From Eledone cirrhosa (taxonomy: Eukaryota), in assembly GCA_964016885.1 (NCBI GenBank), contig OZ024743.1:262198001-262262000 (forward strand): DNA of 64,000 nucleotides. Reading direction: 5' to 3'. Under the pieces are notes generated by a model that ran no database searches, was not told where the DNA came from, and was given only the letters and a program-made list of their open reading frames with translations. Below are positions 1 to 64,000 of this stretch, piece by piece. The position numbers and the translations under genes were made by a program. The stretch's first letter is position 1, and each line of letters starts with the position of its first letter.

Positions 1-270
1 TAATAGTGAATCTCAACTCAATGAATAACTTTCTGAATACACACACATATGTACCACACAAATATCTATTTGTATAAAGCCGAATGTAAAAGTAAATCAC
101 AACTATTGATAAGCTTATAGATCTCTCTCTCTCTCTTACTCTCTCTGTTTGTATATATATATATGTATGTATGTATATGTATATATGTATATATATATAT
201 ATCTGTATGTATATATATATATATATATATGTATATGTATGTATATATATATATGTATGTATGTATGTAT

Positions 271-767
271 GTGACTTTGGACATCCTGCAGGACTAAAAA
301 CAAAACCTTACAAAGGGCAAAGGAGCTCTTAAGAGTCAATGGCCATCCAAAATCACCGGGAGAGATGACCCCTTAGCCTTTGTCAAGGCAGAATTCTAGG
401 AGAAGGAAAACTCTGATATAACACCTGCAACCCTGATGGTATCCAATGATGTTGACTTGTTCTTCTTTTTGGTAAATATCATCTTGGTTAAGAGAGAGGG
501 ACTGGCTTTGTGCAGTGCCTTTGCTCACTATAAAAGCTTCACGGCACAGGCATTGCTTTATATCTGGAGATCTCTCTGCACTTGTCGTCATATGGTACCA
601 TGGGCCCAGCACTATGTGTCAATAATTGTCACAAGTGTAATGTTTGTAGCAGAGTTTTCAAGTCGCTGGCTGGACTAAAAGTCACACTCGTTCAGCGCAT
701 TGGTAGGAGTTCTCCTACATGGATATAAAGTAGTGGCCGTACTCGAAAACGAGTTGGCAGCCACCAT
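271..767 (+). mobile_element. Bipartite RTE-derived non-autonomous retroelement, copy 1 (5'-truncated)
   Basis: Near-identical to four other copies. Contains the RTE-5'UTR-like motif TCTAGGAGAAGGAAAACTCTGA, a C2H2 remnant ([17 protein letters not shown], then frameshifted) and the tail TGGCCGTACTCGAAAACGAGTTGGCAGCCACCAT running into (TATG)n. Confidence 0.75.
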
Positions 768-911
768 GTATGTATGTATATGTATGTATGTATGTATATA
801 TATATGTATGTATGTATATTGTATGTATATATATGTATGTATGTATGTGTATGTATGTATGTATATATATGTATGTGTATATGTATATATATGTTTGTGT
901 GTATATATATG

Positions 912-1030
912 TGAAGGCGTGTGGCTGAGTGGTTAGAGAATTGGATTCGCAATCATAAGGTTGTGAGTTCGATTCCTGAACCAGGCGATGCGTTATGTCC
1001 TTGGGCAAGACACTTTATTTCACGTTGCTC
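912..1030 (+). mobile_element. tRNA-derived CORE-type SINE, 3'-truncated
   Basis: A-box TGGCTGAGTGG, B-box GAGTTCGATTCC, CORE-like GTCCTTGGGCAAGACACTTTATTTCAC. Confidence 0.8.
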
Positions 1031-1308
1031 CTTCTACCTGGAGTTGCGACCGATAGATAGTATTAGCAATTGGAAAGACCAACGGAAACATTGTTCCCTC
1101 GGTCCGATTTGACGAAAGTCGATCGACTCCTTTATATATATGTATGTATGTATATATATATGTATGTATGTGTGTATGTGTATATGTGTATGTATATATA
1201 TGTGTGTATATATATATATATATGTGTATGTGTGTATGTATATATATGTATGTGTGTATGTATATGTATGTGTGTATATATATGTGTGTATGTATATAGA
1301 TGTATGTG

Positions 1309-1339
<31 letters not shown>

Positions 1340-1344
1340 ATGTA

Positions 1345-1481
1345 TAACAAAGGAGTTGTGGTAAGGAACCAGATGGACCATAACGCACCAGAGTACTCAA
1401 TACTTAGGGTAGTAGAGTGGGAAATAAGAAAAAAGTATGACCCCGACGGAAGAGCTCAGGCCGATTCGACGGCTATTTCTA
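1345..1481 (-). repeat. Diverged partial copy of the hairpin-plus-tail repeat at 16616-16840
   Basis: Reverse complement aligns by eye to ~16700-16840 (right hairpin arm plus CTACCC...CTGGTGCGTTATGGTCCA..TGGTTCCTTACCACA). Confidence 0.7.
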
Positions 1482-1602
1482 TGTGTATGTATGTATGTAT
1501 GTATGTATGGATAGATATGTATGGATAGATATGTATGTATGTATATGTATATATATATAAATGAAAGGTATAGAAAATATTGTAGCATAAAGCCAACAGT
1601 AT

Positions 1603-1636
<34 letters not shown>

Positions 1637-1651
1637 TGTATGTATGTATGT

Positions 1652-2053
1652 ATGACCCCTTAGCCTTTGTCAAGGCAGAATTCTAGGAGAAGGAAAACTC
1701 TGATATAACACCTGCAACCCTGATGGTATCCAATGATGTTGACTTGTTCTTCTTTTTGGTAAATATCATCTTGGTTAAGAGAGTGGGACTGGCTTTGTGC
1801 AGTGCCTTTGCTCACTATAAAAGCTTCACGGCACAGGCATTGCTTTATATCTGGAGATCTCTCTGCACTTGTCGTTACATGGTACCATGGGCCCAGCACT
1901 ATGCGTCAATAATTGTCACAAGTGTAGTGTTTGTACCAGTTTTCAAGTCGCTGGCTGGACTAAAAAGTCACACTCGTTCAGCGCATCGGTAGGGATTCTC
2001 CTACATGGGTATAAAGTAGTGGCCGTACTCGAAAACGAGTTGGCAGCCACCAT
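1652..2053 (+). mobile_element. Bipartite RTE-derived non-autonomous retroelement, copy 2 (most truncated)
   Basis: Same sequence and 3' end as copy 1, starting at ATGACCCCTTAGCC. Microsatellite on both sides. Confidence 0.75.
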
Positions 2054-2070
2054 ATATGTATGTATATATG

Positions 2071-5000
2071 TTATCTCTTTCTCTTAATTTCGAGTATATT
2101 TTTTTTGACCGGCCACCTTCATGGTGGCAAGGTTGTAAAAGAAAAGAAATTGTCATCCCTTGAATTGCAAGAATGTTTTGCAAATTTTGAAGGTGCTAGC
2201 TATTGCAGCCATTTGTAGACTATGAATTAGGGAGCTGCGCTTTTTGTCCGCAAATCCAAGTTCAGTCATACTTTGGTCCAAGCGGGTTGGTATATAACCC
2301 GTAGCTCCAATAATGATGGGTATGAAGCTAAAGGTGTATCTTGGATACTGGATTTGTAAACTCCTCATCAATGGTCCGTAGATGTCCTCCTTCTGTATTT
2401 TTCTGACAACGTTTACCTCAAGTGGGCAGCTGATCTCCACAACAGAACACGTTTTCAATGTGTGGTCCCAAACAACAATATCAGGCCGGTCGTGCTTTAA
2501 TTTGGTGGCAGTTTTTATTTTCAGGTTCCACCAGTATTCCTTAGTGTCATCTGTCTCAATATATTCTTCCTCGTTTGTTGTTAATTTTGTTTTCCGAAGT
2601 GCGTTCCAGATGGTTCTAGCTATCCCATCGTGTCTCATGGGGAGGTAGTAGAGAGATGACATTCTTTCGCAGCTGGCAACAATGTGGCTTACATCCTCGA
2701 TCTTTGTTTTACATAGCCTACATTTATTGTCAGCTGCTGGCCCTCCTCTTTTGTGCAGCAGATATTTGGTAGGGAGTTCTTGTTCCTGTATTGCATAGAG
2801 ATATCCCTCAAGGTGTGATGTCATAAACTTGGAACTCCATGCCAGGCTTTTTGAGTGGTTTATCCCCTCTATGGTCTGTGTTTTACACCTCAAGTATCCA
2901 TGCACAACTCTTTCTGTAAATTGGTCAATTTTTTTATCTTGTTTGAACATTGAATAGGATCTTCCGATTTCTCTGGGTGAGAGATTTATCATCATCATCA
3001 TCATCACCGTTTTACGTCCGTTATTCCACGCTAGCATGGGTTAGACGGGTTGTCCTGTTGTGGGCAGTGTCTGGTCGGCTGACCATGCCTTGCTCATACA
3101 GGAACTAATTTGGCTTGATTTCTACAGCTGGATGCCCTTCCTAACACCAACCTCATTTACAGTGAGTGCTGGGTGCTTTATCGTGGCGCCTACACGTCCA
3201 CTTTACAGTGTGGGCTGGGTGCTTTTTTGCCGTGGCACCTCCACGACCACCTTGCGGTGGGGGGTGTGGGGGCATGTTGTCTATATGCTTCAGCTTGTAC
3301 TCATGGGAGGTCGGGTACTCTGTATTACTGCGTGACGCCAGAGGTCACGGTCGAGTGTCATTGCCTTTGAGAGGTGTAATTGGGTAAGGTCAGCTTTTAT
3401 CACCTCATCCCAGATCATCTTGGGTCTCCCCCACTCCGCGGTTTCCATCGACTTCTAGTACTCTGCACCTTTTTATGCAGCTGTCATCCTTCATACGCAT
3501 CACATGTCCATACCAATGCAACCACCTCTCCTGCACACAGCATTTGATTCCTCTTAGGCTCAGTCTCTCTCTCAATTCATTTATGCTTTGTCGTTCACGT
3601 ATATTACTGTTACACATCCATCGGAGCATGCAGGCTTCGTTTCTCTCTAATCTACGTAAGTCTTCCACCTTCAGCGCCCAGGTCTCACTACCATGCAACA
3701 TCGCTGTTCGGATACACGCATCATACAGTCTGCCTTTCATTCTGAGGGAGAAGCCTTTTGCAGCTAGCAGTGGTAGTAGTTCCCTAAACTTCTTCCATCC
3801 CGTTCTTTCCCTAGTTATTGTACTTTCTGAACACCCACCTCCGCTGCTAATTCGGTCACTTAGGTAGCAGAAGCTGTCTACTGTTTCTACAGAGCCCTTT
3901 ATATCAGGCTTTATTCTATATCTCTCCTCCAGATCAGTCTCTAATCTAATTATATATTTTTTTTCATGCTCATAAACCTGGGCAAGATGGTTGCCAACCT
4001 TTTTCCTCTGTTGAAGGTGTTGCTTCAGTGTTACTATCCGGGTCTCATATGTTGTTAATATTGATTTTAGACCCCGGCCACCTTCCTTGCGTGAGAAGTA
4101 TAGCCTATCCACATCACCATTGATGTTAAAGTTCCCAGTAACACTGAGAAGTTTTCGAGTTCTAACATCCATCTCACTTAGTTCTTGCAATGACCAGTTC
4201 AGCAGGCCAAATGTTGGCGTTAGAATTGGCACAGCATAAGTATTGTGGGCAATGTATTTGTTGTACGCTGACAGTTCTGGTGACCATATTTTCTTTACTT
4301 TTCTGAGGTATTCAGTTCTGGTTCTCTCCTTATTTATGGGTCCATCATATCTGACATTCTCATCCTGTCCAAGATATCTGTAGTTGTCACCTGACTGTAG
4401 AGGTTGTATTGTCAGGCCGTTCATCTCTAAATTTCTAGAGGAGAGCACAGCTCTTCCACGTTTTACTGCCAAATATGTACACTTGGACTCACCATATTTC
4501 ATTTTGATGTCGGTTGAAAATTGTGTAATGAGGTCCAATTGTTTCTTGATGTCATTGATATTTGGCCCATACAACTTCAGGTCATCAACAAAGAAAAGAT
4601 GGGAGATACTTCTGAGCCCACTTCTTTGTCCACCTTGTTTCCTGAGTAGGTAAGATAGTGGATTCAGTGAGAGAATGAAGAGTAGCACTGACAAGCTATC
4701 ACCCTGAAAGATGCCCTTCTGGTAATGTATCTTATCAGTCTTAACTTGCTCCTTCTCACCTCTAAGGATCAAATTGGTGTACCAGTTCTTGGTCAGACGT
4801 TCAACAGCAGCTACCAATGGTTGTGGGACTTTGGCTAACTGTAAAGCCTTAATAATCCACCCATGAGGTACACTATCAAATGCTTTTTGATAGTTCAGCC
4901 ACACCACAGTCATGTTTCTGCGATTCTTTGTTGTTTTTTCCTGAATCATTTTGTTAGTTAGTAGGTGATCTATGCAACCCCACACCTCCCTCTTTCCACC

Positions 5001-5220
5001 AGCTTGCTCAGGTGTTATGATGTTGTTGGTAGCACAGTGATCCTGTAAGAACAGGTTAAGGCACCCAGTATATCATTTATACATGATGTTCTGGCAGGCT
5101 ATTGGGCGGTAATTTTTAGCAAGGGTGGTTTGGCTATTTTTCGGAATAAGGAGAGTAGTGGGAGTTGATAACCATCTGGGCAGTTCTTGTGTTCCTTTAA
5201 TGGTTTCAGTAAACAGCCGT
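2071..5220 (-). mobile_element. R4/Dong-like non-LTR retrotransposon (RT + CCHC + restriction-like endonuclease), 5'-truncated, interrupted by an RTE at 2990-3897
   Basis: RT motifs NYRPIACQN, YQKAFDSVPH, GIFQGDSLS, HLFFVDDLKLY (3903-5220). C-terminal CRLC..HIVASC, RHD, RPDIVV..VVEISCP, PIIIGATG (2153-2989). One in-frame stop (YK*YT) near 5075. Confidence 0.8.
2990..3897 (-). mobile_element. RTE-clade LINE subfamily A, 5'-truncated, inserted in the R4-like element
   Basis: RT C-terminus (DSFCYL, HGSETW, WYGHVMR), 3' UTR and (GAT)n tail. 5-bp TSD TTTAT at 2985-2989 and 3898-3902. Confidence 0.9.
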
Positions 5221-5497
5221 ATGTATATATGTATGTATGTATGTATAACAACAGTAAATGGCCTTTAATGCGACGAAATGCCTAACACGGTTGGAAGGCC
5301 ACTGATGAGGACAAACTTTTTCATATGTAACCCATTTGCAGCGCCGCAGCTCCATTATTATCATATATATATATATATATGTATGTATATGTATGTATGT
5401 ATGTATGTATGTATATGTATGTATGTATGTATGTATATGTATGTATGTATATATATGTATGTATTTGTATGTATATATGTATGTATATGTATGTATG

Positions 5498-5530
<33 letters not shown>

Positions 5531-5555
5531 GTATGTATATGTATGTATGTATATG

Positions 5556-5636
<81 letters not shown>

Positions 5637-5637
5637 G

Positions 5638-5686
<49 letters not shown>

Positions 5687-5756
5687 GTATGTATGTATGT
5701 ATATATATGTATGTATGTATATATATGTATGTATTTGTATGTATATATGTATATAT

Positions 5757-6311
5757 ATGGTTGGGTCGTTGGCGACTAAACTGGCAACCCCACCAAGGTT
5801 TCTTGGTGAGGAGGGTGACTTTGGACATCCTGCAGGACTAAAAACAAAACCTGTCAAAGGGCAAAGGAGCTCTTAAGAGTCAATGGCCATCCAAATTCAC
5901 CGGGAGAGATGACCCCTTAGCCTTTGTCAAGGCAGAATTCTAGGAGAAGGAAAACTCTGATATAACACCTGCAACCCTGATGGTATCCAATGATGTTGAC
6001 TTGTTCTTCTTTTTGGTAAATATCATCTTGGTTAAGAGAGTGGGACTGGCTTTGTGCAGTGCTTTTGCTCACTATAAAAGCTTCACGGCACAGGCATTGC
6101 TTTATATCTGGAGAGCTCTCTGCACTTGTCGTCATATGGTACCATGGGCCCAGCACTGTGTGTCAATAATTGTCACAAGTGTAGTGTTTGTAGCAGAGTT
6201 TTCAAGTTGCTGGCTGGACTAAAAGTCACACTCGTTCAGCGCATTGGTAGGAGTTCTCCTACATGGATATAAAGTAGTGGCCGTACTCGAAAACGAGTTA
6301 GCAGCCACCAT
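5757..6311 (+). mobile_element. Bipartite RTE-derived non-autonomous retroelement, copy 3
   Basis: Same family with a longer 5' end (GGGTCGTTGGCGACTAAACTGG). Flanked by microsatellite. Confidence 0.75.
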
Positions 6312-7317
6312 GTATATATATATGTATGTATGTATGTATATATGTATGTATGTATGTATATATATATGTATATATATATGTATGTATGTATATATATATA
6401 TATATGTATGTATGTATGTATGTATATGTATGTATGTATGTGTATGTATGTATGTGTATGTATGTATATGTATGTATGTATATGTATGTATATGTATATA
6501 TATGTATGTATGTATGTATATATGTGTATGTATATATATGTATGTATATATATGTATATGTATATATATGTATATATATATATGTATATATGTATATATA
6601 TATATGTATATATATATATATGTATGTATGTATATATATATGTATGTATGTATATATATATATGTATGTATGTATATGTATGTATGTATATATATATATA
6701 TGTATGTATATATATATATGTATGTATATATATATATGTATGTATATATATATATGTATGTATATATATATATGTATGTATATATATATATGTATGTATG
6801 TATATATATGTATGTATGTATATATATGTATATATATATATGTATGTATGTATATATATGTATATATATATATGTATGTATGTATATATATGTATATATA
6901 TATATGTATGTATGTATATATATGTATATATATATATGTATATATATATATGTATGTATGTATATATATGTATATATATATATGTATGTATGTATATATA
7001 TGTATATATATGTATATATATATATATGTATGTATGTATATATATGTATGTATGTATATATATGTATATATATATATGTATGTATGTATATATATGTATA
7101 TATATATATATATGTATGTATATATATGTATATATATATATATATATATGTATGTATATATATGTATATATGTATATATATATATATATGTATATATATG
7201 TATATATGTATATATATGTATATATGTATATATATGTATATATATGTATATATATATATGTATATATATATATGTATATATATATATGTATGTATATATA
7301 TGTATATATATATATGT

Positions 7318-7357
<40 letters not shown>

Positions 7358-7359
7358 GT

Positions 7360-7399
<40 letters not shown>

Positions 7400-7401
7400 G
7401 T

Positions 7402-7484
<83 letters not shown>

Positions 7485-7592
7485 TATATGTATGTATATA
7501 TATGTATATATATATATATATATGTATGTATATATATGTATATATATGTATGTATGTATATGTATGTATATATATATATATGTATATATATG

Positions 7593-7623
<31 letters not shown>

Positions 7624-7730
7624 GTATGTATATGTATGTGTATGTATGTATGTATATGTATGTATATATATGTATGTATGGATATATATGTATGTATGTA
7701 TGTATGTGTATGTATGTATGTATGTATGTG

Positions 7731-7766
<36 letters not shown>

Positions 7767-8137
7767 TGTATGTATATATGTGTATGTATATATATATATG
7801 TATGTATGTTTATATATATGTATGTTTATATATATGTATATATATACATACATACATATATATATGTATGTATGTGTATATATATGTATGTATGTGTATA
7901 TATATGTATGTATGTATATATATATGTATGTATGTATATATATATGTATGTATGTATATATATATATATGTATGTATGTATATATATATGTATGTATGTA
8001 TGTATATATGTAAGTATATATATAAGTATATATATAAGTATATATATATGTATGTATGTATGTATATATATATGTATGTATATATATATATATGTATGTA
8101 TATATATGTAAGTATATATGTATATATATATATATAT

Positions 8138-8212
8138 GTCGCCAACGACCCGACCATGAGACAGGTTGTACTGGGATACATGTTACCAGTAGCACCAGCT
8201 GGTGACGTATAT
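8138..8212 (-). mobile_element. Inverted fragment of the extreme 5' end of the bipartite element
   Basis: Reverse complement matches ~12575-12644 (CCAG.TGGTGCTACTGGTAACATGTATCCCAGTACAACCTGTCT.ATGGTCGGGTCGTTGGCGAC). Confidence 0.8.
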
Positions 8213-8283
8213 ATAGGTATATATATGTATATATAGGTATATATATGTATATATATATATAGGTATATATATATATATATATG

Positions 8284-8326
<43 letters not shown>

Positions 8327-8449
8327 AAGTTTCCGTTGAAAATTGAAAAAGTCATAGGAGTGAAGAGTGCTCTATGTAAGTACCAGAGCTAAATTTAATG
8401 TATAATAAACAATACAATACTACTACCTCACCGCCAGAGGCCTCCCGAA

Positions 8450-8968
8450 CAAGGTTTCTTGGTGAGGAGGGTGATTTTGGACATCCTGCAGGACTAAAAA
8501 CAAAACCTGTCAAAGGGCAAAGGAGCTCTTAAGAGTCAATGGCCATCCAAAATCACCGGGAGAGATGACCCCTTAGCCTTTGTCAAGGCAGAATTCTAGG
8601 AGAAGGAAAACTCTGATATAACACCTGCAACCCTGATGGTATCCAATGATGTTGACTTGTTCTTCTTTTTGGTAAATATCATCTTGGTTAAGAGAGAGGG
8701 ACTGGCTTTGTGCAGCGCCTTTGCTCACTATAAAAGCTTCACGGCACAGGCATTGCTTTATATCTGGAGATCTCTCTGCACTTGTCGTCATATGGTACCA
8801 TGGGCCCAGCACTGTGTGTCAATAATTGTCACAAGTGTAGTGTTTGTACCAGAGTTTTCAAGTCGCTGGCTGGACTAAGAAGTCACACTCGTTCAGCGCT
8901 TCGGTAGGGGTTCTCCTACATGGATATAAAGTAGTGGCCGTACTCGAAAACGAGTTGGCAGCCACCAT
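8450..8968 (+). mobile_element. Bipartite RTE-derived non-autonomous retroelement, copy 4
   Basis: Same family. The zinc-finger remnant reads [25 protein letters not shown]. Confidence 0.75.
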
Positions 8969-9175
8969 GTATGTATATATATATATGTATGTATATATAT
9001 ATATGTATGTATATATATATATATATGTATGTATATATATATATATGTATGTATATATATATATATGTATGTATGTATATATATATATATATGTGTATAT
9101 ATATATATATGTATGTATATATATATATATATGTGTATATATATATATATATGTGTATGTATATATATATATGTG

Positions 9176-9230
<55 letters not shown>

Positions 9231-9237
9231 ATGTATG

Positions 9238-9269
<32 letters not shown>

Positions 9270-9344
9270 TGTGTATGTATATATATATATGTGTATGTAT
9301 ATATATATATGTGTATGTATGTATATATATATATATATATGTGT

Positions 9345-9375
<31 letters not shown>

Positions 9376-9395
9376 TATATATATATATATATGTG

Positions 9396-9430
<35 letters not shown>

Positions 9431-9475
9431 ATGTATATATATATATATATGTGTATGTATATATATATATATGTG

Positions 9476-9512
<37 letters not shown>

Positions 9513-9525
9513 ATATATATATGTG

Positions 9526-9556
<31 letters not shown>

Positions 9557-9594
9557 GTGTATATATATGTGTATGTATATATATGTGTATGTAT

Positions 9595-11099
9595 ATCATC
9601 ATCAACGTTTAACGTACGTGTTCCATGCTTGCATGGGTTTGGATGGGGGTTTTCCCACTTGAGGCAAGAGTGATTGTCTTGCTTGCATAGGACTGTCTGG
9701 CGGATTTTCTACGGCTGGATGCCCTTCCTAACACCAACCACATTTACAGTGTGGGGCTGGGAGGATTTTACAGTGTTGCCTACATGGCCACATTACAGCG
9801 TGGACTATCTGGCGGTTTTCTACAGCTGGATGCCCTTCCTAACACCAACCACATTTACAGTGTGGGCCTGGGAGGTTTTTACCGTGTTGCCTACACGGCC
9901 ACATTACAGCGTGGATTGTGTGTTTTTTTGTCGTGATACCTACACGATCTCATTTGTTTCCGCCTGGCTGTTGTGGCACCAACATAACTTTACATAGAAG
10001 GGGGGCGGTGTGGATGGGGTGGGGGTGGTGGGACGGGGGTGTATTTTGTTAGAGATGCCTACTGACTGTAGTAGGTTTTACTTTGTATTTAGGTAAGGCG
10101 GGTCTTCTCTATTACTGAGTACCGCCAAAGGTCTCGGTCCAGTGACATTGTCTTGGAGAGGTGTAAGCGTGTGAGGTCGGAATTTATCAGCTCGTCCCAT
10201 GTTTTTCTGGGTCTGCCTACTCCGTGGCTACCGTCTATCTTTATTGCCCTGCACTTTGTTATACAGCTGTCGTCTTTCATGCGCATCACGTGACTATACC
10301 AACGTAGCCTTCTCTCAAGTAAACAACATGTGATCCCTCTTATTTCTAATTTTTTTGTTAGTTCGTTTATGCTTAGCCGTTCACGTATATTACTATTACA
10401 CATCCAGCGGAGCATGCAAGCTTCGTTCCTCTCTAGTTTGCGTATATCCTCTGCACACAATGCCCAGGTCTCACTGCCATGCAGCATTGCTGTTCGTATG
10501 CAGGCATCATATAACCTGCCTTTCATTTTTAGGGAGAACCCTTTAGCGGCTAATAGTGGTATAAGCTCTCTGAACTTTTTCCATCCAGTTCTGACTCTAG
10601 CTACTGTACTTTCAGAGCACCCTCCCCCACTGCTGATTTTGTCACCCAGGTAACGGAAGCTGTCCACTATTTCTATAGAACCCTCTGCGCAATTGAAAGA
10701 GCTAGTATTTTATTGGGCACTTGCTGCTACTTATTGCACCAGAGCACCGGCCACATGTAAGATCTATGTTCTTAGTTAGCTTACCTGTGATCCCACTACA
10801 TCTTTTATGCACCCATACTTTGCATTTGGGACATAAAATGGAGTTTCTACCTATGCCTTTCCTACACTCTGAACATGGCCATTTCCCGGAAGGGACCGCC
10901 GCCCTATTTTCTTTCCTACGAACTAGAACTTTAGTCTTAGCCAGGTTAATTTTAAGGCCTTTTGATTCTAGGCCGTGCTTCCACGTTTGGAATTTCTTCT
11001 CTAGTTCGGTCATTGATTCAGCTATGAGCGTTAGATCATCTGCGTATAGGAGTTCCCATGGGCAGCCGGTCTTGAACTCCTCTGTTATAGCCTGAAGGG
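9595..11099 (-). mobile_element. RTE-clade LINE subfamily B, 5'-truncated, frameshifted
   Basis: ELLYADD, Cys-rich insert, DSFRYLG, HGSETW. The 3' UTR has an internal ~110-bp duplication and a (GAT)n tail. Confidence 0.9.
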
Positions 11100-12023
11100 T
11101 GTGTATGTATGTATATATATATATATATGTGTATGTATGTATATATATATATATATGTGTATGTATGTATATATATATATATATATATGTGTATGTATGT
11201 ATATATATATATATATGTGTATGTATGTATATATATATATATATGTGTATGTATGTATATATATATATATATATGTGTATGTATGTATATATATATATAT
11301 ATGTGTATGTATGTATATATATATATATATATGTGTATGTATGTATATATATATATATATATGTGTATGTATGTATATATATATATATATGTGTATGTAT
11401 GTATATATATATATATATGTGTATGTATGTATATATATATATATATGTGTATGTATGTATATATATATATATATGTGTATGTATGTATATATATATATAT
11501 GTGTATGTATATATATATATATATGTGTATGTATATATATATATATATGTGTGTATGTATGTATATATATATATATGTGTATGTATGTATATATATATAT
11601 ATGTGTATGTATGTATATATATATATGTGTATGTATGTATATATATATATATGTGTATGTATGTGTATATATATATATATGTGTATGTATGTATATATAT
11701 ATATATGTGTATGTATGTGTATATATATATATATGTGTATGTATGTGTATATATATATATATATGTGTATGTATGTATATATATATATATGTGTATGTAT
11801 ATATATATATGTGTATGTATGTATATATATATGTGTATGTATGTATGTATATATATATGTGTATGTATGTATGTATATATATATATGTGTATGTATGTAT
11901 ATATATATATGTGTATGTATGTATATATATATATATATGTGTATGTATGTATATATATATATATGTGTATGTATGTATATATATATATATATGTATGTAT
12001 GTATATATATATATATATGTATG

Positions 12024-12054
<31 letters not shown>

Positions 12055-12565
12055 ATATATATATATGTGTATGTATGTATATATATATATATGTGTGTAT
12101 GTATGTATATATATATATATGTGTATGTATGTATATATATATGTGTATGTATGTATATATATATGTGTATGTATGTATATATATATGTGTATGTATGTAT
12201 ATATATATATATGTGTATGTATGTATATATATATGTGTATGTATGTATATATATATGTGTATGTATGTATGTATATATATATATATGTGTATGTATGTAT
12301 ATATATGTGTGTATGTATGTATATATATGTGTGTATGTATGTATATATATATGTGTATGTATGTATATATATATGTGTATGTATGTATATATATATGTGT
12401 ATGTATGTATATATATATGTGTATGTATGTATATATATATGTGTATGTATGTATATATATATGTGTATGTATGTGTATATATATGTGTATATATGTGTAT
12501 GTATATATATATGTGTATATATGTGTATGTATATATATATGTGCATGTATGTATGTATGTATATA

Positions 12566-13181
12566 TGGGATACATGTTACCAGTTGGTGCTACTGGTAAC
12601 ATGTATCCCAGTACAACCTGTCTAATGGTCGGGTCGTTGGCGACTAAACTGGCAACCCCACCAAGGCTTCTTGGTGAGGAGGGTGACTTTGGACATCCTG
12701 CAGGACTAAAAACCAAAACCTGTCAAAGGGCAAAGGCGCTCTTAAGAGTCAATGGCCATCCAAAATCACCGGGAGAGATGACCCCTTAGCCTTTGTCAAG
12801 GCAGAATTCTAGGAGAAGGAAAACTCTGATATAACACCTGCAACTCTGATGGTATCCAATGATGTTGACTTGTTCTTCTTTTTGGTAAATATCATCTTGG
12901 TTAAGAGAGTGGGACTGGCTTTGTGCAGCGCCTTTGCTCACTATAAAAGCTTCATGGCACAGGCATTGCTTTATATCTGGAGATCTCTCTGCACTTGTCG
13001 TTACATGGTACCATGGGCCCAGCACTATGCGTCAATAATTGTCACAAGTGTAGTGTTTGTACCAGAGTTTTCAAGTCGCTGGCTGGACTAAAAAGTCACA
13101 CTCGTTCAGCGCATCGGTAGGGATTCTCCTACATGGATATAAAATAGTGGCCATACTCGAAAACAAGTTGGCAGCCACCAT
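12566..13181 (+). mobile_element. Bipartite RTE-derived non-autonomous retroelement, copy 5 (longest, begins with a 19-bp hairpin)
   Basis: Same family. 3' part encodes [25 protein letters not shown]. 12566-12610 is a perfect 19-bp stem with a 7-nt loop. Confidence 0.78.
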
Positions 13182-13222
13182 ATATGTGTAGGTATGTATG
13201 TATGTATATATATATATATATA

Positions 13223-13253
<31 letters not shown>

Positions 13254-13466
13254 GTGTATGTATGTATATATATATATGTGTATATATATATATATAAATG
13301 TGTATGTATGTATGTATATATATATATGTGTATATATATATAAATGTGTATGTATGTATGTATATATATATATGTGTATATATATATATATGTGTATGTA
13401 TGCATGTATATATATATGTATGTATGTATATATACATGTATGTATGTATGTATATATATATATATG

Positions 13467-13503
<37 letters not shown>

Positions 13504-13613
13504 ATATATGTATGTATATATATATGTGTATATATATATACATACATATATATATATACATACATACATGTGTATATATATATACATACATATATGTGTA
13601 TATATATATACAT

Positions 13614-14178
13614 ACAGAAAGTAAAGCGGGATGTGAGGAAGGGCATTGCTGTTGCACTTCCAGACGGCGAGGGTCCTCCTATGGTGCTGACATGCAGCGT
13701 ATGTGCGAGACTCTGCCTAAGCAAAGCTGAACTCGAAAGTCATCTTCGCAGTCATAAAGTAAGACCAGTAGTTGACTACCAGGCTGCTGTTGGAGATGCT
13801 ACTCATCATGCTTGCCAAACATGTGGTAGAGAATGTAAATCAGCAGGAGGGCTCAAGCGACATGCAAAAGTACACGAACTCCAACCACAGCCGACTATTC
13901 CCAGTGAATGTTTTGGTTGCCGACTCTGTGCAAGACATTGTAGATCATTGGCTGGGCTAAAAAGCCACATTCGATCGCAGCACTGTTAGTTGTTATCGTG
14001 TGTGTGTGTGTAGATATGCTTATGTGCGTGCGTGTGTGTGTATATATATATGAATATGTATATTATTATTGTTGTTGTCGTTATTATTATTATTGCTATT
14101 ATTATTATTATTATTATTATTATTGTTATTAATGTATGTGTGTGTGTGTGTATGTATGTGTGTATGTATATATGTATG

Positions 14179-14217
<39 letters not shown>

Positions 14218-14357
14218 TTTTTTTTTATTTAATTATTTATTATTATTATTATTATTATTATTTTATTTTATTTTATTTATTTTTTTTATTTTTTTTATTT
14301 TTTTTTTTTTTATTCTCGTGCAATGGCCATACTCGATAACGAGGGGGCAGCCATCAT
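13614..14357 (+). mobile_element. 3' fragment of a LINE (probably RTE clade) with three C-terminal C2H2 zinc fingers; 3' UTR expanded by simple repeats
   Basis: [41 protein letters not shown], stop at 13989. Tail TGGCCATACTCGATAACGAGGGGGCAGCCATCAT (14324-14357) resembles that of the five-copy element. Confidence 0.7.
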
Positions 14358-14666
14358 ATATATATATATGTGTATATATATGTATATATATATGTGTATA
14401 TATATATATATGTATGTATATATATATATATATATATGTGTATATATATATATATGTGTATATATATATATATATGTGTATATATATATATATATATATG
14501 TGTATATATATATATATATATGTGTATATATATATATATATATATGTGTATATATATATATATATATATGTGTATATATATATATATATATATGTGTATA
14601 TATATATATATATGTGTATATATATATATATGTGTATATATATATATATATGTGTATATATATATA

Positions 14667-14716
<50 letters not shown>

Positions 14717-14730
14717 TGTATATGTATATG

Positions 14731-14763
<33 letters not shown>

Positions 14764-16090
14764 GTATGTTTATATATATATGTGTATATATATATGTATG
14801 TATGTATATATATATATATGTATGTATATATATATATATATGTGTATGTATGTATGTATGTATGTATGTATATATATATATATATATGTGTATATATGTA
14901 TGTATGTATATATATATATGTATGTATGTATATATATATATATATATATGTGTATGTATGTATGTATGTATGTATATATATATATATATGTGTGTATATA
15001 TGTATGTATGTATATATATATATATATATATGTATGTATATATATATATATATGTGTATATATGTATGTATGTATGTATGTATATGTATATATATGTATG
15101 TATGTATGTACGTATGTATATATATATATGTATGTATATATATATATGTATGTATGTACCTTTGTATATATGTATATATATATATATATGTATGTAAATA
15201 TGTATGTATATTCTGGTTTTATAATTTCACAAATTTTTACCAATAGAGAGTCAGTTTCTAACAAGACTCTTTCATTGGAATTTACACATCAACTAGGTAG
15301 ATTATGTATGCATGCATGTGTAGATATGGATGTTATTGTATGTGTGCATGTGTATGTTTTGAGTTGTATGTGTGCATGTGTATATGCTTTGTATTTGTAC
15401 ATGTGTATATGTAGTTATTAGATGCAACATTTTTAGTATGTTTTACATATTTTTACTGTTCCAACACTGCCATCACCACCACAAACGGCATATACATACA
15501 CTCTGACACAAACACATCAACTGTCTACTCCATCACCTTAATCACCACAACACCATCTGTACCATTCGCTACTACATGTAACTACACAATACATACCACA
15601 AACCACACATCCCTGCCAAACACAGACACACACACACATGCACAAGTGCCTAAACAAGGACACATATGATACACAATCCCAAACACGCACACAGTTTTAT
15701 TTATTTTCTTTACATTTCCCTTTCTTATTCTGTCTTTTTCTATGGCTGGATACCCATCCTAACACCAACCACTTTACAGCGTATACTGAGTGATTTTGTG
15801 TAGATCACTAGGTCGGTTGTCATGTCTTTGACACAACTGGAGGGTCCTTCAAACCTTTTGTTTGGCAAGTCTTCTATAGCTTGATGCCCTTCAACCTATT
15901 TACAGCATGTACACAGGCTGCATTTCTCTTGTAGATCACCAACAGTAGAGAGTGTCTTGTGTTAATACACAATAGAAGGGTTTTCTCAACCTTTTTAGGC
16001 ATGGTTTCTTAAGTGGTGTACCATTGTTGCCAACCACTCTTATGCTGTGTACCAGGTGCAGTTTCGTGGCACTGTTGCTGGGTATTAGTG

Positions 16091-16400
16091 TGAAGGTGTA
16101 TGGCTTAGTGGTTAGAGAGTTGGGTTTACAATCATGAGGTGAATTTGAATCCCAGACTGGGTGATGTGTTGTGTCCTTGAGCAAGACACCTTATTTCACC
16201 TTGCACCAGTTCATTCAGCCATAGAAATGAGTTTCAACTTAACTGGTGCCAAGCTGTATTAGCCTTTGCCTTTGCCTTGGCCAACATTGGTAGTGTGGAG
16301 TGGGGAGATTGCCATGCATAAACAACCTTGCTTGGATGTGTGCTTTAGAGAAGTTTCTAGGTGCAAATCCCATGATCATTTGTGACCGAAGTGGTCTTTA
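16091..16400 (+). mobile_element. tRNA-derived CORE-type SINE, diverged
   Basis: TGGCTTAGTGGTTAGAG head, TTTGAATCCC B-box remnant, GTCCTTGAGCAAGACAC core. Confidence 0.75.
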
Positions 16401-16555
16401 TATATGTATATATGTATATGTATATATGTGTATATATATATGCATATTTATATATATGTATTTGTATATTTGTGTATATATGTATATTTATATATATATA
16501 TATATATGTGTGTGGTGTGTGTGTGTGTGTCTGTGTGTGTGTGTGTGTGTGTGTG

Positions 16556-16615
<60 letters not shown>

Positions 16616-16620
<5 letters not shown>

Positions 16621-16838
16621 TGGGTAATAGGAAAATGTTCAAGACCCTGATGGCAGAGCTCAAGCTGTTTCGACACCTATTTCTGAACTAAATAGAATTT
16701 AGTCCAGAAATAGCCGGCGAAACAGCTTGAACTCTGCCATCGGCGTCTTGAACATTTTCCTATTACCCACTCTACTACCCAAAGTATTGAATATTCTGGT
16801 GCGTTATGGTCCACCTGGTTCCTTACCACACTTCCTTC

Positions 16839-16840
<2 letters not shown>
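16616..16840. repeat. ~159-bp imperfect palindrome (16616-16774) plus a 65-bp tail; MITE-like or foldback repeat
   Basis: TAGAGTGGGTAATAGGAAAATGTTCAAGAC...GTCTTGAACATTTTCCTATTACCCACTCTA pairs almost to the centre. Confidence 0.8.
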
Positions 16841-16877
<37 letters not shown>

Positions 16878-17097
16878 GTCTGTGTATATATATATATTTA
16901 TATGTCTGTGTATATATATATATTTATATGTCTGTGTATATATTTATATTTATATGTATATATATATATTTATATGTCTGTGTGTATATGTGTATATTTA
17001 TATGTATATATATATGTCTGTGTGTATATATGTATACCCAAAGTATTGAATATTCTGGTGCGTTATGGTCCACCTGGTTCCTTACCACACTTCCTTC

Positions 17098-17136
<39 letters not shown>

Positions 17137-17290
17137 GTCTGTGTATATATATATATTTATATGTCTGTGTATATATATATATTTATATGTCTGTGTATAT
17201 ATTTATATTTATATGTATATATATATATTTATATGTCTGTGTGTATATGTGTATATTTATATGTATATATATATGTCTGTGTGTATATAT
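16776..17290. repeat. Direct tandem duplication of a ~260-bp unit (tail plus microsatellite)
   Basis: TACCCAAAGTATTGAATATTCTGGTGCG... occurs at 16776 and 17035 with the same downstream microsatellite pattern. Confidence 0.85.
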
Positions 17291-17374
17291 GTATATTTAT
17301 GTGAGTATATATATGTATATTTATGTGTGTGCATATATATGTATACATGTATGTGTGTTTATATATATATATAT

Positions 17375-17781
17375 AAAAGCCGACCTTAGCCAATTGCACC
17401 TCTCAAGGGCGATGACACACGACCGTCACCTCTGGCGTCACACAGTAATACAGAAAACCCGACTTCCCATGGGTACAAGCTGAAGCATATAGACAATATG
17501 CCCCCACCTCCTCCCACTGCAAAGTGGTTGTGGAGGTGCCACGACAAAAAAGCACTCAGTCCACACTATAAAGTGGACGTGTAGGTGCCACGGAAAAAAA
17601 GCACCCAGCACTCACTGTAAATGAGGTTGGTGTTAGGAACGGTATCCAGTTATAGAAATCAAGCCAGAATCAATTCCTGTATGAGCAAGACAAGGTCAGC
17701 TGACTGGACACTGCCCACAACAGGACAACCCGTCTAACCCATGCTAGTGTGGAAGAACAGACGTAAAACGGTGATGATGAT
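17375..17781 (+). mobile_element. RTE subfamily A, 3' terminal fragment
   Basis: IKADLSQLHLSRAMTHDRHLWRH, 3' UTR and (GAT)n tail. Confidence 0.88.
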
Positions 17782-17916
17782 GTGTTTATATGTATACATG
17801 TATATTTATATATGTATGTGTGTTTATATGTATATATGTATATTTATATATGTATATGTGTTTAGATGTATATATGTATCTGTGTTTAGATGTATATATG
17901 TATATGTTTTTATATA

Positions 17917-18200
17917 TCTTAGTCTTAGTTTCTTCCGTGCCATTCGGTGCATCAAGCAGTGAGTACTTTCCAATGGTCACAATCTTTTTTGCCAAGTGAT
18001 GTTGGCTGCCATATTGTCTTTTTGGAACGTTCATCGCCAGGTGAACCCTGGCTTCATTTGCTGCCAAGTGGAGTCCAGTTCATCGCTGTTTTCGAGTGTC
18101 ATTCGTCAGGTAGGTGCAGAATATGGCCAGCCAAGTGGCACCGGCGCTTCGCAACCATCCTCAGTAACATCCAGGACTCAGCTCTCCGCAGAATTTCCTT
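17917..18200 (-). mobile_element. Degenerate 3' fragment of a third RTE-like family with a (TAAGAC)n tail
   Basis: Minus-strand translation RRCHLAGHILHLPDE*HSKTAMNWTP resembles an RTE C-terminus. Ends in TAAGACTAAGA. Confidence 0.6.
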
Positions 18201-20053
18201 GTTTATATATATATATGTATATTTATGTGCGTGTATATGTATACATATGTATGTATCTGTCTATATATATTTAGGTGTGGACTATGCTGATACTGTGCCA
18301 TTTAAGCAATTTTGTCATTTGTTCCTCCCCACCACAGGTCAAACTTTAGAGAAAAGTGATAACATCAGATGTAATGGAATATTTTGTGGCCTCTTTTGCA
18401 TATGTATATGAAGATATAATAGGTTCCACACTGAGCAATAGAGAGGATCTCAGAAGTTCCGAATTCAGTCTATGCCATGTCATGAGTCAGAAAGAGAAAA
18501 GAAATGTAGCAGTGAACTAGGTAAAGAAGGAAGAAAACAGAGGTTGCCATGTAGTATTGGTGCAATGCGGCCAATAGGGACACTATATTGCTTGAAAGGA
18601 ATTTGGTGTTGAGTGGAATATAGAATCAAAGGAACTTTATCCATGGGAGCCAGCCAGAACCAATTTTCTTGTTAGCACTGTCTATGACATGCTTCATAGT
18701 CCCATAAACATAAGGCATTGGAAAATAAAAGTGGCTGTGCCAATGTGATAGGGGTGAATTGATAAGGCCCATCCTCTATAATTGCCTACTAGTCCTGCCA
18801 CATATAGTCGCATCACTAAGTGCTTCGGGTACTGGCTGATGCTGTCAGAAACAGAGTAAAGAAAATCAACAGCAGCAAGAGACTCCAAGTTATGGAGAAG
18901 AATAGAGTTTCACCAGGAAGGTGAAAGCTGCAAGCCAGCCAGTATGAGAGACAAATGATCCAAAATGGGAAATGTGCTGGGAGGTCTCGGTTGATCTGAG
19001 TAAATATCACTTCCTACTTTTTGCTACCAAAAACCCAACCTTATCATATGGTGCAAGGAAAGGAAAGTTGTAAAGATGGTAGAACTGGCAGTTCCTCTAG
19101 GAGATAAACATCAATAAAGTATTTGACAGGAAAAACAGAAGGTAGAGAGTGTTGGTTGAACTTTTTGTAAATAATAGATGGGAAACATCATGCCTTCCTG
19201 TGGAGATAAATGTCAGAATATTTCCTGGAACCAAGGTTGACTTGCTGCTGAAGGACACTTGACTAGTCATAAAGGAAATTACCAGAGGCTGCTGAGAAAA
19301 CAAACCACAGTATCTGGTTTGAGAGGGAAGATATTTGGTATGTCTAAATCAGTGAAGAGTGTCCATCAAATGGTATCCAGCATCGAGGTTTACAAGGATG
19401 CCTGGTCCAGAGTCACAGTAGCTGACTCACTTAATTTTGTGCTGTTATGCAGGAGTTTCATCACCTATATCAGTATGTAGCTCTGGTGTTGCAGTTGAAG
19501 GGTCTGAAATACTGCCTGATGGGACATCAATTTCTGCATTTGGGGACTGATTAAAGCAACGCTCTTAATGCATAAGTATAATATATATCCTATATATAGT
19601 GGTGCTACTAAGTTAGACATGGCCTGGGCCAATACTGGCCAAAACTTATCATATATATATATCATCATCTTAATCGTTTAACGTCTACTATGCTAGCATG
19701 GGTTAGATGGGTTCGTCCCATTTGAGGCAAGTTGAGTCGGGTAAACGTGTCTTGCTCATATAGGACTGTTTCTGGCTGATTTTCTATGGCTGGATGCCCT
19801 ATATATATATATTTTTTTTGTGTGCCATCATCACCCTCACCATCACTATTTTTAATGCTACCATGGGTTGGACAGGTTGTTACATGTTGAGACTAGACAA
19901 AACACATGGCAACATCTTGTTCATACATTCCATTTTGGCATGGTTTATATGGCTGGATGCCCACCACTTTACAGTATATTTTATTATGACACCAGCACTA
20001 CCCAATTATAGAATGCATTAAGTGCATTTCCTTCTCTTCTCTCTCTCTCTATC

Positions 20054-20090
<37 letters not shown>

Positions 20091-20965
20091 GCCCATATAC
20101 CCACTACCCTTCCATACACATTCTAACACTCCCCCCCTCACACACGCACATATATCCACCTCCCTAATCCTCACACATACTCCCCACCAAAGCCCCCAGC
20201 TCACACCCTAATGTGGTCATGATGGCGACATGACAAAAGTTGCCCAGCCCACACTGTAAGGTGGTCATGCAGATGTCACGACAAACAGTATCTAGCCTAC
20301 ACTGTAAAGTAGTGATGCAGGTGTCATGACAAACAGTACCCAGCCCAGTGGTCATGTAGGAATCATGACGATAAGCACCCAGTATGCACTCTAAATGTGG
20401 TTGGTGTTAGGATGGGCATCCAGCTGTAAAAACCAAGCCCAAATCAGTTCTGTGTGTTGAAGACATTGTCATCTGACCCAACTTGCCTCAAATAGGACAA
20501 CCTGCAAGTGTGGAAAATGGACGTTAAACGGTGATGATGATGATGATATACATGCATATTCATAGCAGGGGAAATGGAAATTAAATGTTAATTATGATAA
20601 CTAGCAGAAAAACCACCCGAAGAGTGGTTTTCTGCTAGCATGTGTAGTATGTATATTGATATTATACACAAGTATATATACATGTAGATATGATACATCA
20701 AATAAAATCGTAATTGACAATATAAACAGAAATTTAACGAAGTCGTTGTTACACTGTCTTATGTAATCAGTAACGTAATCCATGATACATTAAAAAAGAC
20801 GATATTATATATAAACTGCATTAGTTTATATATAGTTTAAAAAAAGTACCACTAATACACTGGGATAATTGCTGGCCTTGTGCCAAAAGTAGAAACAATT
20901 ATATATAAACTGCATTAGGAGAAAATTAGTGACAGAAAATTAGTATGTTTATTTAAGTGATCGCC

Positions 20966-21048
20966 ACCGGAAGTGTTGACACCACACACTCTCTTTCTAT
21001 ATATATGGTAGTTGAAGTGGTGGTGGTGGCAACGATATACCGGAAGTG
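20966..21048 (+). promoter_or_regulatory. Candidate housekeeping promoter: two identical ETS/GABP-type ACCGGAAGTG motifs
   Basis: ACCGGAAGTG at 20966-20975 and 21039-21048 in non-repetitive sequence of a CpG-poor window. Confidence 0.45.
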
Positions 21049-21215
21049 CAACTTTGAAAAGAAGTCAATTTTGTATTATTTATTTTTACGAAATTATTTT
21101 TGTTTACGAAATTTAGTAGATAAATTATGTAATATTCATTCATTATTTATTCAAAGTAATCCAACTTATTTTACTAACAGGATAAAAAAAAAACTGTACA
21201 CAGACCTTCCTTTAT

Positions 21216-22174
21216 GACGTATAGGTTCTTCAAAACACAACAGAACCCTCTGTGTTCAGAGAACGTGAGGCCACCTGTGAGACGTGGGACCGGCTGGGAC
21301 TTAGCACAGTAGACGTCCCTCCTCCTTCTCCCCCTGTTGACGTCAAGTCCCCCCAACGCACTTGGGATGCCATCCAGTGCAGCCTGGCCTCAGACAGGCT
21401 CACGCGCCAGCTCGACCAGCACTGCCTTGCTTGTTTTCGTGCGGCCTCCAAACCCCACAGTGGTGCCTGGCTCCATGCCTTGCCCTCCTTCTCCACTGGC
21501 ACGCAGTTAGACAACCATAGCCTGTGAATCGGCGTTTCCCTGAGGCTCGGCCTCCGTATCTGCCAGCCACACCAATGTTGCTGCGGTTCCACCGTGGATT
21601 CTTTGGGCCTCCACCCGCTTTCCTGTCGCCACAGTGCCGGCCGCATTCCACGCCATACTGCCCTCAATGAGGTCATTAAGCATGGCTTGGACGCTGCAGG
21701 CTTCCCTTCCCAGCTCAAGCCGGTGGGGCTGGATCGAGGGGACGGCGAAAGGCCAGATGGCATGACCATCTTCCTGTTCCGCGGTGGTAACCCCTCGTCT
21801 GGGATGCCACTTGCACCGACACTTACTGTAGTCGCAACCTGGTGCAGTCTGCGACTGACCCAGGTTCTGCTGCACGTCGGGCTGAGGGGGCCAAACTCCT
21901 CAAATACCGGTCGCTCTCTGACAGGTTTGCGGTCGTACCCCTGGCAGTGGAGACTTCTGGTGTCCTCGGCCCCAGGGCTACCTCCTTACTCACCACCATA
22001 GGCGCTGAGCAGGCCAGCCGCAGGTGTGAGCCCCGCGAGTTGGAGTGGCTTTTCCAGCGCATCTCCCTTGCTGTCCTCCGGGGAAACGCCTTCTCCATTC
22101 TGTCCGCTGGGGCTGTGTGTGGGCCCCCATCGCGTACTGTTGTAATTGTTGTATACAGATATTAACTCATCAAT
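21216..22174 (+). mobile_element. CRE-like non-LTR retrotransposon 3' fragment (zinc knuckle + restriction-like endonuclease), pseudogenised
   Basis: [55 protein letters not shown] across one stop and a frameshift. 11-bp TSD CCTTCCTTTAT at 21205-21215 and 22175-22185. Visibly GC-rich. Confidence 0.82.
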
Positions 22175-22501
22175 CCTTCCTTTATTATAGTTTAGATTAG
22201 ATATACATACATCTATATAGCTGTGTGTATATGATTAAGAGCTTGCATATGTATATACATTGTTTGTCTGTGTGTAGTTGTGAATTTAAGAATATTGAAA
22301 ACTGGTGTGTCTGGTTTTAGTTGTGTGTGAATATGTGGGTGGATGTTTATTTGTGTGAATATGTTTGTGCACATATGCATGTGATGCTTTTGAATTTTAT
22401 ATATATTTTATATATCTGTAATAGTTTATACATGTATGGTCTAACCCATGCTAGTGTGGAAGGACGTTAAACGATGATGATGATATATATATGTGTGTAT
22501 A

Positions 22502-22547
<46 letters not shown>

Positions 22548-22767
22548 ATAATAATATTAAAAGGGAACAAAGAATCAGAATTGCATATATAGATATATAT
22601 GCACACTAATATACACATTTGCATGTGTGATTACTATGGATACGTTGAGATGTGTATATTTGTTTATATTTATGCATTTACAGTTTTTTATACACATCTA
22701 TTTATGAGTGAATGTATATTTTTGTATTACTATAGGAGTGGTAATTATCTTGCTTTTAACAATGTTA

Positions 22768-22814
<47 letters not shown>

Positions 22815-24013
22815 ATAGTGCAGATAATGAGGGTGTTTATCCATGGAAGTTATGTTGTAATGCCATGAGGATAAACCATTTTAAGCAATCCAAAAGTACT
22901 TCAAGTCAGCAGTGTATACACAGCAAAATGTTGGTAATTAGGTGTGACGGAGATTTCAAATAGGAGAGGTTATTCAGAGAGGGTTACTTTTAGATAATCT
23001 TTTTAATTTCATAATATATATTTCAATGACGTAGTTATGCAGTTGTTATATTATTGAGTCTCCATGTGACATCATCATATGCTCATACAATTATGAGGTG
23101 TAGTTATGCATGTAACACTGTCTTAACATTTTGTGTATATATGGTATAGGTGATTTAATGAATTACTGGTGGTGGTACCAATATGAGTACTAGATGCACT
23201 GGCAGTGTATATATATATTAAGAAAAATAATAGTTTCATTTACATGTTTTTATTATTGACCTGTTTCACAGATGGTTGGCTCAAGGTCACCTATAGTAGC
23301 TATAGACCTGACTCCAGCATCTATCTACTCATCGGACTTGGGGATTCAACAAAAATAGAGTATATATGTGTGTGTATATATATATCTATACAAAATGTTA
23401 TGAAACGAAAGGAGCTGTGTGGTTACTAAAACAAGGTTTAGGATGGTGGTTAGGACGGAACAGGAGGAGAAAAGAAGAAAGGAGTTTCCATCGTCAGCTG
23501 TAAATGTTTCGGCGCTGAATTACAGGACATTGGTGTATTTCGGGTGCGCCCGAGGCCTTTTATTAATCAAAAGGCCAGGTGGAAAAGGAGAGAGAAAGAG
23601 AGGAAAAAAAGGGGAGAAAAAAGGAGAGAGAAAAGAAAAGAGAGGGAAAGGAGGAAGAACAGGGGGGCATCATCACCATTTAATGTCTATTTTCCACACT
23701 AACAAGGGTTAGTTGAGTTATCTTGTGAGACAAGTCAGACCAGATGACTGTGTCTTGCACATAGGGAACTGTTTCTGGCTTGGTTTCTGCAGCTGGATGC
23801 CCTTCCTAACACCAACCACATTTACTGTGTGGGCTGGGTGCTTTTTATCCAGGTACCAAAGTTACCATCTTACTTTGTTGACTGTGCGCTTTTTATCATG
23901 ATACCAACATGACCATATTACAGTGTGGATTGGGCATTTTTTATTGTAGGACCAAAAACGACTGCTATATACATATATATATATATAGTTTTAATATAGT
24001 TTTAATATAGAAG

Positions 24014-24064
24014 AGCTTCTACAGGACTAGAACTGTTTCATTCGTGAGAAATCATCAGGAAGCT
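24014..24064 (-). ncRNA. Type I hammerhead-ribozyme-like motif, probably from a Penelope-like terminal repeat
   Basis: Minus strand reads AGCUUC-CUGAUGA-UUUC UCAC GAAU-GAAA-CAG UUCUAGUC CUG-UA-GAAGCU. Stem I is 6 bp, stem III 4 bp, cleavage triplet GUA. The stem II closing pair is a U-U mismatch. Confidence 0.6.
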
Positions 24065-24467
24065 GGCTGTCCAAGTAAATGGTAGTATTTATGTCTTTCC
24101 TTATCTGGTGATAAGAGAGGGTGGGGATTGGGATGGGTGTGGTCATTGGTTGAAGGATTTAAAGAAAGGGAATTCATTAAAAGCTAATTCTTTAAAGCTA
24201 TAATATTAACAAAGGCAGAAAGAATACTGTAAACAAGTTCAAAATTGGAATACCTATCCTTGTTTATCACTTAAAGTAATAATATCTGTAAGACAGGTGT
24301 CTACAGAATGGGTGGGATTCAGTGGTTTAAAGAAAAGGGAAATTCTTTAGAAGCTAATTCTTTAAGGCTAAAATGAGGGTGACAAAGGCAGAAAAGATTC
24401 CATCAACAAATTCAAGTTTTGGGGTGATTCAACCCGGAATAACTTGTATATATATATACATATATAT

Positions 24468-25311
24468 ATCATCATCATCATCATCAACGTTTAACGTCAG
24501 TGTTCCACGCTTGCATGGGTTTGGACGGGGGTATTCCCACTTGAGGCAAGAGTGATTGTCTTGCTCGCATAGGACTGTCTGGCAGGTTTTCTACAGTTGG
24601 ATGCCCTTCCTAACACCAACCACATTTACAGTGTGGGACTGGGAGGTTTTTACCGTGTTGCCTACACGGCCACATTACAGCGTGGACTGTGTGTTTTTTT
24701 GTCGTGACGCCTACACAATCTCATTTGTTTCGGCCTGGATGTTGTGGCACCAACATAACTTTACATAGGAGGGGGTGGTGTGGATGGGGGTGTGGGTGGT
24801 GGTTGGACCGGGGTGTATTTTGTTAGAGATGCCTACTGGCTGTAGTAGGTTTTACTATGTATTTAGGTAAGGCGGGTCTTCTCTATTACTGAGTACCGCC
24901 AAAGGTCTCAGTCCAGTGACATTGTCTTGGAGAGGTGTAAGTGTGTGAGGTCGGAGTTTATCAGCTCGTCCCAGGATTTTCTAGGTCTGCCTATTCCGTG
25001 GCTACCGTCTATCTTTATTGCTCTGCACTTTGTTATACAGCTATCGACTTTCATGCGCATCACGTGTCCGTACCAACGTAGCCTTCTCTCGAGTAAACAA
25101 CATCTGATCCCTCTTATTTCTAATTTTTTCCTTAGTTCGTTTATGCTTTGCCGTTCACGTATATTACTATTACACATCCAGCGGAGCATGCAAGCTTCGT
25201 TCCTCTCTAGTCTGCGTATATCCTCTGCACACAATGCCCAGGTCTCACTGCCATGCAACATTGCTGTTCGTATGCAGGCATCATACAACCTGCCTTTCAT
25301 TTTTAGGGAGA
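24468..25311 (-). mobile_element. RTE subfamily B, 5'-truncated
   Basis: RT C-terminus with a premature stop after MSLD, 3' UTR and (GAT)n tail. Confidence 0.9.
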
Positions 25312-25385
25312 TATATATATATAATATTTGTTTCGACACACGATTTCATATCAAAAACCTCGCAAAACAAATTCATTGCTGTCAT

Positions 25386-25417
<32 letters not shown>

Positions 25418-25532
25418 GTATAAATATATATATATAAATATATATATATATAAATATATATCATCATCATCATCTTTGTTTAACATCCATCTTCCACGCT
25501 AGCATGGGTTAGATATAAATTTATATATAAAC

Positions 25533-25563
<31 letters not shown>

Positions 25564-25614
25564 AACATATATATATAAATATATATATATATATAAACAT
25601 ATATATATCAATAT

Positions 25615-25912
25615 ATGTTGTTTCCTTGAGCAAGACACTTTATTTCACATTGCTCCAGTTTATTCAGCTGTAGAAATGAGATGATAGGGACTGGAGTCCA
25701 TATCATTCCACTGCAAAGTGGTCGTGGAGGTGCCACGGCAAAAAAGGCACCCAGCACTCACTGTAAATGAAGTTGGTGTTAGGAAGGGCATCCAGCTGTA
25801 GAAATCAAGCCAGAATCAGTTCCCGTCCCACCCTTGCAAGCAGGGAAAAAGCGGACATAAAATGAGGAGGAGGAGGAGGAGGATGAGGATGATGATGATG
25901 ATGATGATGATG
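25615..25912 (+). mobile_element. CORE-type SINE with RTE-derived 3' tail, 5'-truncated
   Basis: CCTTGAGCAAGACACTTTATTTCAC core followed by GTTGGTGTTAGGAAGGGCATCCAGCTGTAGAAATCAAGCC, shared with the RTE-A 3' UTR. Confidence 0.8.
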
Positions 25913-25952
<40 letters not shown>

Positions 25953-25953
<1 letters not shown>

Positions 25954-26465
25954 GTTTCTTTTATTTGCCACTAGGGCATCAAAAGTGGGACAAGTACAAA
26001 GGGGGGGAGTTTACACAAAAAGGCGTCCTCAATAAGGAGGAGGCAATAACAAAATATAAAAATAAAATAAGATATAACAAAAAATAAAATTTATAACAAA
26101 ATCCTCAATAGAGAGGAGGCGCCTTGGGGGGGTCGCACACACCCCCGAAAAAAGTGTGCAACCCTTCTCCTCAGGAGCACAGAGAAGGGGTGCTCCCTTG
26201 GTCTTTCATCTTCCTCACCTATAGTCTGATGTAGAGTGAAGGCCCATTCACACAGGCCATTCTCGCCACTTTCACCCATCTTTCATAGAAACGGCTGGGG
26301 TGCAGCACCTCTCTCTCCATCCTGATCCTTCTTCCGAAATGATATCGGAAGAAACGGACCAGTTGTTGGCCAGAGAGAAAGGTGCCTGACCTCAGTCCTT
26401 TCAGACGCGTCCACCATACAACCTCTTTCGCCATGGCTATTACGCACAGAAACACCGCCTCTGCT
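25953..26465 (-). mobile_element. L1/Tx1-like LINE 3' fragment ending in a (TCTA)n microsatellite
   Basis: ORF end [12 protein letters not shown]...F.ERW resembles an L1/Tx1 ORF2 C-terminus. 3' UTR ends GGCAAATAAAAGAAAC, then (ATCT)n. Confidence 0.6.
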
Positions 26466-26585
26466 TCATCTTTGAAGATATGTATATATAGATAGATAGA
26501 TAGATATGTATATATATATATATATATATATAGATATGTATATATATATATATATAGATATGTATATATATATATATATAGATAT

Positions 26586-26621
<36 letters not shown>

Positions 26622-26795
26622 GTATATATATATATATATATATGTATGTATATATATGTATATATATGTATATATATATGTATATATATGTATATATATG
26701 TATATATATATATATGTATATATATATATGTATGTATATATATATATGTATATATATATATGTATATATATATATGTATGTATATATATATATGT

Positions 26796-26836
<41 letters not shown>

Positions 26837-26854
26837 TATGTATATATATATATA

Positions 26855-27232
26855 TCATCATCATTTCATCATTTCATTTCACGTTCGCTTTTTCCCTGCT
26901 TGCAAGGGTGGGACGGGAACTGATTCTGGCTTCCTAACACCAACTTCATTTCCAGTAAGTGCTGGGTGCCTTTTTTGCTGTGGCACCTCCACGACCACTT
27001 AGCAGTGGAATGATATGGACTCCAGTCCCTATCATCTCATTTCTACAGCTGAGTAAACTGGAGCAATGTGAAATAAAGTGTCTTGCTCAAGGAAACAACA
27101 CATCACCCGGTCTGAGAATTGAACTCACAACCTTTTGATTGCAAGGCCAATGCTCTAACCACTAAGCCAGAATCAGTTCCCATCCCACCCTTGCAAGCAG
27201 GGAAAAGCGGACGTAAAATGATGATGATGATG
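26855..27232 (-). mobile_element. CORE-type SINE (minus) fused at its head to an inverted copy of its own 3' tail
   Basis: 26855-27169 is a minus-strand SINE and 27164-27232 is the + strand tail. The junction overlaps at AAGCCA. Confidence 0.8.
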
Positions 27233-27337
27233 ATATATATATATTTATATATATATTTATATATATATATTTATATATATATATTTATATATATATTTAT
27301 ATGTATATATGTATATTTATATATATTTATATATATA

Positions 27338-28901
27338 TTTAGCGTAAAAGTTGGTGTCAATCAGGGCTCTGTTCTTAGCCCCCTACTATTTATTATTGCC
27401 CTTCAGGCTATAACAGAGGAGTTCAAGACCGGCTGCCCATGGGAACTCCTATACGCAGATGATCTAACGCTCATAGCTGAATCAATGACCGAACTAGAGA
27501 AGAAATTCCAAACATGGAAGCACGGCCTAGAATCAAAAGGCCTTAAAATTAACCTGGCTAAGACTAAAGTTCTAGTTTGTAGGAAAGAAAATAAGGCGGC
27601 GGTCCCTTCCGGGAAATGGCCATGCTCAGTGTGTAGGAAAGGCGTAGGTAGAAACTCCATTTTATGTCCCAAATGCAAAGTATGGGTGCATAAAAGATGT
27701 AGTGGGATCACAGGTAAGCTAACTAAGAACATAGATTTTACATGTGGCCGGTGCTCTTGTGCAATAAGTAGCAGCAAGTGCCCACAAAATACTAGCTCTT
27801 TCAATTGCGCAGAGGGTTCTATAGAAATAGTGGACAGCTTCCGTTACCTGGGTGACAAAATCAGCAGTGGGGAAGGGTGCTCTGAAAGTACAGTAGCTAG
27901 AGTCAGAACTGGATGGAAAAAGTTCAGAGAGCTTATACCACTATTAGCCGCTAAAGGGTTCTCCCTAAAAATGAAAGGCAGGTTATACGATGCCTGCATA
28001 CGAACAGCAATGCTGCATGGCAGTGAGACCTGGGCATTGTGTGCAGAGGATATACGCAGACTAGAGAGGAACGAAGCTTGCATGCTCCGCTGGATGTGTA
28101 ATAGTAATATACGTGAACGGCTAAGCATAAACGAACTAAGGAAAAAATTAGAAATAAGAGGGATCAGATGTTGTTTACTCGAGAGAAGGCTACGTTGGTA
28201 CGGACACGTGATGCGCATGAAAGTCGATAGCTGTATAACAAAGTGCAGAGCAATAAAGATAGACGGTAGCCACGGAATAGGCAGACCTAGAAAATCCTGG
28301 GACGAGCTGATAAACTCCGACCTCACACACTTACACCTCTCCAAGACAATGTCACTGGACTGAGACCTTTGGCGGTATTCAGTAATAGAGAAGACCCGCC
28401 TTACCTAAATACAAAGTAAAACCTACTATAGTCAGTAGGCATCCCTAACAAAATACACCCCGGTCCAACCACCTCCACCCCATTCACACCGCCCCTTCCA
28501 ATGTAAAGTTATGTTGGTGCCACAACATCCAGGCCGAAACAAATGAGATCGTGTAGGTGTCACGACAAAAAAAACACACAGTCCACGCTGTAATGTGGCC
28601 GTGTAGGCAACACGGTAAAGACCTCCCAGTCCCACACTGTAAATGTGGTTGGTGTTAGGAAGGGCATTCAGCTGTAGACAACCCGCCAGACAGTCCACGC
28701 TGTAATGTGGCCGTGTAGGCAACACGGTAAAAACCTCCCAGCCCCATACTGTAAATGTGGTTGGTGTTAGGAAGGGCATCCAGCTGTAGAAAACCCGCCA
28801 GACAGTCCTATGAGAGCAAGACAACCACTCTTGCCTCAAGTGGGAAAACCCCCGTCCAAACCCATGCAAGCGTGGAACACGGACGCTAAACCTTGATGAT
28901 G

Positions 28902-28903
<2 letters not shown>
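27338..28903 (+). mobile_element. RTE subfamily B, 5'-truncated
   Basis: GVNQGSVLSPLLF, YADD, Cys-rich insert, stop after MSLD. Duplicated 3' UTR unit and (GAT)n tail. Confidence 0.92.
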
Positions 28904-28941
<38 letters not shown>

Positions 28942-28974
28942 GTATTTATATATTTATATATATATACATATTTA

Positions 28975-29007
<33 letters not shown>

Positions 29008-29014
29008 ATATATT

Positions 29015-29045
<31 letters not shown>

Positions 29046-29409
29046 GTTTATATTTATATCTAACCCATGCTAGCGTGGAAGATGGACATTAAACGAAGAT
29101 GATGATGATGATATATATTTATATATATATATATTTATATATATATATTTATATATATATATATGACGGCAATGAATTTTTTTTGCGACGTTTTTGATAT
29201 CAAATCGTGTGTCGGAACAAATATTGTTATACTTGGGGAGGGTTATATTGTTGTAATAATATTGCCAGAAATAACAGAACACACTCACTGTTTGGTTGAT
29301 TTTCGCTTCCGTATCTTTTATATCTCCATAGTTAATTCATTTCGTCCTCAATGTTTATCATTGACTGACCAACGGTCAAAAATACAGATATGATATAGAT
29401 ATAAACACA

Positions 29410-30415
29410 TATATATAGTCTAACAAAGTTCTTTCGTTGCACATCTGCAACATCATCAGTCATACTATTATGTTCCTCCTGTTGTATTGTATGTCTACAC
29501 CATTTTTATTTTATCTGTTTATTTATTTATTTATTTTTGTTTTCTTCTCTGCGCATGCGTTTGCATGTGTGTATAGTGTTTGGTGTGTGTTCACGTTTGG
29601 GTGACTGTGTTTTGGTTATTGTATTCTATCTTAGTTTACTTGTGTGTTTTTATATATGTCTTTGTTGTTATTGTGTATATATTTGTTTATTTATTTATAT
29701 TTCTCTTAAGTCAGTATTGTTTGTTTGGGTATTGTTGTTATTCCATTCATTCTTTGTTTAGCTTTGGCCTTCTAAGCTCTATTTCGCTTGCCTCTCTGAT
29801 TTGCCTATCTGCTGGGTCATTTCTATGTTTAGATATTATTTTAATTTCTATGTTGTCTATGTTACCGTCATGTTGTTCTCTGGCATGTTCGTATAGTACT
29901 GAACCGTTTTTTCGTCCTTTTAATTGCCCCCATTGTTGATCTATCCTTTCTCCTTTGCTTTGGGCTGTCTTGCCTATGTATGTCGTTGTCATGTTTCTGC
30001 AAGTACCCTCTGTACATCTTATGCTATAGACTACATTTCTAGTTTTACAGTTTATCATAACACATTTCCTATTAGTTCGGTGGGTTTTCTTAAAAGGGTA
30101 TGTTTGCTGATCAGGGATTTTATGGTAGTCCCTGGCTCTTCTACCACTTTAATCTTTAAGTGGGTCTTTCTCAGGGCCTTTCTACACTGGTTAGCTAATT
30201 TCCCTCCAGGAGTAGCATCCACAAACATGACACTCTGGTATCTCTGGTTGTCATACCATGAGGTGGCTTTCCCTATCTTATGTTTAGTCCTATCTAAGCT
30301 ATTCCATGATTTGCTCCTGTATAATGGGTAAATTCTTTTCATGTCTAGTTCTATGAGGGTCTTATACTTCTCCATGGCTCCTTTGTATACTCTGATTCTG
30401 TTTCTTTGGTATAAC
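29410..30415 (-). mobile_element. Penelope-like element 3' fragment (GIY-YIG endonuclease), frameshifted
   Basis: NCKTRNVVYSIRC...TYIGKT...ER...LYEHAREQH...RQIREASEI..PKLN. Upstream linker PLYRS, MFVDATPGGKL, IKVVEEPG. Confidence 0.85.
29415..29468 (-). ncRNA. Degenerate minimal hammerhead-like motif at the 3' end of a Penelope-like fragment
   Basis: Minus strand reads AUAGUAUGA-CUGAUGA-U-GUUGCA GAUG UGCAAC-GAAA-GAACUU-U-G-UUAGACUAU. Stem II is 6 bp and stem I pairs at 8 of 9. Position 17 is G, which is non-canonical. Confidence 0.55.
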
Positions 30416-30442
30416 TATATATATATTTACACATATATATAT

Positions 30443-30755
30443 CATTCATCATCATTTCATTTTACGTCTGCTTTTTCCCTGCTTGCAAGGGTGGGACGGG
30501 AACTGATTCTGGCTTGATTTCTACAGCTGGATGCCCTTCCTAACACCAACCTCATTTACAGTGAGTGCTAGGTGCTTTTTTGCCGTGGCACCTCCACGAC
30601 CACTTTGCATCTCATTTCTACAGCTGAGTAAACTGGAGCAATGTGAAATAAAGTGTCTTGCTCAAGGAAACAACACATCACCCGGTCTGAGAATTGAACT
30701 CACAACCTTTCGATTGCAAGGCCAATGCTCTAACCACTAAGCCATATGCCTCCTA
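30443..30755 (-). mobile_element. CORE-type tRNA SINE with RTE tail, near full length
   Basis: Reverse complement has GGCATATGGCTTAGTGGTTAGAGC head, GAGTTCAATTC B-box, core and RTE tail. Confidence 0.85.
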
Positions 30756-31240
30756 TATATATATTGGAGCAGTGGTGTTAATAATGATGGCAGTAGTGTT
30801 GAATATATTTAATTTTTGGAGATCGTATGAACAATCTCACAGAGATTTGTTTTGATAAATGAATAGTTTAGATAAAAGAAACCCTGTAAGTTAAGTTGAT
30901 TACTGACACATAAAAGTGATTAAAGATAAGAATGATATTTTGGTATTATAGAACATCCCATTGATTTCAGTGGAAAATAATTATTTTTTCATGTGCTACC
31001 AAGTAATCTTAGCTCCAAGCATGCTACAAAGGACTTTTTTCTCCACCCTGCTCCCCTCCTGGAGTTTTCTTTATCCGCTAACCTTAATACCAGACTTGTG
31101 GAGTCTCTGATGAGAGTTGAACTCGATCACTACTGATCAGTTCAAGGTATGAACCTTGAACTGATTAATTGTGAATAAGAATATTGATGTTATATTGATA
31201 CTTCATTCCTGCTCCATATTATTATTATTATTATTATTAA

Positions 31241-31440
31241 GGGGCGGTGGATTGGCAGTATTGGTAGAGGGTCGGATGCCATGCTTTGATGCATAGTTAC
31301 GGCCCTTGCCATTCTGAGTTCGAATCCCGCCGAGGTTAACTTTGGATTTCATCCTTACGGGGTTGATAAAATAAAGTACCAGTAATGCACTGGGTGATTG
31401 CTGGCCTTGTGCCAAAAAAGTAGAAACAATTATTATTATT
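31241..31440 (+). mobile_element. tRNA-derived Meta-domain-type SINE with (ATT)n tail
   Basis: GAGTTCGAATCCC B-box and TTTCATCCTTACGGGGTTGATAAAATAAAGTACCAG central domain. Other copies at 34236-34425 and 35988-36182. Confidence 0.8.
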
Positions 31441-31593
31441 ATCTATATCTACATATTTCTCTTATATATATATATAGAGTGTGTGTGCATGTACTGAAAC
31501 TGTAATGATTTCCAGAGGTTGACTGATGAGATGGGACTATCTGTTTATCTGTTGTTTTTTCTGTTGTGTTTGTCCTGTGTGACCCCTGTTTTG

Positions 31594-31635
<42 letters not shown>

Positions 31636-32409
31636 CCTATTTATGTGAAAGTTGCATACATGTTCAGAAGTATATATATGTATATATGTTTATATAATGA
31701 GTTTATCTATATGCATAAGTATTTTTGTGTGTATTTGATATTCATAAATATTCTTGCTGGGTTTATTAACCTTGGTGCTGTTCTAAACACCTTGTTTGTT
31801 TAAATTCCAGTCCATACTGGCTCTGAACATTCCAAGTGTAGAATTTTAAGTCCAATGGGAATCTTGATATTGTTGTGGAAGAAATCTACATTCCAGCCAA
31901 CAAGGGAAGGGGAAGAGAACTCTCTTTAAAGCATTACCAAATTCTTCCTCTTCATTCTTGCCACCCTTCCAAATATACTTTACTGCATGCTCACTCCCAC
32001 CACCACCACTCTGGTTTCATCACCCTGTGGGCCAGGCTTAGCTGGCGCCTTCACTTCCATCACATGCTTCTGCTACTACTATTACAATCATTACTTCTAT
32101 ACAACTATCTTCACCACCACCACCATTCTTTCTGCTACCAGTATTATTACCACCAACACTACTGCTACTTCTACAACTAGACTACCACTACCAATACTTC
32201 CACTACAACTACTACTCCCATTAACATTATGCTACCACCACCACCACCACCACCACCTCTACTACTACTACTAATACTACTACTACATCAGTCCTCTATT
32301 CATCTGCCACCACCCTTACCTGTTAATTAAAATTCAGAAGACCTTAATGAATACCATGGGGAATATGGCTTGTTGGTTGTAGAATTTGTTTTTACTTTCA
32401 GACTTGCCT

Positions 32410-32870
32410 TCATGTGTGTCTGTGTGTATGTTAGTGTGTGTATATGTTAAATGTGCGTACAGGTGTATGTGTAATTGTTGGTGTACATGTATGTGTGTGT
32501 GTATTTTAGTGTGTGTGTGTGTGTGTGTGTTAGTGTGTGCATATGTTAAATGTGTGTACAGGTGTATGTGTATATGTTGGTGTACATGTATGTGTGTGTG
32601 TTAGTATGTTAGTGTGTGCATATGTTAAATGTGTGTACACGTGCTGGTGTATGTGTGTGTGTGTATGTTAGTGTGTGTACATGTGTGTGTTAGTATGTGT
32701 ATGTTAGTGTGTGCATATGTTAAATGTGTGTACACGTGTGTGTACATGTATGTGTGTATTAGTATGTGTATGTTAGTGTGTGCATATGTTAAATGTGTAC
32801 ACGTGTGTGTATGTATGCTGGTGTACATGTATGTATGTGTATACATGTGTGTTAGTGTGTATGTGTGTGT
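32410..32870. repeat. TG-rich degenerate minisatellite
   Basis: Recurring GTTAGTGTGTGCATATGTTAAATGTGTGTAC unit. Confidence 0.8.
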
Positions 32871-34235
32871 GAGAGAGAGGTGTCTTGTTTTCTCACTTTA
32901 AATGGGTTACCATTTCCTTTTTCTTAACATTTTCTCATTGGTGTCCAATGGTGGTGGTGACGGTGGTGGCAGCAAGAGGGTGATGGTAGTTATTGATGAA
33001 TGGTAGTTATTGTTGTTGGTGATAGTAGAGATGTTGGTTGTGATATTGATGGTAGCGTTATTGATAATGGTGGTAATGATAGTGCTGATGGTGATGAGGA
33101 CATATAAGCACAAGAACCTTTAAAGCAGGATTGACAGAAGTTTGTGACATTAAAATATTTTCCACTGGTTATTATTAGAAATATAGTTTATTTCAGAGGA
33201 TCTGAAACTTTTTTTAACTACCGTCCCCTTTTTAGAGAATATATTTCATCAAAATTGATAAAAAAAAAAAAGTACACATATCCAAGTACTTTTCATCCCA
33301 ACAAAATGTGTGGTCTTGTGCTATGTTGGAAATTAGGATTATTATTGTTATTGTTCTTATTGCTGAGAAGCTATTTTTGAAAGGTTGTGTAGAAATGGTG
33401 AATGCGTACATTGCATCCATCATCTACTGCTGCCTGACTGTTGTGCCTTGTCCTGGTCCACATCTGACCACACTGTAGTTTTTGTTCCTTTGCTTTTTTG
33501 TGGAAGGAACAGTTCCTAATGGTCAGGTAGTCCATTTGCTGTCAACACCTGCATGGAGGACTGGGCATACCATAGCTGATGATGCTCAAACATGCACTGA
33601 GGCTACAACATCTCCAGCTTTTCCTTGATGAGGAACAGGTTTGGCCACCGTTTGCTAGATGTGTTTTTCCCCAGCTCATCTTGACATAGCTGCAGTCTTG
33701 GGTCAAGTGAAGACTGAGAGGGAGCGCTTGGAAACTAGAATGTCTTCAAATGTTCACAGCCCTCTGCCAATCTGGCAGTATGATTGGTGGAAACTCCACC
33801 ACGGGGTTCTATTTTAATGATGAGTAAAAACGACAATGTTCTTAGGTTGACTCTGCGCATTGATGAAAATCAACTAGCCGCTCTTTTCCGGAGGACTTTT
33901 GGTCCAGGGCTCATGGATAACTTTCAGAAATCCCTAGCCTGGCAGTATTACTGAGGAGCATTCTTTTATCATTCATTATTATTATTACTACTACTACGTG
34001 GCAAATTGGCAGAATCATTAGAATACTGTGGAGAATGCTGTGAGTTCAAGTCCTGTTGAGGTCAACTTTGTCTTTCATCCTTTCGAGGTTGATAAATTAC
34101 CAGTCCAATACTGGGGGTTGATTCTTTCTCTATACTTCTCTCACTTCCTTCTCTCTCTCTCCCCCACTCTCTGGAAGAAATCCTCTCTGCTACAGGTTCA
34201 TACATACATTACTACTATTATTACTATTGTACTAA

Positions 34236-34425
34236 AGGCGGTGGATTGGCAGTATCGGTAGAGGGTCGAATGCCATGCTTTCCAGGATAGTTACGTCCCT
34301 TAATGATCTGAGTTCAAATCCCGCCGAGGTTGACTTTGCCTTCATCCTTACGGGGCCGATACAATAAAGTACCAGTAATGCACTGGGTAATTGCTGGCCT
34401 TGTGCCAAAAGTAGAAACAATTATT
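34236..34425 (+). mobile_element. Meta-type SINE copy
   Basis: High similarity to 31241-31440. Confidence 0.82.
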
Positions 34426-34429
34426 ACTA

Positions 34430-34769
34430 TTGTGGAACTTTGGTTCACGAATGCCTCGCATATCGAACAAATCGATCCACAAACAATTTTTCTGAACATA
34501 AACTGCCTCAGTTGATGAACTGTCTCAAGTAATGAATGTGCAATCTGGGAACAACAGTTGATGACAAGCTGGGAGTATTGGCAGGAAAGCATCACTTGCT
34601 GTGTAGTTAGTTACTATGGTGATAATTATCTGTCTTTCAAACACAGTCTCTCTCTCACTGTATTTCTCTCTCAACATTTCATATGGGAAAATTAGTTTCA
34701 GTTTATGAACATTGCAGATGATGAACAACCTTCGGGAATGAATTAAGTTTGTGAACCAAGATTCTACTG
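34430..34769. mobile_element. pogo/Tigger-like MITE
   Basis: Imperfect TIRs TTGTGGAACTTTGGTTCACGAA / TTTGTGAACCAAGATTCTACTG, flanked by TA. Confidence 0.6.
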
Positions 34770-35987
34770 TAATATTATTATATTACAAGAATGTTTCTTG
34801 TTGCTGCTTATGCCAAAAATTATTAACATTAACAGTTGAAATATGGCAGTTAACTGCAAACTAATTACACAAAATAAGTGTTTGATTCAGCTTCTAACAT
34901 TTATTATTTTGGTGTATGCACACATTATACACACAAATATACTTTTTGAAAAAGTAAAAATGTGTGGGGTGGTTTATACTGGAGAAAATAAAATAGTTTG
35001 TTGCAAAAAGAAGGAAAAAACTGCACACAGAAACTATTTGTTTTATAGATGGTACATATTTTTCTGATAATGAACCATGAAAGATCATTTCAGAATTAAA
35101 AGAAAGAAAAGAAAATTTACTAAAAAAATAAAATAAAATAAAATAAAAACCAGTAAACAAACAAACAACAGAAATATGAGGATAAGATTATAGAAAATAT
35201 GAGGATAATATAAAACACAAAAAAAACCCATTCAATAAATAAAATAAGATCACTGGAAACAGTTCTACCAGAAAACATTATCTGAGAATATGTAAATATT
35301 CTTAGAAATGGTTGAGAAAATATTTCAAGATATCAGTCGTTTTTTTTTTTTGTTTGTTTTGTTTTATTTTTGAAGGTTGGGGTTTATCCATTTAGATTTT
35401 AATATGGTCTTATCTATGTAATCCATATACCAATAGGTTTTATAATTTATACAGTAAGTGCATTGATGTGTGTTTGGAACTGTTGATATTCCAAAGAAGA
35501 ATTGCCAGTCAGTGAAAGATAAGAGAAGGTGTCTCCCACTAAACCATATTCTTATATTCTATTGTACAATACAGCACTAGTAACAAAGATATTTGAGAAT
35601 TCACCACAGATAATATCTCTGATATACTTTTCAATGTCAAGAGCATGATAACCTTTCTAGTGTTGGTACCATGATAAAATGTACCCTGTACACTTAGTAA
35701 AGTGGTTGGTGGTAGAAAGGGCATCTGGCTGTAGAAAACTTGCTGAATTAAGGCTCGAGAGGATTCTTCAGTTCTCAGACATAACAAGCCAATACAGTCT
35801 GTAGAGTAACAGTTTTAGTTGATCTATCAAGCCTACTATTTATACCATTTTTTAAAAAGTTAGATTCTTATTTATTTGATCTGTGTTAGCTAAACTACTA
35901 AGTTATGGGACATTAACAAACAGCACTGGTTAAGTGGTCTAGACATAAACACACATACACACACACACAAACACATACATATACACA

Positions 35988-36182
35988 ATAATTGTTTCTA
36001 CTTTTGGCACAAGGCCAGCAATTATCCCAGTGTATTACTGGTACTTTATTTTATCGACCCCGTAAGGATGAAAGGCAAAGTTAACCTCGGCGGGATTTGA
36101 ACTCAGAATGGCAAGGGCCGTAACTCTATACGTCAAAGCATGGCGTCCGACCCTCTACCGATACTGCCAATCCACCGCCCTT
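35988..36182 (-). mobile_element. Meta-type SINE copy
   Basis: Reverse complement of the 31241 family. Confidence 0.82.
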
Positions 36183-36739
36183 ATATACACAATAATAATG
36201 CTGTTTTGTATTTTTCAAGAATGTTTTGCTAATGCAATTTCATGTTATAGAGAATATTAAGAGGTAATCTGTCACTTTGTTTAATATCGCCACATTGTTG
36301 CAAACATGAAGACTAAGTCGTCCTCCTTCCCTGTCATTAGTCAACTTAGGCCTTGGAAAGAGTCATGAGTGGTGCCTTTCCTCTTCTGACTTCCTTTCAT
36401 CATCATCATTATCATTTTATGTCCACTGTAAGTAACCAGCAATGCAGCAAGCCTCAAGTAACTAATTAGTTTCTGTTGGGAATTATAAAAGAAAAAGAAA
36501 TTAGGAAAACAATCAGCAGCAGGTTTAAAAGAATTAAGATCATATCCATCAGGGAAACAAGAAAGACAGACACATTCAAGGAAAGAAATTCTTCTTACAG
36601 TAGGTGACAACCACAGTGAAAGGTTGAGATTCAGTAGCAAGACTAATTACACTAGACTTGATTAGCAAAGGAAACTGGAACACCAACACCAGAAACATCT
36701 TGGTTTTCTTCAAGTAGTGGTGTTTTGTTGTTGTTATTA

Positions 36740-37215
36740 TTGGTGGTAGTAGTGGTTGGGTTACTGTTTGTCCAGTATATAGTCGGTATGGTGTCTTGTT
36801 AGTCATTGGGTTATTGTTTATCTGGTATATAATCAGTATGATGTCTTGTTAGTGTTGTTGTGTTACTATATAGTTAGTGTTGTGTTACTATATAGTCATA
36901 GTGGTGGTGGGGTTTTCTGTTTGTTTGCTATATAGTTATTATGGTGTCATAGTGGGGGTGGTAGGGTCACTGTTGTCTGGTATATAGTCTGTATAGTCTT
37001 GTTGTTGGGTTATTGTATGGTGTGGTGGTAGTGGGGTTACTGTTTGTCTGGTATATAGTCAGTATGATGTCATGATGGGGTGGTGAGGTTACTGTTTGTC
37101 TGGTATATAGTCTTTGTGGTGGTTGGGTTACTGTTTTGTCTGGTATATTTTCTGTGTGGTGTCTTGTTGTTGGTGGTGGTTCAGTTACTGTTTATCTGAC
37201 ATATAGTTAGTATAT
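36740..37215. repeat. Degenerate ~40-50-bp minisatellite
   Basis: Repeated GGTTACTGTTTGTCTGGTATATAGTC core. Confidence 0.75.
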
Positions 37216-39130
37216 TGTTGATTTCCATGCTAGCATTTTCCTTGTTGAGATTTTGTGTGTTAGAAAAATTGTTATTGTGTTGATAGTCAACTGTTGCACA
37301 AAATGTTTGTCATATAAGTTGTATTGTTAACATGAGTTGTATATTTAATATAATTTAGGTGGCTACTATGCAGAAGTGCATTGAATGGAATAACGCTTTA
37401 GTTTACTTCTTTGAAGTAGGGTTTTTGTCAATATATTTGTTTTTTTTTTCTGACACAGTGCACACATTCTTAATGGTATTATTTAGACCAAAGCTTCGCA
37501 GACTTTTCCCATTAGCAACACATTTTTTAAAGAATTTTTTTGTGTCTCTTTAAGTTTTGTTAGTGACACAAAATTAATAAATAAACAAATATTGCATCTT
37601 GAGCTACCAGCTATATGTTTAATTGTATGCAGAGTTATCTCAAATATACTTCAAAGTCAACTACAGTACTTCACAAAAATTGATGAGATTATCAGTGACA
37701 CAAACCATTGAGTGATTTATAGAGAACCATAAACTCTTTTGATCCCAAACCACATGAAACTACCCCTAGTTCTACAATACAGAACCATTTGTATTAAAGT
37801 GTTTATATTTATCTAAAATTCCATTACCATTAATGTTCAAAGCACCACTTTAATAATGAGAAAGTTAGTTATATTACTTAATACATCCAAATTCTTGATT
37901 ATTTTCCAAATTATTTGAAAATCATAGAAATGGTCATGCTGGTGACATAACAAAATGCACCCAGTCTGCTCTGTAAGGTGGTTGTGTTGGTGACAACAAA
38001 AAGCACTCAGTTCACCCTGTAAGGTGATTGTGTTGGTGACTTGACAAAAAGCACCCAGTCAAACCTGTAAATGGTTTTGTTGATGACATAACAAAAAGCA
38101 CTCAGTCCAACCTGTGACCTGGTCATTTTAGTTCTGTGATAAAAAACACACACATTGTAAATGTTGTGGGCATTTGGAAGGGCATCTAGGACAGCTTGTC
38201 TAACCCATATTAGCATAGACAAATAAATGTGTTGTTGATGATAATGTGTATGTGCTCTATTAAAAAGAAACATACCATCATATAAAATAAATATTAACAA
38301 AAACACTTTAGTGACTTGGAAAACTGCCAAACTCTAACAACAAATCCTGTAGGAACCCCTCTTTTTGATGAACCTCCAAAATATTTTACAGAACTCTGTG
38401 GTTTCATATGAATTTGGTTTGGGGATCACAGCTCTAGTCCACATGTAATGTATGTAAACAGGTTGTGGCTCATCTGTCTGGGAGGTCAATAGCTCTGCTT
38501 AAGGACTGACTTAGGGAAAACAGATGTTAAATGATGAGTTAGTTTTTTATGAGTCCTTGCTGGTATGTTATCATTTAGCCTTATATTAGCTTTTTCTGAG
38601 CATACTGATCTTAAGCATTCCAGATGTAGTCATCCCATCTGTCTCTTGAACATTACATATCTATGATTACATTATCCAATATATTCTTCCCCTTCTCATG
38701 ACAGTATGGTCAGGGACTACTTACTAACCATAAAATATAGTGGTGTAGATATGAGGAACCAAACAGAATGAATCTTATTGATGTTGTTGAGCAAACCTAT
38801 GATCAAAGGCACTCTAGCTATAATCATCCCATCTTTTTTTAAAATATATTTCGAACTACATTGTACAAAATGTCCTTCATTTTTAAAAACTGTAGGTTGT
38901 ATTTTTTTTTAGGGGAGATTTAGCTGTTATATCTGACTGATTCAGTAAATATATTGAAGCTGTTTGATTGGTTCAGGGTTTTTACTGTATACTGTTTAGG
39001 TGTTTCATGTTTCATGAGTTACAAATCCTTTCTTAGATCATCAATTATTTCAGAAGCAATGTAGAGGAAGGGATTCAAATAGATATTCTCCCCCCTTTTC
39101 TCTGCTGCTGCTCTGTTGCTACTGCTGCTG

Positions 39131-39173
<43 letters not shown>

Positions 39174-41067
39174 ATGTGCCTGTGAAAGAAAAGTAATCAA
39201 TACTTTGATCTGTTGTTCCTTCATAACTGCCTAATATTGTGGGTTTTCTTATCAGAAATCGATTATGTATGAATGGTAATGTGGCAATATCTTTCTTCCC
39301 CTCTTACTAAAACACAGCATGTGCACATGCACACTTGCACACACTCAACATTTTTAATATACTTTACTGAGATTCTATTACATGTTATCTTCATTCTTGT
39401 GAAGTTGGTATTGGCAGTATTTTATATATTCTTGTGTTCTTATTTGCATGTAAAACTATACGTGTTTACAACACGTTTATGAATTTCAATGTAAACCCAC
39501 ATTTTCGTTTCTCTAAGAGAGTGGGGAGGGGTGGGGTTGATCTTTTCCTTAGCCTTTCAATATATATGGAATGGAAAAGACCAACATTGATATCAACAAT
39601 GATTGTTCCAGTTATTTGATCAGTGATATAATCAGTTTGTGAAATTAATGTGAAAGCATTCTATATACACGTATCTCGTAATGTAATTTTCAGGGAGATT
39701 CAGTGTAACACTGTGGGACAATGCTGGCCGTTTCAGTTATAGTTACATCCCATCCTACAGGCTTCCAATCTGTTTTATTCTTTACCCCAATTCAATCACA
39801 AGGGTCAAGTTGACTAGAGGATCATTATCATCATCATCATCATACATTCGTTTTCCATGCTTGCATGGGTTTGTTGGGTTGTCACTGTTCAAGAGTAAAC
39901 AGGGCAGAGGACCAGGTTTTATTATATATGTTCCATTTTTGGCATGATTTCTGTAGCTGGGTACTCTTCTTAATGTCAACCACTTTACAGTGTGTACTGG
40001 GTATATTTTATCATGGCATTAGCACTACCACCTTAGAGAGTGCACTGGGTACATTTTATGTCACCATCTTTACAGAATGCACTGGGTGTGCTTCATCATG
40101 GCATCAGGATTACCATTTTACAAAGTGTACTGGGTGCATTCTATCATTGCACCAGCACTACTACTAGAAATGTCATTATGACTTTGTTAGGGTAGGAGGA
40201 AATAACGGTTGAAGGTGGGTGGTGGAGACTTCCAAGGTCTTTCCTGCATCTTTTATATATGCAGAGTGTACATTTGTGTGTTTGAATGCTTGTGTGGAAG
40301 TTTGTGTGTTCATAACTGTGTGGTTGTATTTACATATCTTTGTGTGTATATAAATGTGCATTTATATACATGTATGTATATTCGAAATTTATAAACATCT
40401 AACCTATTTGCAGAGCACCTGATTTCTATGAGAATCAACTCCTACCATACCCCAATCCCTTATCCATCATCATCAAAGGTTGGCTTTTCCATGTTAGCAT
40501 GGGCCTGACAAATTTTTTTCTAGCACAGCATCTCTCCACACAGTACAGTCCTTCGTCACCTCATCTAGTATCTTCAGCAATTTCAAATCAACTCTCACAA
40601 CTTCCATCCAGGTTTTCCTTGGTCTCTCTTTGCTATAGTTTCTTCCCACTTAGATTTCTGGCACTTCTCTCCTGCACATTACATCTGATTCCTCTTATAC
40701 TCAGCTTTTTGCTCTCATTTTCTGGGTTATTTCAAAATGTGTAAATGTTTGTTACTGGTGTTACATAAGACCCAGAACCTTTCTGAGATCTCTGCTATCT
40801 CTTTTAACCCCCCTAACATTATGCTGGGTTTGCTTTTCTTCAAAGACATTCTAGTAGGGGTAGGGAGAAGTTCTACTGAATTTAGGTATGTTGGTTGTTG
40901 CTTGAGAACCATTACTACTAACACTATTATTAATATCACTTACTAATACTATTATCTACAGTCACTATTTTTACCACTACCACCAATACTATCACTACCA
41001 ATACCACCACTCACACTATTACTTCTACTAAAACTACCACCATCACTCACACTTTTTGGTATATTAA

Positions 41068-41319
41068 CCCTTTTGATATTAAACTGCCAGAAATTGCCGT
41101 TTGTTTTGATGATACAAAATTGCTTATTTTAAAGTGTTTATATTTATCTAAAAATTTCAGTCATAATTTTATGTCAGAACCAGTGTTCAGGTATGTTTCA
41201 AACATTAGCTAAATGTTGGGAAAGTTTTCTTAGTATATCTCTTCAAATTTTTAACAATTTTCAAAATTAGTTTAGACATATTGGAAGTGTAATTCATTAG
41301 AAATATAGTAATGAAAGGG
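41068..41319. mobile_element. piggyBac-like MITE (TTAA-CCCT...AGGG-TTAA). Related remnants at ~47668-47902, 49742-49920, 54617-54825
   Basis: TTAA TSD with CCCTTT / AAAGGG termini and a shared internal AT-rich sequence. Confidence 0.65.
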
Positions 41320-41384
41320 TTAAAGTGAGCTACAAGACATTTAGGATAAATGTTTAGCCCATAAATGTTATGAATACAAGCGAC

Positions 41385-41755
41385 CAAAATGGGTTCCCCC
41401 CGAAAGGTCTTTGGAGTAACATTACTTGATAAAGTGCATAGCTTAGAGATCAGATAGTTGTTCCAGGTAGAGTTACTACTTCTCTGAAATGGGAGATCAC
41501 AGCTCCGATACTATGGGCATTTGGTTAGAATATCTCAGGAAAGAATCACTGGACAGATTTTATGTGTAAAACTAACTGGCAAGAGACCCAGAGGTAGACC
41601 CCAAGCAAGATGGTTGGATAGCATCTATGAGCTCGGCTGGTCATGCTTGACGATCCAGCCGGATCAGTTGGAAATGGTTGCTTCTGACAGGATTTGCTGG
41701 AAGGAGTGTTTGAGGACTCTGCCCCCTATGACCCTCTCAGGAATAAGTGGGTAAA
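41385..41755 (+). mobile_element. Old RTE (Rex3/Expander-like) 3' fragment
   Basis: LRYYGHLVRISQERI...GKRPRGRPQARW...W..L..LPP. Confidence 0.75.
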
Positions 41756-44304
41756 GAGGGTTTTTTTCCACCCATCCTATGATAGAGTTGATAAACAAAA
41801 CACATTTGTTGTGTGTGTGTAGATGTGTAGGCATGTGCATAATGTATGTGTGTATAGTGTTTGTATATGTATGTGTGTATGTGTATGTATGTACTGAAAG
41901 CAGAGAGGATTATTGTAGACTTGTAAGAGGTTCTGAGAGAGAAGAAAGTGTAATTTTAAGCATGGGAATGTGGGTGGTTGAGTAAGGTGGTGATGGAGTG
42001 TGTGTGTAGGTGAGTGAGGTGGTGATGGAGTGTGTGAAGGTATGGGTGGAATTTGAGGTAGCTGATGGTGAAGGTGTTGAGGGTAGGTGGGAGTATGCAG
42101 TGGGGTAAAGGTATGGTGTGTGTGTGTGTAACATTTTGTTACAACAGTAGCTGTGGTTATTGTCATGTATTTTCCTCTCCCCCTCTTTTTCTAGGTTTGC
42201 AGGAGCTGGATAGATGTGAGCTCCCTCTGATCTAAAAACTTGCTCCATTTGATATGTGCAACATGATCACCTCTACCAAACAAACTCCCTTCACTGGCAT
42301 CACTAAATTGGGTCAGTTATGAAAACAAGAGTACTCTGCTACAATCATTCAAATAGCTACCTGCTCTGGAATCCAGAGGCTACTGATGGTGTTGACTCCT
42401 GTATCTGCAAATAGCTTACAATAAGTCTCCATCTTCACTGATATCCAATATGTGATATTCAAGGGTTTCTTTGATCAGTACTCTCACTATGACTGTTGAT
42501 AACATTGACAAGAAGTGCTGCTTTGGATCACACTATCCCTAAATTCTTGTGGATAGAGACAACCTATGAAAGCTGTATCACCAATGAGACTATTATCATG
42601 AACATACAAACACACACACACACACATCAGAACAATGCTATGATGTTCAAGGGAGCAGAATCACTTGTTCTACCAGTGAAGTAAGAGATAAATATGAAAG
42701 CTAAACTGCTACCCCATAAGAAAGCTACTGTTTTGTTTGCTGGAATGTAAAAACATTGAAGGCTGTAGAAATGTAAATACTGACAATGCATATGCTATAT
42801 CAGTATAATATAGACATCACATATCTCTCAGAAATCATTGCAGCCATCAATCTTTTAGGATTCTTTAATCCTTGCTTGACTATCACTTATAATGTGATGC
42901 TGGTGCTGATGACTGAACAGCATGGTGTGGCTTTTGCTCCCATTGAGAAAGCCAACATGTCTGTCATGCTGGGAACCTGTATCTTCCCTTGTATATCTTG
43001 GATCCATCTAAAGGGCCCCTTGTAACATTTATGTCATAGCAGTCTATGGCAATGATTGTTGAAAGGAGCAGTTCTACAGTGATCTTCAGGCATCTGTCAA
43101 TAGGACATCCTCCAGCAATCTCCTTATTGTTGTAAGTGATTAGCAAGATGGCCCAGGGAAAGGTGATACAAGCAAGAGAAGGATCCCCAGACAGTCCAGT
43201 CAGTGACCCACACCAGTGAGGAATGCTTAGTAAATTTTACTTCAATCAACCAGTTGGTTATAACAAAAACCCAGTTGAAACTTCCACCAAAACAACACAT
43301 CACTTGTTATTCAAACAATGGCTTCATGGCCAATCTGATCAACTATCTCTTTGTTCACTGTTACTGGGTCGAATATGTACTTGAATATTAATATTATGGT
43401 ACTGAAATGGGCAGTGAGAATGGCTCTGATCATACTCTGATATGAGCAAAGTTGGTCTGAAGGCCAACAAACCATCTAAAAGATCTCTAAATTATGATAT
43501 TGCGAAGTTGAAAAATGCAGTATTCTGGTTTTCTATGGTCTAAGCTTCCCCTTCACCAGTTCTCTTTGTCTTTCATCCTTTTGAGATCAATGAAGAAAAC
43601 TTTAGCACTGTTCTGGTGCAGCTCTCTCTCTCTCTCTCTTTCTATCTTTCCTTCCAGCTGTTACATCCTGGATGTTCCCCTGGACCAAAGGAGGGAGAGC
43701 TGGGAGGGTATCTGTGTTTGCTTGCAACTACATGTTTACTTAAAACCCTTAGTGAAAGCATGGTACACACTACTAAATCACACTCACTTGCGAATGATGG
43801 TCATAGTTCTCTAACATATGTATAAAAAAAATCTATTGAGTAGATAGCCCTTTTTAGTGTTTTATTTTTGTTTTTATTTTGTCTTTCTTTTGTTCTTATA
43901 ACCTTTTTTTCTCTGTGTTTTGATTTTCTTAAATCTTCTCTGCTTTTAAAACATGTATTCGTTTCTCTTTTGTCTTGTCTTCTCTTTTCTTCTCTCATAT
44001 CTTGAATATTCTTTTCTTTTCTCATATCTTCTCTTTCTTCTCTCCTTTATCTTGTCTTTTCTTTTCTTCTTATATCTTGACTTCTCTTTTTTTTTTCCTT
44101 TTCTCTTTTGTCTTGTCTTCTTCCTTCTCTCCTGACTTTTTCTTCTTCCTTCTCTCCTGACTTTTTCTTCTTCCTTCTCATGTCTACTCTTTTCTTAATT
44201 TTTCTTTTATATTTTTATATTTCCTCTTCTGCTGATGTTTATTCTTCTGAGACCTATTACTACATCTTTTATCTTTTATCTTCTGTCATTTTCTGCCTGT
44301 GCTA

Positions 44305-44670
44305 TTATCACAACCATCATCAACCCCACTATTACCACCATCATCAACCCCACTATTACCACCACCACCACTACCATCATCATTATCATCAACACAGCTA
44401 TTATCACCACCACCATCATCATCAATGCCACTATTACCACCACCACCATCAACACCACTATTACCATCTCATCGCCATTGCCACAAATCTTCTCATTACC
44501 ACAGTCATTATCATCATTGCTATGGTCATTCCCACCACCATTATCACCATCATCATCATTATCATGACCAATGTCATCGCCCGCATAACTATCACTACCA
44601 TCATTATTACTACTATCATCATCTTTATCTCTACCACTACCATCATCATCCTCACCATTGTCATTAGTGT
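44305..44670. repeat. (CAT/CAC)n low-complexity tract
   Basis: Seen directly. Explains the His/Thr/Ile-rich ORFs. Confidence 0.9.
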
Positions 44671-45619
44671 TTAGTCTCAGATATATCTATTATAACTTGT
44701 AGGAAGTTAGTATACAAATTCAGGTCCAATTCACAATAATGTTTCCTTGTGAAGAGAGCCACTTTATGCTAAAGCTGTTTTTACCTTCAGGGCTATTGGT
44801 CAGTAATATTTAGTGTGTGACTATGAAGACACTGTTGTTTAATCCTAGGTTGACCTTGATCAACTAGAACTATGATCAAAGGTGTTCCTGCCATGATCAT
44901 CCTGTCTTTCTTTTTATATGAGCTACTTTATTGTCCAATGTATACCCCTTTATTTTATACAGCAGTGTGTTATTTAAGTGAGATTTGGCTGCTATTTCTA
45001 ACAGGTCAAGTATATATTGTCAACTTGTTTGGGTCAGGTGAAAGTATACATAGGTGCAAGCATTGCTGTGTGGTTAATAAAGTTTGTTCTGTAACTATAT
45101 GACTTCGGGTTTGATTTCACTGCATGACAGCTTCAGTAAGTCTCTTCTCGATGCCTTTAAATGAGTCCATCTTCTTGCAAGCACTTGGACCAAATCTCTA
45201 CTTTGAGGATAATTCCTCCATTCCCATTCCCCTCAAGTTTCAGAGGATCTTTCTCCTCTAAGTTATATAAATAATCAATGTACATATCCAATGAATGTAT
45301 GTCAGCTAAAGTATAAAGTATGTGACTGTGTGCCAGTTCATATTAGTGAGACATTTAAATTATATAGTTAGTGAGAGTGCATATACTCTGTGTGTGATAT
45401 ATAAAGGTAAATAATAAAATATGTACAGGTCAGTTGAAAGTAACCTATGTGTGTGAAGGTTAGAGGTAATCCATTCTATATTATTTATATTAGATGTTAC
45501 ATTTAAACATTAAAAAATTTCTGTGGAATTTAATTTCCTTCTGATATGTCTTGCCACAAAACATTATTTTTTTAATTATATTCTATTCTGAAACTTATAT
45601 ATACCTTATTATACTCCAG

Positions 45620-47074
45620 TCATCATCATCATCATCACCGTTTTACGTCCGTTCTTCCACGCTAGCATGGGTTAGACGGGTTGTCCTGTTGTGGGCAGTG
45701 TCTGGTCGGCTGACCATGCCTTGCTCATACAGGAACTGATTTGGCTGGATGCCCTTCCTAACACCAACCTCATTTACAGTGAGTGCTGGGTGCTTTTTCG
45801 TTGCTGCCTACACGCCAGAGGTCACGGTCGTGTGTCATCGCCTTTGAGAAGTGTAATTGGGTAAGGTCGGCTTTTATCACCTCATCCCAGGTCATCTTGG
45901 GTCTCCCCACTCCGCGGTTTCCATCGACTTCTAGTGCTCTGCACCTTTTTATGCAGCTGTCATCCTTCATACGCATCACATGTCCATACCCACGCAATCG
46001 CCTCTCCTGCACACAGCATTTGATTCCTCTTATGCTCAGTCTCTCTCTCCATTTATGCTTTGTCGTTCGCGTATATTACTATTACACATCCATCGGAGCA
46101 TGCAGGCTTCGTTTCTCTCTAATCCACGTAAGTCTTCCACCTTCAGCGTCCAGGTCTCACTGCCATGCAACATCGCTGTTCGGATACACGCATCATACAG
46201 TCTGCCTTTCATTTTGAGGGAGAAGCCTTTTGCAGCTAGCAGTGGTAGTAGTTTCCGTTCTTACCCTAGTTATTGTACTTTCTGAACACCCACCTCCGCT
46301 GGTAATTCGGTCACCTAGGTAGCAGAAGCTGTCTACTGTTTCTACAGAGCCCTCCCAGAGATTGATGGTACTTGTTTCCTGTGGCTGTTTGCTGCTTGCT
46401 GTCCCAGCACAGCTGCTGCATGTGAAGCCTACATTCTTAATTAAGCTTCCTGAGATCCCGCTACATCTCTTGTGTACCCATTGTTTGCATTTGGGGCAGA
46501 GAATGGAGTTCCTACCTACACCTTTCCTACATACTGAGCAAGGCCATTTCCCTGAGGGGATCTGGGTTCTGTCTTCTCGTCTACTTACAAGGACCTTTCT
46601 TTCTAGTCCCTTTCTTTCTAGTCCCTGCTTCCAAGTTTGGAATTTCTTCTCTAGTTCTACCATAGATTCAGCTATAAGTGCGAGGTCATCAGCATACAGG
46701 AGTTCCCATGGGCATCCGGTCTTAAACTTCTCCGTTATTGTCTGCAGGACTATGATGAACAGGAGGGTGCTAAGAACAGAGCCCTGGTGGACCCCAACCT
46801 GTACGCTAAATTCCTCGCTATACTCATTGCTAATCCTAACTTTGCTGACTGCTCCCCTATACATGGCTTGTACAGCTTTCACAAGCCGTTCATCTACTCC
46901 TAGTTTTCTAAGAGCCCACCAGATTACAGCACATAGAACTCTGTCAAAGGCTTTCTCAAGATCGACGAATGCCAGGTAGAGTGGCTTACTTTAGCTAGGT
47001 ACTTTTCCTGTAACTGCCCTCACAAAGAAGAGGGCATCAGTGGTGCCTCTTCCTGGTACAAACCCAAATTGCAT
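45620..47074 (-). mobile_element. RTE subfamily A, 5'-truncated, with internal deletions and frameshifts
   Basis: AFVDLEKAFDRV, GVHQGSVLS, YADD and (GAT)n tail. Confidence 0.92.
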
Positions 47075-50000
47075 AACACAATTAAAAAAAACAAAACAAT
47101 AAAAAATTTGAGTGAGATCAAATATGTAGTAATATACTGGTGTGTATGTAATTTAGTAACAAGAATAATTTAAAAAAACAGTTTTAAACTGGCTTGTTGC
47201 TTCTTCAGAAGAAATATATTTGCTGGATTGGCAGAGGGTGGTGACTTGCCAGAATTGATACAGCACCAGATATAATGCTTTGTTATTTAGTTGGGTCCCA
47301 TTTACATTCTATGTTCAAATCCCTTCTATGTTCAAATCCATTCTATGTTCAAATCCATTCTATGTTCAAATCCCTTTTATCCTTCCAGATTCAGTAAAGT
47401 AAGTACTTGTGGAGTTAGGGTTCTTTAAAGTATTAGTTAAAATCCCACCAGGTTTCAACTTTGTTAGTTATTTTGAGGTCATTAATTCCAGTAATAAACT
47501 GAGATCAATAAAATTGATTTCCTTACCTACCAAATTTGAGGCAAATATCCATTTTGATAACAAACCACCAAAAAACTGTCCTGGAATTATGATACAAAAC
47601 TGCTCATTTAAAAATGTTTATCCTTTTATAAAAACTTTTCATCATAATTTTATGTAAGAAATTTTTCTTAACCCTTTTATGACCATATTTCTAAGGAAAT
47701 ACATGCTGTTTCAATTAATTAATTAATTTTGAGGGATTTATTAAAATCATTAATCATTTCATTACTAAGATATTAACTTAATGTAAGGTTCTTATATAAA
47801 ATCATACTGGAAGATTTTAATTTAAATTGGAAACCTTTAAAATAGGTGACTTTATTTCATAGACCCAGAGCTGGTTTTGGCCAGACTGGTAACAAAAGAG
47901 TTCAGTGATGTTCTAAATATCAGCTTACTAATGAAAATTTGTTATTTTATTAAATTCCTGCAAATGTTTGGTTATTTTAAAAATTAATTGAAACACATAG
48001 GCAGTGTTTTTCATTAGAAAAACAGTAAACAAAGAGATATTCAAACTAATTGTTGTTGTTATTGCTGTTGTTGAATGTGAAGGTATGCTGTTCAGCACAT
48101 GGAGTGTAAACTCCATGCTAATCAGCAGTATGGTTTGTTGGACTGATGTTCTTGGTGTCTGGTTCAGGCCAGCACTTGGGATGAAGATATGAGCAGGCTG
48201 GCCAGTGTCACCCAGAAATAAGCTGAAGGGAAGCTGTTCCTGAAAGGTCAGAAAGATATGGCATATATTTATGACTTTTGTCATTTATTATCACTGCCCC
48301 GCTCTCCCCGTGTTTTGTTTCAGTGCTCCTCTGCTGGAATTGGAACATCTACACTTTTGCTTCTTGTGGAAGAAGTGAATTCATCTGATCAGAAGGTTCA
48401 TCTGTATAGAGAGCCATGAGTATACCATGACAAATGAGGCATAGATATGCACTAAGACTGCAGCATCTACAGAAATTCTTGGATGGTGAGCAGATGTAGT
48501 TATCATTTGTCAGACATGTCTTCCAATAGTTTCTTCCATAGAGTTGCAGTCCTAAGTGAAGCAAAGGTGAAGATTGTGTTCTTGACATCAGCAATTTTAT
48601 TAGGCACTCAGTTTTCAATGTGATGCCATTCTCAGGGAGACTTCAGGCATCAGACAGTCTATTTTAGAGGATTTTCAGCACAGGTACTATGAACAACTAT
48701 AAGCAGTCTGCCACTATGTTCTTGCTATAGCAAAACAGGTTTTATAGGAGACAAGACTGAAAGAACTGGGACTTTTCCTTTTTAACTAAGCTCTTTAACA
48801 ACTTCAAGCTGCTCTTCAAGAGGCAATTGAGGGTGGAGATGGAGATGTGGGCCTTTGGTTGATTTCCTGAAAGGTGTATAGGTGGCAAGTAAATTTGCAT
48901 ACTCTTAGCATGTGCATGCAGGCCAGAGATCATAGCAGGGAGAAAACGTTTGCTCTTGATAGTAAGGGTAGTCAGTATTCTGTGTTTTCTGTCTTCTGAT
49001 ACCTATCCCTCTATTAGGACACTTCATTTCTTTTCATTACTGTTGCTTTCAATGCATGTTTTTCATAATCAATTTGTGTAATAATTTTAGTTAGTGCCCA
49101 TCAACTGACACCCCTGTGATAAATAAAGAAATAATAAATATCATCGTCATTATCGTAATCATCCTCATTCAAGCTGACTAGGTTGATGGTAGATTTTGAA
49201 AATAGATAAAGGTATTTAAAGTTGTGACAAATAAATTTTTTTTGTGGGTGTGAATGAGAAAGGGGGTGATTTTTGAAACCTCAAATATTGTTTATTGTTC
49301 TTCATTTAAATACTTAAAACTGTCCTTCCTGTTTAAGTTGCCCACATAGAGTAATAATACTACTTCTACTACTAATAATAATGATAAACTCTGATATGTT
49401 TGTTGACAATGAAAGACTACCATAATTGTGAGTGGCAATTATAAAACTGCTTAAGGTCTTTATTTTTTCATGTCAAAGTAAGTTGTCTGTAGTGTAGTGT
49501 GTGTGTGTGTGTGTGTGTGTAATTACCGGTACAGACATTGTTACTGCATGTCTTGGTGTTCCTACCCCCCCCCCCCCCCCCGCCCCACTGCCCACTCGCT
49601 ACCTTTTCTTAATCAGCTGGTTTGTTTTCCTTTCCTTTTTTTTTTTTTTTGTTAAGTTCAAGGTCTGTCTGTAGCTCCATTTGCCTGGTGAATGAACTCT
49701 TCTTTTGTTGTCATCAGTATTATTAAAGATAAAATTTTCCCTTAACCCTTTTTTGACCATATTTTGCATAAAATATTCTATATTTCAATTAATATAGAAT
49801 TTTGAGGGATTTTCTAAAATTGTTAAAATATTTTAATTTAAATAGGAGCCCTTTTAAATTGGTGGTTTTGTTTCATAAAATCAGAGATGATTTTGGGTGG
49901 GATGATATTAAAAGGGTTAAGCATTGGCAGCTCAAAGTGTGAAAATTAATAAAATAAGTGCATTACTTTAAATCAAGTAGGGGTTGGCATCAGAAAGGGC

Positions 50001-52674
50001 ATCTGGCTGTAGAACATTACACCCAAAAATTCTTGTCCAACACATGCCAACATGGAAAAATAAAAAAGTGATGATGAGGAGGTTGATAACATCTCTCCAT
50101 TTTCTTTGTGGGTTGTTAATGAACCACTTGTTTTTTTTTTTGTTTTCTTCCCTTTTTTCTCCAACTAAGAGGGACAGTTTTATTTATTAAGACATTTTTT
50201 GCCCACATAGGTAACAAATTGGCAGTCATTAGAGCAACAGATTGTCTCTATTTATTCTGGCTCTCTACTGAGTTCAAATTCAGCCATGGTCAAGTTTGCC
50301 TTCCATCTTTTTTGACTCAATGAATTGATGACCTGTCCAGGATTGGTAGATTGGAAGAATTGTTTAAGAGTTGTTCAGGAAGATTTGCAGTGAATGTTTC
50401 AGCTCTCTGCCTTCTGAATTCCAATTCAACCTCTTGTCACTGGAAAGGTGGTGACACATGTGCCAAGAGTTGGAACTGGCTGTTGGTATTAGCAATGGAA
50501 TGATCAATAGAAACAATTTCTTTGGTCTAAGCTAATGATTGGCTCCTTTCCTTTTCTTTACATACATTATTCAGTATTCGAAATATGAAGATTCTGATGG
50601 GTTTTATTTGAGATGCAACTGTTTGGGTTATGGTTCTTATTATTTAACCACAAGTAAACTTTACCTATACAGACCTGTAATCAAACACATTCCAGCTGTA
50701 TAACCATCCTATAATTTCTTCTGACATGTATATCTAGGAATCAGTATCCAATGTGTCCTTTCTATTTTTAAGATGACTAGACTTTCAGGGAGATTTGACT
50801 GCTATTTCTAGTAGATTGACTGACCACTGTGAGATTTTCTCATTGTTTCTCCAGAGATTGTATTACATTTGGTGACATTGATCTCTCGGTTCATCATCAT
50901 TTATTCCCCACCACCTTCACTTCTCAGTTGCCACCAAAACATACAATCAAGACAAGAGGAAGCTGCTATGCACTCACCTAGCCAGCTAAAAATAATAATA
51001 TTTTTTTCAAATAACCTTCTACCATCTTAAAAATGACACATTGGGTATTATAGTCTTAGATACACTGTATGTGGGAGGAAAATAAAAAAAATGCCTTTGA
51101 TAAGCATTCTGGATCAGGACTGACCTCTGGCTAAACAGCAGTAATTAAAACAGCTTGTGTGATTAGGTAGAGGCAGTGTGTTTCAACTGCTACAGAACAC
51201 TCTCTTATACAAAACAAACATTGAGCTGAAAAAAATTGCTATGTGGTTGCTCAGTCTGCTAGAAATAACAGCCAAATCTTCAAATCACATCATCCTCATC
51301 ATCATCGTTTTTAAGTCCATTTTTCCATGCTGGCACAGATTGGATAGTTATTTTGAGGTAGTGTTTTACAGAAGGATGCTCTTTCTGACACCAACCTTTT
51401 TAGTCAGCTCTGACAACATGCAGGGATACAGAGTACTTTTTCTAAGTAGTAGTGTACACACTAATGTCTCAGAAAAAAACCCCGACACATTGAATAATGT
51501 GGTCCTATGTTCACTTAAGATGATATGCTTACAGCTGGAACACCTTTGATAATAGGTCTGCTGGATCAAGGCTGACCTGATGATTAATAACAATAACAAC
51601 AGTCAAATTTTATCTGTGAGCTTTGTGAAGGAATATATTATCATGAAGATTGTTTGTCACAACAGAAAAAACAAAACAAAAAAAAAACAGTTTATTCAGG
51701 AGAATTATGTGTTCAAACTAACAGAAGCATTAGTATTCATTCTGACTCTTTGCATTCTGAATTCAAATGTAACCAAGGTTAAATTTGTCATCTTTCCATG
51801 GTCAATAAATAAAGCACCAGTCAAATGTAGGTGGTGGGTTATTGGAATTATTAGCTCTTCAGAGAAGTTACCTTTTGGTATTTTGTCCCAACTATTTGTA
51901 TTCTAAGTTCAAATCCTACTCTGGTCTACTTGGGTGGTAGACTTAATCTGTTGGTTGGTTTAACACCACCACCTGGCCCTTGTATGCCTTTAGCAGAGTT
52001 CACTCTGCTTCAAGTATTTGAACTAGGTCTCTGGTTTGAGGATGTTTTTCTTCCACCAATCTGAGGCCCCCAAAAGAGTCATGGGCATTGCTCTTTCTGA
52101 CTAACTTATAAAAAAGTGAATTGAATGTATTCAAATTGTAATTGATTAAAAAAAGAAGAATAGTAGTATTTTGGAATTGACTTAATAAAGTTCTGGAATT
52201 TGAAGAAATCCAATTTCCAGGATAATTGCAGGTATGACAGTTATTATTTGAATTCAGAGTGTTGAAGGCTTAACAGATTATCTCGCCTACTGGAATTCAT
52301 CTGCTGGTTGTTCTTAGGTTCCAAATAAGACTGTACTAACTACAGAGCCTCTTTTCTTGGCTTTTTATGACATGTAAGATTGTTTCTTTTGTTTTTTATT
52401 GCTTAGGAAGGAAAATCCATAACTTTTCAGGACTTCTGTGAATGATGGCTAAAAATTGGGTTTCCAAGGTTCAGATGGAGGTGTTACACTGGACAACAGA
52501 TTGTTTAGTCCTATTTATTCTTTTATTTAACTTCGATATTTTTAAGCTTTTGCATTTTTCTTTCTATGGTTACTTTTATTTATCTCTTTTTTTTATATTT
52601 TCTCTTTTTAGGCTTCTGGCTTGGAGCTTGAACCACTCTTCTGACCTCATTTGATTCTTTAGAATTTCATTAGC

Positions 52675-53941
52675 ATGTCTGAGGTGCCTCCACTTCCAAG
52701 ACGGAAGGATAGCTTGCCAGCACCAAAAGTGCCTCCAATACCACCTGTGCCGAATCGAAAAAATTACCAATCAAGTCGCCCTTGTGTATGGCCAGTTACC
52801 CAGCCAACTACTTCAGCTGTGACCGTTTCTAGTGGCTGCAGTAGTAGCAGCGTCAGCAGTAGTAATATCAGCAGTAGTAGCAGCACCAGTGTCAGCGTCA
52901 GTAGCAGTAGTAGCAACAATAACAATACAACAAGCAGTACTATCACCAGTAGTACTACCATTACCACCACCAGCATTACCATCTCTACACCTGCTACAAC
53001 TAGTTGTATTTCTTCAGCTTCTGCTGCCGTCAAAATGTCTACAACCCCACAAGTATCAATATCATCTTCATCGTCAGCATCAATCGATTCCAAAAGTTCC
53101 AATGAAGCTTCTGAAATCGTATTCGAGGCTTCAAATCACTGCCAGGAGGGCTTCAAAGCTCTTTTGGATTTCTATAATCGGAAGATTTTATGTGACTTGG
53201 AGATTCGAGTTGGCAAGAAGTCGATATGGTGTCATCGGGTTGTTCTTGCATGTGTCAGCAACTACTTTAAAGGAATGTTCACATCTGACATGGCAGAGAG
53301 TAAGCAGGGTATTTTGACCATACATGATCTGGATGAGCAATGTCTGCAAGCTCTCATAACATTTGCATACACCTCTAAAGTCACCCTCACTGTAGACAAT
53401 GTACAACAACTACTATATGCATCATCCATTTTGCAAATGGAAACAGTTGCACAAGCTTGCTGCAAATTTATGCAGAACCATTTACATCCGACAAACTGTG
53501 TCGGTGTCAGAAACTTTGCTGAACAGCATGGCTGTACAGAACTGGTCAAAGTGACAGATGAATACATACTGGAACATTTCCTTGAGGTAGTTGACCAAGA
53601 AGAGTTTTGTAATATGCCATACAAAGTCATTGACATCATTGTCAGTTCACCTAACCTTAATGTACCTTCTGAAATCCGTGTTTATGAGGGTGTAATGAAA
53701 TGGGTTAAACAAGACTTAATGAAGCGCCGTTGTTATCTACCAAAACTGCTTGCACATGTCAAGCTACCACTTATACCAGTGAGTTACCTTATGGACTGTG
53801 TTGAGACTGAGGATCTTTTAAAGAAAAGTTTTGAGTGTAGGGACTTTCTCGATGAAGCAAAACATTACCAGATGTCTCACACCAACCTGATTATTGAGGT
53901 TAAAATTACAGAGAGGATGAAACCTCGAAAAAGCTATGCAG
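52675..53941 (+). CDS. KLHL8: Kelch-like protein, KLHL8-like: first coding exon (Pro/Ser/Thr-rich N-terminus, BTB and BACK domains). Kelch-repeat exons not seen in the window
   Basis: Acceptor TTTCTCTTTTTAG ending 52611, ATG at 52675, donor GCAG|GTAATG after 53941. BTB: LCDLEIRVG..CHRVVLAC..YFKGMF..TLTVDNVQQLLYA. BACK: HPTNC..VRNFAE..EIRVYEGVMKW..VKLPL..CRDFLDEAKHY. Ends PRKSYA(G), matching my recollection of KLHL8 (PRKHTAG). Confidence 0.88.
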
Positions 53942-54140
53942 GTAATGTTTCTTATTTCTCTATTTTCTTTTCATCTCTCTCATTCTCCCTCCCTCTCTCG
54001 CTCCCACTCCCCTCTCTCCCCATCTCTCACACTCTTTATATTTAATATATATATACTATCATTATCATTTTATGTTTGCTTTTCACATTGGCATGACTTA
54101 GAGACCAGACAGGTTGGGCTGACCTCATCTTGCACACGTG

Positions 54141-54174
<34 letters not shown>

Positions 54175-54370
54175 TATGTGGTGATATTTAGTCTACCAAA
54201 AAATCTTGTGTATACATACATGCATTCTCTCCCTCTCTCTCTCATTAATACAGGGAAGTATTTAATACTTAATGTAAACTGTAATATTGAAACAATTATA
54301 TCTCTTCCATTGCTCCACCACTTTTGATACAAAAGTGAGAGAACTAAATAAATTAACTATACAGATTAAT

Positions 54371-54418
54371 ATTAGTAATATGTGTGTTGTTTGAACAAAC
54401 AACACACATATTACTAAT
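54371..54418. repeat. Perfect 23-bp inverted repeat with a 2-nt spacer
   Basis: ATTAGTAATATGTGTGTTGTTTG AA CAAACAACACACATATTACTAAT. Confidence 0.9.
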
Positions 54419-55540
54419 CATTCACTTGTGTGGTTGTATGATTATTCATAGGCCACAATTCCCACTTCATGATTAAAAACACAACTGTTGTTATTTTGTA
54501 TGTTTTTTTTTATTTATTTATTGATTGTTTTGTTTTTATTTTGTCAGTACACTTATTTGTTTGGTGTACATATGTCAAATCATGTTTTGTCAGACAGAAA
54601 CTACTTGACTTTCTATTAAACTTTTGATACCGAACTGCTTGAAACTGCCTCTGGTTCTACTATACAATATAAAACTATTTGTTTTAGAATGTTGATATTT
54701 ATCTAAAAACCTTCCATTGTAATTTTAAGTTATGTTCGAAACACCAGCTTAATAATAAGAAAATTATATTACTTAGTGTCTCAAAATTATTAGAAAATCA
54801 TAGAAATATAGTAGTGATTGGGTTAAAATTGATAATAGTAATTAGATGTAGATATTGTGTATGTTTTTCTTTAATAAAAAGAAATATACCATTATATAAA
54901 AGAGTAAATATTAAAGAAAAAACTTTAGAGTGTCATGAAAAACTGTCAAACTCTAACAATGAATCTTGTAGGAACCCCTCTTTTTTCATGAACCTTCAAA
55001 ATATTTTACAGAACCCTTTGGGTTCATATGAACTCAGTCTGGGGATCACAGCTCTAGTCTACGTTTTTGTTTCTGACATTGCCTTTCAATCTTGAATATT
55101 CTCACTCTCATAATGTATGTAAGCAGGATGTGACTCTGACCATTCAGGGAGGTCAGTAGTTCTGCTTAAATACTGACTTGATCTGTGATGCTCTATCCAA
55201 CCCCCAAATTTTTGATTATTTTAAATTTTTAGGCAGTGCTTTTCATTATAAATAGAGTAATGAAAGGGTTAAGCTACCTTCAACACTACTCAGTGGCAGG
55301 GTTAAACTGTCTTCAACACTATTCAGGAGCATAGCTAGAGTTTAAGGCAACCAGAATGGTCCATAAAATCAACCCCCCTCCCACACACACTCCAACATTT
55401 TTTATGCTGTAGACAAAGATTGATACCTTGCTCCTCACCCCACCTAGCTATACTATTACCACTACTATCACTGTTACTGTTACAAAGAGAAGTTATAACA
55501 CAAGACTACCTTATACCCACTCTTTTAACATATTCAGTAG

Positions 55541-55614
55541 TATTGGGTCGTCAAGTATGAAATTTGTAGAAAAGAAAACAAATTTCTACAAATTTCATAC
55601 TTAACGACCCAATA
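55541..55614. mobile_element. Miniature mariner-like MITE (Made1-like architecture)
   Basis: 32-bp arms including the terminal TA (one mismatch), TATTGGGTCGTYAAGTATGAAATTTGTAGAAA, with a 10-bp spacer. Confidence 0.7.
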
Positions 55615-56539
55615 GTAGTAAGTATGTTGTGTTTTTAGTTGAACTAGTGCTACATGACCAAATGGTTAAGAAGTTCATTTTCAAATCATAAAGTCCTTGG
55701 TTCTATTCCACTGTGTATCTTTTACTATAACTTCGAGTTGACCTCACTAGCCTTGTGAGTGAAGTTAGATGGAGGGAAATGGTTTTGAAGTCCGGCAGAT
55801 GGACTGTACCTGAAGTTCAAAGGGGTAGCCTTGCCACATATGTCATGCAGAATTTCCCTGAGAATTATGTTAGGGGTTCACATTTGTGGAATGCTCAGCA
55901 TCTTGCACATTAATTTCATGAGCAGGCTGTTGTATTGACATTTTGGTACTACAAATAATTTTTCTATATTTACATAATGATTCTATCTGTTGTATATTTG
56001 TTAAACTCTCACACATGAAGTAGTTACTATATTTATTGCTCCAATGATATTTCAACATTAAACACGTGTCAAGGCATGTGCTTGTCAACTGTGACATTTA
56101 TACTTCAAGAGAGAACAAGAAAGAAACGTTAATAAACAGAGGTAGAGCATAACATTAAATTGTTAGATTACTAATATCATGTTTGAACTTTTTCATGTCC
56201 ATATGCATGCAGTATTTAACTTTTCTTCTTAAAATTGTCCATTTATGTTAAAACAATCTGATTATGTCTATATTATGTCATCATTTTGTGTTTACTTTCC
56301 CTGCTAGTATAGTTTGGATGAGTCATCAGAGTCTGAGTCAGTTTTTATTCAGGTTTACTTGTTTTTTAGATACTTTAGAGGACCATATCTTTTATATACA
56401 TTCTAGTTTTTGGCATGTTTTCTATGACTGGTCCTCTTGTTTAATTGCCAATCGTTTATGAACAACAAATCTCTGTAGTTTGATATATTCCCACCTGTTG
56501 AGTGACTTACGGCACACACCTGCCATAGATGTGAACCTA

Positions 56540-56737
56540 TGAAGGTCTGCTGAAAAGTTCATAGACTGACCAAGACACTTTCATGGAATGACCAAATGGA
56601 GTTTATTTTTAAATGTAGCCCCTAAAAAGAAACAATGCAATTATTATTGAGAAAAATTGAAATTAATGCATGCAAGATTTCACAGTCTTAGCATCACTCA
56701 TTTATAGTCAGCCTATGAAGTTTTCAGCTGACTCTTG
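56540..56737. mobile_element. Mariner-like MITE
   Basis: Imperfect ~31-bp TIRs (GCTGAAAAGTTCATAGACTGAC / GTCAGCCTATGAAGTTTTCAGC), flanked by TA. Confidence 0.65.
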
Positions 56738-57004
56738 TATAATATATCAACTAGTGGGTTATGTTAGCCATTTAAGCTAGTGGTCAAATATGTTACCTTT
56801 ATCAGCATGCCAGATAAGAGGAGGCAGGGCAGGTAGGCCAATGATTTTCAGTTCTAGTTCTTATTCTGTTCTGTTACTTGTAAGTACCCAGTGTACATGT
56901 ATATACTAGTAACTTATACATAAATCATACATATTTAGTACTGATTACTAAGATATTTCTTAGGACCTACATTTTGCATCTGACCTGAACCTATTAGCTT
57001 TTGA

Positions 57005-57550
57005 GGCCTAGTTTTGCAAAACTAGGAACGTAGTATATTGCATAAGATGTTTTGAGGGACAGTGTAGGAAAACGAACACAACATACATAGGTGAGACAGC
57101 CCATAGCATAAGAGAAAGAATAAGTGAACACTGGGGGGAGCTCCAAGATGGTAAAAACTCCAACATGCCAAAATGGAACATAGGGGCACACTAGAGAACA
57201 TAGAGGTAAAAATTATATCCACACAGAGAAAAGATGCAATGGTCCGACAAATTACAGAAGCGACAAACATAAACAAACTCCAACCAAAATTAAACAGAAT
57301 ACATGAGTGGAATCACAACCAGTAATTAAGGACAAAATTAAGACAGAGACACCGAAAAACCAAACTAATATAACAAACCAGACAAACAAAGATAGAACAA
57401 GCAAACAACTAGTGGCAAGTAAATAAACACATAAATAAATAAACACACACACACACCCAGATATAAATGCATGCACAAACAAAGCACACAACACACAAAT
57501 ACAAGATGGTGTAGGACAGAATGTGTGACGAAAGAGCTTTGACAATATAT
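57005..57550 (+). mobile_element. Degenerate Penelope-like GIY-YIG fragment, related to 29410-30415
   Basis: Translation CKTRNVVYCIRCFEGQCRKTNTTYIGETAHSIRERISEHWG. Ends in a CGAAAGAGCTTTG hammerhead remnant. Confidence 0.75.
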
Positions 57551-57655
57551 AAACAACTGTCTGGTTATTGAACCAAGCAACTGCAAATTTATAATAAATT
57601 GAAGTGAAAATCAACAGGTGCATGTGTTTTTATTGGCATCAAGACCCTACCAAAG

Positions 57656-57686
<31 letters not shown>

Positions 57687-57887
57687 AATGAGTTATTTGG
57701 TTTGTTGATTATTCAACAACGTTAATTTATAACAGTTTAGAAGCACTCAATGGTTTTTCCGGAGTATCATTAATATCAATAATATTAATAAATGGAAAAT
57801 TTCTGTGTTTGCATTTCAATATTTTATATATATATATATATATATAAAATGTTGGAATGCAAACACAGAAATTGTTATAAATAATAA

Positions 57888-60665
57888 TTGGCACAAGAAA
57901 TGAGGAAGGATTCAGACTTCTAGAATTCTGCGACGCCAATGACATGTCGATATGTAACACAAACTTTAAAAAACCCGACAACCACCTGATCACCTATAGA
58001 TCAGGGGAGCACTCCAGCCAGATAGATTTTATCCTCATCAGAGGACGTGACAGATGGACGGTCGTAAACACAAAAGCCTCCTCTAGTGAGGAATGTACAT
58101 CCCAACATAGCTTAGTTGTCAGCGACCTCACGGTCAGAACTAGACGAACCTGGAAACAGGCCAACCTGGAGAAGAAAGATCTGGAAGCTGAAAGTCCACT
58201 CAACCAGTAACAGATTTAAAGATATTTTACTCAACGCCTACGACAGTAAAGAAGAACAGATAGAGACATTTAATGTAGAAGAGAACTGGGAGTTCCTAAA
58301 AAATAATTTACTAGAGGCGACGGATGAGGTCTGTGGCTGGAGTAAGACCTCAAGCAGGAGGAGAGTGACTTGGTGGTGGAACAATAAGGTAGATGAAGCA
58401 GTTAAGGCCAAGAGACAGGCATGGAAAGAATGGAAGAACGGGGGGAGCAGGGTACATTACATAGAGACCAAGAGGGAAGCTAGGCGACAAGTATACTTAG
58501 CTAGGAGGGAAGCAGAGGATAGAAAATTCAAGCATGTTTTGCAACGTGAGGACCAGAAACAGGAGGTATCCAAGATTGCGAGGCAGTGTGTCAGAGATAG
58601 TTGTGATGTCATTGGAGAGAAGTGTATCCGGAATGATAAAGGTGAGCTTGCCCTCACAAGTGCTGAGAAAGAAAGATGCATGGAAGAGCCATTATGATAG
58701 ATTACTAAATGAGGGGAATGCATGGGAAGAAGAGACCCTACCCCAAGTAGACCCTATAGAGGGGCCAGCAGTACAAGTCAGCAGCAACGTAGTAAGGCAA
58801 TCAAAGATATGAAGATGGGGAAGGCAACCGGTCCATCGGGTATAGCTGCCGAGATGCTGAAGGCATCTGGGTCTGTAGGTCACACTATAACCACACGTAT
58901 TGTTAACCAGGTAATACTAGAAGGTGTCATACCAAAAGATTGGTGCACTAGCATCATTGTCAACTGCTACAAAGGTAAAGGCGATGCACTGCATAGAGGG
59001 AACTATAGAGGTATAAAGTTGATGGACCAGGTCATGAAAGTAACAGAAAGAGTTATAGCACAGTTGATTAGGGACCGGGTGAAAATAGACGAGATGCAAT
59101 TTGGGTTTGTACCAGGAAGAGGCACCACTTATGCCCTCTTCCTTGTGAGGCAGTTACAGGAAAAGTACCTAGCTAAAAGTAAGCTACTCTACTTGGCATT
59201 TGTCGACCTTGAGAAAGCCTTTGACAGAGTTCCACATGTTGTAATCTGGTGGGCTCTTAGAAAACTAGGAGTAGATGAATGGCTTGTGAAAGTGGTACAA
59301 GCCATGTATAGGGGAGCAGTCAGCAAAGTTAGGATTAGCAATGAGTATAGTGAGGAATTTAGCGTACAGGTTGGGGTCCACCAGGGCTCTGTTCTTAGCC
59401 CCCTTCTGTTCATCATGCCCATGGGAACTCCTGTATGCTGATGACCTCGCACTTACAGCTGAATCTATGGTAGCACTAGAGAAGAAATTCCAAACTTGGA
59501 ATCAGGGACTAGAAAGAAAGGGTCTCAAAGTCAACATGACAAAGACTAAGGTCCTTGTAAGTAGACGAGAAGACAGAACCAGATCCCCTCAGGGAAATGG
59601 CCTTGCTCAGTATGTAGGAAAGGTGTAGGTAGGAACTCCATTCTCTGCCCCAAATGCAAACAATGGGTACACAAGAGATGTAGCGGGATCTCAGGAAGCT
59701 TAATTAAGAATGTAGGCTTCACATGCAGCAGCTGTGCTGGGACAGCAAGCAGCAAACAGCCACAGGAAACAAGTACCACCAATCTCTGGGAGGGCTCTGT
59801 AGAAACAGTAGACAGCTTCTGCTACCTAGGTGACCGAATTAGCAGCGGAGGTGGGTGTTCAGAAAGTACAATAACTAGGGTAAGAACGGGATGGAAGAAA
59901 TTTAGGGAACTACTACCACTGCTAGCTGCAAAAGGCTTCTCCCTCAGAATGAAAGGCAGACTGTATGATGCGTGTATCCGAACAGCAATGTTGCATGGTA
60001 GTGAGACCTGGGCGCTGAAGGTGGAAGACTTACGTAGATTAGAGAGAAACGAAGCCTGCATGCTCCGATGGATGTGTAACAGTAATATACGTGAACGACA
60101 AAGCATAAATGAATTGAGAGAGAGACTGAGCATAAGAGGAATCAAATGCTGTGTGCAGGAGAGGCGGTTGCGCTGGTATGGACATGTGATGCGTATGAAG
60201 GATGACAGCTGCATAAAAAGGTGCAGAGCACTAGAAGTTGATGGAAACCGCGGAGTGGGGAGACCCAAGATGACCTGGGATGAGGTGATAAAAGCCGACC
60301 TTACCCAATTACACCTCTCAAAGGCAATGACACACGACCGTGACTTCTGGGTACAAGCTGAAGCATATAGACAATATGCCCCCACACCCTCCACCGCAAG
60401 GTGGTCGTGGAGGTGCCACGGCAAAAAAGCACCTAGCCCACACTGTAAAGTGGACGTGTAGGCGCCACGAAAAAGCACACAGCACTCACTGTAAATGAGG
60501 TTGGTGTTAGGAAGAGCATCCAGCTGTAGAAATCAAGCCAAATCAGTTCCTGTATGAGCAAGGCATGGTCAGCCGACCAGACACTGCCCACAACAGGACA
60601 ACCCGTCTAACCCATGCTAGCGTGGAAGAACGGACGTAAAATGGTGATGATGATGATGATGATGA
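57888..60665 (+). mobile_element. RTE subfamily A, longest copy (APE C-terminal part + RT), frameshifted
   Basis: ICNTNF..HLITYRSG..QIDFIL..QHSLV (APE), TWWWN, GNYRGIKL, QFGF, DLEKAFD, YADD and (GAT)n tail. Confidence 0.93.
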
Positions 60666-60782
60666 ATGGTAGCTTTAGAAAATCAGGTAAAATACTCCTA
60701 GGGACAGAGAAAAGTGGCCAGTTGGTGGCAGCGTTTTATTTTTGTATTTTTTTTCTTGTCCCAAATGGTATTTTACCTCATT

Positions 60783-62959
60783 CATCATCATCATCATCAT
60801 CACCGTTTTACGTCCGTTCTTCCACGCTAGCATGGGTTAGACGGGTTGTCCTGTTGTGGGCAGTGTCTGGTCGGCTGACCATGCCTTGCTCATACAGGAA
60901 CTGATCTGGCTTGATTTCTACAGCTGGATGCCCTTCCTAACACCAACCTCATTTACAGTGAGTGCTGGGTGCTTTTTCGTGGCGCCTACACGTCCACTTT
61001 ACAGTGTGGGCTGGGTGCTTTTTTGCCGTGGCACCTCCACGACCACCTTGCGGTGGGGGGGGGGGGGCATATTGTTTATATGCTTCAGCATGTACCCATG
61101 GGAGGTCGGGTACCCTGTATTACTGCGTGACGCCAGAAGTCACGGTCGTGTGTCATTGACTTTGAGAGGTGTAGTTGGGTAAGGTCGGCTTTTATCACCT
61201 CATCCCAAGTCATCTTGGGTCTCCCCACTCCGCGGTTTCCATCAACTTCTAGTGCTCTGCACCTTTTTATGCAGCTGTCATCCTTCATACGCATCACATG
61301 TCCATACCAGCGTAACCGCCTCTCCTGCACGCAGCATTTGATTCCTCTTATGCTCAGTCTCTCTCTCAATTCATTTATGCTTTGTCGTTCACGTATATTA
61401 CTGTTACACATCCATCGGAGCATGCAGGCTTCGTTTCTCTCTAATCTACGTAAGTCTTCCACCTTCAGCGCCCAGGTCTCACTACCATGCAACATCGCTG
61501 TTCGGATACACGCATCATACAGTCTGCCTTTCATTCTGAGGGAGAAGCCTTTTGCAGCTAGCAGTGGTAGTAGTTCCCTAAACTTCTTCCATCCCGTTCT
61601 TACCCTAGTTATTGTACTTTCTGAGCACCCACCTCCGTTGCTAATTCGGTCACCTAGGTAGCAGAAGCTGTCTACTGTTTCTACAGGGCCCTCCCAGAGA
61701 TTGGTGGTACTTGTTTCCTGTGGCTGTTTGCTTGCTGTTTCAGCACAGCTGCTGCATGTGAATCCTACATTCTTAATTAAGCTTCCTGAGATCCCGCTAC
61801 ATCTCTTGTGTACCCATTGTTTGCATTTGGGGCAAAGAATGGAGTTCCTACCTACACCTTTCCTACATACTGAGCAAGGCCATTTCCCTGAGGGGATCTG
61901 GGTTCTGTTTTCTCGTCTACTTATAAGGACCTTAGTCTTTGTCATGTTGACTTTGAGGCCCTTTCTCTCTAGTCCCTGCTTCCAGGTTTGGAATTTATTC
62001 TCTAGTTCTACCATAGATTCAGCTATGAGTGCGAGGTCATCAGCATACAGGAGTTCCCATGGGCATCCGGTCTTAAACTCCTCCGTTATTGCCTGCAGGA
62101 CTATGATGAACAGGAGAGGGCTAAGAACAGAGCCCTGGTGGACCCCAACCTGTACGCTAAATTCCTCGCTATACTCATTGCCAATCCTAACTTTGCTGAC
62201 TGCTCCCCTATACATGGCTTGTACCGCTTTCACAAGCCATTCATCTACTCCTAGTTTTCTAAGAGCCCACCAGATTACTGCACGTGGAACTCTGTCAAAG
62301 GCTTTCTCAAGGTCGACAAATGCCAAGTAGAGTGGCTTACTTTTAGCTAGGTACTTTTCCTGTAATTGCCTCACAAGGAAGAGCGCATCAGTGGTGCCTT
62401 TCCCTGGAACAAACCCAAATTGCATCTCGTCTATATTCACCCGGTCCCTAATCAGCTGTGCTATAACTCTTTCTGTTACTTTCATGACCTGGTCCATCAA
62501 CTTTATACCTCTATAGTTTCCTCTATCTAGTGCATCGCCTTTACCTTTGTAGCAGTTGACAATGATGCTACTGCACCAATCTTTTGGTATGGCCCCCTCT
62601 AGTATTACCTGGTTAACGATACGTGTGGTTATAGTGTGACCTACAGACCCAGATGCCTTCAGCATCTCGGCAGCTATACCCGATGGACCGGTTGCCTTCC
62701 CTATCTTCATATCTCTGATTGCCTTACTTACTACGCTGCCGCTGACTTGTACTGCTGGTCCCTCTATAGGGTCTACGTGGGGTAGGGTCTCTTCTTCCCA
62801 TGCATTCTCCTCATTTAGTAATCTATCATAATGACTCTTCCATGCATCTTTCTTCTCAGCACTTGTGAGGGCAAGCTCACCTTTATCATTCCGGATACAC
62901 TTCTCTCCAATGACATCACAACTATCTCTGACACACTGCCTCGCAATCTTGAATACCTC
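60783..62959 (-). mobile_element. RTE subfamily A, 5'-truncated, uninterrupted RT ORF (young copy)
   Basis: 541-aa ORF 61085-62710, open further to the junction. 9-bp TSD TACCTCATT at 60774-60782 and 62954-62962. Confidence 0.95.
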
Positions 62960-63059
62960 ATTATCTGAAGCTATTATTATTTATAGCGATTTCTTTGTTT
63001 GGATTCTAACATTTCAAATCATCCAAATGCCTCAATAAATCATTATATATATATATATA

Positions 63060-63131
<72 letters not shown>

Positions 63132-63133
63132 CA

Positions 63134-63460
63134 CATGGCTTAGTGGTTAGAGCATTGGCCTTATAATCGAAAGTTAAATTCTCAGACCGGGTGATGTGTT
63201 GTTTCCTTGAGCAAGACACTTTATTTCACATTGCTCCAGTTTACTCAGCTGTAGAAATGAGATGATAGGGACTGAGGTCCTTATCATTCCACTGTAAAGT
63301 GGTCGTGCAGGTGCCACGGCAAAAAAGCACCCAGCTCTCACTGTAAGTGAGGTTGGTGTTAGGAAGGGCATCCAGCTGTAGAAATCAAGCCAGAATCAGT
63401 TCCCGTCCTACCCTTGCAAGCAGGGAAAAAGCGGACGTAAAATGAAATGATGAATGATGA
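63134..63460 (+). mobile_element. CORE-type tRNA SINE with RTE tail
   Basis: TGGCTTAGTGGTTAGAGC head, core and RTE 3' UTR tail. Confidence 0.85.
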
Positions 63461-63575
63461 TATATATATATATATGCTATATTAAGCGTTAACCTAATAT
63501 ATACCTTCCATATACTGTACCGATTGTGTTGTTATTTCTGTTTACCTTTTACATACATATATATATATATATATA

Positions 63576-64000
63576 TCATCATCGTCATCGTTTAACGTCC
63601 ATCTTCCATGCTTGCATGGGTTTGGACGGGAGTTTTCCCACTTGAAGCAAGATTGGTTGTCTTGCTCGTATAGGACTGTTTGGTGGGTTTTCTACGGCTG
63701 GATGCCCTTCCTAACACCAACCACGTTTACAGTGTGGACTGGGAGGTTTTTACTGTGTTACCTACACGGCCACATTACAGCGTGGACTGTGTGTTATTTT
63801 GTCGTGACACCTACACGACCTCATTCTTTTCGGACTGGATGTTGTGGTACCAACATAACTTCATATTGAAGGGTGTGGATGGGGTGGGGGTAGTGGGAGA
63901 GGGGTGTATTTTTGTTAGAGGTGCCTACTGACTGTAGGTTTCGCTTTGTACTTAGGCAAGGCGGGTCTTCTGTATTACTGTGTAGCGCCAAAGATCTCGG
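63576..64000 (-). mobile_element. RTE subfamily B-like 3' end, runs off the window
   Basis: Similar to 24468-24910. Confidence 0.85.

Follow-up and report, generated by a model that had tools for sequence, protein, structure and literature searches.

The 64,000-nucleotide stretch of the Eledone cirrhosa genome that was analysed here (the window) contains a long TA/TATG microsatellite tract (11100..15211), which is split by two insertions, a short element at 12566..13182 and a fragment of a LINE at 13616..14357, both on the + strand. The tract is the target of these insertions. Matches to other copies show that the fragment consists of the last ~124 codons of an ORF, a 3′ UTR and a tail, and that it is a 5′-truncated, non-autonomous copy of a LINE family that we call family A. 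A previous, sequence-only reading had placed the fragment at 13614..14357. The end is exact, and the start is at 13616, as relatives align from the third base of the query. The three C2H2 fingers (13693..13755, 13813..13875 and 13918..13983), identified by motif and by Pfam, lie where that reading had put them, share one open frame that stops at 13987-13989 and score above the cut-off for zf-C2H2_4. It had overlooked a Gly-to-Glu change in finger 1, where position 3 of the helix is Glu in the window copy and Gly in 41 of 41 three-finger relatives.

The 3′ UTR (13990..14323) is made of simple repeats (GT, ATT, TATG and a T-run), and those at 13990-14320 belong to the element, since they are present in other copies too. 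It is followed by the tail (14324..14357), a stem-loop and then (CAT)n, which by comparison of tails is a putative signal for recognition by the element's protein. As had been claimed, the tail resembles that of the short element, with 30 of 35 bases equal and the inner CTCG/CGAG stem kept. This inner stem has compensatory changes among eight aligned tails, although the structure was picked from the same eight tails, so that its controls flatter the covariation. In the window's short copy (tail at 13148) the stem is disrupted by a mutation, which had also been missed. The orientation is as first described, with the LINE fragment and all five short copies (12566..13182 and 271-767, 1652-2054, 5757-6311 and 8444-8968) on the + strand. 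Sequence comparison marks the short element, which we call C, as an internal-deletion derivative of a sibling LINE family, E; the 12566..13182 copy bears a short inverted segment at its 5′ end.

Several other features of the window lie in or near such tracts. A Dong/R4-like element with restriction-like endonuclease motifs (2075-5363, - strand) is also placed in these TA/TATG tracts, in the opposite orientation, and insertions of family A and of C repeatedly have its ends or truncated copies next to them. A repeat of ~330 bp begins right after TATG tracts and beside insertions, sometimes in tandem (window 15211-15450 and loci L070, L205 and L278). Elsewhere in the window, a 460-aa open frame (52663-54042, + strand) resembles the BTB/BACK region found in host genes of the kelch type.

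A search of the 3.0 Gb genome with the fragment gave 826 candidates, the best 40 of which are 99-100% identical to it. The 742-bp fragment is also 96.8-97.9% identical to 30 intact copies of family A. The window copy itself is a dead fragment, ~97% identical to the youngest intact group. It had been proposed that the fragment is the 3′ end of a LINE family related, yet not identical, to the short element, and this is borne out, as is the existence of autonomous copies with stop-free ORFs. Family A is confirmed as a young RTE-type LINE with three C-terminal C2H2 fingers. It is 5.4 kb long (~5.3-5.8 kb in copies with both ends visible), with a 5′ UTR of ~1.58 kb, a single ORF of 1181 aa that encodes an endonuclease, a reverse transcriptase (RT) and the three fingers, and a 3′ end with a (CAT)1-5 tail and the covarying stem. 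The domains upstream of the fingers are, by Pfam, Exo_endo_phos (an APE endonuclease) and RVT_1 (the RT), as found in other copies of the family. Upstream of the main ORF in the full-length copy L279 there is no + strand ORF of at least 80 aa, hence no ORF1. The RTE clade label rests on this architecture and on characteristic motifs, the RT trees holding only unnamed or uncharacterised relatives. Membership of the R1 or Tx1 clade is ruled out by the single ORF, as elements of these clades carry a second one, an ORF1 of gag-like or RRM type. A host C2H2 zinc-finger gene, a possible refutation named by the sequence-only reading, is likewise excluded by the high copy number (826 candidates), the fusion to an RT and the long linkers between fingers (median ~16-19 aa).

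Family A bears several genomic marks of recent activity, namely intact ORFs, low divergence, a fixed 5′ end in full-length copies, 5′-truncated copies and target-site duplications. Among the scored matches of two protein searches, 42/42 and 39/39 are stop-free (10 shared, 71 distinct by coordinates; L064 is one locus with an intact frame), and the same three fingers end each of the 30 stop-free ORFs that were fetched. The median pairwise difference among 27 of these 30 ORFs is 0.4%. The fixed 5′ end lies further out than two points first taken for it, a conserved inner block of the UTR and a position ~150 nt inside the true start. In L296, a marine relative with ~49% protein identity, nucleotides 338-441 are 71% identical to this inner block over 104 nt, and the block is probably a conserved, structured RNA element. 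The block conserved in L296 has no Rfam match, and a search for ribozymes or known RNAs in the 5′ parts of the elements found no Rfam match at gathering score.

That such elements are biased towards microsatellites had been suspected, and the bias is strong. The 5′ junction is the decisive place to look for it, because the tail cannot account for repeats at the 5′ end. This junction lies at TATG/TA repeats in 16/16 full-length family A copies and in 22 of the other 32 visible junctions (34 loci including the window copy, two without a visible junction), all drawn from best matches rather than a random sample. When 20 stretches of 10 kb spread evenly over the genome (200 kb) are scored by the same junction rule, 7.25% of positions satisfy it. 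By eye, several of the ten non-full-length junctions without a repeat are 5′ inversions or later insertions. Short element C is similar, with 68/83 of its 5′ junctions at a TATG/TA repeat overall and 29/36 in truncated copies. The orientation of the repeat is nearly constant, TATG outnumbering CATA by 33:1 for family A and by 53:2 for C. The phase is also constant. The terminal CAT is followed by eight bases of R-T alternation in 50 of 62 tails of family A and its derivative B and in 72 of 85 C tails, with the same four-base phase, and in family E RTAT comes directly after 24 of 26 tails.

As controls we used two very abundant RTE families that also occur in the window, have no C-terminal fingers and carry tails ending in AT, with loci collected by protein search. 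The R-T alternation follows 7/35 and 3/11 of their tails. Their visible 5′ junctions are at AT repeats in 4/12 and 9/17 cases (30 loci each), without strand bias. Part of the repeat bias is therefore general. A broad preference for AT is common to all these RTEs, the three-finger families are far more strict, and the behaviour of family A is microsatellite-specific, with most copies in one repeat type and with fixed strand and phase. Unrelated elements, such as the Dong-like R4 element and other RTEs, adjoin the same tracts. The two control families (window 61088-62980, -; 10092-11100, -; 27340-28360, +; and others) have tails of (GAT)n, and their RT region encloses a PHD-like cluster of cysteines. 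In one of them 150/150 scored matches are 100% identical over 101 aa, many with open frames of 1040 aa.

The repeats could lie at the site beforehand or be added by the element, and the sequence-only reading had suggested that tails containing repeats extend the target. This is not supported. The informative duplications start at the last AT of the element, tract length does not differ between the 5′ and the 3′ side, and the two flanks carry matching types of repeat. Target-site duplications of 10-13 bp with no added bases were found by script in L039, L045 and L034 and by eye in L058 and L064, the script giving a clean informative duplication for 3/83 short elements. Three further script matches among short elements, at offsets of 3-110 nt, are ambiguous, and likewise one family A match. 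Median tract lengths are 49 nt (5′) and 44 nt (3′; n=81, p=0.91), G content correlates between the flanks (rho 0.52; 78 of 126 elements have alternating flanks on both sides), and imperfect repeat units in targets are duplicated faithfully. The clean duplications, equal tract lengths and matching G content favour insertion into pre-existing tracts over tails that add repeats. Filled tracts exceed the background (summed median 95 versus 54 nt), which fits a preference for long tracts and growth of tracts alike. A search for empty sites among the fetched loci returned self-matches and tandem piles only.

That said, feedback on microsatellites runs by another route. The UTRs of the elements bring their own repeats and other copies insert there, e.g. 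the short elements inside the 3′ UTR in L069 and L074. In 15 of 203 cases the 5′ start of another family member lies within 150 nt downstream of a tail. A, B, C and E copies can be piled head to tail with 8-30 nt of TATG between them (L008, L028, L066, L180, L187 and L290), an arrangement that may be likened to telomeric retrotransposon arrays. Inverted 5′ ends or inverted downstream flank are frequent at 5′ junctions (L058, L065, window 8138-8212 and 12566-12578), a pattern that twin priming would produce, or a snap-back within (TA)n, which is self-complementary.

A further suggestion had been that the RT of the fragment's family mobilises the short element. As parent of that element, family A is rejected. 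The proposed comparison of its 5′ UTR with the short element gives a match of 71% over 228 nt only (163/228, nt 198-404). Together with the similar tail this was too little to retain family A as a candidate, whereas family E fits both ends. A protein search with the finger remnant plus local tblastn found no parent, and neither did a DNA search with the 3′ part of the short element; perfect matches to the finger remnant lie in open frames of at most 198 aa in 150/150 cases. It was a truncated three-finger end, L438, carrying the finger and tail of the short element exactly, that led to family E. This is a sibling three-finger family with 243 genome candidates and ~52-57% protein identity to family A over long spans. 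In 9 of 20 fetched E loci, nucleotides 8-434 of the short element are found at 90-97% identity ahead of the ORF, and most of the 20 have nucleotides 435-616 at 94-95% at their end. Because both of its ends match, short element C is family E minus its middle, and it retains a coding remnant of the third finger. No intact ORF was found in the 20 fetched E loci, the longest being 863 aa. On biased sampling, the short copies are slightly less diverged than the E copies (2.4%, n=69, versus 3.0%, n=8), so late copies of C may have been moved by family A.

Family A has a derivative of its own. Short element B combines the UTR block of A with the exact A tail, and L094 is a fresh two-part deletion derivative of A. 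Both B and C inherit the repeat specificity. The outer 1.15 kb of the A 5′ UTR (L279 624-2206 versus L066 and L474) is unrelated to the 200-nt head that E, C and B have in common, which suggests that family A swapped its promoter after B arose. Family D is an older sibling, ~60-67% identical to A in the RT region, and also ends in the repeat. In L399, L395, L401-L403, L406, L411, L413 and others, the 3′ end of D lies directly upstream of B with near-identical spacers, which suggests a co-amplified chimera.

Relatives are also found outside Eledone cirrhosa. With the C-terminal region as query, a protein search gave 98 proteins, and a quick RT-only tree of 99 rows, with a query biased toward the finger region, places 41 of 42 three-finger rows within a 53-row clade (SH-aLRT 95), apart from most single-finger rows. 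We also sampled metagenomes, taking the 17 closest loci that reach an element end, out of 70. Of the multi-finger contigs with a 3′ end, 10/11 run into (GTAT)n and the eleventh stops after 8 bases; these contigs are likely collapsed repeats, so the (GTAT)n could be tail. Five of the 17 contigs start with an ATGT run. A second tree unites the 15 ATGT-flanked rows, without exception, and L311, a degraded one-finger copy that has no ATGT flank, in a single clade (SH-aLRT 100), and five rows lacking the repeat fall outside. The repeat habit is thus lineage-wide, because marine metagenome relatives at ~50% identity end in the same repeat. As the ATGT-flanked clade has one origin, the link between fingers and target amounts to a single observation. 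No relative was found in viral contigs.

Taken together, the fragment is the end of a young three-finger RTE LINE. Copies of this family, and its distant relatives, occupy (ATGT)n/(AT)n repeats in a single orientation, and the likeliest reason is that the element's protein itself chooses tracts that already exist and nicks them. The junctions, read in the light of established LINE biology, suggest target-primed reverse transcription with a nick in (ATAY)n. A single family A protein would bind the tail stem-loop of its own RNA, and its endonuclease would nick the (ATAY)n strand. The terminal AU of the RNA could then pair with the nicked end over two bases, and reverse transcription would follow, leaving the 10-13 bp duplication. 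Selection may reside mainly in the endonuclease/RT core, with the fingers serving as a clamp. Each insertion splits the tract and introduces further repeats of its own, so that family members stack head to tail.

An unlikely alternative is that the RNA picks the site. Transcripts reading through into the flanking (GUAU)n of the donor would pair with nicked (ATAC)n DNA and add repeat at each insertion. There are precedents, at least in the available text of the papers concerned. The tail repeats of RTEs show a correlation with the base at which the duplication starts, and a role in priming has been proposed for them (PMC6007223, PMC13295347), and microsatellites in moths are created by RTE tails (PMC2887409). 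The pure (GTAT)n at the ends of the metagenome relatives and the unchanged endonuclease loop point in the same direction. However, the duplications are clean and without added bases, the 3′ tracts are no longer than the 5′ tracts and the 3′ repeat type tracks the 5′ type, although read-through priming at the first unit would evade all three of these tests.

Two other explanations place the cause outside any choice of site. Near-random or mildly AT-biased insertion could be followed by survival, or assembly, of copies mainly in microsatellite tracts, as the accessible part of one study puts forward for Drosophila Waldo-A/B (PMC3812793). This would suit the ~7% of positions that follow such repeats and the 33-53% seen for fingerless RTE families. 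It is already disfavoured, and we think it very improbable, as it leaves unexplained the strand bias (33:1 and 53:2), the fixed four-base phase, the presence of the bias in the youngest copies and the same repeat beside relatives at ~50% identity. Little credence can be given to the notion that both flanking repeats are made during insertion, by RT slippage or repair, at sites with little or no repeat. Unrelated elements (the Dong-like R4 element and other RTEs) adjoin the same tracts and imperfect units are faithfully duplicated, even if some targets match (RTAT)n over just 4-8 bases (L058, L045) and template switching is common, judging from 5′ junctions at which flank or element sequence is present as an inverted copy. 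Selection of existing tracts by the element's own protein is the reading that we carry forward.

Do the fingers read the repeat? This is plausible on mixed evidence, and we lean somewhat against it. In its favour, the extra fingers arise together with the repeat habit, and the endonuclease as a source of the new specificity is unsupported because elements with one finger and those with several have a similar hairpin loop. Nearly all of 41 three-finger proteins have Ser/Thr at helix position -1 and Gly at position 3. On the other side, the same small helix residues occur in the single finger of non-targeting relatives, and the linkers are long. In the text available, the C2-L1Tc fingers of L1Tc prefer RNA (PMC2805920) and known LINE specificity is credited to the endonuclease (PMC3812793, PMC13295347). 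A single-sequence fold of the finger region was too poor to be informative (pLDDT 45), and the relatives found in the PDB are L1, R2 and generic C2H2 structures only.

Waldo and Mino belong, with their kin, to the R1 and Tx1 clades and have two ORFs, unlike family A, which has one ORF with C-terminal C2H2 fingers. According to the available text, Waldo targets ACAY repeats, Mino (AC)n, Kibi (TC)n and Koshi (TTC)n (PMC3812793). Family A is like Waldo in being an APE-type LINE in one microsatellite, and ACAT is the reverse complement of the ATGT found here. It shares with Bov-B and plant RTEs the RTE architecture, a short repeat tail and a tail that overlaps the start of the duplication. The Tn-TA signature of those elements is, in the portions available, a weak motif, and Bov-B is rarely flanked by tail-like sequence (PMC6007223, PMC13295347), whereas 80-85% of the tails here enter a phased repeat. 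Bipartite non-autonomous RTEs are represented in the accessible text by Bov-A, WALLSI3 and RTESINE (PMC5786205). C and B similarly keep the RTE 5′ part and 3′ end after internal deletion, and differ in inheriting repeat specificity and, for C, in the third-finger remnant. Trypanosome L1Tc likewise has C-terminal C2H2 motifs beside basic stretches in a LINE protein; there the available account gives the fingers an RNA/single-strand preference and a chaperone role, a precedent against base reading (PMC2805920).

The nearest described element may be RTE-2_OV of Octopus vulgaris, reported with 1109 aa, UTRs of ~600 nt and a C2H2 finger; the available text states no target preference (PMC9115989). 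By description rather than by sequence, it differs from family A in length (1109 versus 1181 aa), in fingers (one versus three) and in its UTRs (~600 nt versus a 5′ UTR of ~1.58 kb), and compared in this way it may be an orthologue or a sibling. The excerpt of a 2026 paper gives site-specific members among APE-type LINEs for Tx1 and R1 only (PMC13295347), that of a 2026 review lists an RTE element used for gene writing as a random inserter (PMC13708176), and the available parts of PMC13282606, PMC12988792 and PMC10294476 add nothing on the targets of such elements. Microsatellite-specific APE LINEs and bipartite RTE derivatives are thus already known, as far as these texts extend (PMC3812793, PMC5786205). 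What is new in the literature searched, to which Repbase and subscription journals did not belong, is strict repeat specificity in a single-ORF RTE lineage with three fingers; no ATGT-, TATG- or ACAT-specific or three-finger RTE was found there.

We also offer a bolder and tentative hypothesis, which we think possible and somewhat doubtful as a whole. One gain of two extra C2H2 fingers would have made a broadly inserting RTE (ATGT)n-specific, the fingers reading the periodic repeat. R1 and Tx1 would then be joined by a third APE lineage with site specificity, and no earlier one would owe its target to C-terminal fingers instead of the endonuclease. It would have lasted across marine animals, and in this genome would have given rise to three families of LINEs and two of short elements, which pile up in microsatellites and reshape them.

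What makes the find interesting is the family and not the window's dead copy. Whether the target of a LINE is set by the endonuclease, by accessory fingers or by the RNA tail is a long-standing question. It becomes directly testable in an RTE lineage that has one ORF, is strict in its choice of repeat, retains dozens of intact copies and has close relatives with a single finger and no such specificity. Family A could also lead towards a compact inserter that is delivered as RNA only and directed to a repeat. For the genome of Eledone cirrhosa, the habit of family A helps to explain how long TA/TATG tracts turn into stacks of mobile elements.
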